Source: Leucoraja ocellata (Eukaryota). From it: a DNA stretch of 64,000 bases. Where the stretch lies: NCBI GenBank assembly GCA_036785375.1, contig JAWMAR010000034.1:11036001-11100000 (forward strand), given 5' to 3'. Shown here one piece after another: positions 1-64,000 of the stretch. How positions within the stretch are numbered: the first letter of the stretch is position 1; each line of letters opens with the position of its first letter. A model generated the notes under the pieces. It had not been told where the DNA came from, searched no databases, and worked only from the letters and a program-made list of their open reading frames with translations. A program made the translations under genes and the position numbers.

Positions 1-1811
1 CTCTCCCTCCTAACCCCATTCTCCTGCCTTCTCCCCATAACCTCATGATGGAACAACATAGAAAGGTGTCCTGGTCACTAGAGCTGCTGCCTCACAGTTC
101 CAGCAGCCCAAGTTCAATCCTGACCTCTGGTGCTGTCTGCGTGGAGTTTGCATGGTCTCATCTGACCATGCATGTGTCCACTGTGTCCTCCTGTGTCACC
201 CATACCCCATAAATATGGCAGCGGGTAGGTCAATTGTTCACTGTACCGTACCCCTAGTGACTCGATGAGTGATGGCATCTGGGAATGTGGGAGAATAACA
301 TTGGATGAAATAGGATTGGGATACAGTGGGAGGCTGGTGGTCGGTGTGGACGATGGGCTGAAGGGTGCATTCCCTGCATCTCTCTATCAGCTTTAATCTA
401 ACAGAGCATTAACTAATACTTGGATCATAGACAGAGGCATCTGGCCCAGCCAGTCCATGTCAGTGTTAATGTTCCACACATCTCCTCCAAACCATCAAAT
501 CCAACCCACCCAGACATCTCCTGTTCTACGTCCCCCAGGGGTCAGTTATACCCCCCCCCAGGGGTCAGTTATTCCCCCCCCCCCCAGGGGTCAGCTATAC
601 CCCCCACGGGTCAGTTACCGGTGGAGACTATCACAGGTTGCAGCTGCATTTCTCTGCATCCTTATCCAGCTGCCCCTGATTCTGCTCAAGACCTGAATTA
701 TTTACTGTAGGAGCAAGTTCCACAATCTGGCCCCTGGATAACAAATTGTTCCCAGTTATATGTATCCGTGATTACCATGGGGGGGGGGAGTGAACACCTT
801 CTCCTCGTGCTGTGGCTACACACCAGCAGCATTTATGTTTTGATTCCAGTAGTGGACTATTTATAGTTTGTATCCTGTTTATGTAATAAAAGCAGTGGGG
901 AATGTGTTACAATAGGGGCTGGGGGAGGGGGGGTGTGGGGTGTGTACGGGGGGGGAGTGGGGGAGAGGAAGTTGCATGGAGCAAGTGAATGAGTCCAGCC
1001 GGTCACCAACATTGGAGGCTGCATGCTCAAAGCACAGACATGTGAGTGAAGTGTTTGGGAGAACAAATGAGACCAGATAGAATGAAAACACACCAGTAAG
1101 TAACTACGTAGTCAGCATTGAACTTGAGTTTTAAAAACCTGAAACAGTAACACCAATCCAGTGCCATTGTCCACCTCCATGTCAATGATGCAGGGTCACC
1201 ACCAGACTTGCTGTGTAGGAAGGAACTGCTGTTTACACCAAAGATAGACACAAAAAGCTGGAGTAACTCAGCGGGACAGGCAGCATCTCTGGATAGTGGG
1301 AATGGGTGACGTTTCAGGCCAAGACCCTTATTCAGACTTGCTGTGTTTTGCTAGTTGCCTCATCCCCATACAGCTGGGACTGGTGCTTGCTCTGTGTGTG
1401 ACTATAGGTCAGTCTGAAGAAGGGTCTCAACCTGAAATGTCACCTAGCCACGTTCTCCAGAGGTGCTGCCTGACTGCTGAGTTACTCCAGCACTTAGTGT
1501 CTTGTTTTGTACTAAGCTGCATGTGCAGTTCCACTATTCTCCTCAATATGCCTCAGTCAACTAGATCCTCTGTGGTTGAGTTACATCTGTTGCTGCAGTA
1601 ACACATGGTCTGTAGAAACTGTACAGCCATCTAGTGGTTATTGCAAGGACAGCATTGATAATAATTAAACATTCCAGATGAAGAATTATTACTTTGTTGG
1701 TGAATGAACACGTTATAGGTTCCCGAGCAGATCAGAGTTAATCTTATATCGTGATTCACCAAGTACATACAGAATGTGACCTTAAGGTGTTGATGTCCAG
1801 GGTTAAGTCAG

Positions 1812-2490
1812 CTGGACAGGCAGCATCTCTGGAGGGAAGGAATGGGTGACGTTTTGGGTCGAGACCCTTCTTTAGACTGACGTCAGGGGAGTGGGCGGAA
1901 CAAAGGTAGAATGTAGGCAGAGACAGTAAGACTGGTGGGCAAACTGGGAAGGGGAGGGATGGAGAGAGAGGGAAAGCAAGGGCTTTTTGAAGTTGGAGAA
2001 GTCAATGTTCATACCGCTGGGGTGTAAGCTGCCCAAGCGAAATATGAGTTGCTGTTCCTCCAATTTGAATGTGGCCTCACTCTGACAATGGAGGAGGCCC
2101 AGGACTGAAAGATCAGTGTGGGAATGGGAGGGGAAGTTGAAGAGTTCAGGTGTTCAGCGAATCGATCGCTGAGCCTGTGCTTGCTCTCGCCGATATACAG
2201 GAGTCCACACCTGGAACAGCGGATACAGGAGATGAGGTTGGAGGAGGTGCAAGTGAACTTCTGTCTCACCTGAAAGGACTGTCGGGGTCCTTGGACGGAG
2301 TCAAGAGGGGAGCTATTGGGAGAAGTGTTGCATCTCTTGTGGTTGCAGGGGAAAGTATCTGGGGAGGGAACGGGAAGGAACGAGTTGACCAGGGAGTTGC
2401 GGAGGGAGCGGTCTCTGCGGAAAGCGGAAAGGGGTGGAGATGGGATGATGTGGGATCTACCAGTGGGATCCTGTTGGATATCCAGGATGG
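1812..2490 (-). mobile_element. Penelope-like retroelement 3' fragment with GIY-YIG endonuclease remnant
   Basis: FTCTSSNLISCIRCSRCGLLYIGESKHRLSDRFAEHL and EEQQLIFRLGSLHPSGMN, followed by the shared terminal repeat. Confidence 0.85.
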
Positions 2491-3530
2491 TAGAGGTGCT
2501 GACAGCCAAGTAGGTTGATCTCTTTTGGACTATATCAAATTTTTTGAATGCGTTTGGAAATGCACTTAATCAGACAGTGAAGATGGCCCTCACACAACCC
2601 TGACTTGTTGCTCATGCAGGCTGGGAACAAGGAGTTGCATCACTCATCATATAATAATCACCTTCCGACCCGCTGTTGTAAACATCATATTCATCATTGT
2701 GTTGCCATCAATGTCTGTGTCCAATTTAATTCTTGTAATGTAACAGAGTACATTAAAGGTGGTTTATAAATGGATAAATGGAAGGTTTACGGTTTGATCA
2801 GTAAAATGTTGGTGTGGAATGGAAGAAAACCACAGCTAATAGTCTTTGTTGTCTGACAGGGAGACTGTGCAAGGCTAAATGACATTCAATTCTTTTATGG
2901 GTTAGTATGGAGTGGCGGCTCGGCTCACCGGCAGTCCCGTTTGTTTGTGTTGTTTATTTTGTCTTGGTTAGTCTAGTTTTTGGTTTTTAGTTTGTGTTTT
3001 GAGGGGGGTGGGGGGTAGGGTGGGGGTTGTAACGGGGTTTGCAGTCTCTCCCTGCGGGGGAATACGACCTTTTTGTTGTATTCCCCTTCTCTGCTTCCGT
3101 CTGCGCTGAGGCCTAATGGAGCTGACGACCTCGAGGCTCCGGAGGCAGAGCCCGTCAGGACTCGCCCTGAGCTCGCTCCCATGAGGGTGGTCCGGCTCAG
3201 GGCTGGAAGAGGTTGGGACGCTCCCGTGAGGGCGGCCAGCCCGAGGGTGGAACGAGGCTCCCGTCGGAGCGGCTGAACTCGGGGAGGTGCGGCGCTCGCA
3301 GCCCGAGGGAGAAGAGACGCCCAAGTCGGGGCGGCCCAGCCCGGGATAGAAGCGGCGCCCATGTCGGGGCGGCCCAGCCCGAGGCTGAAGACGGCGCAGT
3401 ACTCACGTGAGGGTGGCTGGGACGGCGTTCTGGCGGTGGTGGCCTGAATCCGGGGTTCAGCCGCGGGCCAGCACATCACAGTGAGGAGATGCTGGGTGGA
3501 CTCACTGTGGTGGATGTTAATATGTGTTTA

Positions 3531-4117
3531 TAGAAACATAGAAATTAGGTGCATAAGTAGAGGCCATTCGGCCCTTCGAGCCTGCACCGCCATTCAATAT
3601 GATCATGGCTGATCATCCAACTCAGTATCCTGTACCTGCCTTCTCTCCATACCCCCTGATCCCCTTAGCCACAAGGGCCACATCTAACTCCCTCTTAAAT
3701 ATAGCCAATGAACTGTGTGGCCTCGACTACCCTCTGCGGCAGAGAGTTCCAGAGATTCACCACTCTCTGTGTGAAAAAAGTTTCCTCATCTCGGTTTTAA
3801 AGGATTTCCCCCTTATCCTTAAACTGTAACCCCTTGTCCTGGACTTCCCCAACATCGGGAACAATCTTCCTGGATCTAGCCTGTCCAACCCCTTAAGAAT
3901 TTTGTAAGTTTCTATAAGATCCCCTCTCAATCTCCTAAATTCTAGAGAGTATAAACCAAGTCTATCCAGTCTTTCTTCATAAGACAGTCCTGACATCCCA
4001 GGAATCAGTCTGGTGAACCGTCTCTGCACTCCCTTTATGGCAATAATGTCCTTCCTCAGATTAGGAGACCAAAACTGTACACAATACTCCAGGTGTGGTC
4101 TCACCAAGACCCTGTAC
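3531..4117 (-). mobile_element. CR1-clade LINE (HER1-like) 3' fragment
   Basis: [15 protein letters not shown]...[23 protein letters not shown]; tail of ttctatgt-type repeats. Confidence 0.92.
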
Positions 4118-4178
4118 ATTTATTGTTGTTTTTATTGTATTATATGTATGACTGCTGCAATTTCATTCAGACTTCGGT

Positions 4179-4315
4179 NNNNNNNNNNNNNNNNNNNNNN
4201 NNNNNNNNNNNNNNNNNNNNNNNNNNNNNNNNNNNNNNNNNNNNNNNNNNNNNNNNNNNNNNNNNNNNNNNNNNNNNNNNNNNNNNNNNNNNNNNNNNNN
4301 NNNNNNNNNNNNNNN
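4179..4315. other. Assembly gap
   Basis: N run. Confidence 1.
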
Positions 4316-6915
4316 GAAAACCAGGAAATGGAGAAAGGAAACAGGTCACCACTAAATGAGTAATATCAATTAGATAGACGCATCCCCAGGATGGAGGTTA
4401 TTGAAGGTTGGAGTGATATTTAATTTTGTAACGGGAACAATGAGTGTTGTAGAGAGATGGAGAGATCAAAACAATGTTGTACATCATCTTCCACAGACCT
4501 GAAACTTTAACTCAGTTTTCCTCTATTGATATAGATGTTCACGATATATTGATAAACCTGGTTAGTACCCAGGGTGGGGGGTGGGTGCGATGTGGGGAAT
4601 GAGTGAGTCAGAGAGGAGTCAATAGATGAAGTTAGTACTCCATGGAAGTTATTGTGCATCAGAGAGAGATTTTTGGGAGGAATGAAAGTGTCATGGAGAA
4701 ATCAATAGATTAGATCAGTCCCTGGGGATAAATGTTGCCTGATAGAGAAATATCAATGGAATATTAATTTCCATGCAGGAATTACCAAGGGAAAGACAGG
4801 GATCAATAGGTTTGATTATTTCCAGCTGGGAAAGTTTGAGCCAGTCAGTGATTGAGGCCAATATGTCGATTGTGCAAGGAGCTAAGATTAATGGCTTAAT
4901 GTCCGCTCCAAGCTTTCACAATTTTTCAAAAAGGTTTACCAATGATAATTATAATCAGATTACACTTTTATAATCTATACACCAAAAGGAAAAATGATGT
5001 ACTGACATTAGCAATTATGTATGCAAATTCCCACTATTTGACTATTAAGAATTGCAAAGTGGACTACATCTGAAGCAAATTTTAAAAAGGGCATTTAAAC
5101 TAAATTGAGCTGCAACTGCTCCTCCGATCCCATTGATGGAAAGCAAACAATTACAAATGTTGTAATTTTAAGCACTATCAACCTGAAATAGTATCTGTTT
5201 CTCTCTCCACAGATGCTGAGTGTCTCCAACAGATGGAGCTGCATCAACTTCTGGGATGTGATCGACACTTCAATAGTACTCTGGAGATTCATAAAAATTC
5301 ACATCTTTCTAAAGGCAACACAACAGCCAATGTACACACAGCAAGGTTACACAGACAGAATGATCACAGTTAAATAGTTGCCTCGAAATTCAGCTCCCAA
5401 ATAAACGCACCATTGCCACCTCGGTTCCCCCAACTGCTGAGAGGTTTGCTACCATATAACCCATCAAATAACTGGTATTACTCTTGAAGCAGTCTTGTTT
5501 TATTGACGTTAGTTCAGAGCTAAAGATTGGCCAAGAACCACAGAACAAATCTTCCTGCTGTTCACCTGAGAGTTTAATATCTCATTGAAAAGGCTGCAAT
5601 ACCTCAATGAAGAAGGGTCTCGACCCAAAACGTCACCCATTCCTTCTCCCCAGAGATGCTGCCTGTCCCGCTGAGTTACTCCAGCTTTTTGTGTCTATCT
5701 TCGGTTTAAACTAGCATCTGTAGTTCCTTCCTACACAAACCTCAAGACTCCCGGAGTACTGCAAGTAGGGCATCAAATTAGATCATCTCTGAATTCAGAT
5801 TTGAACCACTTTGGACTTAATTGTATCGGGACAAATAATGTTTCTTAACAGGGAGTTTTATTATGTTAATATGTATTTCTATCCGACCAGAATTCAAACA
5901 TGAGTGAACAAATGTAGTGATGTGTTTTTATTTCTTCATGTTAAGGGGCGTCACTTTTAGGAATTTATTAGTAGACTAATCAATCACTTGGGTTGTCAGG
6001 GAAACCACATCATAGCTGCCTGGTACCAGGCCTGATAGATTTCAGCAGCAATTCCCAGGAGCGATATCAAACGTTCAACACCATTCCATATAAAGAGATA
6101 CAAAGACAAGCCCAAAAGCAGAGTCAAAGAGGAGGGAAGATGGAGCTATGAGGGCAACTGTTTCAGGCTTACGGTGTTAAGGACATGGTTGCTAAGGCAA
6201 GGTGAGGACAATTGGGATCATGTCCACTATTCCAAGTGTAGCTGCACACAACTATATGCAGTGGGTCAGTGGAAGAACGCCAACAGGGCCATGAATTATT
6301 GACAGCCTCTCCATGATGTGAAGGTCCCGCACGTCCCTGTGTAAGTGCTTCTTAATCGATTTGCTACACTCTAGCAAAAAGCCACCGATTATTAAGGATT
6401 TTAAATTATGAAGATGTACAAAAACAATGGATGCCTTTGACTGTGTTTTCCCATTTCACCACAGTTAGTCCTGTAACATCAAGCTCTCCCAGAACAAGAA
6501 GGGTCCACATACAAACACAGTTACCACAGGTTTAGTTTCACTGGCAGTTGCTCAAAGATGCAAAAACAGGGACGGGTGAAAGTGTCGGTGAAAATACAAG
6601 ATGCAATTCAGTTGCTCTGTGTCCATCAGTTGGGCATGTCCATCCCTTTAGTGCAGGTTTCAGCACTGGCTGGAATTCATGTTTTATTCCCTCCTACAAA
6701 CCCTGTCAAAGCACACAATCACTCTCTCCCACCCTGGAGAAGGTAGCAATTCAGGAAAAAACAATCAGTACATTTCTGAATTACAGCCTTCTGCGACACT
6801 GGTAGTTCTACTGGAGAAAGGTTCTTGATGAGGGTGAAGACATTTTGTCATGTCAGCCTGAGCAAAGGCAAGCAAATGTGTGTGTGTCTCTCTCTATCTA
6901 TCTGTCTGTGTCTCT

Positions 6916-7164
6916 NNNNNNNNNNNNNNNNNNNNNNNNNNNNNNNNNNNNNNNNNNNNNNNNNNNNNNNNNNNNNNNNNNNNNNNNNNNNNNNNNNNNN
7001 NNNNNNNNNNNNNNNNNNNNNNNNNNNNNNNNNNNNNNNNNNNNNNNNNNNNNNNNNNNNNNNNNNNNNNNNNNNNNNNNNNNNNNNNNNNNNNNNNNNN
7101 NNNNNNNNNNNNNNNNNNNNNNNNNNNNNNNNNNNNNNNNNNNNNNNNNNNNNNNNNNNNNNNN
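6916..7164. other. Assembly gap within a TG/TC microsatellite
   Basis: N run flanked by simple repeats. Confidence 1.
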
Positions 7165-7630
7165 TCAGTGTCAGTGTGTGTGTCTGTGTGTCAGAGTGTG
7201 TGTCAGTGTGTGTGTGTGTGCGTGTGTCAGTGTGTGTGTCAATGTGCACAAAACAATTTAAATAGCTGAGATGATTCACAGCAACAATCTCTCAGATTGA
7301 TATATGCATGGATCACCATAATCTAAATATTGTAAATGTAAATAGTCCAAGAAATTAAGTGGAAATCCGACAATTTAATGAAGACATTGCAATCAGTATA
7401 GAGAAGGCGATTCAGATATTCTCGCATTATATTAAACCCTTTAATGTTTTTCTTTGCCAGAAGGTTGAGAGATGTGGTTTGCCTTCAGTATCCACTGTGA
7501 TTCAGACCGCCTAGTCCACCCACCTATCTACTCGCCCCTCTCTCCACTACACCCTCCCCTGCACCATCCTTTTTGTTTTTCCCCTCTCACCAGAAAGCTT
7601 ACAAGATGCAATGAATGGTTTGCAACTTAC

Positions 7631-7709
7631 CCCAGCCGCCGGACAGCAACACGAGCCCGACCAGGGCAAAACGGAGCAGTGGGAGAACAGGTCTGGCTTT
7701 AACTTTCAT
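7631..7709 (-). CDS. SCN2B: Signal-peptide first coding exon of an Ig-family membrane protein, probably sodium channel beta-2 subunit; remaining exons not found in the window
   Basis: ATG at 7709 reads MKVKARPVLPLLRFALVGLVLLSGGW+G, ending in phase 1 at a gtaagt donor. It resembles the SCN2B leader (FSLTGLSLFFSL). It lies downstream of a JAML-like gene on the same strand, as in the human SCN2B-JAML order. The name rests mainly on synteny. Confidence 0.6.
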
Positions 7710-8304
7710 CCTGAATTTCCCAAAGATGGAGACAATGATGATGGAGGCAAGGCGAGGCGAGGCGGGGGACGGAACTCTCGGCGCTGGGCTGTTTTAATGC
7801 CGACTGTTCAATATGGCTGGGTGTGTGTTTGCAGGGAGGGGAAGGGGTTTATTCTGGGCTGTGGAGGAGGTGAGAACGGTTCTCTGTTACTGAGCCGGGC
7901 TCGCTGTCATTAGCGGCCACGCTGTCACCGGCAGCTACAATTGTTCATTCTCAAACACATTTCATCTCTATATTTGGATTTATGAGCGGGGGGGGGACTA
8001 GGAAATCCACCATTTTAACTGTAATAGCATCGATACATCAGAAGATCAATGAACGCACGGGAGAGAGGAGGGAGGGGTTTTACTGAGACCATTCAATATT
8101 AGGGTGCGGCTGGAGGGATTCTTTCTGTCATAGTCAATATATTAAACAATAAAAAATATACAATATAATTAGTTCTTTCCCATTGAGAATTTGTTTGTAG
8201 ATGTTCATTTTTAACCCTTAATCTCGGCTAATTGATAAAACGGGTCCTTCTCGCCCCGTGATCCAGTTCCATATTTGCAGTCTCTTGCCTTTTGCATTCC
8301 CCTC

Positions 8305-8580
8305 TCCTCTCCTGTCCATCCATCCATCCTCCCTCCCCTCCACTCTTCCCCTTCCCTCTTCCCTTCTCTCTTCCCCCTCTCCCCTTCTCTCTTCCCCTCT
8401 CCTGTCCACCCACCCATCCATCCTCCCCTCCACTCTTCCCCTCTCCCTCTTCCCTTCTCTCTTCCCCCTCTCCCCTTCTCTCTTCCCCCTCCTGTCCACC
8501 CATCCATCCTCCCTCCCTCCCCTCCACTCTTCCCCTTCTCTCTTCCCCTCTCCTGTCCACCCATCCATCCTCCCTCCCCT
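8305..8580 (+). repeat. Polypyrimidine minisatellite
   Basis: Repeated cctgtccacccatccatcctccc...cttctctcttcccc units. Confidence 0.9.
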
Positions 8581-8844
8581 GGTTCTAGTTGATGACTGCA
8601 AACACCTCACCAGTGGTTACCCCACACAGGTGAGAGTGAGTAGAGTAGTGATTACATTTTGAAGTGGGCCTTTTTGACAAAGTTGAGGAGATCTAGTTGC
8701 TCAACCTCTTTTGATTGGGAGCAGCGCGTGTGTTGGGTGGCAACATATTCCATTCCCTTATCGTCCTTGGGGAAAGGGAATATTGGTAGCAAGGTTTATT
8801 GACATTTAGCGAGTTGATGATGTAGGGGCCATTATTTAGTCTTG

Positions 8845-10395
8845 TTTCATGGCAGATGGTGCTCCGGGATGACGGGAGATTTGATGGTGTGATTTTGTGA
8901 ATCTCCTTTTAAATTGTATTGTCTCAGCCTGATTCTGCGGAGATCTAGGGTGTCCCATCCGAGAGAGGTCAGCATATTATTCACGCTTGATTTGCGCTTG
9001 TAGTCATTACATACAAAGCGGGCTGCTCGGCGTTGTAGTTTCTCCAGGGTGATCTTGTTGTTGTTGGTGAAGGGAACCCAACGGCTCCACAATAATCCAA
9101 TTTGGACCTGACCAAGGACTTGTAGGCATTCTCTTTGACGGATGTACTACATGCCTGAAAATTTCTTTTGAGTTGGCCGAGAGTTCTATTTGCTCTGTTA
9201 GACACTTTCCCCACACAGAGAGCATCCGGATCCTTCTGCAAGGACAAGCTGTCTTCTGGTTTAATCTCTCTGTAAATTATGGCATCATCTGCAAAGAGTC
9301 GAACTCTGGATGAAACTGCATTTGGAATGTCATTGATATCCAGTAGGAAGAGCAATGGACCCGTGACAGTCCCATGGTACACCTGATGTCACAGAAGTTT
9401 CAATAGACGTCACTCCCTCCAAGAGAACTCGCTGGTGTCTCCTTGTCAAAAAGATCTCAATCCATTTTAAGAGGTTGCCGTCTATTCCTACATGGTTGAG
9501 CTTGTACAGGAGCCGCTTATAGGGAACCTTATCAAGATCCTTACTGAAGTCTAATATAACCTTGTTATCGAGTGACCTGGCTAGATCATTGATGAGTCCC
9601 ACCAGTTGGGTTTCACATGTCGACCCTGTCTAAAGCAATGTTGGTTGTCGTTAGTTCCTTGTGGAAGTCAATATGGTCCATAATATGTCGATGGATTATA
9701 TGTTGGAGAATCTTGCTTGGTGTGGCGGTCAGTGAAACTGGGCGATAATTTGCAGGATTTATCCTATCTCCTTTTATAGATGGGGACAATGTTAGCATTC
9801 AGCCAATCTTCCGGGAGTTCTCCAGAAACCAGACTTCTGAAAAATCTTTTGGAAGACTGGAGCTAAGCTTGCTGAACAATTCTTTAAAACTGGCTGGTAT
9901 CTGGTCTGGCCCTGATGCCTTCTGTATCTGGTCTGGCCCTGATGCCTTCTTTGGTTGTATTCCTTCCAATAATTTCTGCATCCCACTACTGTTACCTTAA
10001 GATCTGCAATTTTTGGAGTTTGTTGTGAGTTCAATGACGGGAATTCATCTAGGTTTTCTTCAGTAAAAAACAAACAAAACTGCTGGTTTAATACTTTGTC
10101 CTTGTCCGCCCCATTGATGTAAGGCTTGAGACTCCCAATACTTCCTGGCTCATTTTCTTGATGTAATTCCAGAAAGGCTTCTGATTTTAAACTTTCCCCA
10201 TCACATCTTGATGCGCTTTCCTGACTTGTCTGTCAATTAAACGCTGACATTTCATGCGGAAGTTGACCCAGATTTTCTTGCTCCGTTATAAAGCCGTTGT
10301 TTTTACCTAATTGCACACCTAATTGATGAATTTACCCATGGTAAATTATATCTGTTGGAACACCATTTTGACGGAATAAAACGGTCCATGGTCCG
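8845..10395 (-). mobile_element. Degenerate LINE reverse transcriptase of a divergent CR1-group family
   Basis: Frameshifted pieces KASGPDQIP, NYRPVSLT, LDFSKDLDKVP, VTSGVP, RLFADDAIIY and LEKLQRRAARFV. Confidence 0.85.
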
Positions 10396-10397
10396 AT

Positions 10398-10720
10398 CTT
10401 CCCCCTCTCCTGTCCACCCATCCTCCCTCCCTCCTCTCTTCCCCCTCTCCCCGTCCACCCATCCTCCCTCCCTCCTCTCTTCCCCCTCTCCCCTTCCCTC
10501 TCTCCGTCCACCCATCCTCCCTCCCTCCTCTCTTCCCCCTCTCCCCGTCCACCCATCCTCCCTCCCTCCTCTCTTCCCCCTCTCCCCTTCCCTCTCTCCG
10601 TCCACCCATCCTCCCTCCCTCCTCTCTTCCCCCTCTCCCCGTCCACCCATCCTCCCTCCCTCCTCTCTTCCCCCTCTCCCCTTCCCACTCTCCGTCCACC
10701 CAGCTCTCCTCTCCCATACC
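10398..10720 (+). repeat. Polypyrimidine minisatellite related to 8305-8580
   Basis: Repeated ccgtccacccatcctccctccctcctctcttccccctctcc units. Confidence 0.9.
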
Positions 10721-13700
10721 CGTCCTCATTCACACTTACCCTATTTATTTTATCAAAACCCCCTATAAACGCCCATTTGTAGCGGCACCTTGTGGCGGGG
10801 TGGAGAGGGCAGAACCCTCCTCATTGGTCAGTGCGGTCACCTGACCGCGGGGTGCGGGTTTTCGCGGGCTTTTGGGGTCTGTCCGCTAGTTAGTCAGCGC
10901 TCCTCCCAACAACAGGAGCTTATTATTGTTAGTGCAGACATAGAAACATAGAAAATAGGTGCAGGAGTAGGCCATTCGGCCCTTTGAGCCTGCACTGCCA
11001 TTCAATATGATCATGGCTGATCATCCAACTCAGTAACTCTCCAACTTCACGGGTTTTTGTTATTCCTTTTTATTAAAAATAAAAAAACCTTTTTGCTCAA
11101 CCTGTCTGGTCTCACCACACATTATTCCGCTTTCTATGCGAGAATGCAAAGCAATTAGTAAAATAATGGATAGCTGCCTCACTCTCCATATTCTATGCGT
11201 AAGTGCTGTGTGGCATCTTGCTGCTCTTTCTCAAATAACCAAGACAAGCACCTTAGTACAGAATCTTCATTTACCTCAGCCAGAAGAGTCTCAACCTGAA
11301 ACGTCACCTATCTATGATCTCCAGAGATGCTGTCTGAACCTGCTGAATTACTCCAGCACTCTGTGTAACACCCAGCATCTGCAACACTTTGTTTCTAACC
11401 TCATTCACTGTCTGTGCTCCATTTATTAAACTTACAATTGTCCATTTTGTGAATATCTACCCATATTTACTTCTTTAGCCAACTATATATATGAATACGT
11501 ATGTCTCTGTTCCATCCAAGGTAGACACATAGTGCTGGAGTAACTCAGCGGGACAGGCAGCATCTGTGGAGAGAAGGAATGGGTGACGTTTCATGTCGAG
11601 ACTTTTCTTCAGACTGGTCCTTCCCTCTGTCTTGACCCTTGACTGACTTCCTTTCCTGTCCATAACTGCTCATGTCCAAATCAGTTTGCATCCCCACCCT
11701 CAGCCAACCTTTTATCCATGTAGTTATTTGTTTCTCAGAGGCAGATTTTGTTGGAAGGCTTTGAAACATTCCGTAGGTGGAAATATTCGGGACATTTTCC
11801 CAGATTTCCTTTATCACAGGAGTCATTCTTTTCTTTAAAAATATCAATTTGTCAAACACATCTTGTCTTTAAATATAAATTAAAAATCCTCCCTCTGCCC
11901 CCACTGCCCTGATCCTCTGTGACCTCCTGCACTGTCACAACAAGAGCCAACACACGGTCAAGAATGTCACCTCATCTTCCACCTGTCGATGTTAACACAG
12001 AACAGTATAGCACAGGAACAGGCCCTTCAGCCCACAACATCTGTACCAAACATGATGAAGGGAGAGACCAACTCCATGTTGCAGCCCTCCAGATTTAACA
12101 CTCAATTCTCAAACTCTAGCTAACATGTCTAAATAAGGACAATTTGCACCTGTCATTCTTGTTTCCATTCCTCTTTATGCATTGCCTGACCCACTGAGTT
12201 ACTGCAGCATTTTGTGTCTACCTGCTGAATATGTTCCTGTACAGCACAACCACAGTAGCCACAAACTACACAGCTGTGGTACTTTGGCCCGTCTGCCCAA
12301 TGTGTTCACCCCACGAGGGAAATCCCACTGGTTCCACGGGCAATTCCCATTTGCCTGCTACCCACACCAACCTGTTCCTCTCCTTCTCTGGTGTGATGAA
12401 CGGCCCCTCATCTGAAACATAAATTCTTTCATTTTTCACTGACCTGCTTAGTTTATTCAGTGTTTCCATTGTCTGTGTTTTTCTTTTCCATCTTACCACA
12501 AACAACTTATTGCTTAGTAACCAGTTACTCACCCACTAGTCTAGTTACTTAGTGCTAAACACTCTCCTCCAAGCCATTTTGAGTCAACCTATCATGGTGT
12601 GTTCTTCACATTTCTCCCATCCATCTCTCTTGCTGAAATCCTACTCACATTCCTACCTGACAATGGGACCCAAAACACCAACTGTTTCTCTTTCCACGGA
12701 TGTTGCCTGATGTTGATTTTCATCAATATTTTCTGCTCCTTCGCCAGTAATAGATCGACATTGGTTGAATGATTGTTTAACTCATTGATTTGATAGTCAT
12801 TTAAATGACTTCTAATGGATTCAATTATCATTAATAATGGATTTGGCCAAGATCAATGTTAGACAATGTTTCTGGATTACCTCCGCTGTTGGATAAGATC
12901 AATAAGATTATTAGCGTCCTTTATCACAATACAATTGATATATTTAATATTGAATAGTGCCCCAACATTTTCCAGTCACCAGCCAGATGTATGTGACCAG
13001 ACCTAAGTAACTTGCCACCATGAGTTCTGCTTTTTTTATTCAGAACCATTTCCTTTTCTACAATTATAATCTTATCCTTCTCTGTAAGATTTCATCTCAC
13101 TTCTGCCATTATTTGCAAAAGAACAACCATGACTGCTGGTTTACAAAGTTTTAACCAAATCAACAATCTGCAAGATGGCATCAGTATCAGTGCAGCAGAG
13201 AAGCAGAGACACGATATCTGATTGCTGTCCAGTGACCTCTTTTGGAAAGTAATCAGAGGAGAGGGTACGAGCTAATAGTATTCAGGCTCAGTGGAGAGCA
13301 CTCTACACCAGTAGCTTGGACATTCACCCCATTCCAGAGATTTCAGAACAGTTCCAGGGCCATTCTGAGGAAGTGCTACACTCAGGCATGCTGTCTGATT
13401 ATAATCCAGATACTACACTCCAGATTTCTATACTTCCAGCTAAACATAACTGATCTCAAGATGCTACTTGTAGGGAGATGGGGTTGTAGGGTCATTTCAT
13501 GGAGCCCCTGCTGCTGGCTTCAAGTTAAGGAAAGTCTTGATTTTAGAATTTTAATTCTTGTTTTTAAATGCTTCTATAGCCTCAAAACTCTTGAATGTTT
13601 TGGTATCTGCAACCTTTACCAGCATCCCGCGCGGCAAGATAATTACAGTCATGCATTTGCAGCCAAGTTATCATTCTCAAATATTATTGCTGTGACTTTC

Positions 13701-14594
13701 TGCAATTCCTTTCTGCCTGTCTCCCACTCCAACCTCAATTAAGACACTTCTTATCTCTTTGACCAACCTTTTAGTCATCTGTCCAAATGGAGTGAAGTGC
13801 TTTGATATGGTTTGAAGCACAGCACACATATTGCTGTTCTAATGGCAAATATTGTGGAACCAGGAATATCAAAGTGTAGATTATTTGGTCTTATCACTGA
13901 AGCATGCTGTACTGGATATCGCAATAATGCATATATTTCAATGTATTCCTTTGATCATAAAATGTATTAAATGACAAGGTTAAAGTCAACAACTCTGACA
14001 CACAAACTTCCTCTTTGACATTTACACTTACAATCCACACAGATAGGCACATCAGTGACAATATATATTATAAGGTACATGTTTCATGCAATTTTTGAGA
14101 CGTCTTTGCCAAACTTTGTGTCCCAATTGAATAGTAAGTAGATTGAAAGGTATTATTTAAACACACAGACTAGAACCAACTTGTCCTTTCCCTTCAACCT
14201 CTATTCCATAACAGTATTCATGACCATATTTTTAAAGAATATGTTACCCACTCCAAACTTAAGAAACAGTTGAAACACAGAGCATTGATTGATTCATAAT
14301 TATTTCTTCACAAACCCCATGGTAGAGGTTGGTAAAACTTTGACCTGGAAATGCTTTCCCTCTTGGTGTGATAAAACAGAATGAGTCCGGTTCAAGGTGA
14401 CTCGAAATAAACCAGGAAGTTTGAGAAATAATCTGTCATTCGCTGTGTTAAACTAGATCTGACAGATATGTTCTTGAATAATTGTTGGCAGATGTCCTCG
14501 GTTACTAAAATGATGAATGAACGGTGCCTCAAAATCCCAACAATCCATGAAAAAACCTATGAACACTGGGTTTGTTAGAAATATTCCTGTTGAG

Positions 14595-14657
14595 TCACTG
14601 TGCCATGATTGGGTCGGGAAGTTGATCGTCTGATTTCCCGGTTCCTAAGAATGCATG
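14595..14657 (-). CDS. JAML: JAML-like last coding exon
   Basis: cttcttttaattccag acceptor, then [23 protein letters not shown]. It starts with His, as follows YMTM in JAML. Confidence 0.7.
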   Translation of the reverse strand, partial: HAFLGTGKSDDQLPDPIMAQ

Positions 14658-17600
14658 CTGGAATTAAAAGAAGGGAAGTGTAAGAAATGGGCAAGGGCCA
14701 GTAACTATGTAACTAAATCAACGGCATCCTTTCTAGAGTCATAGAGTGATACAGTGTGGAAACAGGGCCTACGATCCAACTTGCCCACACCAGCCAACAT
14801 GTCCCATCTACACTAGTCCTACCTGTCTGCGCTTGGTCCATATCCCTCCAAACTTGTCCAATCCATGTAACTGTCTGTTTCCTAAGCGTTGGGATAGTCC
14901 CAGCCTCAACTACCTCATCTGGCAGCTTGGTCCATACACCCACCGCCCTTTGTGTGAAAAGGTTACCCCTCAGATTCCTCTTAAATCTTTCCCCCTTCAC
15001 CTTGAGCCTATATCCTCTGGTCCTCGATTCCCCTACTCTGGGCAAGAGACTCTGTGCATCTACCCGATCTAATCCTCTCATGATTTTATCCACCGCTATA
15101 AGATCACCCCTCATCCTCCTGCGCTCCAAGGAATGGAGACCCAGCCTATTCAACCTCTCCCTATAGCTCACACCCTCTAATCTTGGCAACATCCTCGTAA
15201 ATCTTCTCTGAACCTTTTCAAGCTTAACTATATCTTTCCTATAACATGGTGCCTAGAACTGAACACAATATTCTAAATGCAGTCTCACAACATCTTATAC
15301 AACTGCAACATGACCACCCAACTTCTAACTTGGCATTGATTGAAGCATGTTAATTACAATAAATAACCATACACTTCCAAGACAATATTTCAGGAATAAA
15401 TTCCAGATTACCTTGAGTAAGAGAATGATTAAATTGTGGTTGTTCTGTTGTTGCACAACCTCACCATCACTGGTACATTTTGAAGTATGAATGAAGTGAT
15501 GATCTAAGCAATCTTACCCAGCGAGTCATCTTCCATTCTATTGTCACAACACCAGAAACTTGGGAATTGGTATAAAATTGAACTCCAAATCTTGCTGCCA
15601 CAAATAATAGCTAAATCACACTAAAATAATGAAAGATGGAAAAGTGTGAAACCTCCGAGGGCTCTAATTATTGGAACAAGTAATTAGTGGAGCATGTGTT
15701 TGGCTGAATCACTGGCCTGGATTATTGATGAAGACATTAGTTTGGATCCCATTGTGAGAGTCAGCAAACTGAAATTCAAGTGATTAAATAAATCTGGAGT
15801 AAAGGATGATGATGATGATCAGATTGTTGTAAAATCCACCTGGATCACTCACTGTTCTCACCCAGTCTGCTTCGTAACTCTCCTCTCAATGGCTTCACAA
15901 ACCTTCCACATGGAGGCATTTAGGGATGGACACAAACTTGCCATCTACAACCCAGGAACGAATACATTAAAAATAAATGTGCAAATGCATATAAAATATA
16001 CGCCAAAATGGTACAGAAGGTAGAGGCCAGGAATACAAACACGAGATGAACCAAAGGATGATGTCAGAAAAAGACACAAATTGTTGGAATAACTCGATGG
16101 GTCAGGCAGCATCGCTGGAGAACATGGACAGATGACATTTCCAGTCAGGAGCCTTCTTCAGGCTGGGAAGAAGGGTCCTGACCTGAAACGTTGCCTAGCC
16201 ATGTGTTCCAAAGAGGCTGCCTGACCCGTTGAGTTACTCCAGCACTTTGTGTCAGTTTTGCAAACCAGCATCTGCAGTTACGTGTTTCCTGATGATGTCA
16301 GAGATAGTTCAGGGGAATTGGCTGGTCAAATGGAGTGTCTGAGGCTCTGTCCAACAAGAGGGCAGTAAAATGTGTTGTAAACTATTGCATAAGCACTGAT
16401 AAGAGAATAATGGTATCTAATGCAATTACTTGTGGTAATTGGAGTTAGAGCACATGAGATCAATATCTTGCTTCACTCGGAAATTTGAGGATTCAAATTC
16501 TACTCTAGGGTGAATTGTAAATTCAGGCCAGCATTCCAGTTCAGTACTGTGGGAGTGCCATCTTCTGGATGAGATGTCAAACTGAAGCCCCATTTGCTGC
16601 TCAGATAGCTACATGTTCTTTAGTAGAAACTCAGGAAACATATCCCTGGCAACCTATGTACCAAACATAGAATGCCTGATAATGATCACATTGCTGTTCT
16701 GTGAGCTGCCTGTGAATAGGTGTCTGTTGCATTTTCTAGAGTAAAAGTGACCATTGACAAAGTGTACTTCAATGGCAGTGAATTCATCTGTAATGTCTTA
16801 TTACTGTAAAAGGCAGCAAAGATATGCAAAATCCTTCACATTCTTTAATGAAATATCCATCCATGTGGTCGAAGAGGCTTGCACCTGCCCTACCATTCTT
16901 CACTATTTAATTTAGTTTAGAGATACAACATGGATACAGGCCCTTGGGCTTCCCGAGTCCGCAACAACCATCGATCACCTGCTCACACTAGTTCTATGTT
17001 ATCCCACTTTCTCATCCACTCCCTAAATACTTGGGGCAATTTTACAGAGGCCAATTAACATATAAACCTGCAAGTCTTTGGGTTCTGGGAAGAACCGGAA
17101 CATCTGGAAAACACCCATGCAGTCACAGGGAGAACATGCAAACTTCACACAGGCAGCACCCGAGGTCAGGATCGAACACGGGTCTCTGGCACTGTCAGGC
17201 AGCAGCTCTACCCGGTATGCTGCCCTGCTGCACTGTTCGATTTATATTATTTCATTATTTATATCTATTTCTATTATTTTTTATATACATTTCTATTATT
17301 TTTATAAAAATAATATTTACCTAAAAAAAAATCGAATTTCTTTTAATGTCCTAATGATGTTTCTTTCTCTGGTATTTCTCACACTAGTTAGTATTTACAT
17401 TGTGGACACTGTAATCCCCTGCTAGAAGCATGGGGATTCCTGGCCTCGGGAACTAGTTCATTGAAGGAGTTTGAGTGGGAATGGGATACATGAGGTTGTG
17501 CTCGGTATCATTTGGTAAAATATCTTCACACAATTTGTGTACTCAAGGGATGGATAACATTAGTGAGCCTCCCTCTATTATGTGTGGGAAGGAACTGCAG

Positions 17601-20600
17601 ATGCTGGTTTAAACCAAAGATAGACACAAAATGCTGGAGTAACTCAGCGGGACAGGCAGCATGACGTCACCCATTCCTTCTCTTCAGAGATGCTGCCTGT
17701 CGCGTTGAGTTACTCCAGCATTCTGTGTAGATCTCCCTGTATCATGTTTTCTAATTACATCAGGCTAAAGGAATGGCACCCCCAATAATCTTACCATTGT
17801 TACATAGATTTCATTTTCATCATCTTTTGGTTCCGTATTGTCCTGTCCGTCCACAGGTGCGGTTGCCGTGTTGCCTGGAAGTGCTGGTTGCCTTGTCACA
17901 ATGACATACGTGTTTTGCTCCTGGTTGTTGGTGAATATATTTAATTAATCAACTGACTTTTCTTCCTCCAAATTCCAAATTAATTTCTACAGGTCCTAAC
18001 TTATTTTGTTTATTGAACCAAGACAGAATGGAACTTGATAACATTCGATGCTGAAGCTCATTCACAAAGAACGGGTGCTTTGGTGAGGTAGCCAAGCCTT
18101 TGGCAGCAGGGCAAGGCAATGTTCAGGAGATACAGATAAAGCTATACAACAACTGTCTCTGAATCACGCTAGTTTCCAATGCCACCCAATATCTAAGGAA
18201 GTCACGCAAATGTGATTAGTGAACAGCTCTGGAAAACTCAGGCTAGAAACTGGCTACAAATACAATGATATTATTCAGTGAATAAGCCACTGTACTTGAT
18301 TATATTATCATAGCAGAATAGTTAAGGGGAAAATACCATTGGACTAAGAAAGCCTACATTTTTATTTCCTCACTGGCCCGAGTTCTAGTATTGTAAACCT
18401 GGTAGCGAACCATTCCTGTAGCAGTTCGACTCAAATATGTGAAGTCTATCATTGAAGCAAGCGCAGGCCTGTAAGATGCTTATTGTCCCTCTTGTACCCT
18501 AACATTATCATTTAAATGCTCTTTCACTAATGATCCGTCAGCAAACGATAGTGACCATTATTCCCACAAACCACCCATCTCATTCTAACTCAACCCAATC
18601 TCACGGGAGTCGGTCTCTAGATTCCCATCTCTTTATGGAAGGCTAGCACTTCCACTGACATATGATATATCATTATCCCACACAAATATATTCTGCTGAC
18701 ACTAAAGTCATCGCAAATATTTGTCACTCCATGTCACATTTGTTTACAATAGATTATAAATATATAACCTCGATCTCTGTAACTCTGACTTTAGTTGAAG
18801 TAAAATTCTGGACTTGTGTATAACTCTCAGTTTATTTCTTTTCTGGAACAGCAGTGCCCCTGAAGTGTTGAACAGAAACATGGAACATAGTGAGACAGGG
18901 TTTTGGGAATGTGTATGGGCATACCTGCCCTCATTGCTGAAGCATTGTTTAAGTGTTGCAAGTGTAGACATGTTGCTGAGACCACACTTGTCTGTAGTTA
19001 TGGCTGTCACACTGTAAGGAGGATGTGTACCCTGGACAGGGTGCAGAAATGATTCACAGGGGACATTACTTAGCCAGGGATAGTGGTGAAGGCAGATACG
19101 AAAGTGACATTCTAGAGGTTTTCCGATGGGCAGGGACAGAGGGACATGGATCACATGCAGAGCTGATTACTTTAATCTAGCATTATGTTCAGTACAGACA
19201 TAGTGGGCTGAAGGGCTCGGCCTTTTTACCCAGGAAAGACGAAGGCTGAGGCACGACGTCATGGAACAACATCAAATTAACAGAGGCATGTATAGGTTAG
19301 ATAGCTATGTCTTTCCCATGGTAGAGGTGTCCAACGTAGAGGGCATGCTTAAGGTGAGGGAGAAGGTTTCAGGTGGATCTGAGGATACATTTTTCATATA
19401 AAGAGTAGTTGGTATATGGGATGAGCAAGGTGGTGGAGGCATGAACCTGAGAAGGTGGTGGAGGCATGAACAGTTAAGCAGCATCTGTACAGGTATTTAA
19501 AGCTAAAAGTAGCAGGTTATACGTAGCAGGGCATAGAGGGGGTAATAGAATTAGAACATACATTGAACCTAGAAAAGTACAGCACAGGGGCTTGGCCTTC
19601 AACCCACCATGATGCTAATCCAAACTAAAGTTAACTGTTTGCATATGGTCTTTATTCCTTTATTCCCAGCATATCCACATGCCTATCTAAATACTTCTTC
19701 AACATTGCTATCTGTTTCCACCACTTTCCCAGCAACACCTTTCAGGCACCTATCATTTTCTCAAACTTTCCTTGAGAGTTTCTTGTTTAGTTTAGAGATA
19801 CAGCACGGGAACAGGCACTGCTGCTCACCAGGTCCGCGCCGACCAGCGATCCTCGCTTATTAACACTATCCTATACGTACTATCCTATACGTTACATTTA
19901 CCAAGCCAATTTACCTACATACCTGTACGTCTTTGGAGTGTGGGAGGAAACTGAAAATCTCTGAGAAAACCTACGCGGCCACGGGGAGAACGTGCAAACT
20001 CCGTACAGACAGCATTGTAGTTGGGATCGAACCTGGGTCTCCAGCGCTGTAAGGCAACAACTCTACTGCTGCGCCACCGTGCCGTCATGGAAGATTCCTC
20101 TCATTGATCGGGATCATAATAAATCTAGGCTTAAAACAGCCCTTACCTTGACACCATGAAGGCCACCTGGATCATTCCTTGCAGACACATCGTAGGGTCT
20201 GCGGAAAAAATGTTCAGCATTATACATTGTTCAACAGGTGGAACGTTGCAATTCCGTTCACATCTGTCTCCAGAAACACTTTACCTTTGATCCCTTGGTG
20301 CTGTTCTAGATGAACACTTCCGTTTGGTTACAAGAATTATGGAGAGCACAACAAGGAGGATGGAGACCACAGCTGTCGTACTTATGATGAGACCCAATGG
20401 CATCACTTTCTCAGTCTGGTGAACGTGGATGGCTCGTGACTGCTTGCCATCTGTAGGAGGTAGAAGAGGGTAAAAGTCAGAGAGTCCCTCTCGGCTAGAC
20501 ACCTCTACCATGGGAAACAGACATTGCTATCTAGCCCATCTATGCCTCTGTAAATTTGATATTGTTCCATCATGTCGCCTCTCAGCCTTCGTCACTCCAG

Positions 20601-23600
20601 GGTGAATTTATAGCACTGGACGTGCAACGGTGGCCAAGATATTTAGATGTAAGAAGAGAAAAAATGATCAGAATAACCATGACCAATTCACTCTTTAATG
20701 ATCAATGATTTAACTCCACCCCGCAGAGGTGCCGTTTAAACTGGGCGGTCGTTTCACGGAACACCTTCGTTCAGCCTGCCTGAACCAACCTGATCTCCCT
20801 GTTGCTGGACACTTTAATTCCCCGTCCCATTCCCACACAGACCTTTCTGTCCTCAGTCTCCTCCATTGTCAGAGTGAAGCTAAACGCAAATTGGAGGAAC
20901 AGCATCTCATATTTCGCTTGAGCAGCTTACAGCCCAGTGGTATGAATATTGACTTCTCTCACTTCAGGTAGTCCTGGCATTCCCTCTCTCTCTCTATCCC
21001 TCCCCCACCCAAGTCACACTAGCTCCTCATTTTCACCAACAAACAGCTAACAATGACCTCTTTGCTTTATCATTGTTACTTTTTTACATATTTTTCATTC
21101 ATTGTTCTTTCTCTCTCCACATCACCATCTCTATCTCTCGTTTCCTTTATCCCTAACCAGTCTGAAGAAGGGTCTCGACCCGAAACATCACCCATTCCTT
21201 CTCTCCAGAGATGCTGCCTGTCCCGCTGAGTTACTCCAGTTTTTGTGTCTACTTTCATATTTGTTCCTATTTTTGCTTCTCAAGAGATAATTTCCTTCCC
21301 TTTCACCTAATGTACAGAATCCCAAAAGATCGCTCCCTCCCCATTTAGTTCTTTTGTATTGAATTGGAACATACCAATCCCTCGTTTGCTTATGTCCCAC
21401 CATGTAGAATACCAAACTGTTTACATTCAATCCCACTGTGTACAGTTGCAGTGGTTGTGTTTATACCTTCACACAAAACCATTAGAAGAGTCTTGCTTCG
21501 GTGGACTTTGTTCGACAATCTAGGGATGCGCAGATCACAGATGAAGCTGCCATTGTCAGAGCATGTCACATTGGTTATGAGAATGGAGCCATTTTTCTTG
21601 CTGATGTCACCTGTCCACTTCAGCCTCTGGGTGAACCTGTTGTCCTGCATCACCACACTGTGGTCTTGGAGGTAAAACAAAATCTGTGTTGGAATAAAGA
21701 AGGAAAATAACTGAAAGGAAACAGTTCTCCATCAATTTCACCAATGAAAATTGCACTTGTTAAATGCAGAGTTGGATTATCCCTGCCCTATCTTTATTAA
21801 CAATTCCCAGAGCCGATACTTTTTTAATATGATATCAAATAGATGCGACACTGACAGGTCCTGTATGTGTTGTCTATTTCTAATATCGCTGATATTGCCT
21901 TCTTGAACAGCACGAATGCATATATCAGTGGTGCACAGTGTAGCAATGTAGAGTTTACACCCAGCAATTACAAAAGATGATGATTTGTTTCCAAATCCGG
22001 ATGATATGTGACCTGGATGGGAACTTGCAGCGGATGGAAAACTCATGTACCCGCTGCCAACTCTTCCTGGATGGTAAAACATGCGGGAATGGGAGGTCCA
22101 GTGGAAACAGATGTAGGTGCTGTACTGTATTTCATAGGTGGCAGCAGAATGGAGTTGACCGGGATAAATAGATCAGCCATGATTGAATGGCAGAGTAGAC
22201 ACGATTGGCTGAATGGCCTAATTCTACACCTTTGTCATTGGCCTTTCAAGTGGATTAAATCAGTGCACTGTTTTCATTGGTGAGGGTTGGCAGAGGCAGC
22301 AGGGTTTACACTCACCACATTCTCTGCAATGCCATTATAAGGGGTGTACAACCATTCCAGCTTGATGTTGTGCCGATCAGTGTGTTCGTGGTAGTCAAAC
22401 ATGCAGTCTAATCGTAGATCCATTCCCTGTTTCACAACCAGGTACTCTGGGGTATAGATACCAACAGCTGAGACTGGCCAGACATCTACAAGGTAAAATA
22501 AACCATCTGAACTTAGACATCGATACACAGTGGCACACAGACAGTGGCAGACAGGCAGACAGACAGCGACAGACAAGCGACAGACAGAGACAGACAGGCA
22601 GACACACAGACAGCGACAGACAAGCAGACAGACAGTGACAGACAGAGACAGATAGGCAGACACACAGACAGTGACAGACAGACAGTGACAGACAGTGACA
22701 GACAGACAGTGACAGACAGACAGACAGACAGCGCAGAGTCAAGTTGAGCTGTAATGTCCATCAACGAGGATGCTGACCAGCTATCTGTAATTCTATTTCC
22801 AGGCCACTTAAGCGTTTTGATTCAAGTTCAGCCAGTGACTCACTCAAGGATATCTCTTACTCTATATATAATAACCAAAACATGGTTAGCTTTCATCTCT
22901 TTCCATCCCCAGATACTGGATATACTGTATTAATGCACAATTATCACTGTAATTCACTCCTAAATGTTTATGAAATTATACAATGTAGACAAAAATGCTG
23001 GAGAAAATCAGTGGGTGAGGCAGCATCTATGGAGCGAAGGAATAGGTGACGTTTTGGGTCGAGACCCTTCCTCAGACTATATGCATAAAGCCCTGAGCTT
23101 CTCCGTTACATTCTGATTGGTAATACATTGAAGAGTATTTGTTATTAACAAGCAGCTTCATTTCAAGTTATCTGTTATAATCCACTGTTATAATCCACTT
23201 GTTTAACCTGATTCTAGCTGATAACTTTTCATCATTCTATGTGTGAAGCAGACAAACACCAACATTATATCCAGTAGCCCAGCCCCAGATCTCCAGGCAT
23301 AAACCCCCCGAAGCTTCTTTAGATTCTAGCCTCTGGTCTTTGATGGACATACTTGCAATTCCAGAGCATTGATGCAAAGTATTTTTTGAAGTGTTGTCAC
23401 ATTTCTCCCAGGGTCTGATAAATGACATCTCACTCTATGTAGCCAAACAACCATTGCAACTTTAATCTTGGGGAGTTTAATTTTGCTAACGTGTCTATGA
23501 TATGGTGTTTGGTCACAGACCTGTGAAAGACCATATTAACCACATCAACAACAGTACAATCCTCTTTATTGTTCTTCTAAAAATTCTATGAAATGAGTAA

Positions 23601-25872
23601 AGAGAATTAGTCTTGTACAAATTGGGACTGGCTTGGTGTACTTATTATTTAATTGAGTGTCAGCTTGGGGTGGCCATGCCACCAGTACAGGAAGAAACAG
23701 AGACAAACTCTAAAGTGGTGTTAGAAGCAGATACATTCGCAATGTTGAAGAGACATTTAGACAGGTACCTGAACAGGAAAGGAATAGAGGGATATAGATC
23801 AAGTGCGTGGTAGTTTAATTTGGTGTCATGGTTGCTGCTGACACGGTGGCTTTAAGGGCCTGTTCCTGCGATGTACTTTGCTATATGCCTTTTTCTCAAT
23901 AGAATTTAAAGGCAGCTGAAATCTCCTTACATAGACCGTAAGTTTAGTTTCCAAATAAAGCTTTCTTTGAAGAAATATAATCACTCCTTGTTTTAACCTG
24001 AAGTACTTATTCACATTAAAAGTTAAATTGCTGTGCAGCGAGCTGGCTGTTGTTGGTAACATTCAGGTGCATGCAATGGAAACTGCAGGTGGTTTGTGGT
24101 TGGGGGAGAGGAAGGGATTTTGTGAAGTGATTTCCCCTTTATTGTAAATTACTGCTGCGGCTCTGCAGTAAAGTGTTCCACTGTATATGCTCAAAGTGGC
24201 CACACAATTACAATTGAGTTAGGATTTCAGTTCTGCAGAGACATGGGATTGGCTGGGTTGGTTTTCCCTGGAACAGAGGAGGCTGAGAAGACCAATTAGA
24301 GGTATTCAAATATATTAGTGAGATGTATAGGATAAATAATAAGAATCCTTATTTTCCACAGTGGGATTGTCTCAGGCAAGAGGGCATGGGCTTAAGGGGA
24401 GTGGCGGGAGAGTTTGAAGGGATTTGAAGGGGGAATTCTCCCATACAGAAGGCAGTTGAAATCAGGATCACTCTGAGAAAGGGGTGGAGGCAGGTACTGT
24501 CACAGCTAAGAATCATCTAGACAGGCGCATTAATTGGCAAGGTATAGAAGGCTATCAAGCTAATCCAGGTAACAGGGATTAGTATAAATTAAAGGTAGAC
24601 ACAATTACTGGAGAAACTCAGTGGGTGCAGCAGCATCTATGGAGCGAAGGAAATAGGCAACGTTTCGGGCCGAAACCCTTCCGGGTTTCAGCCCGAAACG
24701 TTGCCTATTTTCTTCAGGGTTTCGGCCCGAAACGTTGCCTATTTCCTTCAGGGTTTCGTCCCGAAACGTTGCCTATTTCCTTCGCTCCATTGATACTGCC
24801 GCACCCACTGAGTTTCTCCAGAAATTTTGTCTACCTTCGATTTTTCAGCATCTGCAGTTCCTTCTTAAACATTAGTATAGATTAATGCAGCAGTCAATAT
24901 GGATGTAGTGGGTCAGAGCACTTGCTTCTGTATTGCAAGACCCTAAGACTACCACTGGAAAATCAGATGATCTAATTTTGGTGTGGAGACCAGTTACTGT
25001 AGTTCAGAAATACTTCATTTGTCTCCTGAGGTTGGAAAATATAAAGCATTAATGCAAGTTCTTTCTTTCTTCTACTTCTGCCTGGAGTGTGGTGAGCACA
25101 GGCTGATGCTGGGAAGCTGAGATTTCTCTGGCCTGCTTGACTTCATGCCATAGTGGCAGCTGGTTCTAAACTTCCTACTCGACTGTGCCTGGCATCACAC
25201 AAGGTGGTCATTGACCCGAGACCTGTCATGGACCTGAAACCGTACCTCTATTACCCTCTCCGCAGACATTGCCTGACCTGTTGAGCATGTCGAGATTTTT
25301 CTGCTTTTATTTCAGATTGCCAGCATTTCCAGGTTTTGTTTGCAGATTTCCAGCATCTGCGGGTTTTTTCCCTTTACACCTCATTTCCCGCTGTGCTTCC
25401 GGGCTGAAGTGGAGCCGTGGCTGAGAGACACTTGAAGCTGGAGGTAGTTGGCTCACACGATTACAGGTTGATGCTGAGGAATTCTCAGTAGGAACACAAT
25501 GTGCAGGTTAATGGTTATCATAACCTCCATACCTCAATTAAGGTTGCCAGCTCTTAAAGATTGTTCTGGAATCTCCAAGATTTAAACATTAGTCATTTAG
25601 TAAATGACCAGGGGAAAAAAAGGTTTATTTTACTATTATTCATTGAAAACGTAAACATTTGGGTTATGGTTAGTGAAAGCCTGTTCGATCGGTCAATAGT
25701 CTGAAGTTTGTTTGAAGTTATCCAAATTAATGGCAATGCATCCTAAGCACTAATCATGGGACCAGCGTATATATAACTCAGCATTCCACTATCTCTACTT
25801 TCAATAGACACAACACTTACCACTGAATATGAGAATCGTGTGTAGGAAGAGCAGTCCTGTTCTGCTAAGCAT
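14595..25872 (-). CDS. JAML: JAML-like (junctional adhesion molecule-like / MPZ-family) single V-set Ig type I membrane protein, 281 aa, 7 coding exons
   Basis: Exons 25872-25821, 22485-22316, 21683-21467, 20450-20285, 20198-20147, 17920-17795 and 14657-14595 are all GT-AG and phase-consistent (846 nt). The product has a signal peptide, a V-set domain (C...W...DNGSFIC), a TM segment and a tail with IYVTM|H, like JAML TYMTM|H. Confidence 0.8.
14733..15327 (-). mobile_element. CR1 LINE 3' fragment in the last JAML-like intron
   Basis: [24 protein letters not shown]...[11 protein letters not shown]. Confidence 0.9.
17795..17920 (-). CDS. JAML: JAML-like cytoplasmic exon with tyrosine motifs
   Basis: EQNTYVIV...[10 protein letters not shown], 126 nt, phase 0-0, gtaag donor. 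Confidence 0.8.
20147..20198 (-). CDS. JAML: JAML-like cytoplasmic exon
   Basis: [18 protein letters not shown]; ttttttccgcag acceptor, gtaagg donor; phases fit. Confidence 0.8.
20285..20450 (-). CDS. JAML: JAML-like stalk and transmembrane exon
   Basis: [24 protein letters not shown] followed by the basic stop-transfer TKRK; cctacag acceptor, gtaaag donor. Confidence 0.9.
20730..21252 (+). mobile_element. Penelope-like element 3' fragment in a JAML-like intron
   Basis: LGGRFTEHL...HFNSPSHSH...[21 protein letters not shown], then the terminal repeat with a hammerhead-like core at 21162-21192. Confidence 0.85.
21467..21683 (-). CDS. JAML: JAML-like Ig V domain, second half-exon
   Basis: ILFYLQDH...[35 protein letters not shown]...VLCE; phase 0 in, phase 1 out. 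Confidence 0.9.
22316..22485 (-). CDS. JAML: JAML-like Ig V domain, first half-exon
   Basis: [30 protein letters not shown]...[16 protein letters not shown]; ttgtag acceptor, gtgagt donor. Confidence 0.9.
22535..22732 (+). repeat. (GACA)n-type microsatellite
   Basis: Direct inspection. Confidence 0.9.
25821..25872 (-). CDS. JAML: JAML-like leader exon ([17 protein letters not shown])
   Basis: Acceptor ctctctgcag 3 nt before the ATG; hydrophobic leader; phase-1 gtaagt donor matches the next exon. Confidence 0.8.
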
Positions 25873-26843
25873 TATCTGCAGAGAGGACAGGAGGTTATAG
25901 ACAGTCGATTCAACACCTTGTAATTATAAAACTTAAATCTAATACAGTGCTTCACAGAAGTGATATCAAACAAAACATAATCACTTCTGGACATGCTAGG
26001 AGAGGCAACTAGGTTGGTCAAAGAAGTAGTTTTAACAAGCATCTTAAAGGAGAAAGTAGAGGGGGTGGAGAGATGAAGTGGAGTATTGCAGGACTTGGGC
26101 CTGAGGAGCTGAAAGCCACTGAAGGTGTTCAAAGGGAATGAGGGATCTGTGTGAGTCTCCAGGAGTGCACGGGCCATAGAGTGCTGGACAAGGTCACAGA
26201 GCCAGAGAGACCAGCATCATTTAGTAGGGTCAGAAAACAAGGGTTAAAGGGTTAAAACTGAAATGAAGCTGGGTTTTTGGTTCAATTCATTTCTACACTC
26301 ATTCTGTCAGTCTGTCCAGTCAATTGAAAATCTAATTCACCATTAAACAAGCCCAACAGCAGCGTCGGACACTGATGAGAAGCCTTTTTAAAGAGGAGGA
26401 GGGGAAGTATTTTCACGTTTTAAAATTCTTCTACCTTCTGAATTAACACTTTCTAGAGAACTGTAGAGTAGATAATATGCTCACAATTGCACAAATCACT
26501 CCTTAATGTTGGGATGTGGTCAGTTTAGACTTTAAAAAAAACACAGATTTTCAAAAGAATCTTAAACTAAGTATACCTTTGCATTAAACTTGTGATCTAC
26601 TTCATTCTTTCATTGTAAATGTTCACCCAGTGTTGATAATTTATTGTTCCCTTGTTCGAATTGAAGAAGTTGTTCTGTCCAATCACTGTTACAATTCTCT
26701 CTTGGCCAGTCTCACCCCAGCCACCTTCAGCAAACTCATCCGACACGCCACTGGGTGTACCCCAACTTCATCATTCCCCCCCATTCCACTGTTGTACATT
26801 TCTGCAAACGCATCCAACCCGGTAACCTCTGGTTTTTCTTCTG

Positions 26844-27001
26844 CAGATGCTGGAATCTTAAACAAGAACTACAGATGCTGGAATCTTAAACAAGAACTAC
26901 AGATGCTGGAATCTTAAACAAGAACTACAGATGCTGGAATCTTAAACAAGAACTACAGATGCTGGAATCTTAAACAAGAACTACAGATGCTGGAATCTTA
27001 A
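26844..27001 (+). repeat. 28-bp tandem repeat (cagatgctggaatcttaaacaagaacta) x5.6
   Basis: Identical units at 26844, 26872, 26900, 26928 and 26956; derived from the Penelope terminus. Confidence 0.95.
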
Positions 27002-27314
27002 GCAAAACACCAAGTACTGGAGGAACTCAGCGCGAGGATCTGGTAAGGAATGAATGGTGAGGTTTCAGGTCGGGACCCTTCTTTAGAACGAGTCTGAATT
27101 CAAATTTGAATTAGTCAAAGTCTAAAGATGGATCCTGTCCAAAAACGTGGCCTCTCCATTTCGTCCTCAGTTGCTGCCTGACCCCTGGGTTCCTCCAGTA
27201 CTTTGTGTCTTGAACTAAATTAGAAACTTCTGTAATTAAAACCGAAGTCTCTGACCATGAGATGATCTTCATGAATAATGTTTCTTTAATGTTTCAGAGC
27301 AAGGAAGAACTTAC

Positions 27315-27530
27315 TAGCAGTTGATGACTCCACCAAAGATCATGCAGTAGAACGGCAACAATCCACTTGTGTTCAATCCCCCGCTGGGCCAGCTGCTGTG
27401 GGCTGTGTGCTGCGTGACAACCTTCTCTGTGTTCCTCAGTACCTTGATTCTCATCTGCAAGGTAGCCAATCGTGTTACTGTGCTTCCGTTACTAGTTCCT
27501 GAGTCCAGGAAACCACACTGAAGAAGTGAA
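27315..27530 (-). promoter_or_regulatory. Putative non-coding first exon and promoter of the JAML-like gene
   Basis: gtaagt donor at 27314 on the minus strand. ETS cores (CGGAAG, AGGAA), RUNX (AACCACA) and CCAAT cluster at 27465-27520. The leader exon has an acceptor, so an upstream exon is required. Confidence 0.4.
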
Positions 27531-27779
27531 GGAGATGATTTTAGTTGCACTTTTCTCATTTTTTAAAAAGCAGCTGTCTCGTTACTGAAGAGCTGAGCTC
27601 TTTGTAATAAACCTTTTTTTAATGTTTTAGAACAAATGTCATCAAATTAAAAGCTAATATCTATATGGTGTGTTTTACTTCCCTGTCAGAATATCCAAAG
27701 TGCTTTACAGGCAATGCAGCATTGCATTACATGCTTTTTACAGGATGTCCATAAGCAATTTACATCCAATGAAAATAAA

Positions 27780-28202
27780 CACAGAGTGCTGGAGTAACTC
27801 AGCGGGTCAGGCAGCATCTGTGGAGAACATGGATAGGTGACGTTTCACAGAGTGCTGGAGTAACTCAGTGGGTCAGGCAGCATCTATGGAGCTATGGAAA
27901 TAGGCAACATTTCGGGCCGAAACGTTGCCTATTTCCAGAAGGATTTTGGCCCGAAACGTTTCCTATTTCCTTAGCTCCATAGATGCTGCTGCACCATAAC
28001 TGAATGGGTCAGGCAGCATCTGTGGAGAACATGGATAGCTGACATTTCACAGAGTGCTGGAGTAACTCAGCGGGTCAGGCAGCATCTGTGGACAACATGG
28101 ATAGGTGACGTTTCACAGAGTGCTGGAGTAACTCAGCGGGTCAGGCAGCATCTGTGGAGAACATGGATAGGAGATATTTCGGGTTGGGACCCTGCTTCAG
28201 AC
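27780..28202 (-). repeat. Tandem and inverted array of about 66-bp Penelope terminal units
   Basis: cacagagtgctggagtaactcagcgggtcaggcagcatctgtggagaacatggataggtgacgttt repeated, with an inverted piece at about 27930-27995. Confidence 0.85.
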
Positions 28203-28782
28203 TTGATAGCAACAGGACTGTAGATCAGTGCATGTTCCTTTAACCATAGTGACCTCCCCACTACTAACCACTCCCCATTGTCTCCAGTATAATTGTAGTG
28301 TCCCCACCTCTAGCTCGCTCTCTAGCTCCAGTGATGACCACAGACAGCTACAGCTTAGTGTAAAAGAGTTAGTTTAATAAACAGTTACAGTAAAAGACTT
28401 GTGTGTGCAATAAGTCATTTTTACAGGGACAAAGTGGGAAAATAATTGGGGCTGGGACAAAGCCTGGCAGGTTGTAGGTGGATACAGGTGAGTGGGGTGG
28501 GGGGGGGGGGGGAATTGCTTGGCAGACAGTTGGACAAAGGCCAGAAATGAGTGGGAGAGATGGGTGTGCATCCGGGTGGGACACGGGGAATAACTCCTAT
28601 TACATGTTGTTGGAGTAATTCTAGTCCTTTAACAAGTTCACTAGACCATCCGGCCCATCAAGTCCACTCTGTCATTCAATCATGGCTGATCACTGCCTCC
28701 TAATCCCTGTCATCCTTGACACCCATTCTAATCAAGAATTTGGCCATCTCTGCCTTAAAAATATCCACTGACTTAGCCACAA

Positions 28783-29234
28783 GAATGGCATGCTTGCCAT
28801 CCACTGCCCCACTGTGTGCTTAAAGTTCCATCTTTTGTCAAAGCCCAGCGCCACTCTCTTCCAGTCAACTGGTTGTACAGTCCATCACATCATCTCCATT
28901 CACCCATTGAGACCTCTTCTTGTGCTTCCTCTTCACCCTTGCTCTTCCCCTTCTGCCTTTCTTAAAAGGCTGCTGAAGCAAAAGGGCTCCTGCAAACAGC
29001 AGTTGTATTTTTATGAACATTCTCCAAACTAGTTCCTTCCTTGCTTGCATGGTTCAGAATGATTTAGCAGAGACCATCCTCGAGTAAACATACATGGTCG
29101 AAGCCAGTCTTTAACATAATCGAAGGAGGTCTTCTTCATAGTTGAGGGAGGTCTCAACATAGTCGTAAGAGGTCGTACACATAGTCGTGGAAGGTCGTAG
29201 GAGGTCGCAGAGGTCACGAAAGTGGGACAGGGGC
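28783..29234 (+). mobile_element. Partial copy of the same Harbinger element, opposite orientation
   Basis: Reverse complement of 47171-48115, lacking the nested insert; ends gtgggacaggggct-ttaa; interrupts a CR1 remnant. Confidence 0.85.
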
Positions 29235-30472
29235 TTTAAAGAGTGCCCTTTAATTCTGAGGCTATGACCTCTGGTCCTAGTCTCTCTCTCTCTCCCTTTC
29301 TCTCTCCCTCTCCCTCCATCTTGTGCCCTCTTAATTACCTGTCCCCTTCTCGTTTTCTCTATCAAAATGTAATGCTTTTCCTTTCTCAGCATTAAATTTG
29401 ATCTACTATCAATCCATCCATTCATCCTACCTGTCTTCGCATCACAGGTTCAGTTCACCTCCAAGATATCGTTATCTGCAAATTAGGAAATTATTCCCGA
29501 TATGCCCGATTCAAAGTTAGTAATATATATTAAGAGGTGCAGCATTTCTGTGGTTCTTGATAGCTAAATCAATATTTTTGTTTCTTGGTAGCCAATGTTG
29601 TTATCATCTGCTACAGACTCCTTTATTCCATGGTCTTCAAGCCACAGTGACAAACTGTAATGTGGCACTTCATTAAACACCTTTGGGAAGTCCATTTCTA
29701 ATGCATCGACCACTTTTTCCTCAGAAGCTGCCGACTGATTTGAAGTGTTCAATGGTGTTCGCTGGTGCCATGACCACTTTGTTTCTTTAATATACATCAA
29801 TAAGTTAAAATTGGGCATTGAGATTTGATCATGTAAGTTGTTTTAACTGTCAGCTTCAGTCAACAAGTTAAGATAGAACTTCACTAATGAGTCAATATAT
29901 TTCTCTGATCTGGAAAGCCAAAGACCATTTTTCAAACAGACCAAAACGCATCAGTTTGGAACCGGCAGTGGGGAAATTTACAGGTGACCACATCAGTTTA
30001 TCTCTGCTGTCTTCAGGTACACCAACACTGGTTTCAGTTACACCACAACTCATTGAAACCAAAGCTTACATCATAACGGTATATTACCTTGCACATCACG
30101 AAAAGGAAACAGAACAGAAAGGAATATAGGAACGCCTAATTAGCAACACCGTTAAATTGCAATGGAACCAAGGACTAGAATAAAGATGGATTCCAATGTA
30201 AAACATACAACTAAAGTCTAAGATAATTTATAGTAGCTATTCTATCATGTTAGAGAACGACATGAGATCAGAGATCTCTACTGTAAGGAGTGAGAGAGAA
30301 GCCATCCATTTGAAGTAAGATAGCTCAGGATCCATGCCATTGCTCAGGAGTTCCAATGCTTTAAACTGAGCTTCCTACATTGGCCATAACATCAAAATGG
30401 TATCTCCAACACTCAAAGAAAACAAATGTCAAACTGACTAACAAAGCAAAAGGCTGCTGATACCAAAAGTCT

Positions 30473-30722
30473 GAGAGAAGAGGAGGAGTGAAATGAATGG
30501 AAGAGGACAAAGGGGAGGGGAAGATGGACAGGGGGCATTTAAAGATTGCCTCAGAATTAACAAGATGTATCTTCCCGTTTCAGCATTTTCTCTTGCTCCT
30601 TCTCCAAGATGCTGAAACAGGAAGATACATCTTGTTAATTCTGAGGCAATCTTTAAATGCCCCCTGTCCATCTTCCCCTCCCCTTTGTCCTCTTCCATTC
30701 ATTTCACTCCTCCTCTTCTCTC
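30473..30722. repeat. Long near-perfect inverted repeat (114-bp arms, 22-nt spacer)
   Basis: 30473-30586 is the reverse complement of 30609-30722 with one mismatch. Confidence 0.95.
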
Positions 30723-31407
30723 CTTATGGACAATAGACAATAGGTGCAGGAGTAGGCCATTTGGCCCTTCGAGCCAGCATCGCCATTCAATGTGATCATG
30801 GCTGATCATCCACAATCAGTACCCCATTCCTGCCTCCTCCCCAAATCACCGGACTCCGCTATCTTTCAGAGCCCTATCAAGCTCCCTCTTGAAAGTATCC
30901 AGATAGGTTGTGGGCCGAGTAGCTTTTTTGTTCAAGTTCATGACCCAACTCACGGAACTACATGAATTTTTAACATATTGTGTAAAAATATTATATAAAT
31001 CATACCTGAAACTCGTCAAGAAAAAACCCTGCTAATTTTTTTAAAATATGAGAAAAAGCTCCAATTTTCCAAGTAGTAATTGTCCAATAAATGCACGTTT
31101 GACATTGAGGTCGGACGCAAATTGACCAACCCCGCACTTTGTTTTATGGTCGCTTGGCAGGGAGGACCCTTGGACCATGGCTGCCTCCTCATTACATCAA
31201 AACAATAACAAGGTTTCCAAGGAATAAAGGTAATGCTCACCTTGCTGATAATTTGTTTTTCAATTGATTTATCTTTATAAAGTTATGATGTGAACTGTTA
31301 AATAAAAATGATAAATAATAGTCGGTCATTCAGTCAGTCAATCGGTCAATCGGTCAGTCTGTCGGTCGGGCTTGTCGGTAGGCCGATGGATGCTGTGGAG
31401 GATCGTT

Positions 31408-31690
31408 TGGGCTGCTGGGCCACCGGTGGGTGGTGAGTTGGGCTGCTGGGCCGTGGTGAGAGTTGGGCTGCTGGGCTGGGCTGGGCCATCGGTGGGTGGT
31501 GAGATGGGCTGCCGGGCCGGGCCATCGGTGGGTGGTGAGAGTTGGGCTGCTGGGCTGGGCTGGGCCATCGGTGGGTGGTGAGAGTTGGGCTGCTGGGCTG
31601 GGCTGGGCCATCGGTGGGTGGTGAGAGTTGGGCTACTGGGCCATCGGTGGGTGGTGAGTTGGGCTGCCGGGCCGGGCCACCGGTGGGTGC
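31408..31690 (+). repeat. G-rich minisatellite (about 44-bp unit)
   Basis: gggccatcggtgggtggtgagagttgggctgctgggctgggct repeats. Confidence 0.9.
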
Positions 31691-31974
31691 TGCGAGTGAT
31701 CGGACGGCCGTTGTTACAGCGAGCGTGCGGGCGGACTGACAGAGCCAGCGCCATGGCGGTGCTGAAGGTGGCCCGTGCGGCGTGCAGGGCAGTGCTGCTC
31801 CCCACCATCATCACCACGATGATCGATCCAGAAGGGCATGCTGGCCGAGGTGGACACGCATGGAATTAGGCTCACCATGGTGCAATATGGGCATTGGACA
31901 ATAGATGGCGCTTACTTTTTCGATCTCATTTTCTAATTAGTTTAATTAATTAATGTGCACCTTTTGGCACTGAC

Positions 31975-32292
31975 ATAGAAACATAGACAATAGATGCCGG
32001 AGTAGGCCATTCGGCCCTTCGAGCCTGCACCACCATTCAATATGATCATGGCTGATCATCCAACTCAGCATCCTGTACCTGCCTTCTCTCCATACCCCCT
32101 GATCCCTTTAGCCACAAGGGCCACATCTAACTCCCTCTTAAATATAGCCAATGAACTGTGGCCTCAACTACCTTCTGTGGCAGAGAATTCCACAGATTCA
32201 CCACTCTGTGTGAAAAATGTTTTCCTCATCTCAGTCCTAAAAGATTTCCCCCTTATCCTTAAACTGTGACCCCTTGTTCTGGACTTCCCCAA
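31975..32292 (-). mobile_element. CR1 LINE 3' end nested in a TIR element
   Basis: Near-identical to 3531-3850. Confidence 0.9.
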
Positions 32293-32454
32293 CTGACGAG
32301 AATGACTTTCGTCTCAATTATATGTTATCTAAATCTGTGCAAAATTGAACGTCGTTCCGAGACATGGGTCGTGAAAGTTAAATTCAAGACACATTTTTGA
32401 TGCTCGGCCCACAGTCAACAGCGAGTGAGGCAGCATCTATGGAGCGAAGGACTT

Positions 32455-32487
32455 GGTGACGTTTCAGGTCGAGACCTTTCTTCAGAC
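32455..32487 (-). ncRNA. Minimal type I hammerhead ribozyme-like motif
   Basis: Minus strand GT-CTGAAGA-A-AGGTC-TC-GACCT-GAAAC-GTC-ACC. Confidence 0.55.
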
Positions 32488-34566
32488 GTCTGAAGGGTCT
32501 CAACCCAAAACGTCGCCTATTCCTTCGCTCCATAGATGCTGCCTCACCCACTGAGTTTCTCCAGCATTTTGTGTCTGTCTTCCATTTAAACCAACATCTT
32601 CCTACACACATAACCATCTGCACCTTGATGATTAGAAACATTTGGCTCTTTGCTGCCCTCAGCTAGGCGATGATGAGATAGGAAATGGCTCAGAATCACA
32701 CTGCTAACTAGTCTTGGCCTTTATTTCCATTCATCCCAACCTTCCAAATTACCAAGCATCCTGAAGTATTGACTTGCCAGAAGATGTCACCCTGCAACCA
32801 CATACCTATAGAGTGGATGTGGAGAGAATGTTTCCACTAATGGGAAAATCTAGGACCAGAGGGCGTAGTCTCGGAATAAAAGGAAATCATGGGAGACTCC
32901 TTCCACCCATGCAACGGACTGTTCCAGCTGCTACGGTCAGGCAAACGCCTAAGTTGCCATGCTGTGAGAACGGAGAGATTGAGAAGGAGTTTCTTCCCAG
33001 AGGCCATTCGGACTGTAAATCTCACCAGGGACTAACTCTACTGAACGTTTTTCCTTCCAATATTTAATATGTAAAAGAATATGTGTGTGTTTATGATTGT
33101 GTTTATAGTTTGTTTGGCTGTTTGTTTGTCTTTTCGCGAGCATTGCCACTTTTCATTTCACTGCACATCTCGTATGTGTATGTGACGAATAAACTTGACT
33201 TGACTGTACCTTTAGAATGGAAATGAGGAGGAATTTGTTTAATCAGAGTGCGGCGAATCTGTGAAATTCATCTCCACAGATGGTGGTGGACGCCAACATT
33301 GGGTACTTTTAAAGAGGGGAAAGATAGGTTCTTCATTAGTAAGGATGTCCATGGTTCCAGGGAGAAGGCAGGAGAATGGTGTTGAGAAGGAAAAATAGAT
33401 CAGCCATGGTGGACAAACTCAATGGGCTGAATGGCCTAATTTTGCTCCTATATCTTATGAACACAGGTGATCACTGGCTGTACGAGCCCGTGCAAGTTTC
33501 TAGTAGAACCTATTCCAATGTAGTCCCATGACAAGCAGATTTTTCCTTCCGTACCCAAGTAAATGCAACCTACCCAGGTCAATATGTCACAATTTCTCAC
33601 ATGATACACCTATATGGTCTGTTAATAATTTAAATGATGAAGAATGCCACTTTTATATTCATTTAGTGTTTCTGTTACAATTCAGTAATTCTATTACAAT
33701 TCCCTCCAAATCTTCAAACACAAGGTTGGCATGAAAGTAATGGAGCAAAGGTTTTTTTTTTATGTGCTCCTGTATATAACATTGGTAAATTCAATCTTTC
33801 CACATTGGATTTGAACCCAGGACTGATGGCTGAACGCACTGTAACACATATAATACAACACAATTGGAATACCAAGACATGAGATATGCAATCATTTTTT
33901 GATTCATTATATTTCAATCTCAAAATAACATGTCATTTCACGATACAATTCATCACAAGCACAGAGAAAAATCATATAGTAAGTAAACATTAAAAACAAA
34001 ACAAAATGGTTTAAGCCTCAATAGTTCAACACTTCATTTCAGATGCTGTATTATTCATCACTAAAAACCAACAGTACATTTCTAAAATATTTAAAATACA
34101 AGGACAATTTTATGGCACAGAATTTAGTTTTAATGCTTGTAATCTGATTCACAATAATCTAGATCCTCAGCAATCATTCTATTCCCATTATAATATCTTT
34201 CATAATTAAAACTGGACAGCCAGGCATCACCTGTACCCAAAATGTGAAGTGCTCAGTGATACTACAGCACTTGCTTCAATAGTACATCGAGGCCATGATA
34301 CACAAGTCTTCCAGATATTCTGTGCTACATTCAATGCAGGCTTTCCACAAAATTACATCCAATCTGCAAAGAGATATGGAAGTGGCGTCCACACCACATC
34401 TCACACAAGGCTACAGTTTATATTGCTTACTTCAAACTGCTCTCACTTGCAATAATGCAGAAAATATTAGCAGATCATTGAGTCGATTGTGGCAGAACAG
34501 TGCGGGACAAAGATAGGGAGCTCCATTGAGATTACAGCTGGGCAATAATGGGGAAATGAAAGTTGC

Positions 34567-34995
34567 TCATTCTTCTTTGTCAGCTGTGATGAATGCCCCA
34601 TCCATAAGCTTTCCCTTGGCCTTCAAGTTCCTCATGAAGTCCCGTGGTCCTTTGCCTTCCAAGGCTGACGGGTATTTGTAGGAGCCTCCAATTCGGTCCC
34701 ACAGTGTGAAGTACTGCCCATAGTTATAATCAAAGTACAGGTGGTGATCTGTGTGATGGGCCGACCCATTAATGATGCCCTCAAGAATTCTGGGCACTCT
34801 GTAGTCCCCATCGTGAATGGACACCGTCCAGATGTTGACAAAGACATAGAGACCCAGGTAGACCACTTTGTGCAGCGGGAAGAGGAATGGGTAGATGTGG
34901 TATGGGATACTCTGCATGAAACCATCCACTGGGTGAAAGGCATGACTTGCAAATGGCGTCGGAAGCTTCCAAATATGGTGGGGCTTGTGCAAGTG
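34567..34995 (-). CDS. SC5D: SC5D last coding exon
   Basis: [10 protein letters not shown]...ADKEE-stop. Confidence 0.97.
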
Positions 34996-37900
34996 CTAAA
35001 GACAATACCAGAGGTTTAAAGAATCCACACATTAAGTGCTCATGTTAAAATTAAGAAACATTTGATATTACTTACAATACATTTCAAGCCCATCCTCACT
35101 ATGACTAATCAACTAACAGATAAAGCCGGGTCGATGAAATCATGGAATGTCATTGGCGTTTTATTAAATAAATATAATGCAAGGAGAATGAAGTCAAGAC
35201 CATATGTTCAGGCAACGCATTCAATGATCATTCTCAAACATCCACACATGAACATATGGATTTGCAGTGCCAGGGGCAGCACCATTGGGAGGTTTGGAAC
35301 TAATGGGGGAGTTGGCACAGGTACAACAGCACAAATGTGCTGGATTATGCAATGAAATAGCAGCTAGGCATTTGAACACCTTCTACATATGCATTTCTCA
35401 AATGTGTGCTAACGGCCATTTTCAGATCTCTACAACCAAATAAAACCTGTCACCCAACCCCAAGCTTCTTACTTTATAGAGGAGCCTGTGATGAAGAAAC
35501 CGATGGATCCAGTAGATACACATGTCTGTGAAGAAGAGGAAGGAGATCATACTGAGCACCACTCCAAACCAACCTAAAAAGAAAGAAGGTTGGAGTTTCA
35601 GTACAGAGATCACTCAGCCCTTCCAGATTACACAACAGCACTCGGGGTCACAGTCACAGATTTCTGATTTGGTGCTGGTGGGTAACTATGCAAACATTAA
35701 ACATTCTAATTCTCCACAGTCATTGTGCAGTTATGGTAACTTGCATCTGTACACCACAGTTAACATCTAAAACATTCAAAGATGCCTCCAAGACGATTAT
35801 AATACTTTGGCAGTGAAGCTGGAAAAAGTGGTATGTTCTAATATTGGACACGCAAGCTGGTTCCTTTGAACTTCTGGAAAAGAGTGGTTTTAAGTAAATC
35901 CCGATCTTAAGGCATTCATAGGCATAACAAAATCTAGCTTAGTTTAGTTTTTATTGTCATGTGTACTGAGGTAGAGTGAAGAGTTTTTGTTTTTACAGTA
36001 AAACAAGAAAATAGGAGCTGGAGCTAGCTGGCCATTTGGTTCCTCAATATGATCATAGAAACATAGAAATTAGGTGCAGGAGTAGGCCATTCGGCCCTTC
36101 GAGCCTGCACCGCCATTCAATATGATCATGGCTGATCATCCAACTCAGTATCCCGTACCTGCCTTCTCTCCATACCCCCTGATCCCCTTAGCCACAAGGG
36201 CCACATCTAACTCCCTCTTAAATATAGCCAATGAACTGGCCTCAACTATCCTCTGTGGCAGAGAGTTCCAGAGATTCACCACTCTCTGTGTGAAAAAAGT
36301 TCTCCTCATCTCGGTTTTAAAGGATTTCCCCCTTATCCTTAAGCTGTGACCACTTGTCCTGGACTTCCCCAAAATCGGGAACAATCTTCCTGCATCTAGC
36401 CTGTCCAACCCTTTAAGAATTTTGTAAGTTTCTATAAGATCCCCTCTCAATCTCCTAAATTCTAGAGAGTATAAACCAAGTCTATCCAGTCTTTCTTCAT
36501 AAGACAGTCCTGACATCCCAGGAATCAGTCTGGTGAACCTTCTCTGCACTCCCTCTATGGCAATAATGTCCTTCCTCAGATCATGGCTTATCTGTCCTTG
36601 TTCTCCAACCTCTTCTGTGCCAATTCCCCACATTCTTCAATTGAAAACATTTAGACAATTTTAGAACTCAGTAGGTTAGACAGCATCTGTGGAGAGAATG
36701 GACAGATAACATTCCAAGTCGGGACCCTTCTTCAGACAGATGGAATTGGGGGGGAGCGAATACTGGAAAAGAGAGTTGGGGGCAAAGTGAGGCCTGGCTA
36801 GTGATGGGTGGATACAGGTGAGGAAGAGGCGTGTGGTGATTGGCAGATGGGTGGAGATAGTGACAAAAACTAGAGGTGAAAAAGTATACATCTACATCCA
36901 TTTAAATTCCTCCGGCTAAATAGAGTAATAACCATCTATTTAAATTGATCCAGCATCTGCAACCTTGCAGAGTAGAACAATTTCAGAGATTTTCCATCCA
37001 CTGTGAAAAATATTCTGACACATCTCACTTGTAAACGACCACACTTGCATCTTACAACACGTTGGAGACTCTCCACGTGGAGGAAACATGGCAACAGACC
37101 CTTCCTGTTCTCAACCAAACCAAACTAGTAGGTTTAAAATTGCAGCCCTTCATTTCTAGTTTGCTGTTTGAGGATGGATTTCAGTGCAAGAAGATGAAAT
37201 AAAAGTGACAAATATTCAGCAGCCAAGTGGCAACACCACCAGGTTACCCACTTCCCAACTCTGTTGCACTTCGTTCTCAACACTTACCGTAAGGGGAATC
37301 CTCAATGTTATCGTACAATTTGCTGTAGCCACGGATTTCTGCAAAGAACAGTCCAACCGTTGGAATACTTATCCATGGAAGTGATTGCATAGCATACTTT
37401 ATTTCTCGTCGCACTTGATTCTATGGAGAGATAAAATAAGTTCATTCCAGGTGACCTCAATATTGCAGCCGTTTGGGCAAGGGAGATTTATCTTACAGAA
37501 TTCACTTGCCAAAATTTGAGTATAATAACATTTATGTAAAAAAATTACAGAATATGTAAAGGAAGTAAATAGATAAACTTTTGTTAAATGCAGATGATGT
37601 GGCTTTGATATACAGAAAATTGCATGACAGACAGTTTGAGGAATGCAACCCCCCCCCCCCCCATAATGCAAACGTTGCCTGTCACTCTTTCACTAACCTG
37701 TGTGCACTAGCAGTGTGCACTTCAATTTCGTTGGCTCACTAACATTGAGAAGCACCTGAACAACACAAAATATTATCAAATAGTGGTGCAGGGGAAGGTG
37801 CAGCAAGCCTAGATGCCTACGTCAGTCTCTCTCTCCTCAGACTGTGATGTTTCATTCTGCTTCAATAACAAAATATTTCCACATTCCAATCTTTCATGTT

Positions 37901-39204
37901 TCTCTTATATTATTTTGCCCGCAAAATAGCAACCACAAAAGCCAGTGAACATAATTTACTTTGAAGGCAAATTCTCCTGGATATTAATCTTCAAATAAGT
38001 TAAACTATAACTTTTCAAATCTCTCTTGATGCCCTTTTACACTCATACAATAAAGTAGTACAAATTGAATTAACATCACAGGCAAGGCAACACATACAAA
38101 GATAAGAATTTGCCATTGCAAGGAATAAAATAACTGCTTCACCTTTTAAATGCTTAGAAAGTTCAGCATATCCCCAACAGCCCTCAATAATTCCTACGGA
38201 TGCACTGTAGAAAGCATATCGGGATGCATCACGGCATGGTTTGGTTAACAGCTCTATCGAAGACAGCAAACCAACTCCCCTTCCATTGACTCCATATATA
38301 TCACCCTGCCTCGGCAAGGCCAGCAGCATAATCAAGGACCAGTCTCACTCTGGTCTGAAGAAGGGTTTCGGCCCGAAACGTTGCCTATTTCCTTCACTCC
38401 ATAGATGCTGCTGCACCCGCTGAGTTTCTCCAGCTTTTTTGTGTACCCTCACTCTGGTCACTCTCTTCTCCCTTCTCTAAGGAGGTACAGATGTTTGTAA
38501 ACGTATGCCTCCAGATTCAGAGACAGTTTCTTCCCAGTTATTATCAGGCAACTGAACCATCCTATCACCAGCTAGAGTGTGGTCCTGTCCTTTCATCTAC
38601 TTCGTTCCAGATATTTTAACTAACCTTAATCAGATTTCATCTTGCACTAAATATTGTATGCTGTATCCTTTAACTGTACACTGTGGACGGCTGGATTGTA
38701 ATCATGTATAGTATTTTCTTTGACTGGATAGCAAGCAACAAAAAGGTTTTCACTGTACCTCGGCACACGTGACAATAGTAATCTAAAATAAACTAAATCA
38801 ACTTTGGAAATGAGAGAGGAGGAGGCCATTTAAAACTGGATCAGTGAATCCAACTATGAGTGGTTTACATGCAGAGTACTCAATACCCAATACTGATTCG
38901 TGGTGTAAAACTCAAATCAAAACAGGTTGTCACATATTTCCATAGAAAAGGTTCTATGGAACATCCATAATAACACCCATTCAGTAAGACTTACTGGCAA
39001 ATATTGTGGATGTTTCTTCAGTGTATGATCAAAAATAAGATAATAGCTCAACATTCCAAAGAACAGATATATAGCGGTGGCTCCCAGGTTGGTTACAATG
39101 AGGAGACTGATTATCTGGCGTAGAGCACCACCCTCTGGCCAGGAGCTGGGATACACATACGGTGTGAAAACGTGGTCATCTGCGTAGCGTAGTACAATGT
39201 CCAT
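34567..39204 (-). CDS. SC5D: Lathosterol oxidase (sterol C5-desaturase), 290 aa, 4 coding exons
   Basis: Exons 39204-38995 (210 nt), 37420-37288 (133), 35573-35473 (101) and 34995-34567 (429). His boxes HRFLH, HKPHH and HTDHH are present, plus [11 protein letters not shown] and [15 protein letters not shown]. Confidence 0.97.
35473..35573 (-). CDS. SC5D: SC5D coding exon 3
   Basis: [34 protein letters not shown]. Confidence 0.95.
36055..36580 (-). mobile_element. CR1 LINE 3' fragment in an SC5D intron
   Basis: [21 protein letters not shown]...YGEKAGTGY, intact ORF end and tail. Confidence 0.92.
37288..37420 (-). CDS. SC5D: SC5D coding exon 2
   Basis: [44 protein letters not shown]; GT-AG boundaries. 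Confidence 0.95.
38352..38385 (+). ncRNA. Minimal type I hammerhead ribozyme-like motif in a short Penelope-derived insert
   Basis: GGT-CTGAAGA-A-GGGTTTCGGCCC-GAAAC-GTT-GCC has both core boxes, stem II, palindromic AACGTT stem III and a short stem I. Confidence 0.6.
38995..39204 (-). CDS. SC5D: SC5D first coding exon
   Basis: gccATGG Kozak context; [19 protein letters not shown]...KHPQYLP; acceptor 8 nt upstream; gtaagt donor. Confidence 0.95.
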
Positions 39205-41975
39205 GGCAGAACCTGCCAATAAAGAGAAGAGGTTGTAGTAGTTCATCACAAATGATGATTGCAAGTCTACTGTGTGTTTCAGAGCTACATTGACAGAATG
39301 CCCTGGTGCATGTGGCCTGTCCTGCTTAATAAACCACTGCACAATGTCATGCAGTGGCTTGGACAGACACACAATAGCCACAGACTGGTCTCATCTGAAG
39401 GATTACCTTTAAAACATTAACACTTTTAAAAGAATGGCAACCATGCATCAATTACAGGTGCCCCGAGGCTGCCTGAGGATTTTCTCACAGTAGGCCAATC
39501 TATTTATTATGGGCATTTTTACAACTGACAGTTTCAAAATTATGTTAGGTGATGTACATTGAATGTTACCCAACTTAGTGTAGTTACCTTGCATGATAGA
39601 TCTCAAACATTGACCAGATTATCAGACCAGTAATCCTGAAATAATCATTCAGATCCCGCTATTATAGATATGGTACCTATTGTAAATTCACTAAACCTGA
39701 AAACAAGTCACATTAAAGATGATTATGTAACCACAGCTCTCACAAAACTAATACGTTGATCTCAATCCAACACCCACAGCAATATGGTTGACACTTAAAA
39801 GCCTTTGAAAGAGCCCTTGAACTGATAATTATAAACCATTTGAATTCACACATTAACTTTACATATCCTCCTCAGGAATATAACAAGGATTCAAGTACCC
39901 ATCACCCTGATTGAGCATGGGAAACCGTGGCCAGACTGGTCTAGTGGCAGGTGAAGAAAAAACCAACATGAGGATAAACTCCCTTGACATCATCCACACT
40001 AATATATTTACTGTCAATACATCTCTTGTGACAACATTGGTAGGAACAACAACCATAATCTTCGCAGAGACACAGTCTATATTCACACTGAAGATACCTG
40101 CCATATATGGAGCTAAATCGGATTGAACAGAACAGAGCAGATCTGGTAGATCAACAAACACTAGGCATCCATTGGGTGCCATGAGATGCCATCATTACCG
40201 GTAGAATATCGTTCATCATGAGCTGCACTCGCCACCAATACAGGCAAGACAAGGAGCACAAGAAGCTTCTATCAAGAGTAGCGATGAACTTGTCTGATGC
40301 ATCACCTGATACAACCACAAGAGTAAATCAGAGACTCAATGTTCTGTACTGCAACTTGTGGGATCCATTTCCAAAACATAAGCTAAAACATAACACTACT
40401 AACACACCTCAATACCTGTACTGGAATAAGTCAACCCACGTCATTGGCAGCCTACGCACCAGCTTAAACACATGAGCTGCAGTTACAACAAAATTACATG
40501 GTTAAAAATAAGTGAGGAATAAAATATTTGACAGAACACCATAATTGTTTGCAACAAAAACTTGCATTGATACAACTTATATAAAAGGTAGTAAACTGTC
40601 CTAAAATGGGTTTATTCATCAAACATAGTGAAAGCACAGGAAGCAGATAATTGGTTTACAATGCCTACACTGACCTTTCAAAAGGGCTCTGCAATTAATT
40701 CCAGTCCTCCACATCTCCCTTAACATTATGGCTCAATTGGTACACTCACATCCGAAGTCAATAGATCATGGATTCAACCCTCTCCGAAGGCAAATCTATC
40801 ATCATAGTGCTACACCAAGGGAAAAATTAAACTGGGGTCTCATTTCCTTACCACACAGTAGGATGCCATATCTGCCCATCGAGTACATGCTGGCTCAGGG
40901 CTATCTTATTAATTATCCCTGTAGCATATTCTCCCCACATTCCCTAAAATTACCCCTAGATCCTACCACTCACCTTCACAGATCAGGCCATTTACACTGG
41001 CCAAATAACCTGTCAATGTGCACATCTGTGGAATGTGGGAGGTAACCAGCACACCCTGGGGAAACCTTTCACTCACAGAGACAATATGCACACAGTGCAC
41101 ACACAGCTCCAATGTCAGGAGTGAATCCAGGTCACTGGAACTGCAAGGCAGCAGCTCTCTCATCTGCATTACTAAGCACACTCTCATCACTGTCCAGGCT
41201 GCCAAATGATCCCAACCCACTGTTATGACGAGAATAGCCCTTGTAATGCTCTTTGTGAAAAATGTATTCATATCTCCTGTAAATTTCTCCCCATTCACCA
41301 AAAGCATCTAGTTTTAGAATCTTCCACCTTGGGGAAATACTGTGATTATCTCTCATATAGTTTAGTTTAGAGATTCAGCACAGAAGCAGGCCCTTTGGCC
41401 CACTGAGTCCATGCTGACCATCGATCATCCATTGAATGTTATCCCACTTTCGCATTTCACTCCCTACATACCAGGGGCAATTTACTGAGGACCAATTAAC
41501 CTACAAACCCGCACGTCTTTGAGATGTGGGAGGAAACTGGAGCACCCGAAGAAAACCCATTCAGTCGCAGGGAGAACATGCAAATTCTACACAGAGAGTA
41601 CCCAAGGTCAGGGTCGAAGGCGGGTGTCACACTGTGACGCAGCAGCTCTACCCGTTGTGCCACCTTATGCCCCTCATAACTTTATAAACCTCTAGGAGGT
41701 CACCCCTCAGCCTTCGGTTTAAACCAGCATCTGCAGTTCCTTCCTACACACCCCTCAGCCTGCATTCTAGTGAGAATAAATCCTGCCTATCAAAGCTCTC
41801 TGTATAAACAGAGCCCTTCATTCCAGGCAACATCCGAATGAATCTCTGCTGCACTCTCGCCATTGCGACCAAAAAACTGTACAAAATACCCCACGTGCAG
41901 CCTGACCAATGATTTGCACAGCTGCAACATGATACCCCAACTCATATACTGAATGCATTGGCCTATGAAGAGAAG

Positions 41976-42853
41976 TATGACACAAAGCTGGGTGGCAGTG
42001 TGAACTGTGAAGAGGATGTTAGGAGGTTGCAGGGTGACCTGGACAGGTTGAGTGAGTGGGCAGATGCATGGCAGATGCAGTATAATATAGATAAATGTGA
42101 GGTTATCCACTTCGGCGGCAAAAACAAGGGGGCAGATTGTTATCTCAATGGGGTTAGGTTAGGTAAAGGGGAGGTGCAGCGAGACCTTGGTGTCCTTGTA
42201 CACCAGTCACTCAAAGTTGGTGTGCAGGTACAGCAGGCAGTGAAGAAAGCTAATGGAATTTTGGCCTTCATAACAAGAGGATTTCAGGATAGGAGTAGAG
42301 AGGTTCTTCTGCAGTTGTATAGGGCTCTGGTAAGACCACATCCTTGTGATTGAGGCAGTGCAGCGTAGGCTCACGAGATTGATCCCTGGGATGGCGGGAC
42401 TGTCGTACGAGGAAAGATTGAAAAGACTAGGCTTGTATACACTGGTGTTTAGAAGGATGAGGGGGTTCTTATAGAAACATATAAAATTATAAAAGGACTG
42501 GACAAGTTAGATGCAGGAAAAATGTTCCCAATGTTGGGCGAGTCCAGAACCAGGTGCCACAGTCTTAGAATAAGGGGGAGGCCATTTAAGATTGAGGTGA
42601 GAAAAAACTTTTTCACCCAGGGAGTTGTGAATTTGTGGAATTCCCTGCCACAGAGGGCAGTGGAGGCCAAACCACTGGATGGATTTAAGAGAGAGTTAGA
42701 TAGAACTCTAGGGGCCAGTGGATTCAAGGGATATGGGGAGAAGGCAGGCACGGGTTATTGATTGGGGATGATCAGCCATGATTACAATGAATGGCGGTGC
42801 CGGCTCGAAGGGCCGAATGGCCTCCTCCTGCACCTATTTTCTATGTTTCTATG
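41976..42853 (+). mobile_element. CR1 LINE 3' fragment
   Basis: DTKLGGSV...LQGDLDRLSEWA...LYRALVRPH...YGEKAGTGY plus ttctatg tail. Confidence 0.92.
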
Positions 42854-43934
42854 CCAAATGCCTTATTCACTGCTCTATCCACCCGTGTTGCCATTTCCAG
42901 GGATCAATAAACTTGGATCCTAAGGTCACTTTGTATTTCCACACTCCTGAGACTCCTGGCATTGCTCTTGTCCTGTAAGCATTTGACATCTCTCCTCCTC
43001 TCCTCTCCCCCACCCCCACATCTCCTCCCTTCTTCCCTCCCCCCACCCCTCCCTTCTTCCCTCCCCCCACCCCTCTCTCCCCCCCCTCCCTTCTTCCCTC
43101 CCCCCCAATCCAACAAAAACAAAGTATGGTACCTTTCCTGACAAAGAGGAGAGAAAAGGAAAATGGAGAATTGCATATCTATCGTACCTTATAGGTTGAA
43201 GATCCTGATCCTGAACTGGGGAAGCGGGAAGCCAAATTGTTTCCTTGATCCCTGTTCTGATAAAGGGCCTTTGACCTAAAATGTTTCTTTCCACAGATGC
43301 TGCTGCCCTGCTGAGGGAGTAATTCTTGTATTTTCTGTTTTTATGCCATATCGTACCTTTCAAGTAAAGCAGTTTACATGTTAAGCTACAAGCTCCCAAA
43401 AGCAGTAATGTGATAACAACCACGTTATTAATTGTCGCATTGATCAACGGACACATAATAACCAAAACACCTTGCACGTGGCTAATGCAAAGGAAACCAA
43501 ACTGCTGTCGAATCCCACACCAAGTACCCAATTTGTTGCAAACGCGGAATTCGCTGGAAAAGCTCATCAGGTCTCCATATTGTGTTGTGCTGCTGTAAGT
43601 AAGAATGTCATTGTTCTATCTGGGAATATCACAATAAAACACTCTTGACTCTTGCGGTCGGACGGCATGTTCGGAAGAGAATGATGTTTCGGATCTGCGA
43701 CCACCCTTGGGGAAGATGGGGAAGAGAGCGCTGTCAGTTAGTTTTCGGGGGGAAGAGTCTAATCATCTGCAGACTGCTCGGGATATGTTTGACTGGGTAT
43801 TAGAACATTAATGGACGAGGACATTTGGCCCATTGAGTTTATGTCCCTCCATCCTGCCCAACCCGCTCCCCAGCCACGCATCTCGCCCACGGTACCTCCT
43901 GTCCTGCCTGCCTGCCTCTGGCTGAGCCTGGCCC

Positions 43935-44148
43935 GCTGGGTCCACGGGCCGGTGCTGGGTCCACGGGCTGAGGGCTGTGTGTCCCGGGTCCACGGGCTGA
44001 GTGTCCACGGGCCGGTGCTGGGTCCACGGGCTGAGTGTCCCGGTGCTGGGTGCACGGGCTGAGTGTCCCGGTGCTGGGTCCACGGGCTGAGGGCTGTGTG
44101 TCCCGGGTCCACGGGCTGAGTGTCCCGGTCCCGGGTCCACGGGCTGAG
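43935..44148 (+). repeat. GC-rich minisatellite (gtccacgggctgagtgtcccggtgctgg)
   Basis: Direct inspection. Confidence 0.9.
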
Positions 44149-44199
44149 GTCGAGGGTCTGAACCGCTCCAGCATCAACACGAGCAAAGATCATAGAGCG

Positions 44200-44415
44200 G
44201 AGCCGGCGACTGACTGACTGCCAATTACAGCAGCCAATCCCAGGCGGCCGTGTGACCCCCGCCTCCTCTGGAGGGGCCGGGACAGCCAATTGGCAGAGGG
44301 GGCGGGGATGCGGCGGGCCAATCACACACTCTGCGTCAGCTCAGCTGCGGCTGCCATTGGCCGAGCAGTCGTCTGACCAATGACATCAGGATAGCGCCAC
44401 CCGCCACGCTCTTCA
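44200..44415 (-). promoter_or_regulatory. Probable SC5D promoter (CpG-rich; NF-Y, Sp1 and SRE-like sites)
   Basis: CCAAT/ATTGG at 44221, 44234, 44286, 44318, 44356 and 44377; GGGGCGGGG at 44299-44307; ATCACACAC at 44321-44329; CRE-like TGACATCA at 44381. Confidence 0.7.
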
Positions 44416-44930
44416 GGCACTGGGGACAGGGGTCACTGGGACAGTGGCGGTGGGGGCACTGGGACAGTGGGGAGAGGGGGCACTGGGACAGTGGGGCACT
44501 GGGGACAGGGGGCACTGGGGACAGTGGGGCACTGGGGACAGGGGGCACTGGGACAGTGGGGCACTGGGGACAGGGGGCACTGGGACAGTGGCGGTGGGGG
44601 CACTGGGACAGTGGGGCACTGGGGACAGGGGGCACTGGGGACAGTGGGGCACTGGGGACAGGGGACAGTGGGGCACTGGGACAGTGGGGCACTGGGGACA
44701 GGGGGCACTGGGGACAGTGGGGCACTGGGGACAGGGGACAGTGGGGCACTGGGACAGTGGGGCACTGGGGACAGGGGGCACTGGGACAGTGGCGGTGGGG
44801 GCAGTGGGGACGGTGGGGGCAGTGGGGAGAGGGGGCACTGGGACAGAGGCAGTGGAAATACTGGGGACTGGGGACAGTGGCGGCAGGGGCATTGGGGACG
44901 GGGACACTGGGGCTATGGCAGCTGGGGACT
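44416..44930 (+). repeat. G-rich minisatellite (gggcactgggacagtg)n
   Basis: Direct inspection; dense GGG runs. Confidence 0.95.
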
Positions 44931-45728
44931 GGAGCAATGGTCACTGGGGATGGTGAACCTGGTCATTTAAGGGCTGGGGCACAGACAGCACTGGGGTCCT
45001 AGGGATGGTGAACCTTGCAATTAAAAGGTCAGGGGCACTGGGATAGAGTCAGGGTGACCCTGAGAATAACCAGACCTCGGGCAATGCCAGTCAAAATGTA
45101 CAAACAAGAAATTGCAGATGCTGGTTGGCACAAAAGGATACAAAGTGCTGGAGTTACTCAGTCACACTTTATGTCCTGTCCAGGCAATGATAGGTCTGGC
45201 AGGCTTGGGTCCTTACGCTGCTGAGTATTCGAGGGGCAAAGTTCAAGGGGAACATCCCTCAAACAGGAGACGGGATGTCATCCCAAGGGATCGTAAGGGT
45301 GTTTTATTTCAAGATTTGTGCTAACACTATTGAGTACTGACCATCACACAAACCAATCTCCCTTCCATTGACTCCATCTCTACACTTCACACTGCCTCAG
45401 CATCATCAAGGACCAGTCTCACCCCAGTAACTCCTCCCCTCTTCCAACGGGGAAGAGGTACAGAAGTTTGAAAATGCATACCTCTAGATTCACGAACGGC
45501 TTCTTCCCAGCTGGTATTAGGCAACTGAACCATCCGATCATCAGCTGGAGTGCTGTCCCCATCTACCTCATTGGAGAGCTCTGAACTATCTTTTATCAGA
45601 CTTTATCTTGCACTCAATGTGGTACCCTTTATCCTTTATCTGTACAGTGTGGACAGCTTAATTGTAATCATGTATATTTTCATTGACTGGATAGCACATA
45701 ACAAAAGCCTTTCACTGTACCTTACTTA

Positions 45729-46118
45729 CAAAACTTACAAAATTCTTAAGGGGTTGGACAGGCTAGATGCAGGAAGATTGTTTCCGATGTTGGGGAAGTC
45801 CAGGACAAGGGGTCACAGCTTAAGGATAAGGGGGAAATCCTTTAAAACCGAGATGAGGAGAACTTTTTTCACACAGAGAGTGGTGAATCTCTGGAACTCT
45901 CTGCCACAGAGGGTAGTTGAGGCCAGTTCATTGGCTATATTTAAGAGGGAGTTAGATGTGGCCCTTGTGGCCAAGGGGATCAGAGGATATGGAGAAAAGG
46001 CAGGTACGGGATACTGAGTTGGATGATCAGCCATGATCATATTAAATGGCGGTGCAGGCTCAAAGGGCCGAATGGCCTACTCCTGCACCTAATTTCTATG
46101 TTTCTATGTTTCTATGTT
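45729..46118 (+). mobile_element. CR1 LINE 3' end inserted into a Rex/Babar-type remnant (about 45330-46150)
   Basis: [14 protein letters not shown]...; (tttctatg)3 tail. Confidence 0.9.
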
Positions 46119-46669
46119 TACCTTGGTGCATGTGACAATAAACTAAACTAACTTTGCTTTATAAAAACAATTGTGTTAATCGGAAAAAAATGTGTTAGGG
46201 GCCAGAGTGTTTTATATTTGCTGTAACAAAGTTATTTTTCCTGCAAGTCTTTCAGACAGAACTAAAGGTTATTTTTCATAACTATTTAGTTTTATGCAAC
46301 CTAAAATACAAACAAACACCAAACTATGGGTGGCTACTGAAATAGGCAAGCAATTGGTTATTTTGATACTTGCGCAATGATACACTTATTAAACAATGTA
46401 AGGTGCCAATATGTGTTACATTGTTTAACACAGTATCATTGCATGTATCAACAGAAGTGATTGTCAATTTCAATGGCCTCCCACTGTGAAGAAAGAAGAT
46501 GCGTTTTTAAGACACAATGGTGTCTGATTATTGCTGTGACGTTACATGTCCAGAGACTTTTCTTCCAAATTCTTTTTTTCCCAAAGATAACTTTTTTATG
46601 GTTGCCAATTACCAAAATAACTTTTAAGTAGTTATAATTAGGAATAGCACCTCATATTTTGCTTGGGCA

Positions 46670-47046
46670 ACTTACAGCCCAGTGGCATGAATATTGACAA
46701 CTCTAACTTCAAGTAACCCTTGGTTTCTCTCTTTCTCCATCCCTCCCCCATCCTAGTTCACCGACCAGTCTGACTGCACCCGATTACATTTTATCTTTGT
46801 ATGCTTCGTTGTCAACTTCCCCTAGCAAACAATGATTTATTGTATGTTTTCCTTGATGTCCACCTCCTTTGATGTCTCGTTTTCACACCATATCTCTGTT
46901 TCTTCCTCTCCCCTGACTCTCAGTCTGAAGGGTCTCGACTTGAAATGTCACCCATTCCTTCTCTCCAGAGATGCTGGATGTCCCACTGATTTACTCCAGC
47001 ATTTTGTGTCCATGGTGTAAACCAGCATCTGCAGCTTCTTCCTACA
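46670..47046 (+). mobile_element. Penelope-like element 3' end
   Basis: Homologous to 20900-21250; ends in ...ttcctacac. Confidence 0.75.
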
Positions 47047-47170
47047 CTGTATAATACAAATGTTGTTCTCCAATTCACCAACTGCATTATATCCGATTTA
47101 TGTTGTGGAAACATACATAATAGATGAACTACTTGTACATGTACAGCTGTCTTTTGAAAGTAACAACTAA

Positions 47171-48968
47171 GGGGCCTGTCCTACTTAGGAGACCTCCACT
47201 GGGACCTCTGGCGACCTTAAGCAACTTCAAAAAAAGGTTGTGGTGACCTACGACCTTCCAAGACTATGTGAACGACCTCCTACGACTATGTTGAAGACCT
47301 CCCTCAACTATGAAGAAGACCTCCTTCGACTTTGTTGAAGACTGGCTTTGACCATGTACGTTTTACTCGAGGATGGACTCTGGCTAATCATTCTCAAGTG
47401 AGCTCCCGATGTCACCGTCCACCGGACCTGCGGCTGGAGTCGGGTCGCAGCCGCGCGCCACCACAGCTCTCCATGCTCCAAAGCCGGCCAGCTCCACGAT
47501 GGTAAGTCCGCAGGCTCCGCGACTGGAGCCCCCAGGTCGTTCCGGTTGGAGGCCCCGACGACAACGGAGACCCGACAGGGGAAAGGTTGGGTCCCCTGTG
47601 CAGGGAAGACGTTTTAAAAGTTTCCCCCGCCCCCCATGTATATACAGCGAAAAACAATATAAAAACAACAACAAACTATACTTTCAACGGGACAAAAATT
47701 AAAAAAGACAGACGGACTGCAGAGGCCGCTGCGAATGTCGGTCGCACCACCCAAACTATGAAGAAGACCTCCTTCGACTATGTTAAAGACTGGCTTTGAC
47801 CATGTATGTTTACTCGAGGATGGTCTCTGCTAAATCATTCTGAACCATGCAAGCAAGGAAGGAACTAGTTTGGAGAATGTTAATAAAAATACAACTGCTG
47901 TTTGCAGGAGCCCTTTTGCTTCAGCAGCCTTTTAAGAAAGGCAGAAGGGGAAGAGCAAGGGTGAAGAGGAAGCACAAGAAGAGGTCTCAATGGGTGAATG
48001 GAGATGATGTGATGGACTGTACAACCAGTTGACTGGAAGAGAGTGGCGCTGGGCTTTGACAAAAGATGGAACTTTAAGCACACATGTGGGGCAGTGGGAG
48101 GCAAGCATGCCATTCTTGTCCCTGTCCCTGTACCCCTCATTTTCCTTTTCGTACAGAATGGCATTCTGCTGGAACCATTCCTCAAGGTCCCTCTCCTGCT
48201 GCCTGGTGAAGGTGTAGGGCATAACCTTCCTCCAGCCCTCCCTCCCTCACTACCAATGGGGCATCTGCCTGATGCTGTGTCAGACACAGGAGAAAGGGCT
48301 GCTTTGCTGCCTTCAAATGAGGCAGTGAAGGATGGGGGTGGTGGTGGGGACATGTACTACCACCCTGGTCTCCTCCTCCAGGGGTCTCTCATGCAGGGCA
48401 ACCTCCTCCTACACTATCACCTCCTGTGGCATCACCTCCTGCCACTCCTCCTCCTGGGTGGGCAATACCTGCATGGCAGGTTTTTTTAGGATTGTGCCCT
48501 TCTCCTGCGTTGCTGCCTTTTTTGTGCCATCTCTAAAACACGTCTCCTCTACAAAAAACTCTCCAGCTATGAATGAACTTGCCATGGAGTGACAGAGGTG
48601 ACGTTCCGCTGTTTAAATTACCTTTTTTCCCCACTGTCCTTATTTTCACCCCGGAGCTATTACCTTCGACCACCTTCGACTATCTACGACTAGCATCATG
48701 ACCTACTACAACCGGCTTCGACTAGACCTACGACAAAAAAATATCGATTTTTCCCATTGTGACGTATTTTAGTCGTGGCCAATTCTTATCATCTTGAAAA
48801 ATATGCCTCGACCTAGCTGAAGCCTCGAGTACACGGAGATCACTTTCGACCATGAAGGAGAGTGACGAAAACCTCCTACGACCTCGTGGCAACCTTCCCC
48901 GCGACTATGTGTCGCGGGTAAGGTCGCCAGAGGTCGCGGTGGAGGTCGCCCAATTGGGACAGGCCCTT
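47171..48968 (-). mobile_element. PIF/Harbinger DNA transposon, non-autonomous, with MADF/Myb-like ORF remnant
   Basis: About 50-bp imperfect TIRs starting GGGCCTGTCC; TAA/TTA flanks; FTRQQERDLEEWFQQNAILYEKENEGYRDRDK at about 48120-48215 (-). Confidence 0.8.
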
Positions 48969-49589
48969 TAATCTGCCTTCACTGATCCTCTTGGCAGTGC
49001 ACAAAGACTTTAGATGTAAAAAATATTTCCTCATGTCTGAGCTTCCTCAAGTTAGCTTTCTGATGACTGGTTAGATTTGTTTTTTACTGCACAGAATGCT
49101 GCCTGACCTGTTGAGGGTTGCCAGCACTTAGAGTAATACTGCACAGAAACAGGCCCTTCGACCCAACTTGCCCCTGACGATCAAATGACCCATCTACACT
49201 AGTCTCACCTGCCCGCATTTGGCCCTAATCCTCTAAACCTTTCCTATTCACGTACCTGAATGTCTTTTAAATGTTGTTATAGTACCTGTTGTTATAGCAT
49301 AATAACAGCACTTCTGTTGTTTTTATTTCCACATTTTGCTTTAGGTTAACTCTTTGGTCGATTTGTATTCTTGCCACGGATGCGGCCTGACTTGTTGAAT
49401 ATTTCCAGCATTTTCTCTTATTTTATATTTTAGCGTCTACAGCTTTATTTATTTTCATTACTATAATTAATATAATTCTTACGTTAAGTAAAGAGGCAGA
49501 GCTAAAATCAACTCACAGTCCTTTGCACAGGAGACGCAGATTACAAGCCAACACAAGTACTGAATTGCCTTTACTTTCTCCTGCTGCCT

Positions 49590-49759
49590 TGCTTGGCCCC
49601 GCCTGCACCCGATGATGTCAGGACGCCGAGCGAGCACTGATCTTCGGCTCTGATAGTCTGTGGGTTTGTTTTTAAAAAGAGGCGATTGAAGTTGGGCTAT
49701 TTGAAAGCTGCGGCTAATCCCCTTGCCTTGCGGCGCGGCCGGTTGCTGGGGTCGCCCTC
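49590..49759 (+). promoter_or_regulatory. gkup promoter / 5' UTR, CpG-enriched
   Basis: GC box gccccgcc near 49596, CRE-like tgatgtca at 49613, CpG enrichment up to the ATG. Confidence 0.5.
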
Positions 49760-49816
49760 ATGATCTGTGTGCTTCTGGTTGCTGGACACGGAACCTTGCT
49801 GGAGAGCGAGATCAAG
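49760..49816 (+). CDS. gkup: gkup exon 1
   Basis: MICVLLVAGHGTLLESEIK, gtgaat donor, phase 0. Confidence 0.88.
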
Positions 49817-52800
49817 GTGAATTACTCGCTGCTGAGCATCGCAAGCATTGCTAACGCACTGAAAGGAGTTCACTGAAGGGATCACCTCACGTCTTCCGGT
49901 ACAAGTTCAACCCCTCTGCTTGTGCGGATTTGTTTGGATAGGACGGTTGTGTAGGGGTTGTTTAGGAGATCCAGCATTCGCTAGACACGAGGATTTGCTG
50001 CTGTCCTCCCGCACCACGCTTCCTCGGCCTTTGTGCGGCATGCTTGCTGCCTCCCTTCTGTGGATGGGGAACTTGCCACGTATAGGCTTCACTCGTGGAA
50101 CGGCTCCACACTTGCGGATTCTGGAATACTGTTTTATTCTTGCAAAATAAGTGCACCATATTGCTACAAAGGGAGCTGTAACATGTGTGTAACCGATTTC
50201 GTGAGTAGGTCAGGTCCAAAGTCAAAGGGGTGGGATCACCACCTGGACGTTTGTCAAGAGAATCGCTGTCAACGCTAAACCTCAAATAAAACCAGTAAAT
50301 GGCGACAATGTCCCTGGACACACCAATCCCATGCTGCAGGGTGACGATTCAATGGCACCCAGTTTACAGTCCACAGAAGCTTATTATATATTTGGTGAAA
50401 ATGCAGTTTTGCATTTGTACAGTGGAGGCACCAGAGACTGCAGATGCTGGAATTTTGAGCAAAGCACAAAGTACTGGATAGTGGGTCAGGCAGCACCTGT
50501 GGAGTGAATGGCTGGCAGATGCTGCCTGATCAGCTGAGTTCCCTCAGCACTTTGTGTTTTGCTAGCAGCTTATCAAGTTTTTGTTCGAAAGGGAATTTTC
50601 CATTTCCATTTGGCATTTGCACCTTACAAGAGCTCAAGATGACTTTGCAGCCGAGTAATATGATTGAAGTGCAGATAATGTTGCAGGTTAGGATGGACCC
50701 GTGCAAATTCCAGTGCCTTTACCTTGTTTGTTATTGGTGTGCAACATCTTTATAGGTTCTGCTCAAGTTAGTGGGCAAAATACACAATGCTGGGTGGCAG
50801 TGTGAGCTGCGAGGAGGATGTTATGAGGCTGCACAGGGTGACTTGGACAGGTTGGGTGAGTGGGCAGATGCAGTATAATGTGGATAAATGTGAGGTTATC
50901 CACTTTGGTGGCAAGAACAAGAAGGCAGATTACTATCTGAATGGTTAAGAAAGAACTGCAGATGCTGGAAAAATCGAAGGTAGACAAAAATGCTGGAGAA
51001 ACTCAGCAGGTGAGGCAGCATCTATGGAGCGAAGGAATAGGTGACATTTCGGATCGAGACCCTTCTTCAGACTGATGTGGGGGTGGGGGGGGGGGGGGGG
51101 GGGGAGAAGAAAGAAAGAGGCGGAGACAGTGGGCTGTGGGAGAGCTGGGAAGGGGAGGGGAAAGAGGGAGAAAGCACGAACTACCCGAAATTGGAGAAGT
51201 CAATGGTCATACTGCTGGGGTGTAAACTACCCAAGCGAAATATGAGGTGCTGCTCCTCCAATTTGCGGTGGGACTCACTCTGACCATGGAGGAGGCCCAG
51301 GACAGAAAGGTCAGATTCAGAATGGGAGGGGGAGTTGAAGTGCTGAGCCACCGGGAGATCAGGTTGGTTAATGCGAACTGAGCGGAGGTGTTGGGCGAAG
51401 CGATCGGCAAGCCTGCGCTTGGGCTCACCAATGTAGTTGACACCAAGAACAATGGATGCAATAGATGAGGTTGGAGGAGGTGAAGGTGAACCTCTGCCTC
51501 ACCTGGAAAGACTCGCTGTGAGAAATAACATTTTTTTTAGAAAATATAAGGCATAGCAATGCTGTAGGTCGAGATGGTGGAAATATCTTGTTGGCTTTGT
51601 ACATGTGGGCAAATAGCTGTTTGAAAATTGTCATGGTCTAGAATGTCAAAGTAATGTGATTCAATTTCTCAGTCATTCCTTATTCTAATGTAAGGTTGTA
51701 ACTGTGGCATACTGTCAAGAATTGTATCACATTGTCACACACTGGTTCGAGGGTTAAAGTGGTAAGTGAGAGTTTTAGTTAAGCTCTTAGGATGTCTAAG
51801 TTAATAAACTGTATGCACTTTGGGTCTCGTCCCTGAAGTCGTTATATATGGAAATGTCAGATCCAATATACCATACCATTCAACCTCAAAATCAATTTTG
51901 TAACCTCTCAAATTTAACAGCACTTGCATCACACTTAATTGTTCTGTTAGCTTCTCGTATTAAAAGCCTATACTTCATCATTAAAGCACTAGAATTAAAT
52001 ACAATATGTCATTCCTTTTGAAAGAACATCAACATTTAACTGCCAAAATCTTTTAAGACCTATTGCATTTTGTGAGATGATTGGTGTAAGAACCAACTCT
52101 CCATATGCCCAAGAAATGACTATCTGTGCTGAACCATGTGTTTTCAGAAACTCCCTGAAACAGAAAATTATAAACAGAGCCAATTTATGGCTACATTATT
52201 GTGAATGTATAATGTTGCAAATAACCTTGAAAAGTAACAATATGTTGGGGTCTTGAGGCCACTAAGATTGGTAACGATGAAACCTAACCGGCTAGAAATA
52301 AAAATTAGGAAGAGTACCAAATGTTTTAAGTCGGTAAAGTGAAGATAGAATTTGGCTTGGACAATAAATCTAAAGTAGTGAATATGCGAGTATACACTGA
52401 ATATTGGAATGGAACGAGAGAATGCTGTAATAGGATAAGTGGGACAGATATTGATCAGGAAAGATCCTGTGGACATTTTGCAGATTTATAAACTCTCACT
52501 ATGTGGTTTACCTGGAATAAAAATACACTTTGGGGACAGAGTAGGCCTCGGAACCGACCAGACAAATATGTACAGATGGTTTGATCCCCAAAAAAAAGGA
52601 AGTGCTCGAAATCTTTGGGGAAATGGGGTTTGGGAATGGGAACTTCCATTTCCAGTGTGGGTTTCATGCTCACAGGATATTCCACCTTGTCTTTAGTCCT
52701 AAAGTAATGTAGAAGCTGCAACAACAGTTTATATCCAGCAAAGATAGAAACAAAATGCTGGAGTAACTCAGAAGGTCAGGCAGCAACTCTGGATAAAAAG

Positions 52801-55800
52801 TGAAGTTTTGGGTGGAGACCATCCAGCAAACTCCCACAATGAACAATGTGATAATAACTGGGATAATATGATCCCATCACTGTTAGTAGTTGAAGATAAA
52901 TATTGGCAAGGAAGTTAATTAAATAGAATAATCCCCGTGCTCTGCAAACAACACCATTAAAACAGATTAATCTTTGCTATTTGTAGGTGTTTGCTGCGAG
53001 TGTTATTTGTTGGATTTACTGACATTTCAAAATGTACTTGGTCTGCTCTAAATCCCTTTAATTATGAAAGATGTTGCATAAAATGAAGATTTTCATGAAA
53101 TATGAAATTCTCATTTCCTGCATAACTTTTTTGGCAGTCACAGGTCCAAGAGATCAAGGGTGACTTATTTCTACTCTCGTTTTGAGATGGCTATTGTTAG
53201 CCTACCTAAAAGGAAGCACACCAGGGAATGAGACCAGTGGTGCAGCTTGTGGAGTCACTGCCTCAGTGACACAGTACCTTGGATGCTGTCCATATGGAGT
53301 GTGCACACTCTGCTGTGACTGCATGGGTTTTCCTGGGTGCTTTGTTTTCCTCCCAAGTCTCAAAGCCAAGAGTCAAGAATGTTTAATTGTTATACATACT
53401 TAAACGTAGTAATGACATTCTTACTCGCAGCAGCAGAACAGGTTAGTAAACACAGTACTCAATAAATAATATATTAAACACAAAAATAAGTTGAATACAG
53501 TGCCCTTCATAATGTTTGGGACAAAGAACCATCATTTATTTATTTGCCTCTGTACTCCACAATTTGAGATGACTTAAGGGCCTGGTCCACTTGGCCGTCA
53601 TTCGCGCGTCAAGCACATGGCGTGCAAAGATCCTGCGATTCCACGTGCGGCCGCGCATCACTGCCTATGTCATCACGCACCATGCACGCGTAATGCATGT
53701 CATGATTGTCATGATGCGAGCGTCGTGCGTCATGACACGTAAATTACACGCAAATGACAACCAAGAGGGACAGGCCCCTGAAGGATGTTTGGCCAATTTT
53801 GTCTCTGGAGTGTCATTGCTGTTGAATTCAATTACTTCTCATTAGTTCAAAGTTTAGCTCCACTCCCATGGGTAGTTTGTTGAAGGTGTGAAGCTACATT
53901 GCAGGAAGAAAGATTTTCCTCAATGATGCAGCCTTGCTTGATTCTGGTCTTCACCAAGAATGGTTCCATTGTAGACACAGTGATTAATATTGCTGCTTCC
54001 ACACATACTATAGTCTTCCTACTAGTGAGCGGGATTCACATGACATCTGGGTTGCTGTGTCTGTCTTTTTTTCAGAATGAAGCAACTGGCCTGTATTCCC
54101 ATTTGGAGGGAATCCCAAAGGCTTTGTTACCCGGAGTTGGTGGAAAAAAGATATTGGACTTCTGGTGGGAAGTTGTGAATGTGTGAGTACATTGTTATTA
54201 TTGTTCCTACTTCTACCAATAAGAGCTGCATTTTTGTTAATTTTTCAAATTTGTATTTTGTCTGAATAAATTGCTTGGGATAAATCTGTGACCACTAGAT
54301 GTGCACCAAGATGATGTAAACTGTTCTCATTAAAGCATTACATTTCAAAATAAATAGGCTTACGTGGCTACCTAAACCAATACATTGTTTGATATCAGGG
54401 CAATCTGCAAGTTTTTATTGGTCAATGTGACAAGGACAAGGGCCATAGAGTTAAAATATTGAGCAATAGGTATAAATGGGAATGAGAAGAAAAATAATAT
54501 TTAGTGAGTTGCTGGTGAATACTGAATCAATCAATTCCTTAAAAAGGAAAGGCACTTGAGAAAGTATAATTTCCTGGACTACAAGATTTACAGAGCACTG
54601 ACATGAGCCAGTGTAATTTCGATGGACTGCAAGGTGTCATAGTAATCCTATGATTTGGTTTGCAGTGATGTTCAACTGGCTGCAGCCACACTGCCGTGGC
54701 TGACTGGTCATCTCTTCACCTCTGACGTCAGATGTTTGTGTTTTTTGACTACTTGCTAGAGACCTGAGTGTATAATCAAGAGGGGGGGGGGGGGGGGTCT
54801 ATAACAGGACAGGGGAAATACTGCGCTCTCAAGATTCCAATTGTCAGATGAAATATCTTCAAAAAAGGTTTCAGAGGGAAATCCCATGGAATTGTTTTGG
54901 AGAAGAACGTTCCCTGATGCCATAAGCCCTAGTTATCATCAAATTATGTATACTATATTTTTGTGATCATAATCATAATCATACTTTATTAGCCAATTAT
55001 GTTTTGTAACATACGAGGAATTTGATTTGCCATACAGTCATATCAACAGAACACACAAAATACATTTTAACATAAACATCCACCACAGTGCCTCCTCCAC
55101 ATTCTTCACTGTGATGGAAGGCGAAAAAAAGTTCAATCTCTTCCCTTCTTTGTTCTACCGTGGTCGGGGCCTTCGAGCCTTCTGTTGACGAGACGATCTT
55201 GGCTCCCGTAGCCAGCGGTGTTTGGGCCCTCAAGTCGGGATGATTAAGCTCCTACATCGGTGGAATCTCAGCCCCCCCGTGCCGGGCGATCTAACCCCGG
55301 GTCGGGGATAGTTAAAACCTTCTACGTCATTCAGAGCTCCCAACATCGGTCTCTACCCGAGCTCTACCCGAGCTCCTCGATGGTGAAATCCGCAGACCGC
55401 AGTTGGAGCGTTGATCCCAGGCAAGGGGTTGGCGCCGATGGTAAGTCCACGATCCCGCGGTGGGGCTCGAAGTCAGTCCGAGGAGGCCTCCAGCTCTATG
55501 ATGTTAGGCCGCAGAGCGACCGGAGATACAATCCAGAAAACAATCGCATCTCCGGCAAGGCAAGAGATTGGAAAAACAAGTTTCCCACGACCCCACCGCC
55601 CACATAAAATAAATCATCAACACATACTTTTAAAACACACTCAAAATAACAAAAAAAAGATGAAAAGGCTGCCATCACTGACGGATCTTTGTATGTAAAA
55701 GCAAGATGCAATGTTTCCCACTCTGTAAAAACCATGTCAAACATTTTGATGTTCAAGGTTGAAACATTTTAAAGCAAATTATTTCTTTCTGTCTGACATT

Positions 55801-58800
55801 GGTTTTACTTTGAATAAAGAATACATTTTGACTGTTCTGTTTGTAGGCGTCACCTCTTCAATGAAGTCTACCTTATCACAAACGCCGACAAGTGAGTGCA
55901 TCCGTTTTCTCCTTTAGCATAAATCAAGCAAATGAAAGTGAAATATTGTTGATAGTGTCAATGTTGTTAGACAGAAGGGTAAATGGGTTTGGCAAAGAGC
56001 AGAATCAGTCAAAAGGGGGGTTAGAAATGGAAAATGCTTTCTCTTGTCCCCTCTCACCATGAACACCAGCTTGAGAGCATGTACCACCATATTTAGGAAC
56101 AGCTTCTTCCCCTTGTGTTCAGAGTCTTGAACAGATCTCTCATAAGCTAAAGATGAATTTCTAATATTCCAATCTATTTTGTTGCAGCCATAGCAGTTTT
56201 TTAATCTGCACTTTCACTCTAGCTGTAACACTATATTCTGCAGGATGTACAGAATCTCCTCTTCTGCACGACCTGTTACACTCATGTACGGTATAATTTG
56301 TCCAAATAATACGCAAAACAAAGTTTCCCACTATATCTTGGTACACATAACAATAATAAACCAATATCAACAGCAAACCAATACCAAGACAAATATGTGT
56401 AGAATAATAGACACATAGGTGAGTTACAAACTAAACTCTAATTAAGGCAGTGGATGTATTTAATATGGTATAACCGGAATCACATAGGTTTTAAGCAGGT
56501 TAACTAGGATGGAAGACTTACTCTTCTGCAATATCACATGTGTAATGCAGCTGAAATATGTACCTTCAACAACTTTGGAATTAATTGTGGTCTTTTCACC
56601 TTCAGGTACAAATACTATGAACGATGGGCAACTGCCAATGACTTCCCAGCAGAAAACATTATTAACGATGGTTCGACCACCAGTGATACACAGATAGGTG
56701 CTGTAGCTGACTTAGAGCTGGTGGCCAGGAGCAAGAGGTTCAGTGACGACGTCATGGTGGTATGTCTTGTCTAGTTGATATGTAGTTGAGGATGTGCATG
56801 CATCCTTGTAACACTGTCTCATTGTGAACTATCTATTTCCAGATTGCTGGGGATATGCTGTGTGAAGATCTGAACTTTGATATTGCTGAAGTCCTCAAGT
56901 TCTTCAAATTTAAGGTCAGGTGGGACTTCCAGTTCCCTTTTTTTAAACCTTGTTTAATTGATCCATAACATCCTATTGGCATAACTACAAGAATCATAGG
57001 GATCTATGGAAATTTAGTAAGGTACCTGCAAGCTCCATAATTACAGAGAAAACAATCGAAGTTTGTCCATCCTCTCCATTTAGCTAATGCCTTGCAATCC
57101 AGGCGTCATTCTGGTAAACCTTCTCTGTATCCTTTCCAAAGCCTCCGCATTGTTCCTGCAATGGGGTGACCAGAACGGCACACCATATTCCAAATGCTAG
57201 TAAGCTGCATCATGACTTCCTCTCCTAAACTGAATGCCTAAACCTATCCAGTGAGCTACTTTCTCATAAAGTCAGATGCCAACCATTCTTACACTAATAC
57301 TACATTAACCCTCCTCACATAACAATTTCCCCCAAGATTCCATTATTTATTTGTACACGGCGTGCAATTCGGGGAATAAAACTGGAATACTCAGTGAAAA
57401 CCCATGAAGTCCAAGACAGAATGCACAAACTCCAGACAGCAAAGGAGGGAAGAAATGAACCTCGGTCACGAGCTGGGAGGCCACAGCTGTGGTACCCCTT
57501 AGTTCTGTATATTTGCCGCTGAGTTTCTTCAGCGTTATTGGTGCGAACAGTCTGTTCGAATTGGCAGAAATACTTCACCATCAGTAGCAATTAGTACAGG
57601 AGCACCTCAAGGCTGCGTGCTCAGCCCCCTGCTCTACTCAGTCTATAATCATGACTGTGTAACCGGACATAGTGCGAACTACATCTTCAAGTTCGCTGTC
57701 GACACCACTGATGTGGGACGAATTACAGATGGTGATGAGTGAGAGTATAGAAGTGAGATCGACCAACTTACCAAATGGTGCCAACACAACAACCAGGCTC
57801 TCAATATCTGTAAAACCAAAGAACTGATTGTGGACTTTGGAAGAGGAAGGTTGAGGACCCACAATCCTGTTTATATCAATGGGACGATCGTGGAGAGAAT
57901 CAAAAACTTCAAATTCCTGGCCGTGCATATTTCCGACGATCTTTCCTGGACCTAGCACACTGATGCAATTATAAAGAAAGTACATCAGCGCCTCTACCTC
58001 CTGAGAAGATTACGGAAATTCGGTATGTTAAAGAGGATACTCTTTAAGTAGCGAGTGCACAGTAGCGAGCATTCTGACTGGTTGCATCATGGCCTGGTGA
58101 GGCAACTTGAACGTCCAGGAGCGGAAAAGACTTCAAAAAGTTGTAAACACTGCCCAGTACATCACCGGCTCTGACCTCCCCACCATCGAAGGGATTTATC
58201 GGAGTCGCTGCCTCAAAAAGTCAGCTAACATCATCAGTGACCCACACCACCCTGGCCACACACTCATTTCACCACTGCCATCAGGAAGAAGGTACAGGAG
58301 CCTGAGAACTGTAACGTCCAGGTTTAGGAACAGCCTCTTCCCTACAGCCATCAGGCTATTAAACACTACAACCTCATAAGCTCTGAACTACAATAGGCAT
58401 TATTATTATTGCACTGTTATTGTTTGTTTTTTAAGTATGTGTGTATGTGTATATATATGTATATATATAAACATATGTGAGTATATGTGTATATTTTTTT
58501 CTCTCGTTTATTATATTATTCATTATGAATACATATTCTGTTGTGCTGCAGCAGGTAAGAATTTCATTGTTCTATCTGGGACATATAACAATAAAACACT
58601 CTTGACTATTGACATTTGCAATGAATTGGCAAGTATCCCATTGCGCTGTTGGCAAGCCTTGCTAATGATGCAAGGGCTTAAGGTGGTCACAACAATTGCA
58701 ACTAACCATTATGATCTGCCTTTTATGATGACTATGCTTCTGTTGTTTGACAGATGGGTGAGCTGGCGATTTACTATGAGATGGAAGAAGGAGAGAAGAC

Positions 58801-61800
58801 TGAATCTCGGGGAATAGTTGAGGTGTGTCCCCATACACACAGGTAGGTTCCTGATTGGAAAGACCGAGTGTTTGTTGTATTTATTTTCTACATGGGGATT
58901 GAATCATATCATCATGGAAGAGTTCATAATCATGCATTCCAAAGTCATGCCTTTGCTTGTGCTTTGGAAGACAAAGAAGGAAAATTGGTTCAGGTAATGG
59001 CTTAAAGCATTTGTTGTCTTCCAAAATATTTATCCAGTTAAGGGGTCAATGTGGGAAAGTGGAACTGAGGTAAAAGATTTTGTTGGGAAGCAGAAAAGGC
59101 CCATGGGTCGGTGGTTAATTCCTCCTTCTGCTTATGTACAGACCTGCCAGCCCAGGGAGTCCTCCCTTACTAAAAATACTTATGATTCTGTGCTTTCAGA
59201 ATCTCTAAGTTTTATGAGAAACCCTGTGCAGGTGCCACAGACTCGAGGCTTGCGAGTGTTGTCTTTTACTGTTTCCAGAGAAAGACGCTACCAACTCTTG
59301 GGAAGTATTTGAGCCAGTATCCACAGGTGAACGATCGAGGTCTTGGGAAGTACATGGTGAGAAAATCTTCCTACTTTTAAACTTTAAGTTTGTCAGTGCA
59401 AGAAGGATTGTGCATGCAACAAGGGAATAGTTTTATGAAAACTCAGTATTTTAAGTGTCGGATGTGGATGACACAAAACTCTTTGTGGAGAGGACAGAAA
59501 CCAAATAATGCTCAGATGTTAGCTATGATGGGAAATCAGTCCATTAAACCTCTGCAAGCATTTATCGAAGTACCAAACTGTTTTCTTATTATTTGATGAT
59601 TTCTACTTCAGGAATGGCTCATCAATGAGGCCAACATCCCAGTGTTTGGAATGAAGTTGCCTACTGGATTCCAGCTCATTGGCCAAGTGGTAAGACTGGA
59701 TATCAACATCTATTTGGCAGTTAAAATTGCAATTAAAATGTAGACTGCTGCCACTTATAGTTACATGGTACAATGTAGTTAATCCTACAGTTTCCCCATG
59801 GCATTGCCTGTGGAAATAGACTCTTTAGGAATATAGAATTAAATTGAAGAAAATTAATGGCAATTCAGCCTGGTCAATAACCAAACATGCCATATTCCAG
59901 TGTCCATTACTTCAAAGGCAGAAAGTAATGTGCTGATGCCATGTTTAGTTGACGTGCAGCTAGACAGTCTGATTGTAATGAATGATACAAAAGAGAAGGG
60001 AAGGGAATTTAGGACTGAATAATCCTATACATTAGTAATCCCTGCATTTGAAAAATCTTTTTTTAATCATCTAATCTCCTTTTCATCTCTGTAATCACCT
60101 TGAGCTCAACATCCAAATGAAAACTCTATCTTTGAATTCCTTTGCCTTAAATTGCCAGTTGTGCTTTCAACAGCCTAGATACCTACATGTTGGAGTTTGC
60201 TCCCTGAAGCTCTCTGCCATTATTTGCCGGTTTGAACATTTTTCTTGAAAGCTTCAGGGCGGCGCAGTGGTAGAGCTGCTGCCTCACAGTGCATAGACCC
60301 GAGTTCAATCCTGACCTTGGCCGCTGTCTGTGTGGAGTTTGCACATTCTCTCTGTAACCATATGGGTTTCCTCTGGGTGCTCTGGTTTTCTACCACATCC
60401 CCAAAATACGTAATGATTTGTAGATTAATTGGCTTTGGTAACTTGCACCTAGTGTGTAGGGAATAGATGCGAACTGGAGATGGATGTTGGTGAGGATTCA
60501 ATCTGTTTCAATCAATTCTTGGCTCCTTGAAATAGCTTTTAGCCAGCCGACCTAATATCCACGTAGCTAGATGTTAAATGTTGTCAGATGTTAGATGTCA
60601 GTTGTCTAGATGTTAGATGTTAAATAAGCTATATTTAAGAGGGAGTTAGATGTGGCCCTTGTGGCTAAAGGGATCAGGGGGTATGGAGAGAAGGCAGGGA
60701 TGGGATACTGAGTTGGATAATCAGCCATGATCATATCGAATGGCGGTGCAGGCTCGAAGGGCCGAATGGCCTACTCCTGCACCTATTTTCTATGTTTCTA
60801 TGTCTTACAATTTTTTCTTATCCAGTACACATCAGTATATTATGCTAAACTGTTGCTGCCCTAGATTTATGACAATTCTTGGTGTGCAAGTCTGAGGCAG
60901 AGATTTGAAACAATTGCCTTATGTTACCAAGTTCTTTCGAAACAACAACAAAATGTTCTGCAGTCAGAGACATGCTCATCCAAGTGTTGATTTAAACACA
61001 TTGAATCCTGCGCATGTTTAGCATATTCCAATGTAAGGTTCTAAATATGTCTTGCTCCCCGATTTTCTTGAGAGCCGAGATTCCTTAAAGTTTGCTAAAT
61101 TCACCTCCATAGGAGACCTGTTGGTTTTCCCTGATGTGGAGGAGGAAGACACAATGTAGGGGAGTGGCAGCTAAAATTCTCAATCATTCATCCAGAGACA
61201 TGTTTAAATATTTCTTTAAAGTTTATATATATTTATTTGGGATTAGCTTTCACAGAGGCCAGCATTTATTAGCACCTCTAATTTATCTTGAGAAGATTAT
61301 GAGTCATCTTCTTGAACCATTGCAGTCCTTCCAGTGAAAGTACTCCTATGATTACTTTTGGGGAGGGTGTTTCAGGATTTAGATGATGATTGAGTGGTGA
61401 TATATGTCCAAGTCAGGATGGTGTGTCTTAGCTGTGAACATATGCGTGGTACTTCTGTTCCACAAAGCCATTCTCCGTTAAGGTTGCATGTTTGGGACAT
61501 GATGTTTGAGTGTCCCAGATGAATAAACCTACTGTAGTTTGTAGATAGTGAAGAATATATCCATCGTGCCATAATGGTGCAAGGAATGTACGTTTGGGTC
61601 GGTGGTTGGAGTGTAAGTCAAGAAGGTTACTTTGTAATCAAATTGACTAAACATTAGTTTCTGCGACTGAGCTATGTTCACATTTATTTTCCATATGACA
61701 GTGGTGTAGCAGGTAGAGCTGCTGCTCCATAACTGCGGCAAATCACATTCAATCCTATCTGAGTGGAGTTTGCACATTCTCCATCTAATTGCATGCGTTT

Positions 61801-63714
61801 CCCATAGAAGCTTAGTGTATTTCTTCCCATATCCCAAATAATTGCTGGTAGGTTAAAGGGCCTGTCCCACTGTACGAGGTAATTCAAGAGCTCTCCCAAG
61901 TTTAAAAAAGATCAAACTTGTGGTAAGTACGTAGCGGCTATGTCGGAGCTCGTAGATGTCTCGTAGCGGCTCCTAACGCTAACGGCAGGTACTCGGGAAA
62001 CGTGGTAACTCGTGAAGTTTTTTCAGCAATGTGAAAAATGTCCACGAGAGCTTCGAGTGCCAATGAACGGCATTTACTGTAATTCTCCAAGTTCGAATCA
62101 GGGGAAACTCGGGAGAATTCTTGAATTACCTCGTACAGTGGGACAGGCCCTTAACTGATTCCTGTACATTTCCTCTTGTGCAAGTGGTTGGTAGGAGTAG
62201 GAGAATCAAGCAGGAGTTGAAGGAGCCACTTGGTGAGCATGTGAAAGAGAATGTGCCACAGGAAAGTAATGTCAAGGAGCTTCAAATCCCTTGGCATTAA
62301 TATTACCAATAATCTGTCGTGAACCAACCACATTGATCTACAGCCATGAACACACACCAATTCCTCTACTTCCTGAAGAAACAAGGGAAATTTGGATTCA
62401 AAGTTCTGCAGGTGCACCATAGAAACCGTATTGTCAGGTTGCATCACAGCTTGGTTTGGGTAACTCAACATTGTGCACAACACCAGACTCTGGAACAACT
62501 TCTTCCTCTCTGTTATCAGGCTCTGAATGGTCCTTCCATAAGCCAGGGTACTGTCCGAATCACCTGAGGACTAGGACTTTATCTGGAACTGATATGCCAT
62601 ATTGCTGACTACTATATTCTGTGAATCTTCCCCTTTTCTCTAACTATTATAATGATTTTATACTGATTAAACTATTTATGTATGGTATATTTCCTGTTTA
62701 GATAGCATGCAAAATAAAGCTTTTCACTGTACCTTGGTACTTGTGACATTAATAAACAATGGAGAAATGGCATTGATGGAATTGCTCTGAGTGGCATCAT
62801 GGGGTGAATGAAATCATACATTGTGGGAAAAGTTGAGAAATAACTCTGTGAAGTAAACATTATCACACTAACTGGCTCTGTCCATCTAATCTGTTACACC
62901 ACATGCTAGAAATTTGAAACATGTTGGAAATGCCCAGCAGGTCAGACAGAGCCAACAGAGAAAGAAATAGAACAAACGTGTCAGGTCAATTACTTTCCAT
63001 CAAAGTAACTACTGAAGGGAAGCATTAACTCTGTTGGCTCTCCACAGATGGTGCTAGCGCTGCTGCACATGTCCAACATTGGATAGAAACATAACAAATA
63101 TGTGGGGGTGTAGGCCATTCGGCCCTTCGAGCCAGCATCGCCATTCAATGTGATCATGGCTGATCATCCAAAATCAGTACCCTGTTACTGCTTTCTCCCC
63201 ATATCCCTTGATTGCGTTAGCTCTAAGAGCTATGTCTAACTCTCCCATGAATACACCCAGTAAATTGGCCTCAACTGCCTTCTGTGGCAGAGAATTCCAC
63301 AGATTCACAACTCTGGATTAAATGTGTACTTCCTCTATACTTAGTTTAGTGTGGTTCAGAGACACAGCATAGAAAAGACCCTTTGGCCAACCAAGTCCAC
63401 ACCGACCATCGATCACTCATTCACACTTGTTCTATGTTATCCCAGTTTTTTCTGCCATTGTGCCACCCTATCCTATGATTATCCAGCTTCAACTTAAATC
63501 AAAATGATCCCATGGAAGTGAAAATGGGGGAATCTTTGCTGTCATGCAGTACACGGTGGTTTTACTTATTATTTAGCATTCTGTTGCATTTGCTTTTGTT
63601 GCTAACAGCTTGTTTGTTTCAGGGTCTTTCTGAATATAAGAAGTGGTTGGCACTTTACTCCTCCAAACAACATGGCGTGGCTGTCAAACAAATGACCTGC
63701 CGTTCCTATGCAAG
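49760..63714 (+). CDS. gkup: Glucuronokinase with putative uridyl pyrophosphorylase (N-terminal nucleotidyltransferase domain and start of the kinase domain); gene continues beyond the window
   Basis: Nine phase-consistent GT-AG exons (851 nt): 49760-49816, 54076-54182, 55847-55891, 56606-56759, 56843-56914, 58754-58842, 59200-59356, 59612-59689, 63623-63714. Motifs include ILLVAGHGT-like N-terminus, PKALLP, IINDG, VIAGD, FYEKP and finally SYAR (start of the glucuronokinase AYARxGLxGNPSD-type motif). Confidence 0.88.
50950..51510 (-). mobile_element. Penelope-like element 3' fragment in gkup intron 1
   Basis: QVRQRFTFTSSNLIYCIHCS GIY-YIG remnant plus terminal repeat, homologous to 1812-2490. 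Confidence 0.85.
53496..53570 (+). mobile_element. Tc1/mariner terminal fragment
   Basis: TA-CAGTGCCCTTCATAATGTTTGGGACA, a typical Tc1 TIR start. Confidence 0.6.
53577..53778. mobile_element. Harbinger-type MITE
   Basis: Ends agggcctggtccacttgg / ccaagagggacaggcccc; CpG-rich palindromic interior. Confidence 0.75.
54076..54182 (+). CDS. gkup: gkup exon 2
   Basis: NEATGLYSHLEGIPKALLPGVGGKKILDFWWEVVN; tttttttcag / gtgagt. Confidence 0.9.
54965..55690 (-). mobile_element. Short non-coding retroposon family (related copies at 2905-3530 + and 47394-47752 -)
   Basis: Minus-strand 3' end aataaagt(atgatt)n; shared cactgtggtggatgtt segment with 3470-3530; T-rich 5' part and GC-rich middle. Confidence 0.6.
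55847..55891 (+). CDS. gkup: gkup exon 3
   Basis: RHLFNEVYLITNADK; ttgtag / gtgagt, phase 2-2. Confidence 0.85.
56606..56759 (+). CDS. gkup: gkup exon 4
   Basis: YKYYERWATANDFPAENIINDGSTTSDTQIGAVADLELVARSKRFSDDVMV. Confidence 0.9.
56843..56914 (+). CDS. gkup: gkup exon 5
   Basis: IAGDMLCEDLNFDIAEVLKFFKFK, after an 83-nt intron. Confidence 0.9.
57580..58606 (+). mobile_element. Rex1/Babar-type LINE, 5'-truncated and degenerate
   Basis: GAPQGCVLSPLLYS, KTKELIVDF, QRLYLLRRLRKFG, LPSGRRYRSLRTVTSRFRNSLFPTAIRLLN; 3' AATAAA tail. Confidence 0.85.
58754..58842 (+). CDS. gkup: gkup exon 6
   Basis: MGELAIYYEMEEGEKTESRGIVEVCPHTHR; gacag / gtaggt. Confidence 0.88.
59200..59356 (+). CDS. gkup: gkup exon 7
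   Basis: ISKFYEKPCAGATDSRLASVVFYCF...GLGKYM. Confidence 0.9.
59612..59689 (+). CDS. gkup: gkup exon 8
   Basis: EWLINEANIPVFGMKLPTGFQLIGQV; gtaaga donor. Confidence 0.88.
60257..60480 (+). mobile_element. tRNA-derived V-SINE (HE1-like); other copies at 70-390 +, 16910-17235 -, 19786-20085 -, 40950-41160 -, 41360-41670 -, 53236-53360 +, 61700-62200 +
   Basis: A/B-box-like head GGCGCAGTGGTAGAGC...GAGTTCAATCC and core GTCTGTGTGGAGTTTGCA. Confidence 0.8.
60627..60803 (+). mobile_element. CR1 LINE extreme 3' end
   Basis: Matches 45935-46110. Confidence 0.88.
61857..62151. mobile_element. Harbinger-type MITE nested in a V-SINE
   Basis: TIRs AGGGCCTGTCCCACTGTACGAGGTAATTCAAGA... at both ends; TAA target duplication at 61854-61856 and 62152-62154. 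Confidence 0.9.
63083..63315 (-). mobile_element. CR1 LINE extreme 3' end
   Basis: Matches the 3531-3760 family. Confidence 0.8.
63623..63714 (+). CDS. gkup: gkup exon 9 (interdomain linker and kinase start)
   Basis: GLSEYKKWLALYSSKQHGVAVKQMTCRSYAR; gtttcag / gtacca. Confidence 0.85.
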
Positions 63715-64000
63715 GTACCATGCATTTTGTGTTGCTCACACAACTCTGTTGCATTTAAGTTTTAATGCAGATGCAATGAAGCCTGAAATGTTGCAATTAG
63801 TTTGTTAATCTAGTGTGATATGTCCAAATGTTTACACAAGGAACTGCAGATGCTGGTTTACAAAAAGAGTGCTGGGGTGATTCAGTGGATCAGTATCTCT
63901 GGAGAACATGGATAGGCGATGTTCTGATCATGAAGCTTCTTCAGACTGATCGTAGTAGGGAGGGGAAGAAAGGTGAAGACCAACGTGCCAAAAGCCTTTT

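What the first reader, a model, noticed from the sequence alone, without database searches (positions are those of the whole stretch)
14595..25872. Single-Ig JAML-like receptor: MPZL-type ectodomain joined to a JAML-type signalling tail
Seen: a complete 281-aa gene with one V-set domain. The signal peptide runs straight into it ([11 protein letters not shown]), and it splices in phase 1 to the TM exon over a 1-kb intron largely filled by a Penelope fragment, leaving no room for a second domain. Known: mammalian JAML has two V domains and a YMTM PI3K motif; MPZ/MPZL2/MPZL3/SCN2B have one split V domain, and MPZL2 begins LWPIAA|VEIYT. Inference: this may be the pre-duplication form of JAML, or an unnamed chondrichthyan co-stimulatory receptor linking the MPZ family to JAML.
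Basis: partly seen in the sequence, partly recalled or inferred. Interest (0 to 1): 0.75.

Follow-up and report, generated by a model that had tools for sequence, protein, structure and literature searches.

The report
Ancestral one-domain JAML in a skate
This skate gene is spliced into a cell-surface receptor with one antibody-like domain and is most likely the shark-and-ray version of the immune co-stimulator JAML; birds, reptiles, fishes and the platypus also have one domain, so the textbook two-domain JAML is probably a late invention of mammals.

Summary
The 281-aa, seven-coding-exon, single-V gene is real. RNA reads from a related species join the V exon straight to the transmembrane exon (3 reads). 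It is very likely the JAML orthologue, not an MPZL ectodomain on a JAML tail. It lies directly upstream of SCN2B and SCN4B, as human JAML lies upstream of SCN2B. Its exon phases equal human JAML minus one V pair, including the intron after YxTM. Its V domain groups with JAML at 100/99 support, and true MPZL2, MPZL3 and MPZ lie elsewhere in this genome. One V domain is not shark-specific: chicken, turtle, crocodile, platypus, echidna, lungfish, gar, bowfin, paddlefish and char have one; the placental-type sequences have two. Those two domains form one clade, sister to the monotreme single domain, so the duplication followed the monotreme split (marsupials not seen). The YVTM PI3K motif and the Lys matching human K54 are invariant in 22 of 22 shark and ray sequences. 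CXADR binding, expression site and signalling are untested. RefSeq gives most shark/ray copies other names. Ten literature searches found no account of this history.

The parts
27315..27420 (-). Upstream exon, probably 5' UTR (5' end not fixed); GT donor at 27314, splices to an acceptor 3 nt before the ATG
   Evidence: Matches the N-terminal extension of transcript-derived P0005, but in two blocks out of frame and without that Met
25821..25872 (-). Coding exon 1: ATG and most of the signal peptide (52 nt, phase 1)
   Evidence: identical to residues 1-17 of the little-skate protein
22316..22485 (-). Coding exon 2: end of signal peptide, first half of the V domain (Cys45, K59-L-E61-W62); 170 nt, phase 0
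21467..21683 (-). Coding exon 3: second half of the V domain (Cys123, D124-x-R126, extra Cys115 and Cys145, three N-glycan sequons); 217 nt, phase 1
   Evidence: Pfam V-set E 3e-8; best PDB sequence hit JAML 3mj6; RNA reads join it to exon 4
20741..21262 (.). Penelope-like retroelement fragment in intron 3 (endonuclease end and terminal repeat)
   Evidence: 74-80% identical to a longer copy whose ORF has a weak GIY-YIG match (E 0.0016, below cut-off)
20285..20450 (-). Coding exon 4: stalk, transmembrane helix, basic stop-transfer stretch; 166 nt, phase 2
20147..20198 (-). Coding exon 5: first tail exon; 52 nt, phase 0
   Evidence: slight RNA depth over it in run X18, too low to be listed as a joint
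17795..17920 (-). Coding exon 6: two-tyrosine tail exon, Y224xxV near its start and E-x-Y258VTM at its end; 126 nt, phase 0
   Evidence: Y224, V227, E256, Y258, V259, T260, M261 invariant in 22 of 22; same layout as the 87-nt human JAML exon
14595..14657 (-). Coding exon 7: last 20 residues and stop

Best explanation
This is a spliced skate gene for a one-V-domain membrane receptor that is most likely the orthologue of JAML in its ancestral form, predicted to bind a partner on another cell and then recruit PI3K through its YVTM tail motif. Shown here: gene structure, splice from V exon to TM exon, neighbours, tree position, conserved residues. Inferred from mammalian JAML: the charged face of the V domain (K59/E61 and D124/R126, matching human K54/D56 and E117/R119) would bind CXADR or a relative on epithelium; clustering would lead a tyrosine kinase to phosphorylate Y258; the p85 SH2 domains would dock and start PI3K-AKT signalling in leukocytes; Y224xxV would be a second docking site. 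The second V domain likely arose by tandem duplication of the two V exons (phases 1-0-1 allow this without a frameshift) after monotremes split off. Odds: orthology about 0.93, late mammalian duplication about 0.85, p85 binding about 0.75, CXADR as ligand about 0.45.
For: Position: SCN2B and SCN4B exons follow downstream on the same strand, then a hepsin-like protease exon on the other. Human SCN2B, JAML, MPZL3 and MPZL2 lie in that order, all on the minus strand. Exons: human JAML phases 1,0,1,0,1,2,0,0 with the last intron after YMTM; skate 1,0,1,2,0,0 with the last intron after YVTM; MPZL2 1,0,1,2, MPZL3 and MPZL1 1,0,1,2,0, SCN2B 1,0,1. Tree of 65 V domains: 13 shark/ray plus 25 JAML-group rows form one side of a branch at 100/99, unchanged without three long rows. 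Placental-type D1+D2 100/99, sister to monotremes 97/86; D2 as an ancient outside lineage rejected, p 0.014. Marmot JAML's best hit in this genome is exon 3. A tail profile from 14 bony-vertebrate JAMLs scores 22 of 22 shark/ray proteins (E 2e-6 to 0.03) above every MPZ/MPZL/SCN row (best E 1.3; partly circular, cut at YxxM). K-x-D/E-W: 13 of 13 shark/ray, 18 of 19 amniote JAML domains, 0 of 27 MPZ/MPZL/SCN. K54D abolishes JAML dimers and adhesion to CAR (PMC2600739, passages).
Against: The tree has 122 columns, no outgroup and long JAML branches. AU tests do not reject grouping with SCN2B/4B (p 0.22; 0.075 without long rows) or with MPZ (p 0.07). The skate V domain's top three pairwise scores are MPZL1-type rows (30-35% identity). 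Foldseek on a modest model (mean pLDDT 52.5; V strands mostly 60-83) ranks SCN2B, MPZ and MPZL1 first, and JAML is not among the rows shown. Synteny holds on one side only: SC5D, not MPZL3, is upstream; MPZL2/MPZL3 lie 10.4 Mb away on the same contig. The PxxP that follows YMxM in mammals (PMC7982423, passage) is absent. The Lys is missing in 6 of 6 coelacanth, lungfish and ray-finned rows. One study placed CAR binding on the membrane-proximal domain (Zen 2005, as cited in PMC2600739). Splice support from raw reads is 3 reads in 1 of 4 runs, other species, tissue not given.
Confidence: 0.85

Rival explanations
1. It is the JAML orthologue, but CXADR binding and T-cell co-stimulation are later amniote or mammalian functions. 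In skates it would be a homophilic or differently partnered adhesion receptor that still signals through PI3K.
For: V-domain identity to amniote JAML is only about 30%. The C-strand Lys is absent in ray-finned fishes, lungfish and coelacanth. Sharks and rays have two private invariant cysteines, C115 and C145. The PxxP after YxxM is missing.
Against: K59, D124, R126 and both tail tyrosines are invariant in 22 of 22 while mean column identity is 45%, and they match mammalian D1 positions.
Confidence: 0.4
2. A shark/ray-specific tandem copy of SCN2B or an MPZ-family gene that gained a YxxM tail on its own and only resembles JAML.
For: AU does not reject sisterhood with SCN2B/4B or MPZ. Fold and raw identity lean to MPZ, MPZL1 and SCN2B. 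RefSeq names most copies MPZL2, MPZL3, P0-like or beta-2-like.
Against: It would need convergence in position, in three tail-exon phases with the intron after YxTM, in a two-tyrosine exon, in K-x-D/E-W, in the N-x-S stretch and in loss of NPP, plus loss of true JAML. Free trees give 100/99 for JAML.
Confidence: 0.06
3. Two V domains were ancestral, and non-placental lineages each lost one.
For: No marsupial, amphibian, chimaera or jawless sequence was seen, and the single-V proteins outside skates are gene predictions that I did not check against DNA.
Against: 13 of 13 non-placental proteins scanned have one V-set stretch and 3 of 3 placental-type have two. D1 and D2 are 48-62% identical within a species and cluster together; D2 outside is rejected, p 0.014. 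Gene conversion between D1 and D2 could mimic the clustering but not the many single-V genes.
Confidence: 0.05

Closest known systems
JAML / AMICA1 of placental mammals (human NP_001091996; mouse ectodomain PDB 3mj6)
   Same: Position upstream of SCN2B on the same strand; non-coding first exon; split V exons; tail exon phases 2,0,0 with the intron after YxTM; proximal Yxx(V/I); K-x-D/E-W and C-D/E-x-R; best PDB sequence hit (E 1e-16).
   Different: One V domain instead of two; YVTM not YMTM; no PxxP after it; extra C115/C145 pair; upstream neighbour SC5D instead of MPZL3; ligand and expression untested.
Single-V JAML predictions in RefSeq: chicken XP_040546240, platypus XP_007655660, echidna, turtle XP_074833210, crocodile XP_019398616, lungfish XP_043936809; unnamed gar, bowfin, paddlefish and char proteins
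   Same: One V domain, one TM helix, two-tyrosine tail ending in YxTM; same side of the 100/99 branch.
   Different: About 30% V-domain identity. Ray-finned fishes, lungfish and coelacanth lack the C-strand Lys. In gars the gene follows MPZL2 and MPZL3 directly (fused prediction P0197).
MPZL2 / MPZL3 / MPZL1 / MPZ
   Same: One V domain split over two exons, phases 1,0,1,2; similar fold and 29-36% identity.
   Different: NPP after the second Cys, no tail YxxM, fewer tail exons; true MPZL2, MPZL3 and MPZ exist elsewhere in this genome; clade with MPZL2 or MPZL3 rejected.
SCN2B / SCN4B sodium-channel beta subunits
   Same: Tandem neighbours, same V fold (top Foldseek hit), same V exon split.
   Different: Both are present as separate genes next door; short tail without YxxM; phases 1,0,1 only in human SCN2B.
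CD28-type co-stimulators
   Same: One V domain plus a YxxM motif for p85. The tail likeness of JAML to CD28 is stated in PMC8404475 (passage); CD28's single V is recalled.
   Different: Different V subfamily and ligand; no CD28 sequence was compared here.

Membership tests
JAML orthologue | Directly upstream of SCN2B on the same strand | tested here: met
   against human coordinates
JAML orthologue | Directly downstream of MPZL3 | tested here: not met
   SC5D is upstream; MPZL2-MPZL3 lie at C34:0.60-0.63 Mb between a weak CD3-like exon and OAF. Read as a rearrangement within the chromosome or contig (inference).
JAML orthologue | V domain groups with JAML in a tree | tested here: met
   100/99; unrooted; SCN2B and MPZ alternatives not rejected by AU
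JAML orthologue | Tail exons in phases 2,0,0 with the intron right after YxTM | tested here: met
JAML orthologue | YxxM p85 motif in the tail | tested here: met
   invariant in 22 of 22
JAML orthologue | Best hit in this genome of a mammalian JAML query | tested here: met
   marmot JAML: exon 3 first of 7 matches, E 2.6e-4; exon-by-exon search, lower bound
Textbook mammalian JAML | Two extracellular V domains | tested here: not met
   one V; also not met by chicken, platypus and others named JAML in RefSeq
Textbook mammalian JAML | PxxP following YMxM | tested here: not met
   YVTM is followed by H/R-A/S-F in most rows
Textbook mammalian JAML | Binds CXADR | not testable with these tools
   no whole CXADR domain was among the session's sequences; only conserved surface residues could be checked
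Textbook mammalian JAML | Leukocyte-restricted expression, PI3K recruitment on ligation | not testable with these tools
   runs carry no tissue label
MPZL2 or MPZL3 | V domain in their clade | tested here: not met
   AU p 0.0072 and 0.018
MPZ/MPZL/SCN2B | NP(P) motif after the F-strand Cys | tested here: not met
   D-L/M-R-I-P-R in 13 of 13 shark/ray rows; NP in all 27 MPZ/MPZL/SCN rows where the motif was read, 0 of 38 JAML-group domains
MPZ / sodium-channel-beta V-set subfamily (broad) | V domain split over two exons, phases 1-0-1, P0-like fold | tested here: met
Classical JAM-A/B/C | V plus C2 domains and a C-terminal PDZ motif (PMC12237671, passages) | tested here: not met
   one V, no C2; C-terminus not conserved across 22 rows

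The most novel reading that the evidence does not exclude
The JAML-CXADR-PI3K co-stimulatory pathway of epithelial T cells dates from the first jawed vertebrates and ran for most of its history on a CD28-like one-domain receptor. Sharks and amniotes kept the CXADR-binding face, ray-finned fishes changed it, and placental (or therian) mammals doubled the domain, which would explain why both D1 and D2 have been tied to CAR binding.
Probability: 0.35. Interest if true: 0.65.

Novelty: new variant of a known kind. Interest (0 to 1): 0.42.

Why it matters
JAML is an immunotherapy target usually described as a two-domain JAM-family protein. These data say it is an MPZ/SCN2B-cluster gene whose one-domain form with a PI3K motif goes back to the shark-human ancestor, and that the second domain is young. 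Natural one-domain versions (chicken, platypus, skate) give a direct test of whether one domain is enough for CXADR binding and what D2 added. It also corrects names: of 16 named shark/ray clusters only 2 are called JAML (the 17th is 'hypothetical'), and the gar, bowfin, paddlefish and salmonid copies are 'uncharacterized', which hides a candidate T-cell co-stimulator from fish immunologists. It is a tidy evolutionary result, not a new kind of system; the single-V proteins already sit in RefSeq under the JAML name for birds, reptiles and monotremes.

Tried and rejected
Laying four contig runs over 14300-26300 was swamped by repeats and showed no usable joint. The run search listed no holder on record as RNA. 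Runs X21 and X3 gave no reads on 20100-20700. A V-set family search of the genome returned 150 scored matches out of 1893 candidates, mostly in large V-gene clusters, and did not bear on a second JAML. A search for the CD3 family PF16680 gave one weak match on another contig. The query for a V exon 120 kb upstream was contaminated by a repeat. The ESM Atlas ranked a JAML cluster first (0.98) but MPZL2 and MPZ at 0.97, so it does not discriminate. No complex was predicted: no whole CXADR domain was on hand, and a homodimer score would not separate the rivals. Rejected: a hidden second V exon; identity with MPZL2/MPZL3 despite the RefSeq names; a shark-only receptor. Three MPZL2-like rows (P0065, P0067, P0071) were dropped from the tree because the cutting rule found no domain. 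The primary JAML papers (Verdino 2010 and 2011, Witherden 2010, Zen 2005, Weber 2014) were not held, so the contact residues in the JAML-CAR crystal could not be checked. A nurse-shark spleen single-nucleus paper (PMC10529500) does not mention JAML or MPZ in its text or in its one held supplement. Look-ups of earlier scan findings gave nothing on this gene.
Full report
Observation. Seven coding exons on the minus strand (25872 to 14595) with GT-AG introns in phases 1,0,1,2,0,0 give an open 281-aa protein: signal peptide, one V-set domain, one transmembrane helix, and a tail of about 90 residues with YVTM at 258-261 (Pfam). Exon 3 is 93% identical to a little-skate protein, so the window is from a skate or close relative. 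That protein and a thorny-skate protein are also 281 aa, and four unnamed contigs of 1.7-1.9 kb encode the whole protein although the gene spans 11 kb, so they are spliced transcripts (inference). Of four runs laid on 20100-20700, X18 gave 4 reads, 3 of which run from the TM exon into the end of the V exon; X22 gave 4 reads with depth over intron bases, X21 and X3 none. A V-domain profile over 264 kb found only exons 2 and 3 inside the gene at E below 1, and a scan for V-like exons in introns 1 and 3 found none. The Penelope piece covers about half of intron 3. An upstream exon ending at 27315 looks non-coding; human JAML also starts with a non-coding exon.

Relatives in sharks and rays. The little-skate protein found 17 clusters among 696 candidates, all from sharks and rays, 236-326 aa, each with V-set as its only Pfam family. 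Names vary: MPZL2, MPZL3, P0-like, beta-2-like, uncharacterized, and JAML in two. In 22 aligned sequences mean column identity is 45%, yet K59, D124, R126, C115, C145, Y224, V227, E256 and YVTM are invariant.

Position. Downstream on the same strand are SCN2B (PDB E 1e-20) and SCN4B (E 2e-11) exons, then a hepsin-like exon on the other strand (TMPRSS4 by position is recalled). In human, SCN2B, JAML, MPZL3 and MPZL2 follow each other on the minus strand (GenBank files in the supplement of PMC10506104). The gene therefore sits where JAML sits. On the other side the match breaks: SC5D is upstream (identified from its fatty-acid-hydroxylase exon; name recalled from the sequence), and true MPZL2 and MPZL3 lie 10.4 Mb away on the same contig, next to OAF. 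MPZ is on another contig. A fused gar prediction shows MPZL2, MPZL3 and a one-V YITM gene in the human order (P0197).

Exon pattern. Human JAML has coding exons of 43, 155, 226, 110, 238, 139, 94, 87 and 93 nt, phases 1,0,1,0,1,2,0,0, and its last intron falls right after YMTM (counted by hand). Removing one V pair gives the skate pattern exactly, with the last intron after YVTM and a second tyrosine near the start of the same exon. MPZL2, MPZL3, MPZL1 and SCN2B have fewer tail exons.

Wider family. A profile search of 1.84 billion representatives gave 477 hits at E 0.001; I examined the best 150. Besides MPZ-family proteins they include one-V proteins with YxTM tails, named by look-up as JAML of chicken, turtle, platypus, crocodile, lungfish and coelacanth (partial), and as uncharacterized proteins of gar, bowfin, paddlefish and char (20 proteins looked up). 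A platypus query added echidna (one V) and wolf, pangolin, marmot and ground squirrel. Pfam counts one V stretch in 13 of 13 non-placental proteins scanned and two in 3 of 3 placental-type ones. No marsupial, amphibian, chimaera or lamprey JAML was identified; most of the 150 hits were not named.

Tree. In 65 V domains (122 columns, LG+C20, unrooted) the 13 shark/ray rows and 25 JAML-group rows form one side of a branch at 100/99, apart from MPZ, MPZL1-3 and SCN2B/4B; this holds without three long rows. D1 and D2 of six mammalian proteins form a clade (100/99) sister to the monotreme single domain (97/86). AU tests reject grouping the shark/ray rows with MPZL2 (p 0.0072) or MPZL3 (p 0.018) and reject D2 lying outside all other JAML domains (p 0.014). 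They do not reject grouping with SCN2B/4B (p 0.22; 0.075 without long rows) or MPZ (p 0.07). Many row labels (those marked x, mam, bird, fish) are my own assignments from sequence. Raw identity is uninformative: the skate domain's top scores are MPZL1-type rows, the sevengill shark's are JAML rows. Foldseek on a modest model ranks SCN2B, MPZ and MPZL1 first and does not list JAML, while sequence search of the PDB ranks JAML first, helped by its two domains.

Motifs. NP(P) after the second Cys marks all 27 MPZ/MPZL/SCN rows read and none of 38 JAML-group domains. K-x-D/E-W on the C strand is in 13 of 13 shark/ray rows, 18 of 19 amniote JAML domains, 0 of 6 coelacanth, lungfish and ray-finned rows, and 0 of 27 others. 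Tail YxxM is in 13 of 13 shark/ray, 11 of 13 bony-vertebrate one-V and 5 of 6 two-V rows (the three misses look truncated); among 25 database MPZ/MPZL/SCN rows two have a YxxM beside the TM helix and none in the tail, though some are partial. A tail-only profile agrees but was anchored on the motif.

Mechanism. From passages read: JAML binds CXADR and starts PI3K signalling in epithelial gamma-delta T cells (PMC8404475, PMC9041367); p85 is recruited to YMxMxPxxP (PMC7982423); K54D abolishes dimers and adhesion to CAR, and one study mapped CAR binding to the membrane-proximal domain (PMC2600739). That the crystal structure shows D1 binding, and that YVxM is a good p85 site, are recalled. The skate protein keeps the K54-equivalent face and the YxxM but not the PxxP. 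The likeliest working is an adhesion and co-stimulation receptor that recruits PI3K through Y258; the ligand and the cell type are not shown.

What is known. JAML is already placed in the beta/MPZ subfamily (PMC10506104, passages). A study of the family's synteny and phylogeny covers MPZ, MPZL1, EVA1 and the beta subunits, with no hit for AMICA or shark in its text (PMC1971062, passages). A review of JAML describes two domains (PMC12237671, passages). Ten searches (listings of 1-25 papers, open-access library only) found no account of one-domain JAML or of a mammalian duplication; subscription papers and unseen supplements may hold one. PMC7916592 and PMC9302484, PMC9866089 (passages) added nothing on domain number in fishes.

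Verdict. Real gene, very likely the JAML orthologue in the ancestral one-domain state shared by most jawed vertebrates. Interest 0.42.

Noticed in passing
window 34570-39390, minus strand: SC5D (sterol-C5-desaturase) exons directly upstream of the gene, where human has MPZL3; MPZL2-MPZL3 sit beside OAF at G000:C34:0.55-0.63 Mb. Suggests a rearrangement that split the MPZL-JAML-SCN2B cluster.
   Followed up: partly
P0001 residues 115 and 145; window 21467-21683: Two extra cysteines invariant in 22 of 22 shark/ray proteins and absent from the other JAML rows aligned; a possible second disulfide near the membrane-proximal end of the V domain.
   Followed up: no
P0009, P0021, P0109: Sevengill shark (one isoform) and smoothhound predictions repeat the tyrosine tail exon, and lungfish JAML has two YITM motifs: independent expansion of PI3K sites.
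   Followed up: no
P0075, P0080, P0131, P0136: Ray-finned fish JAML orthologues are annotated 'uncharacterized'; they keep the two-tyrosine tail but have a shorter V domain without the C-strand Lys.
   Followed up: partly
L023:1093-1413 (G000:C34:11181093-11181413, minus): Half V exon with weak likeness to CXADR (PDB E 4e-6), perhaps CLMP or another CAR-family gene, about 120 kb upstream; a BCO2/RPE65-family gene lies at L020:2924-4060.
   Followed up: partly
G000:C34:283879 and 624213; 9981446 and 11425268; 10936000-10995000: MPZL2 V exon and a SORL1-like exon each occur twice in opposite orientation on this contig, and stretches near the protease gene recur inverted: segmental duplication or assembly redundancy.
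   Followed up: no
P0023, P0026: Two MPZL1-like predicted proteins with two near-identical V domains: possible independent V duplication in the same subfamily, or prediction artefacts.
   Followed up: no
P0006: A transcript-derived skate protein with a different first coding exon before the V exons; no match was shown in the window (output cut at 30 rows).
   Followed up: partly
human JAML record: Human JAML has predicted isoforms that skip the first D2 exon, shifting the frame; no clean D1-only isoform was among those seen.
   Followed up: no
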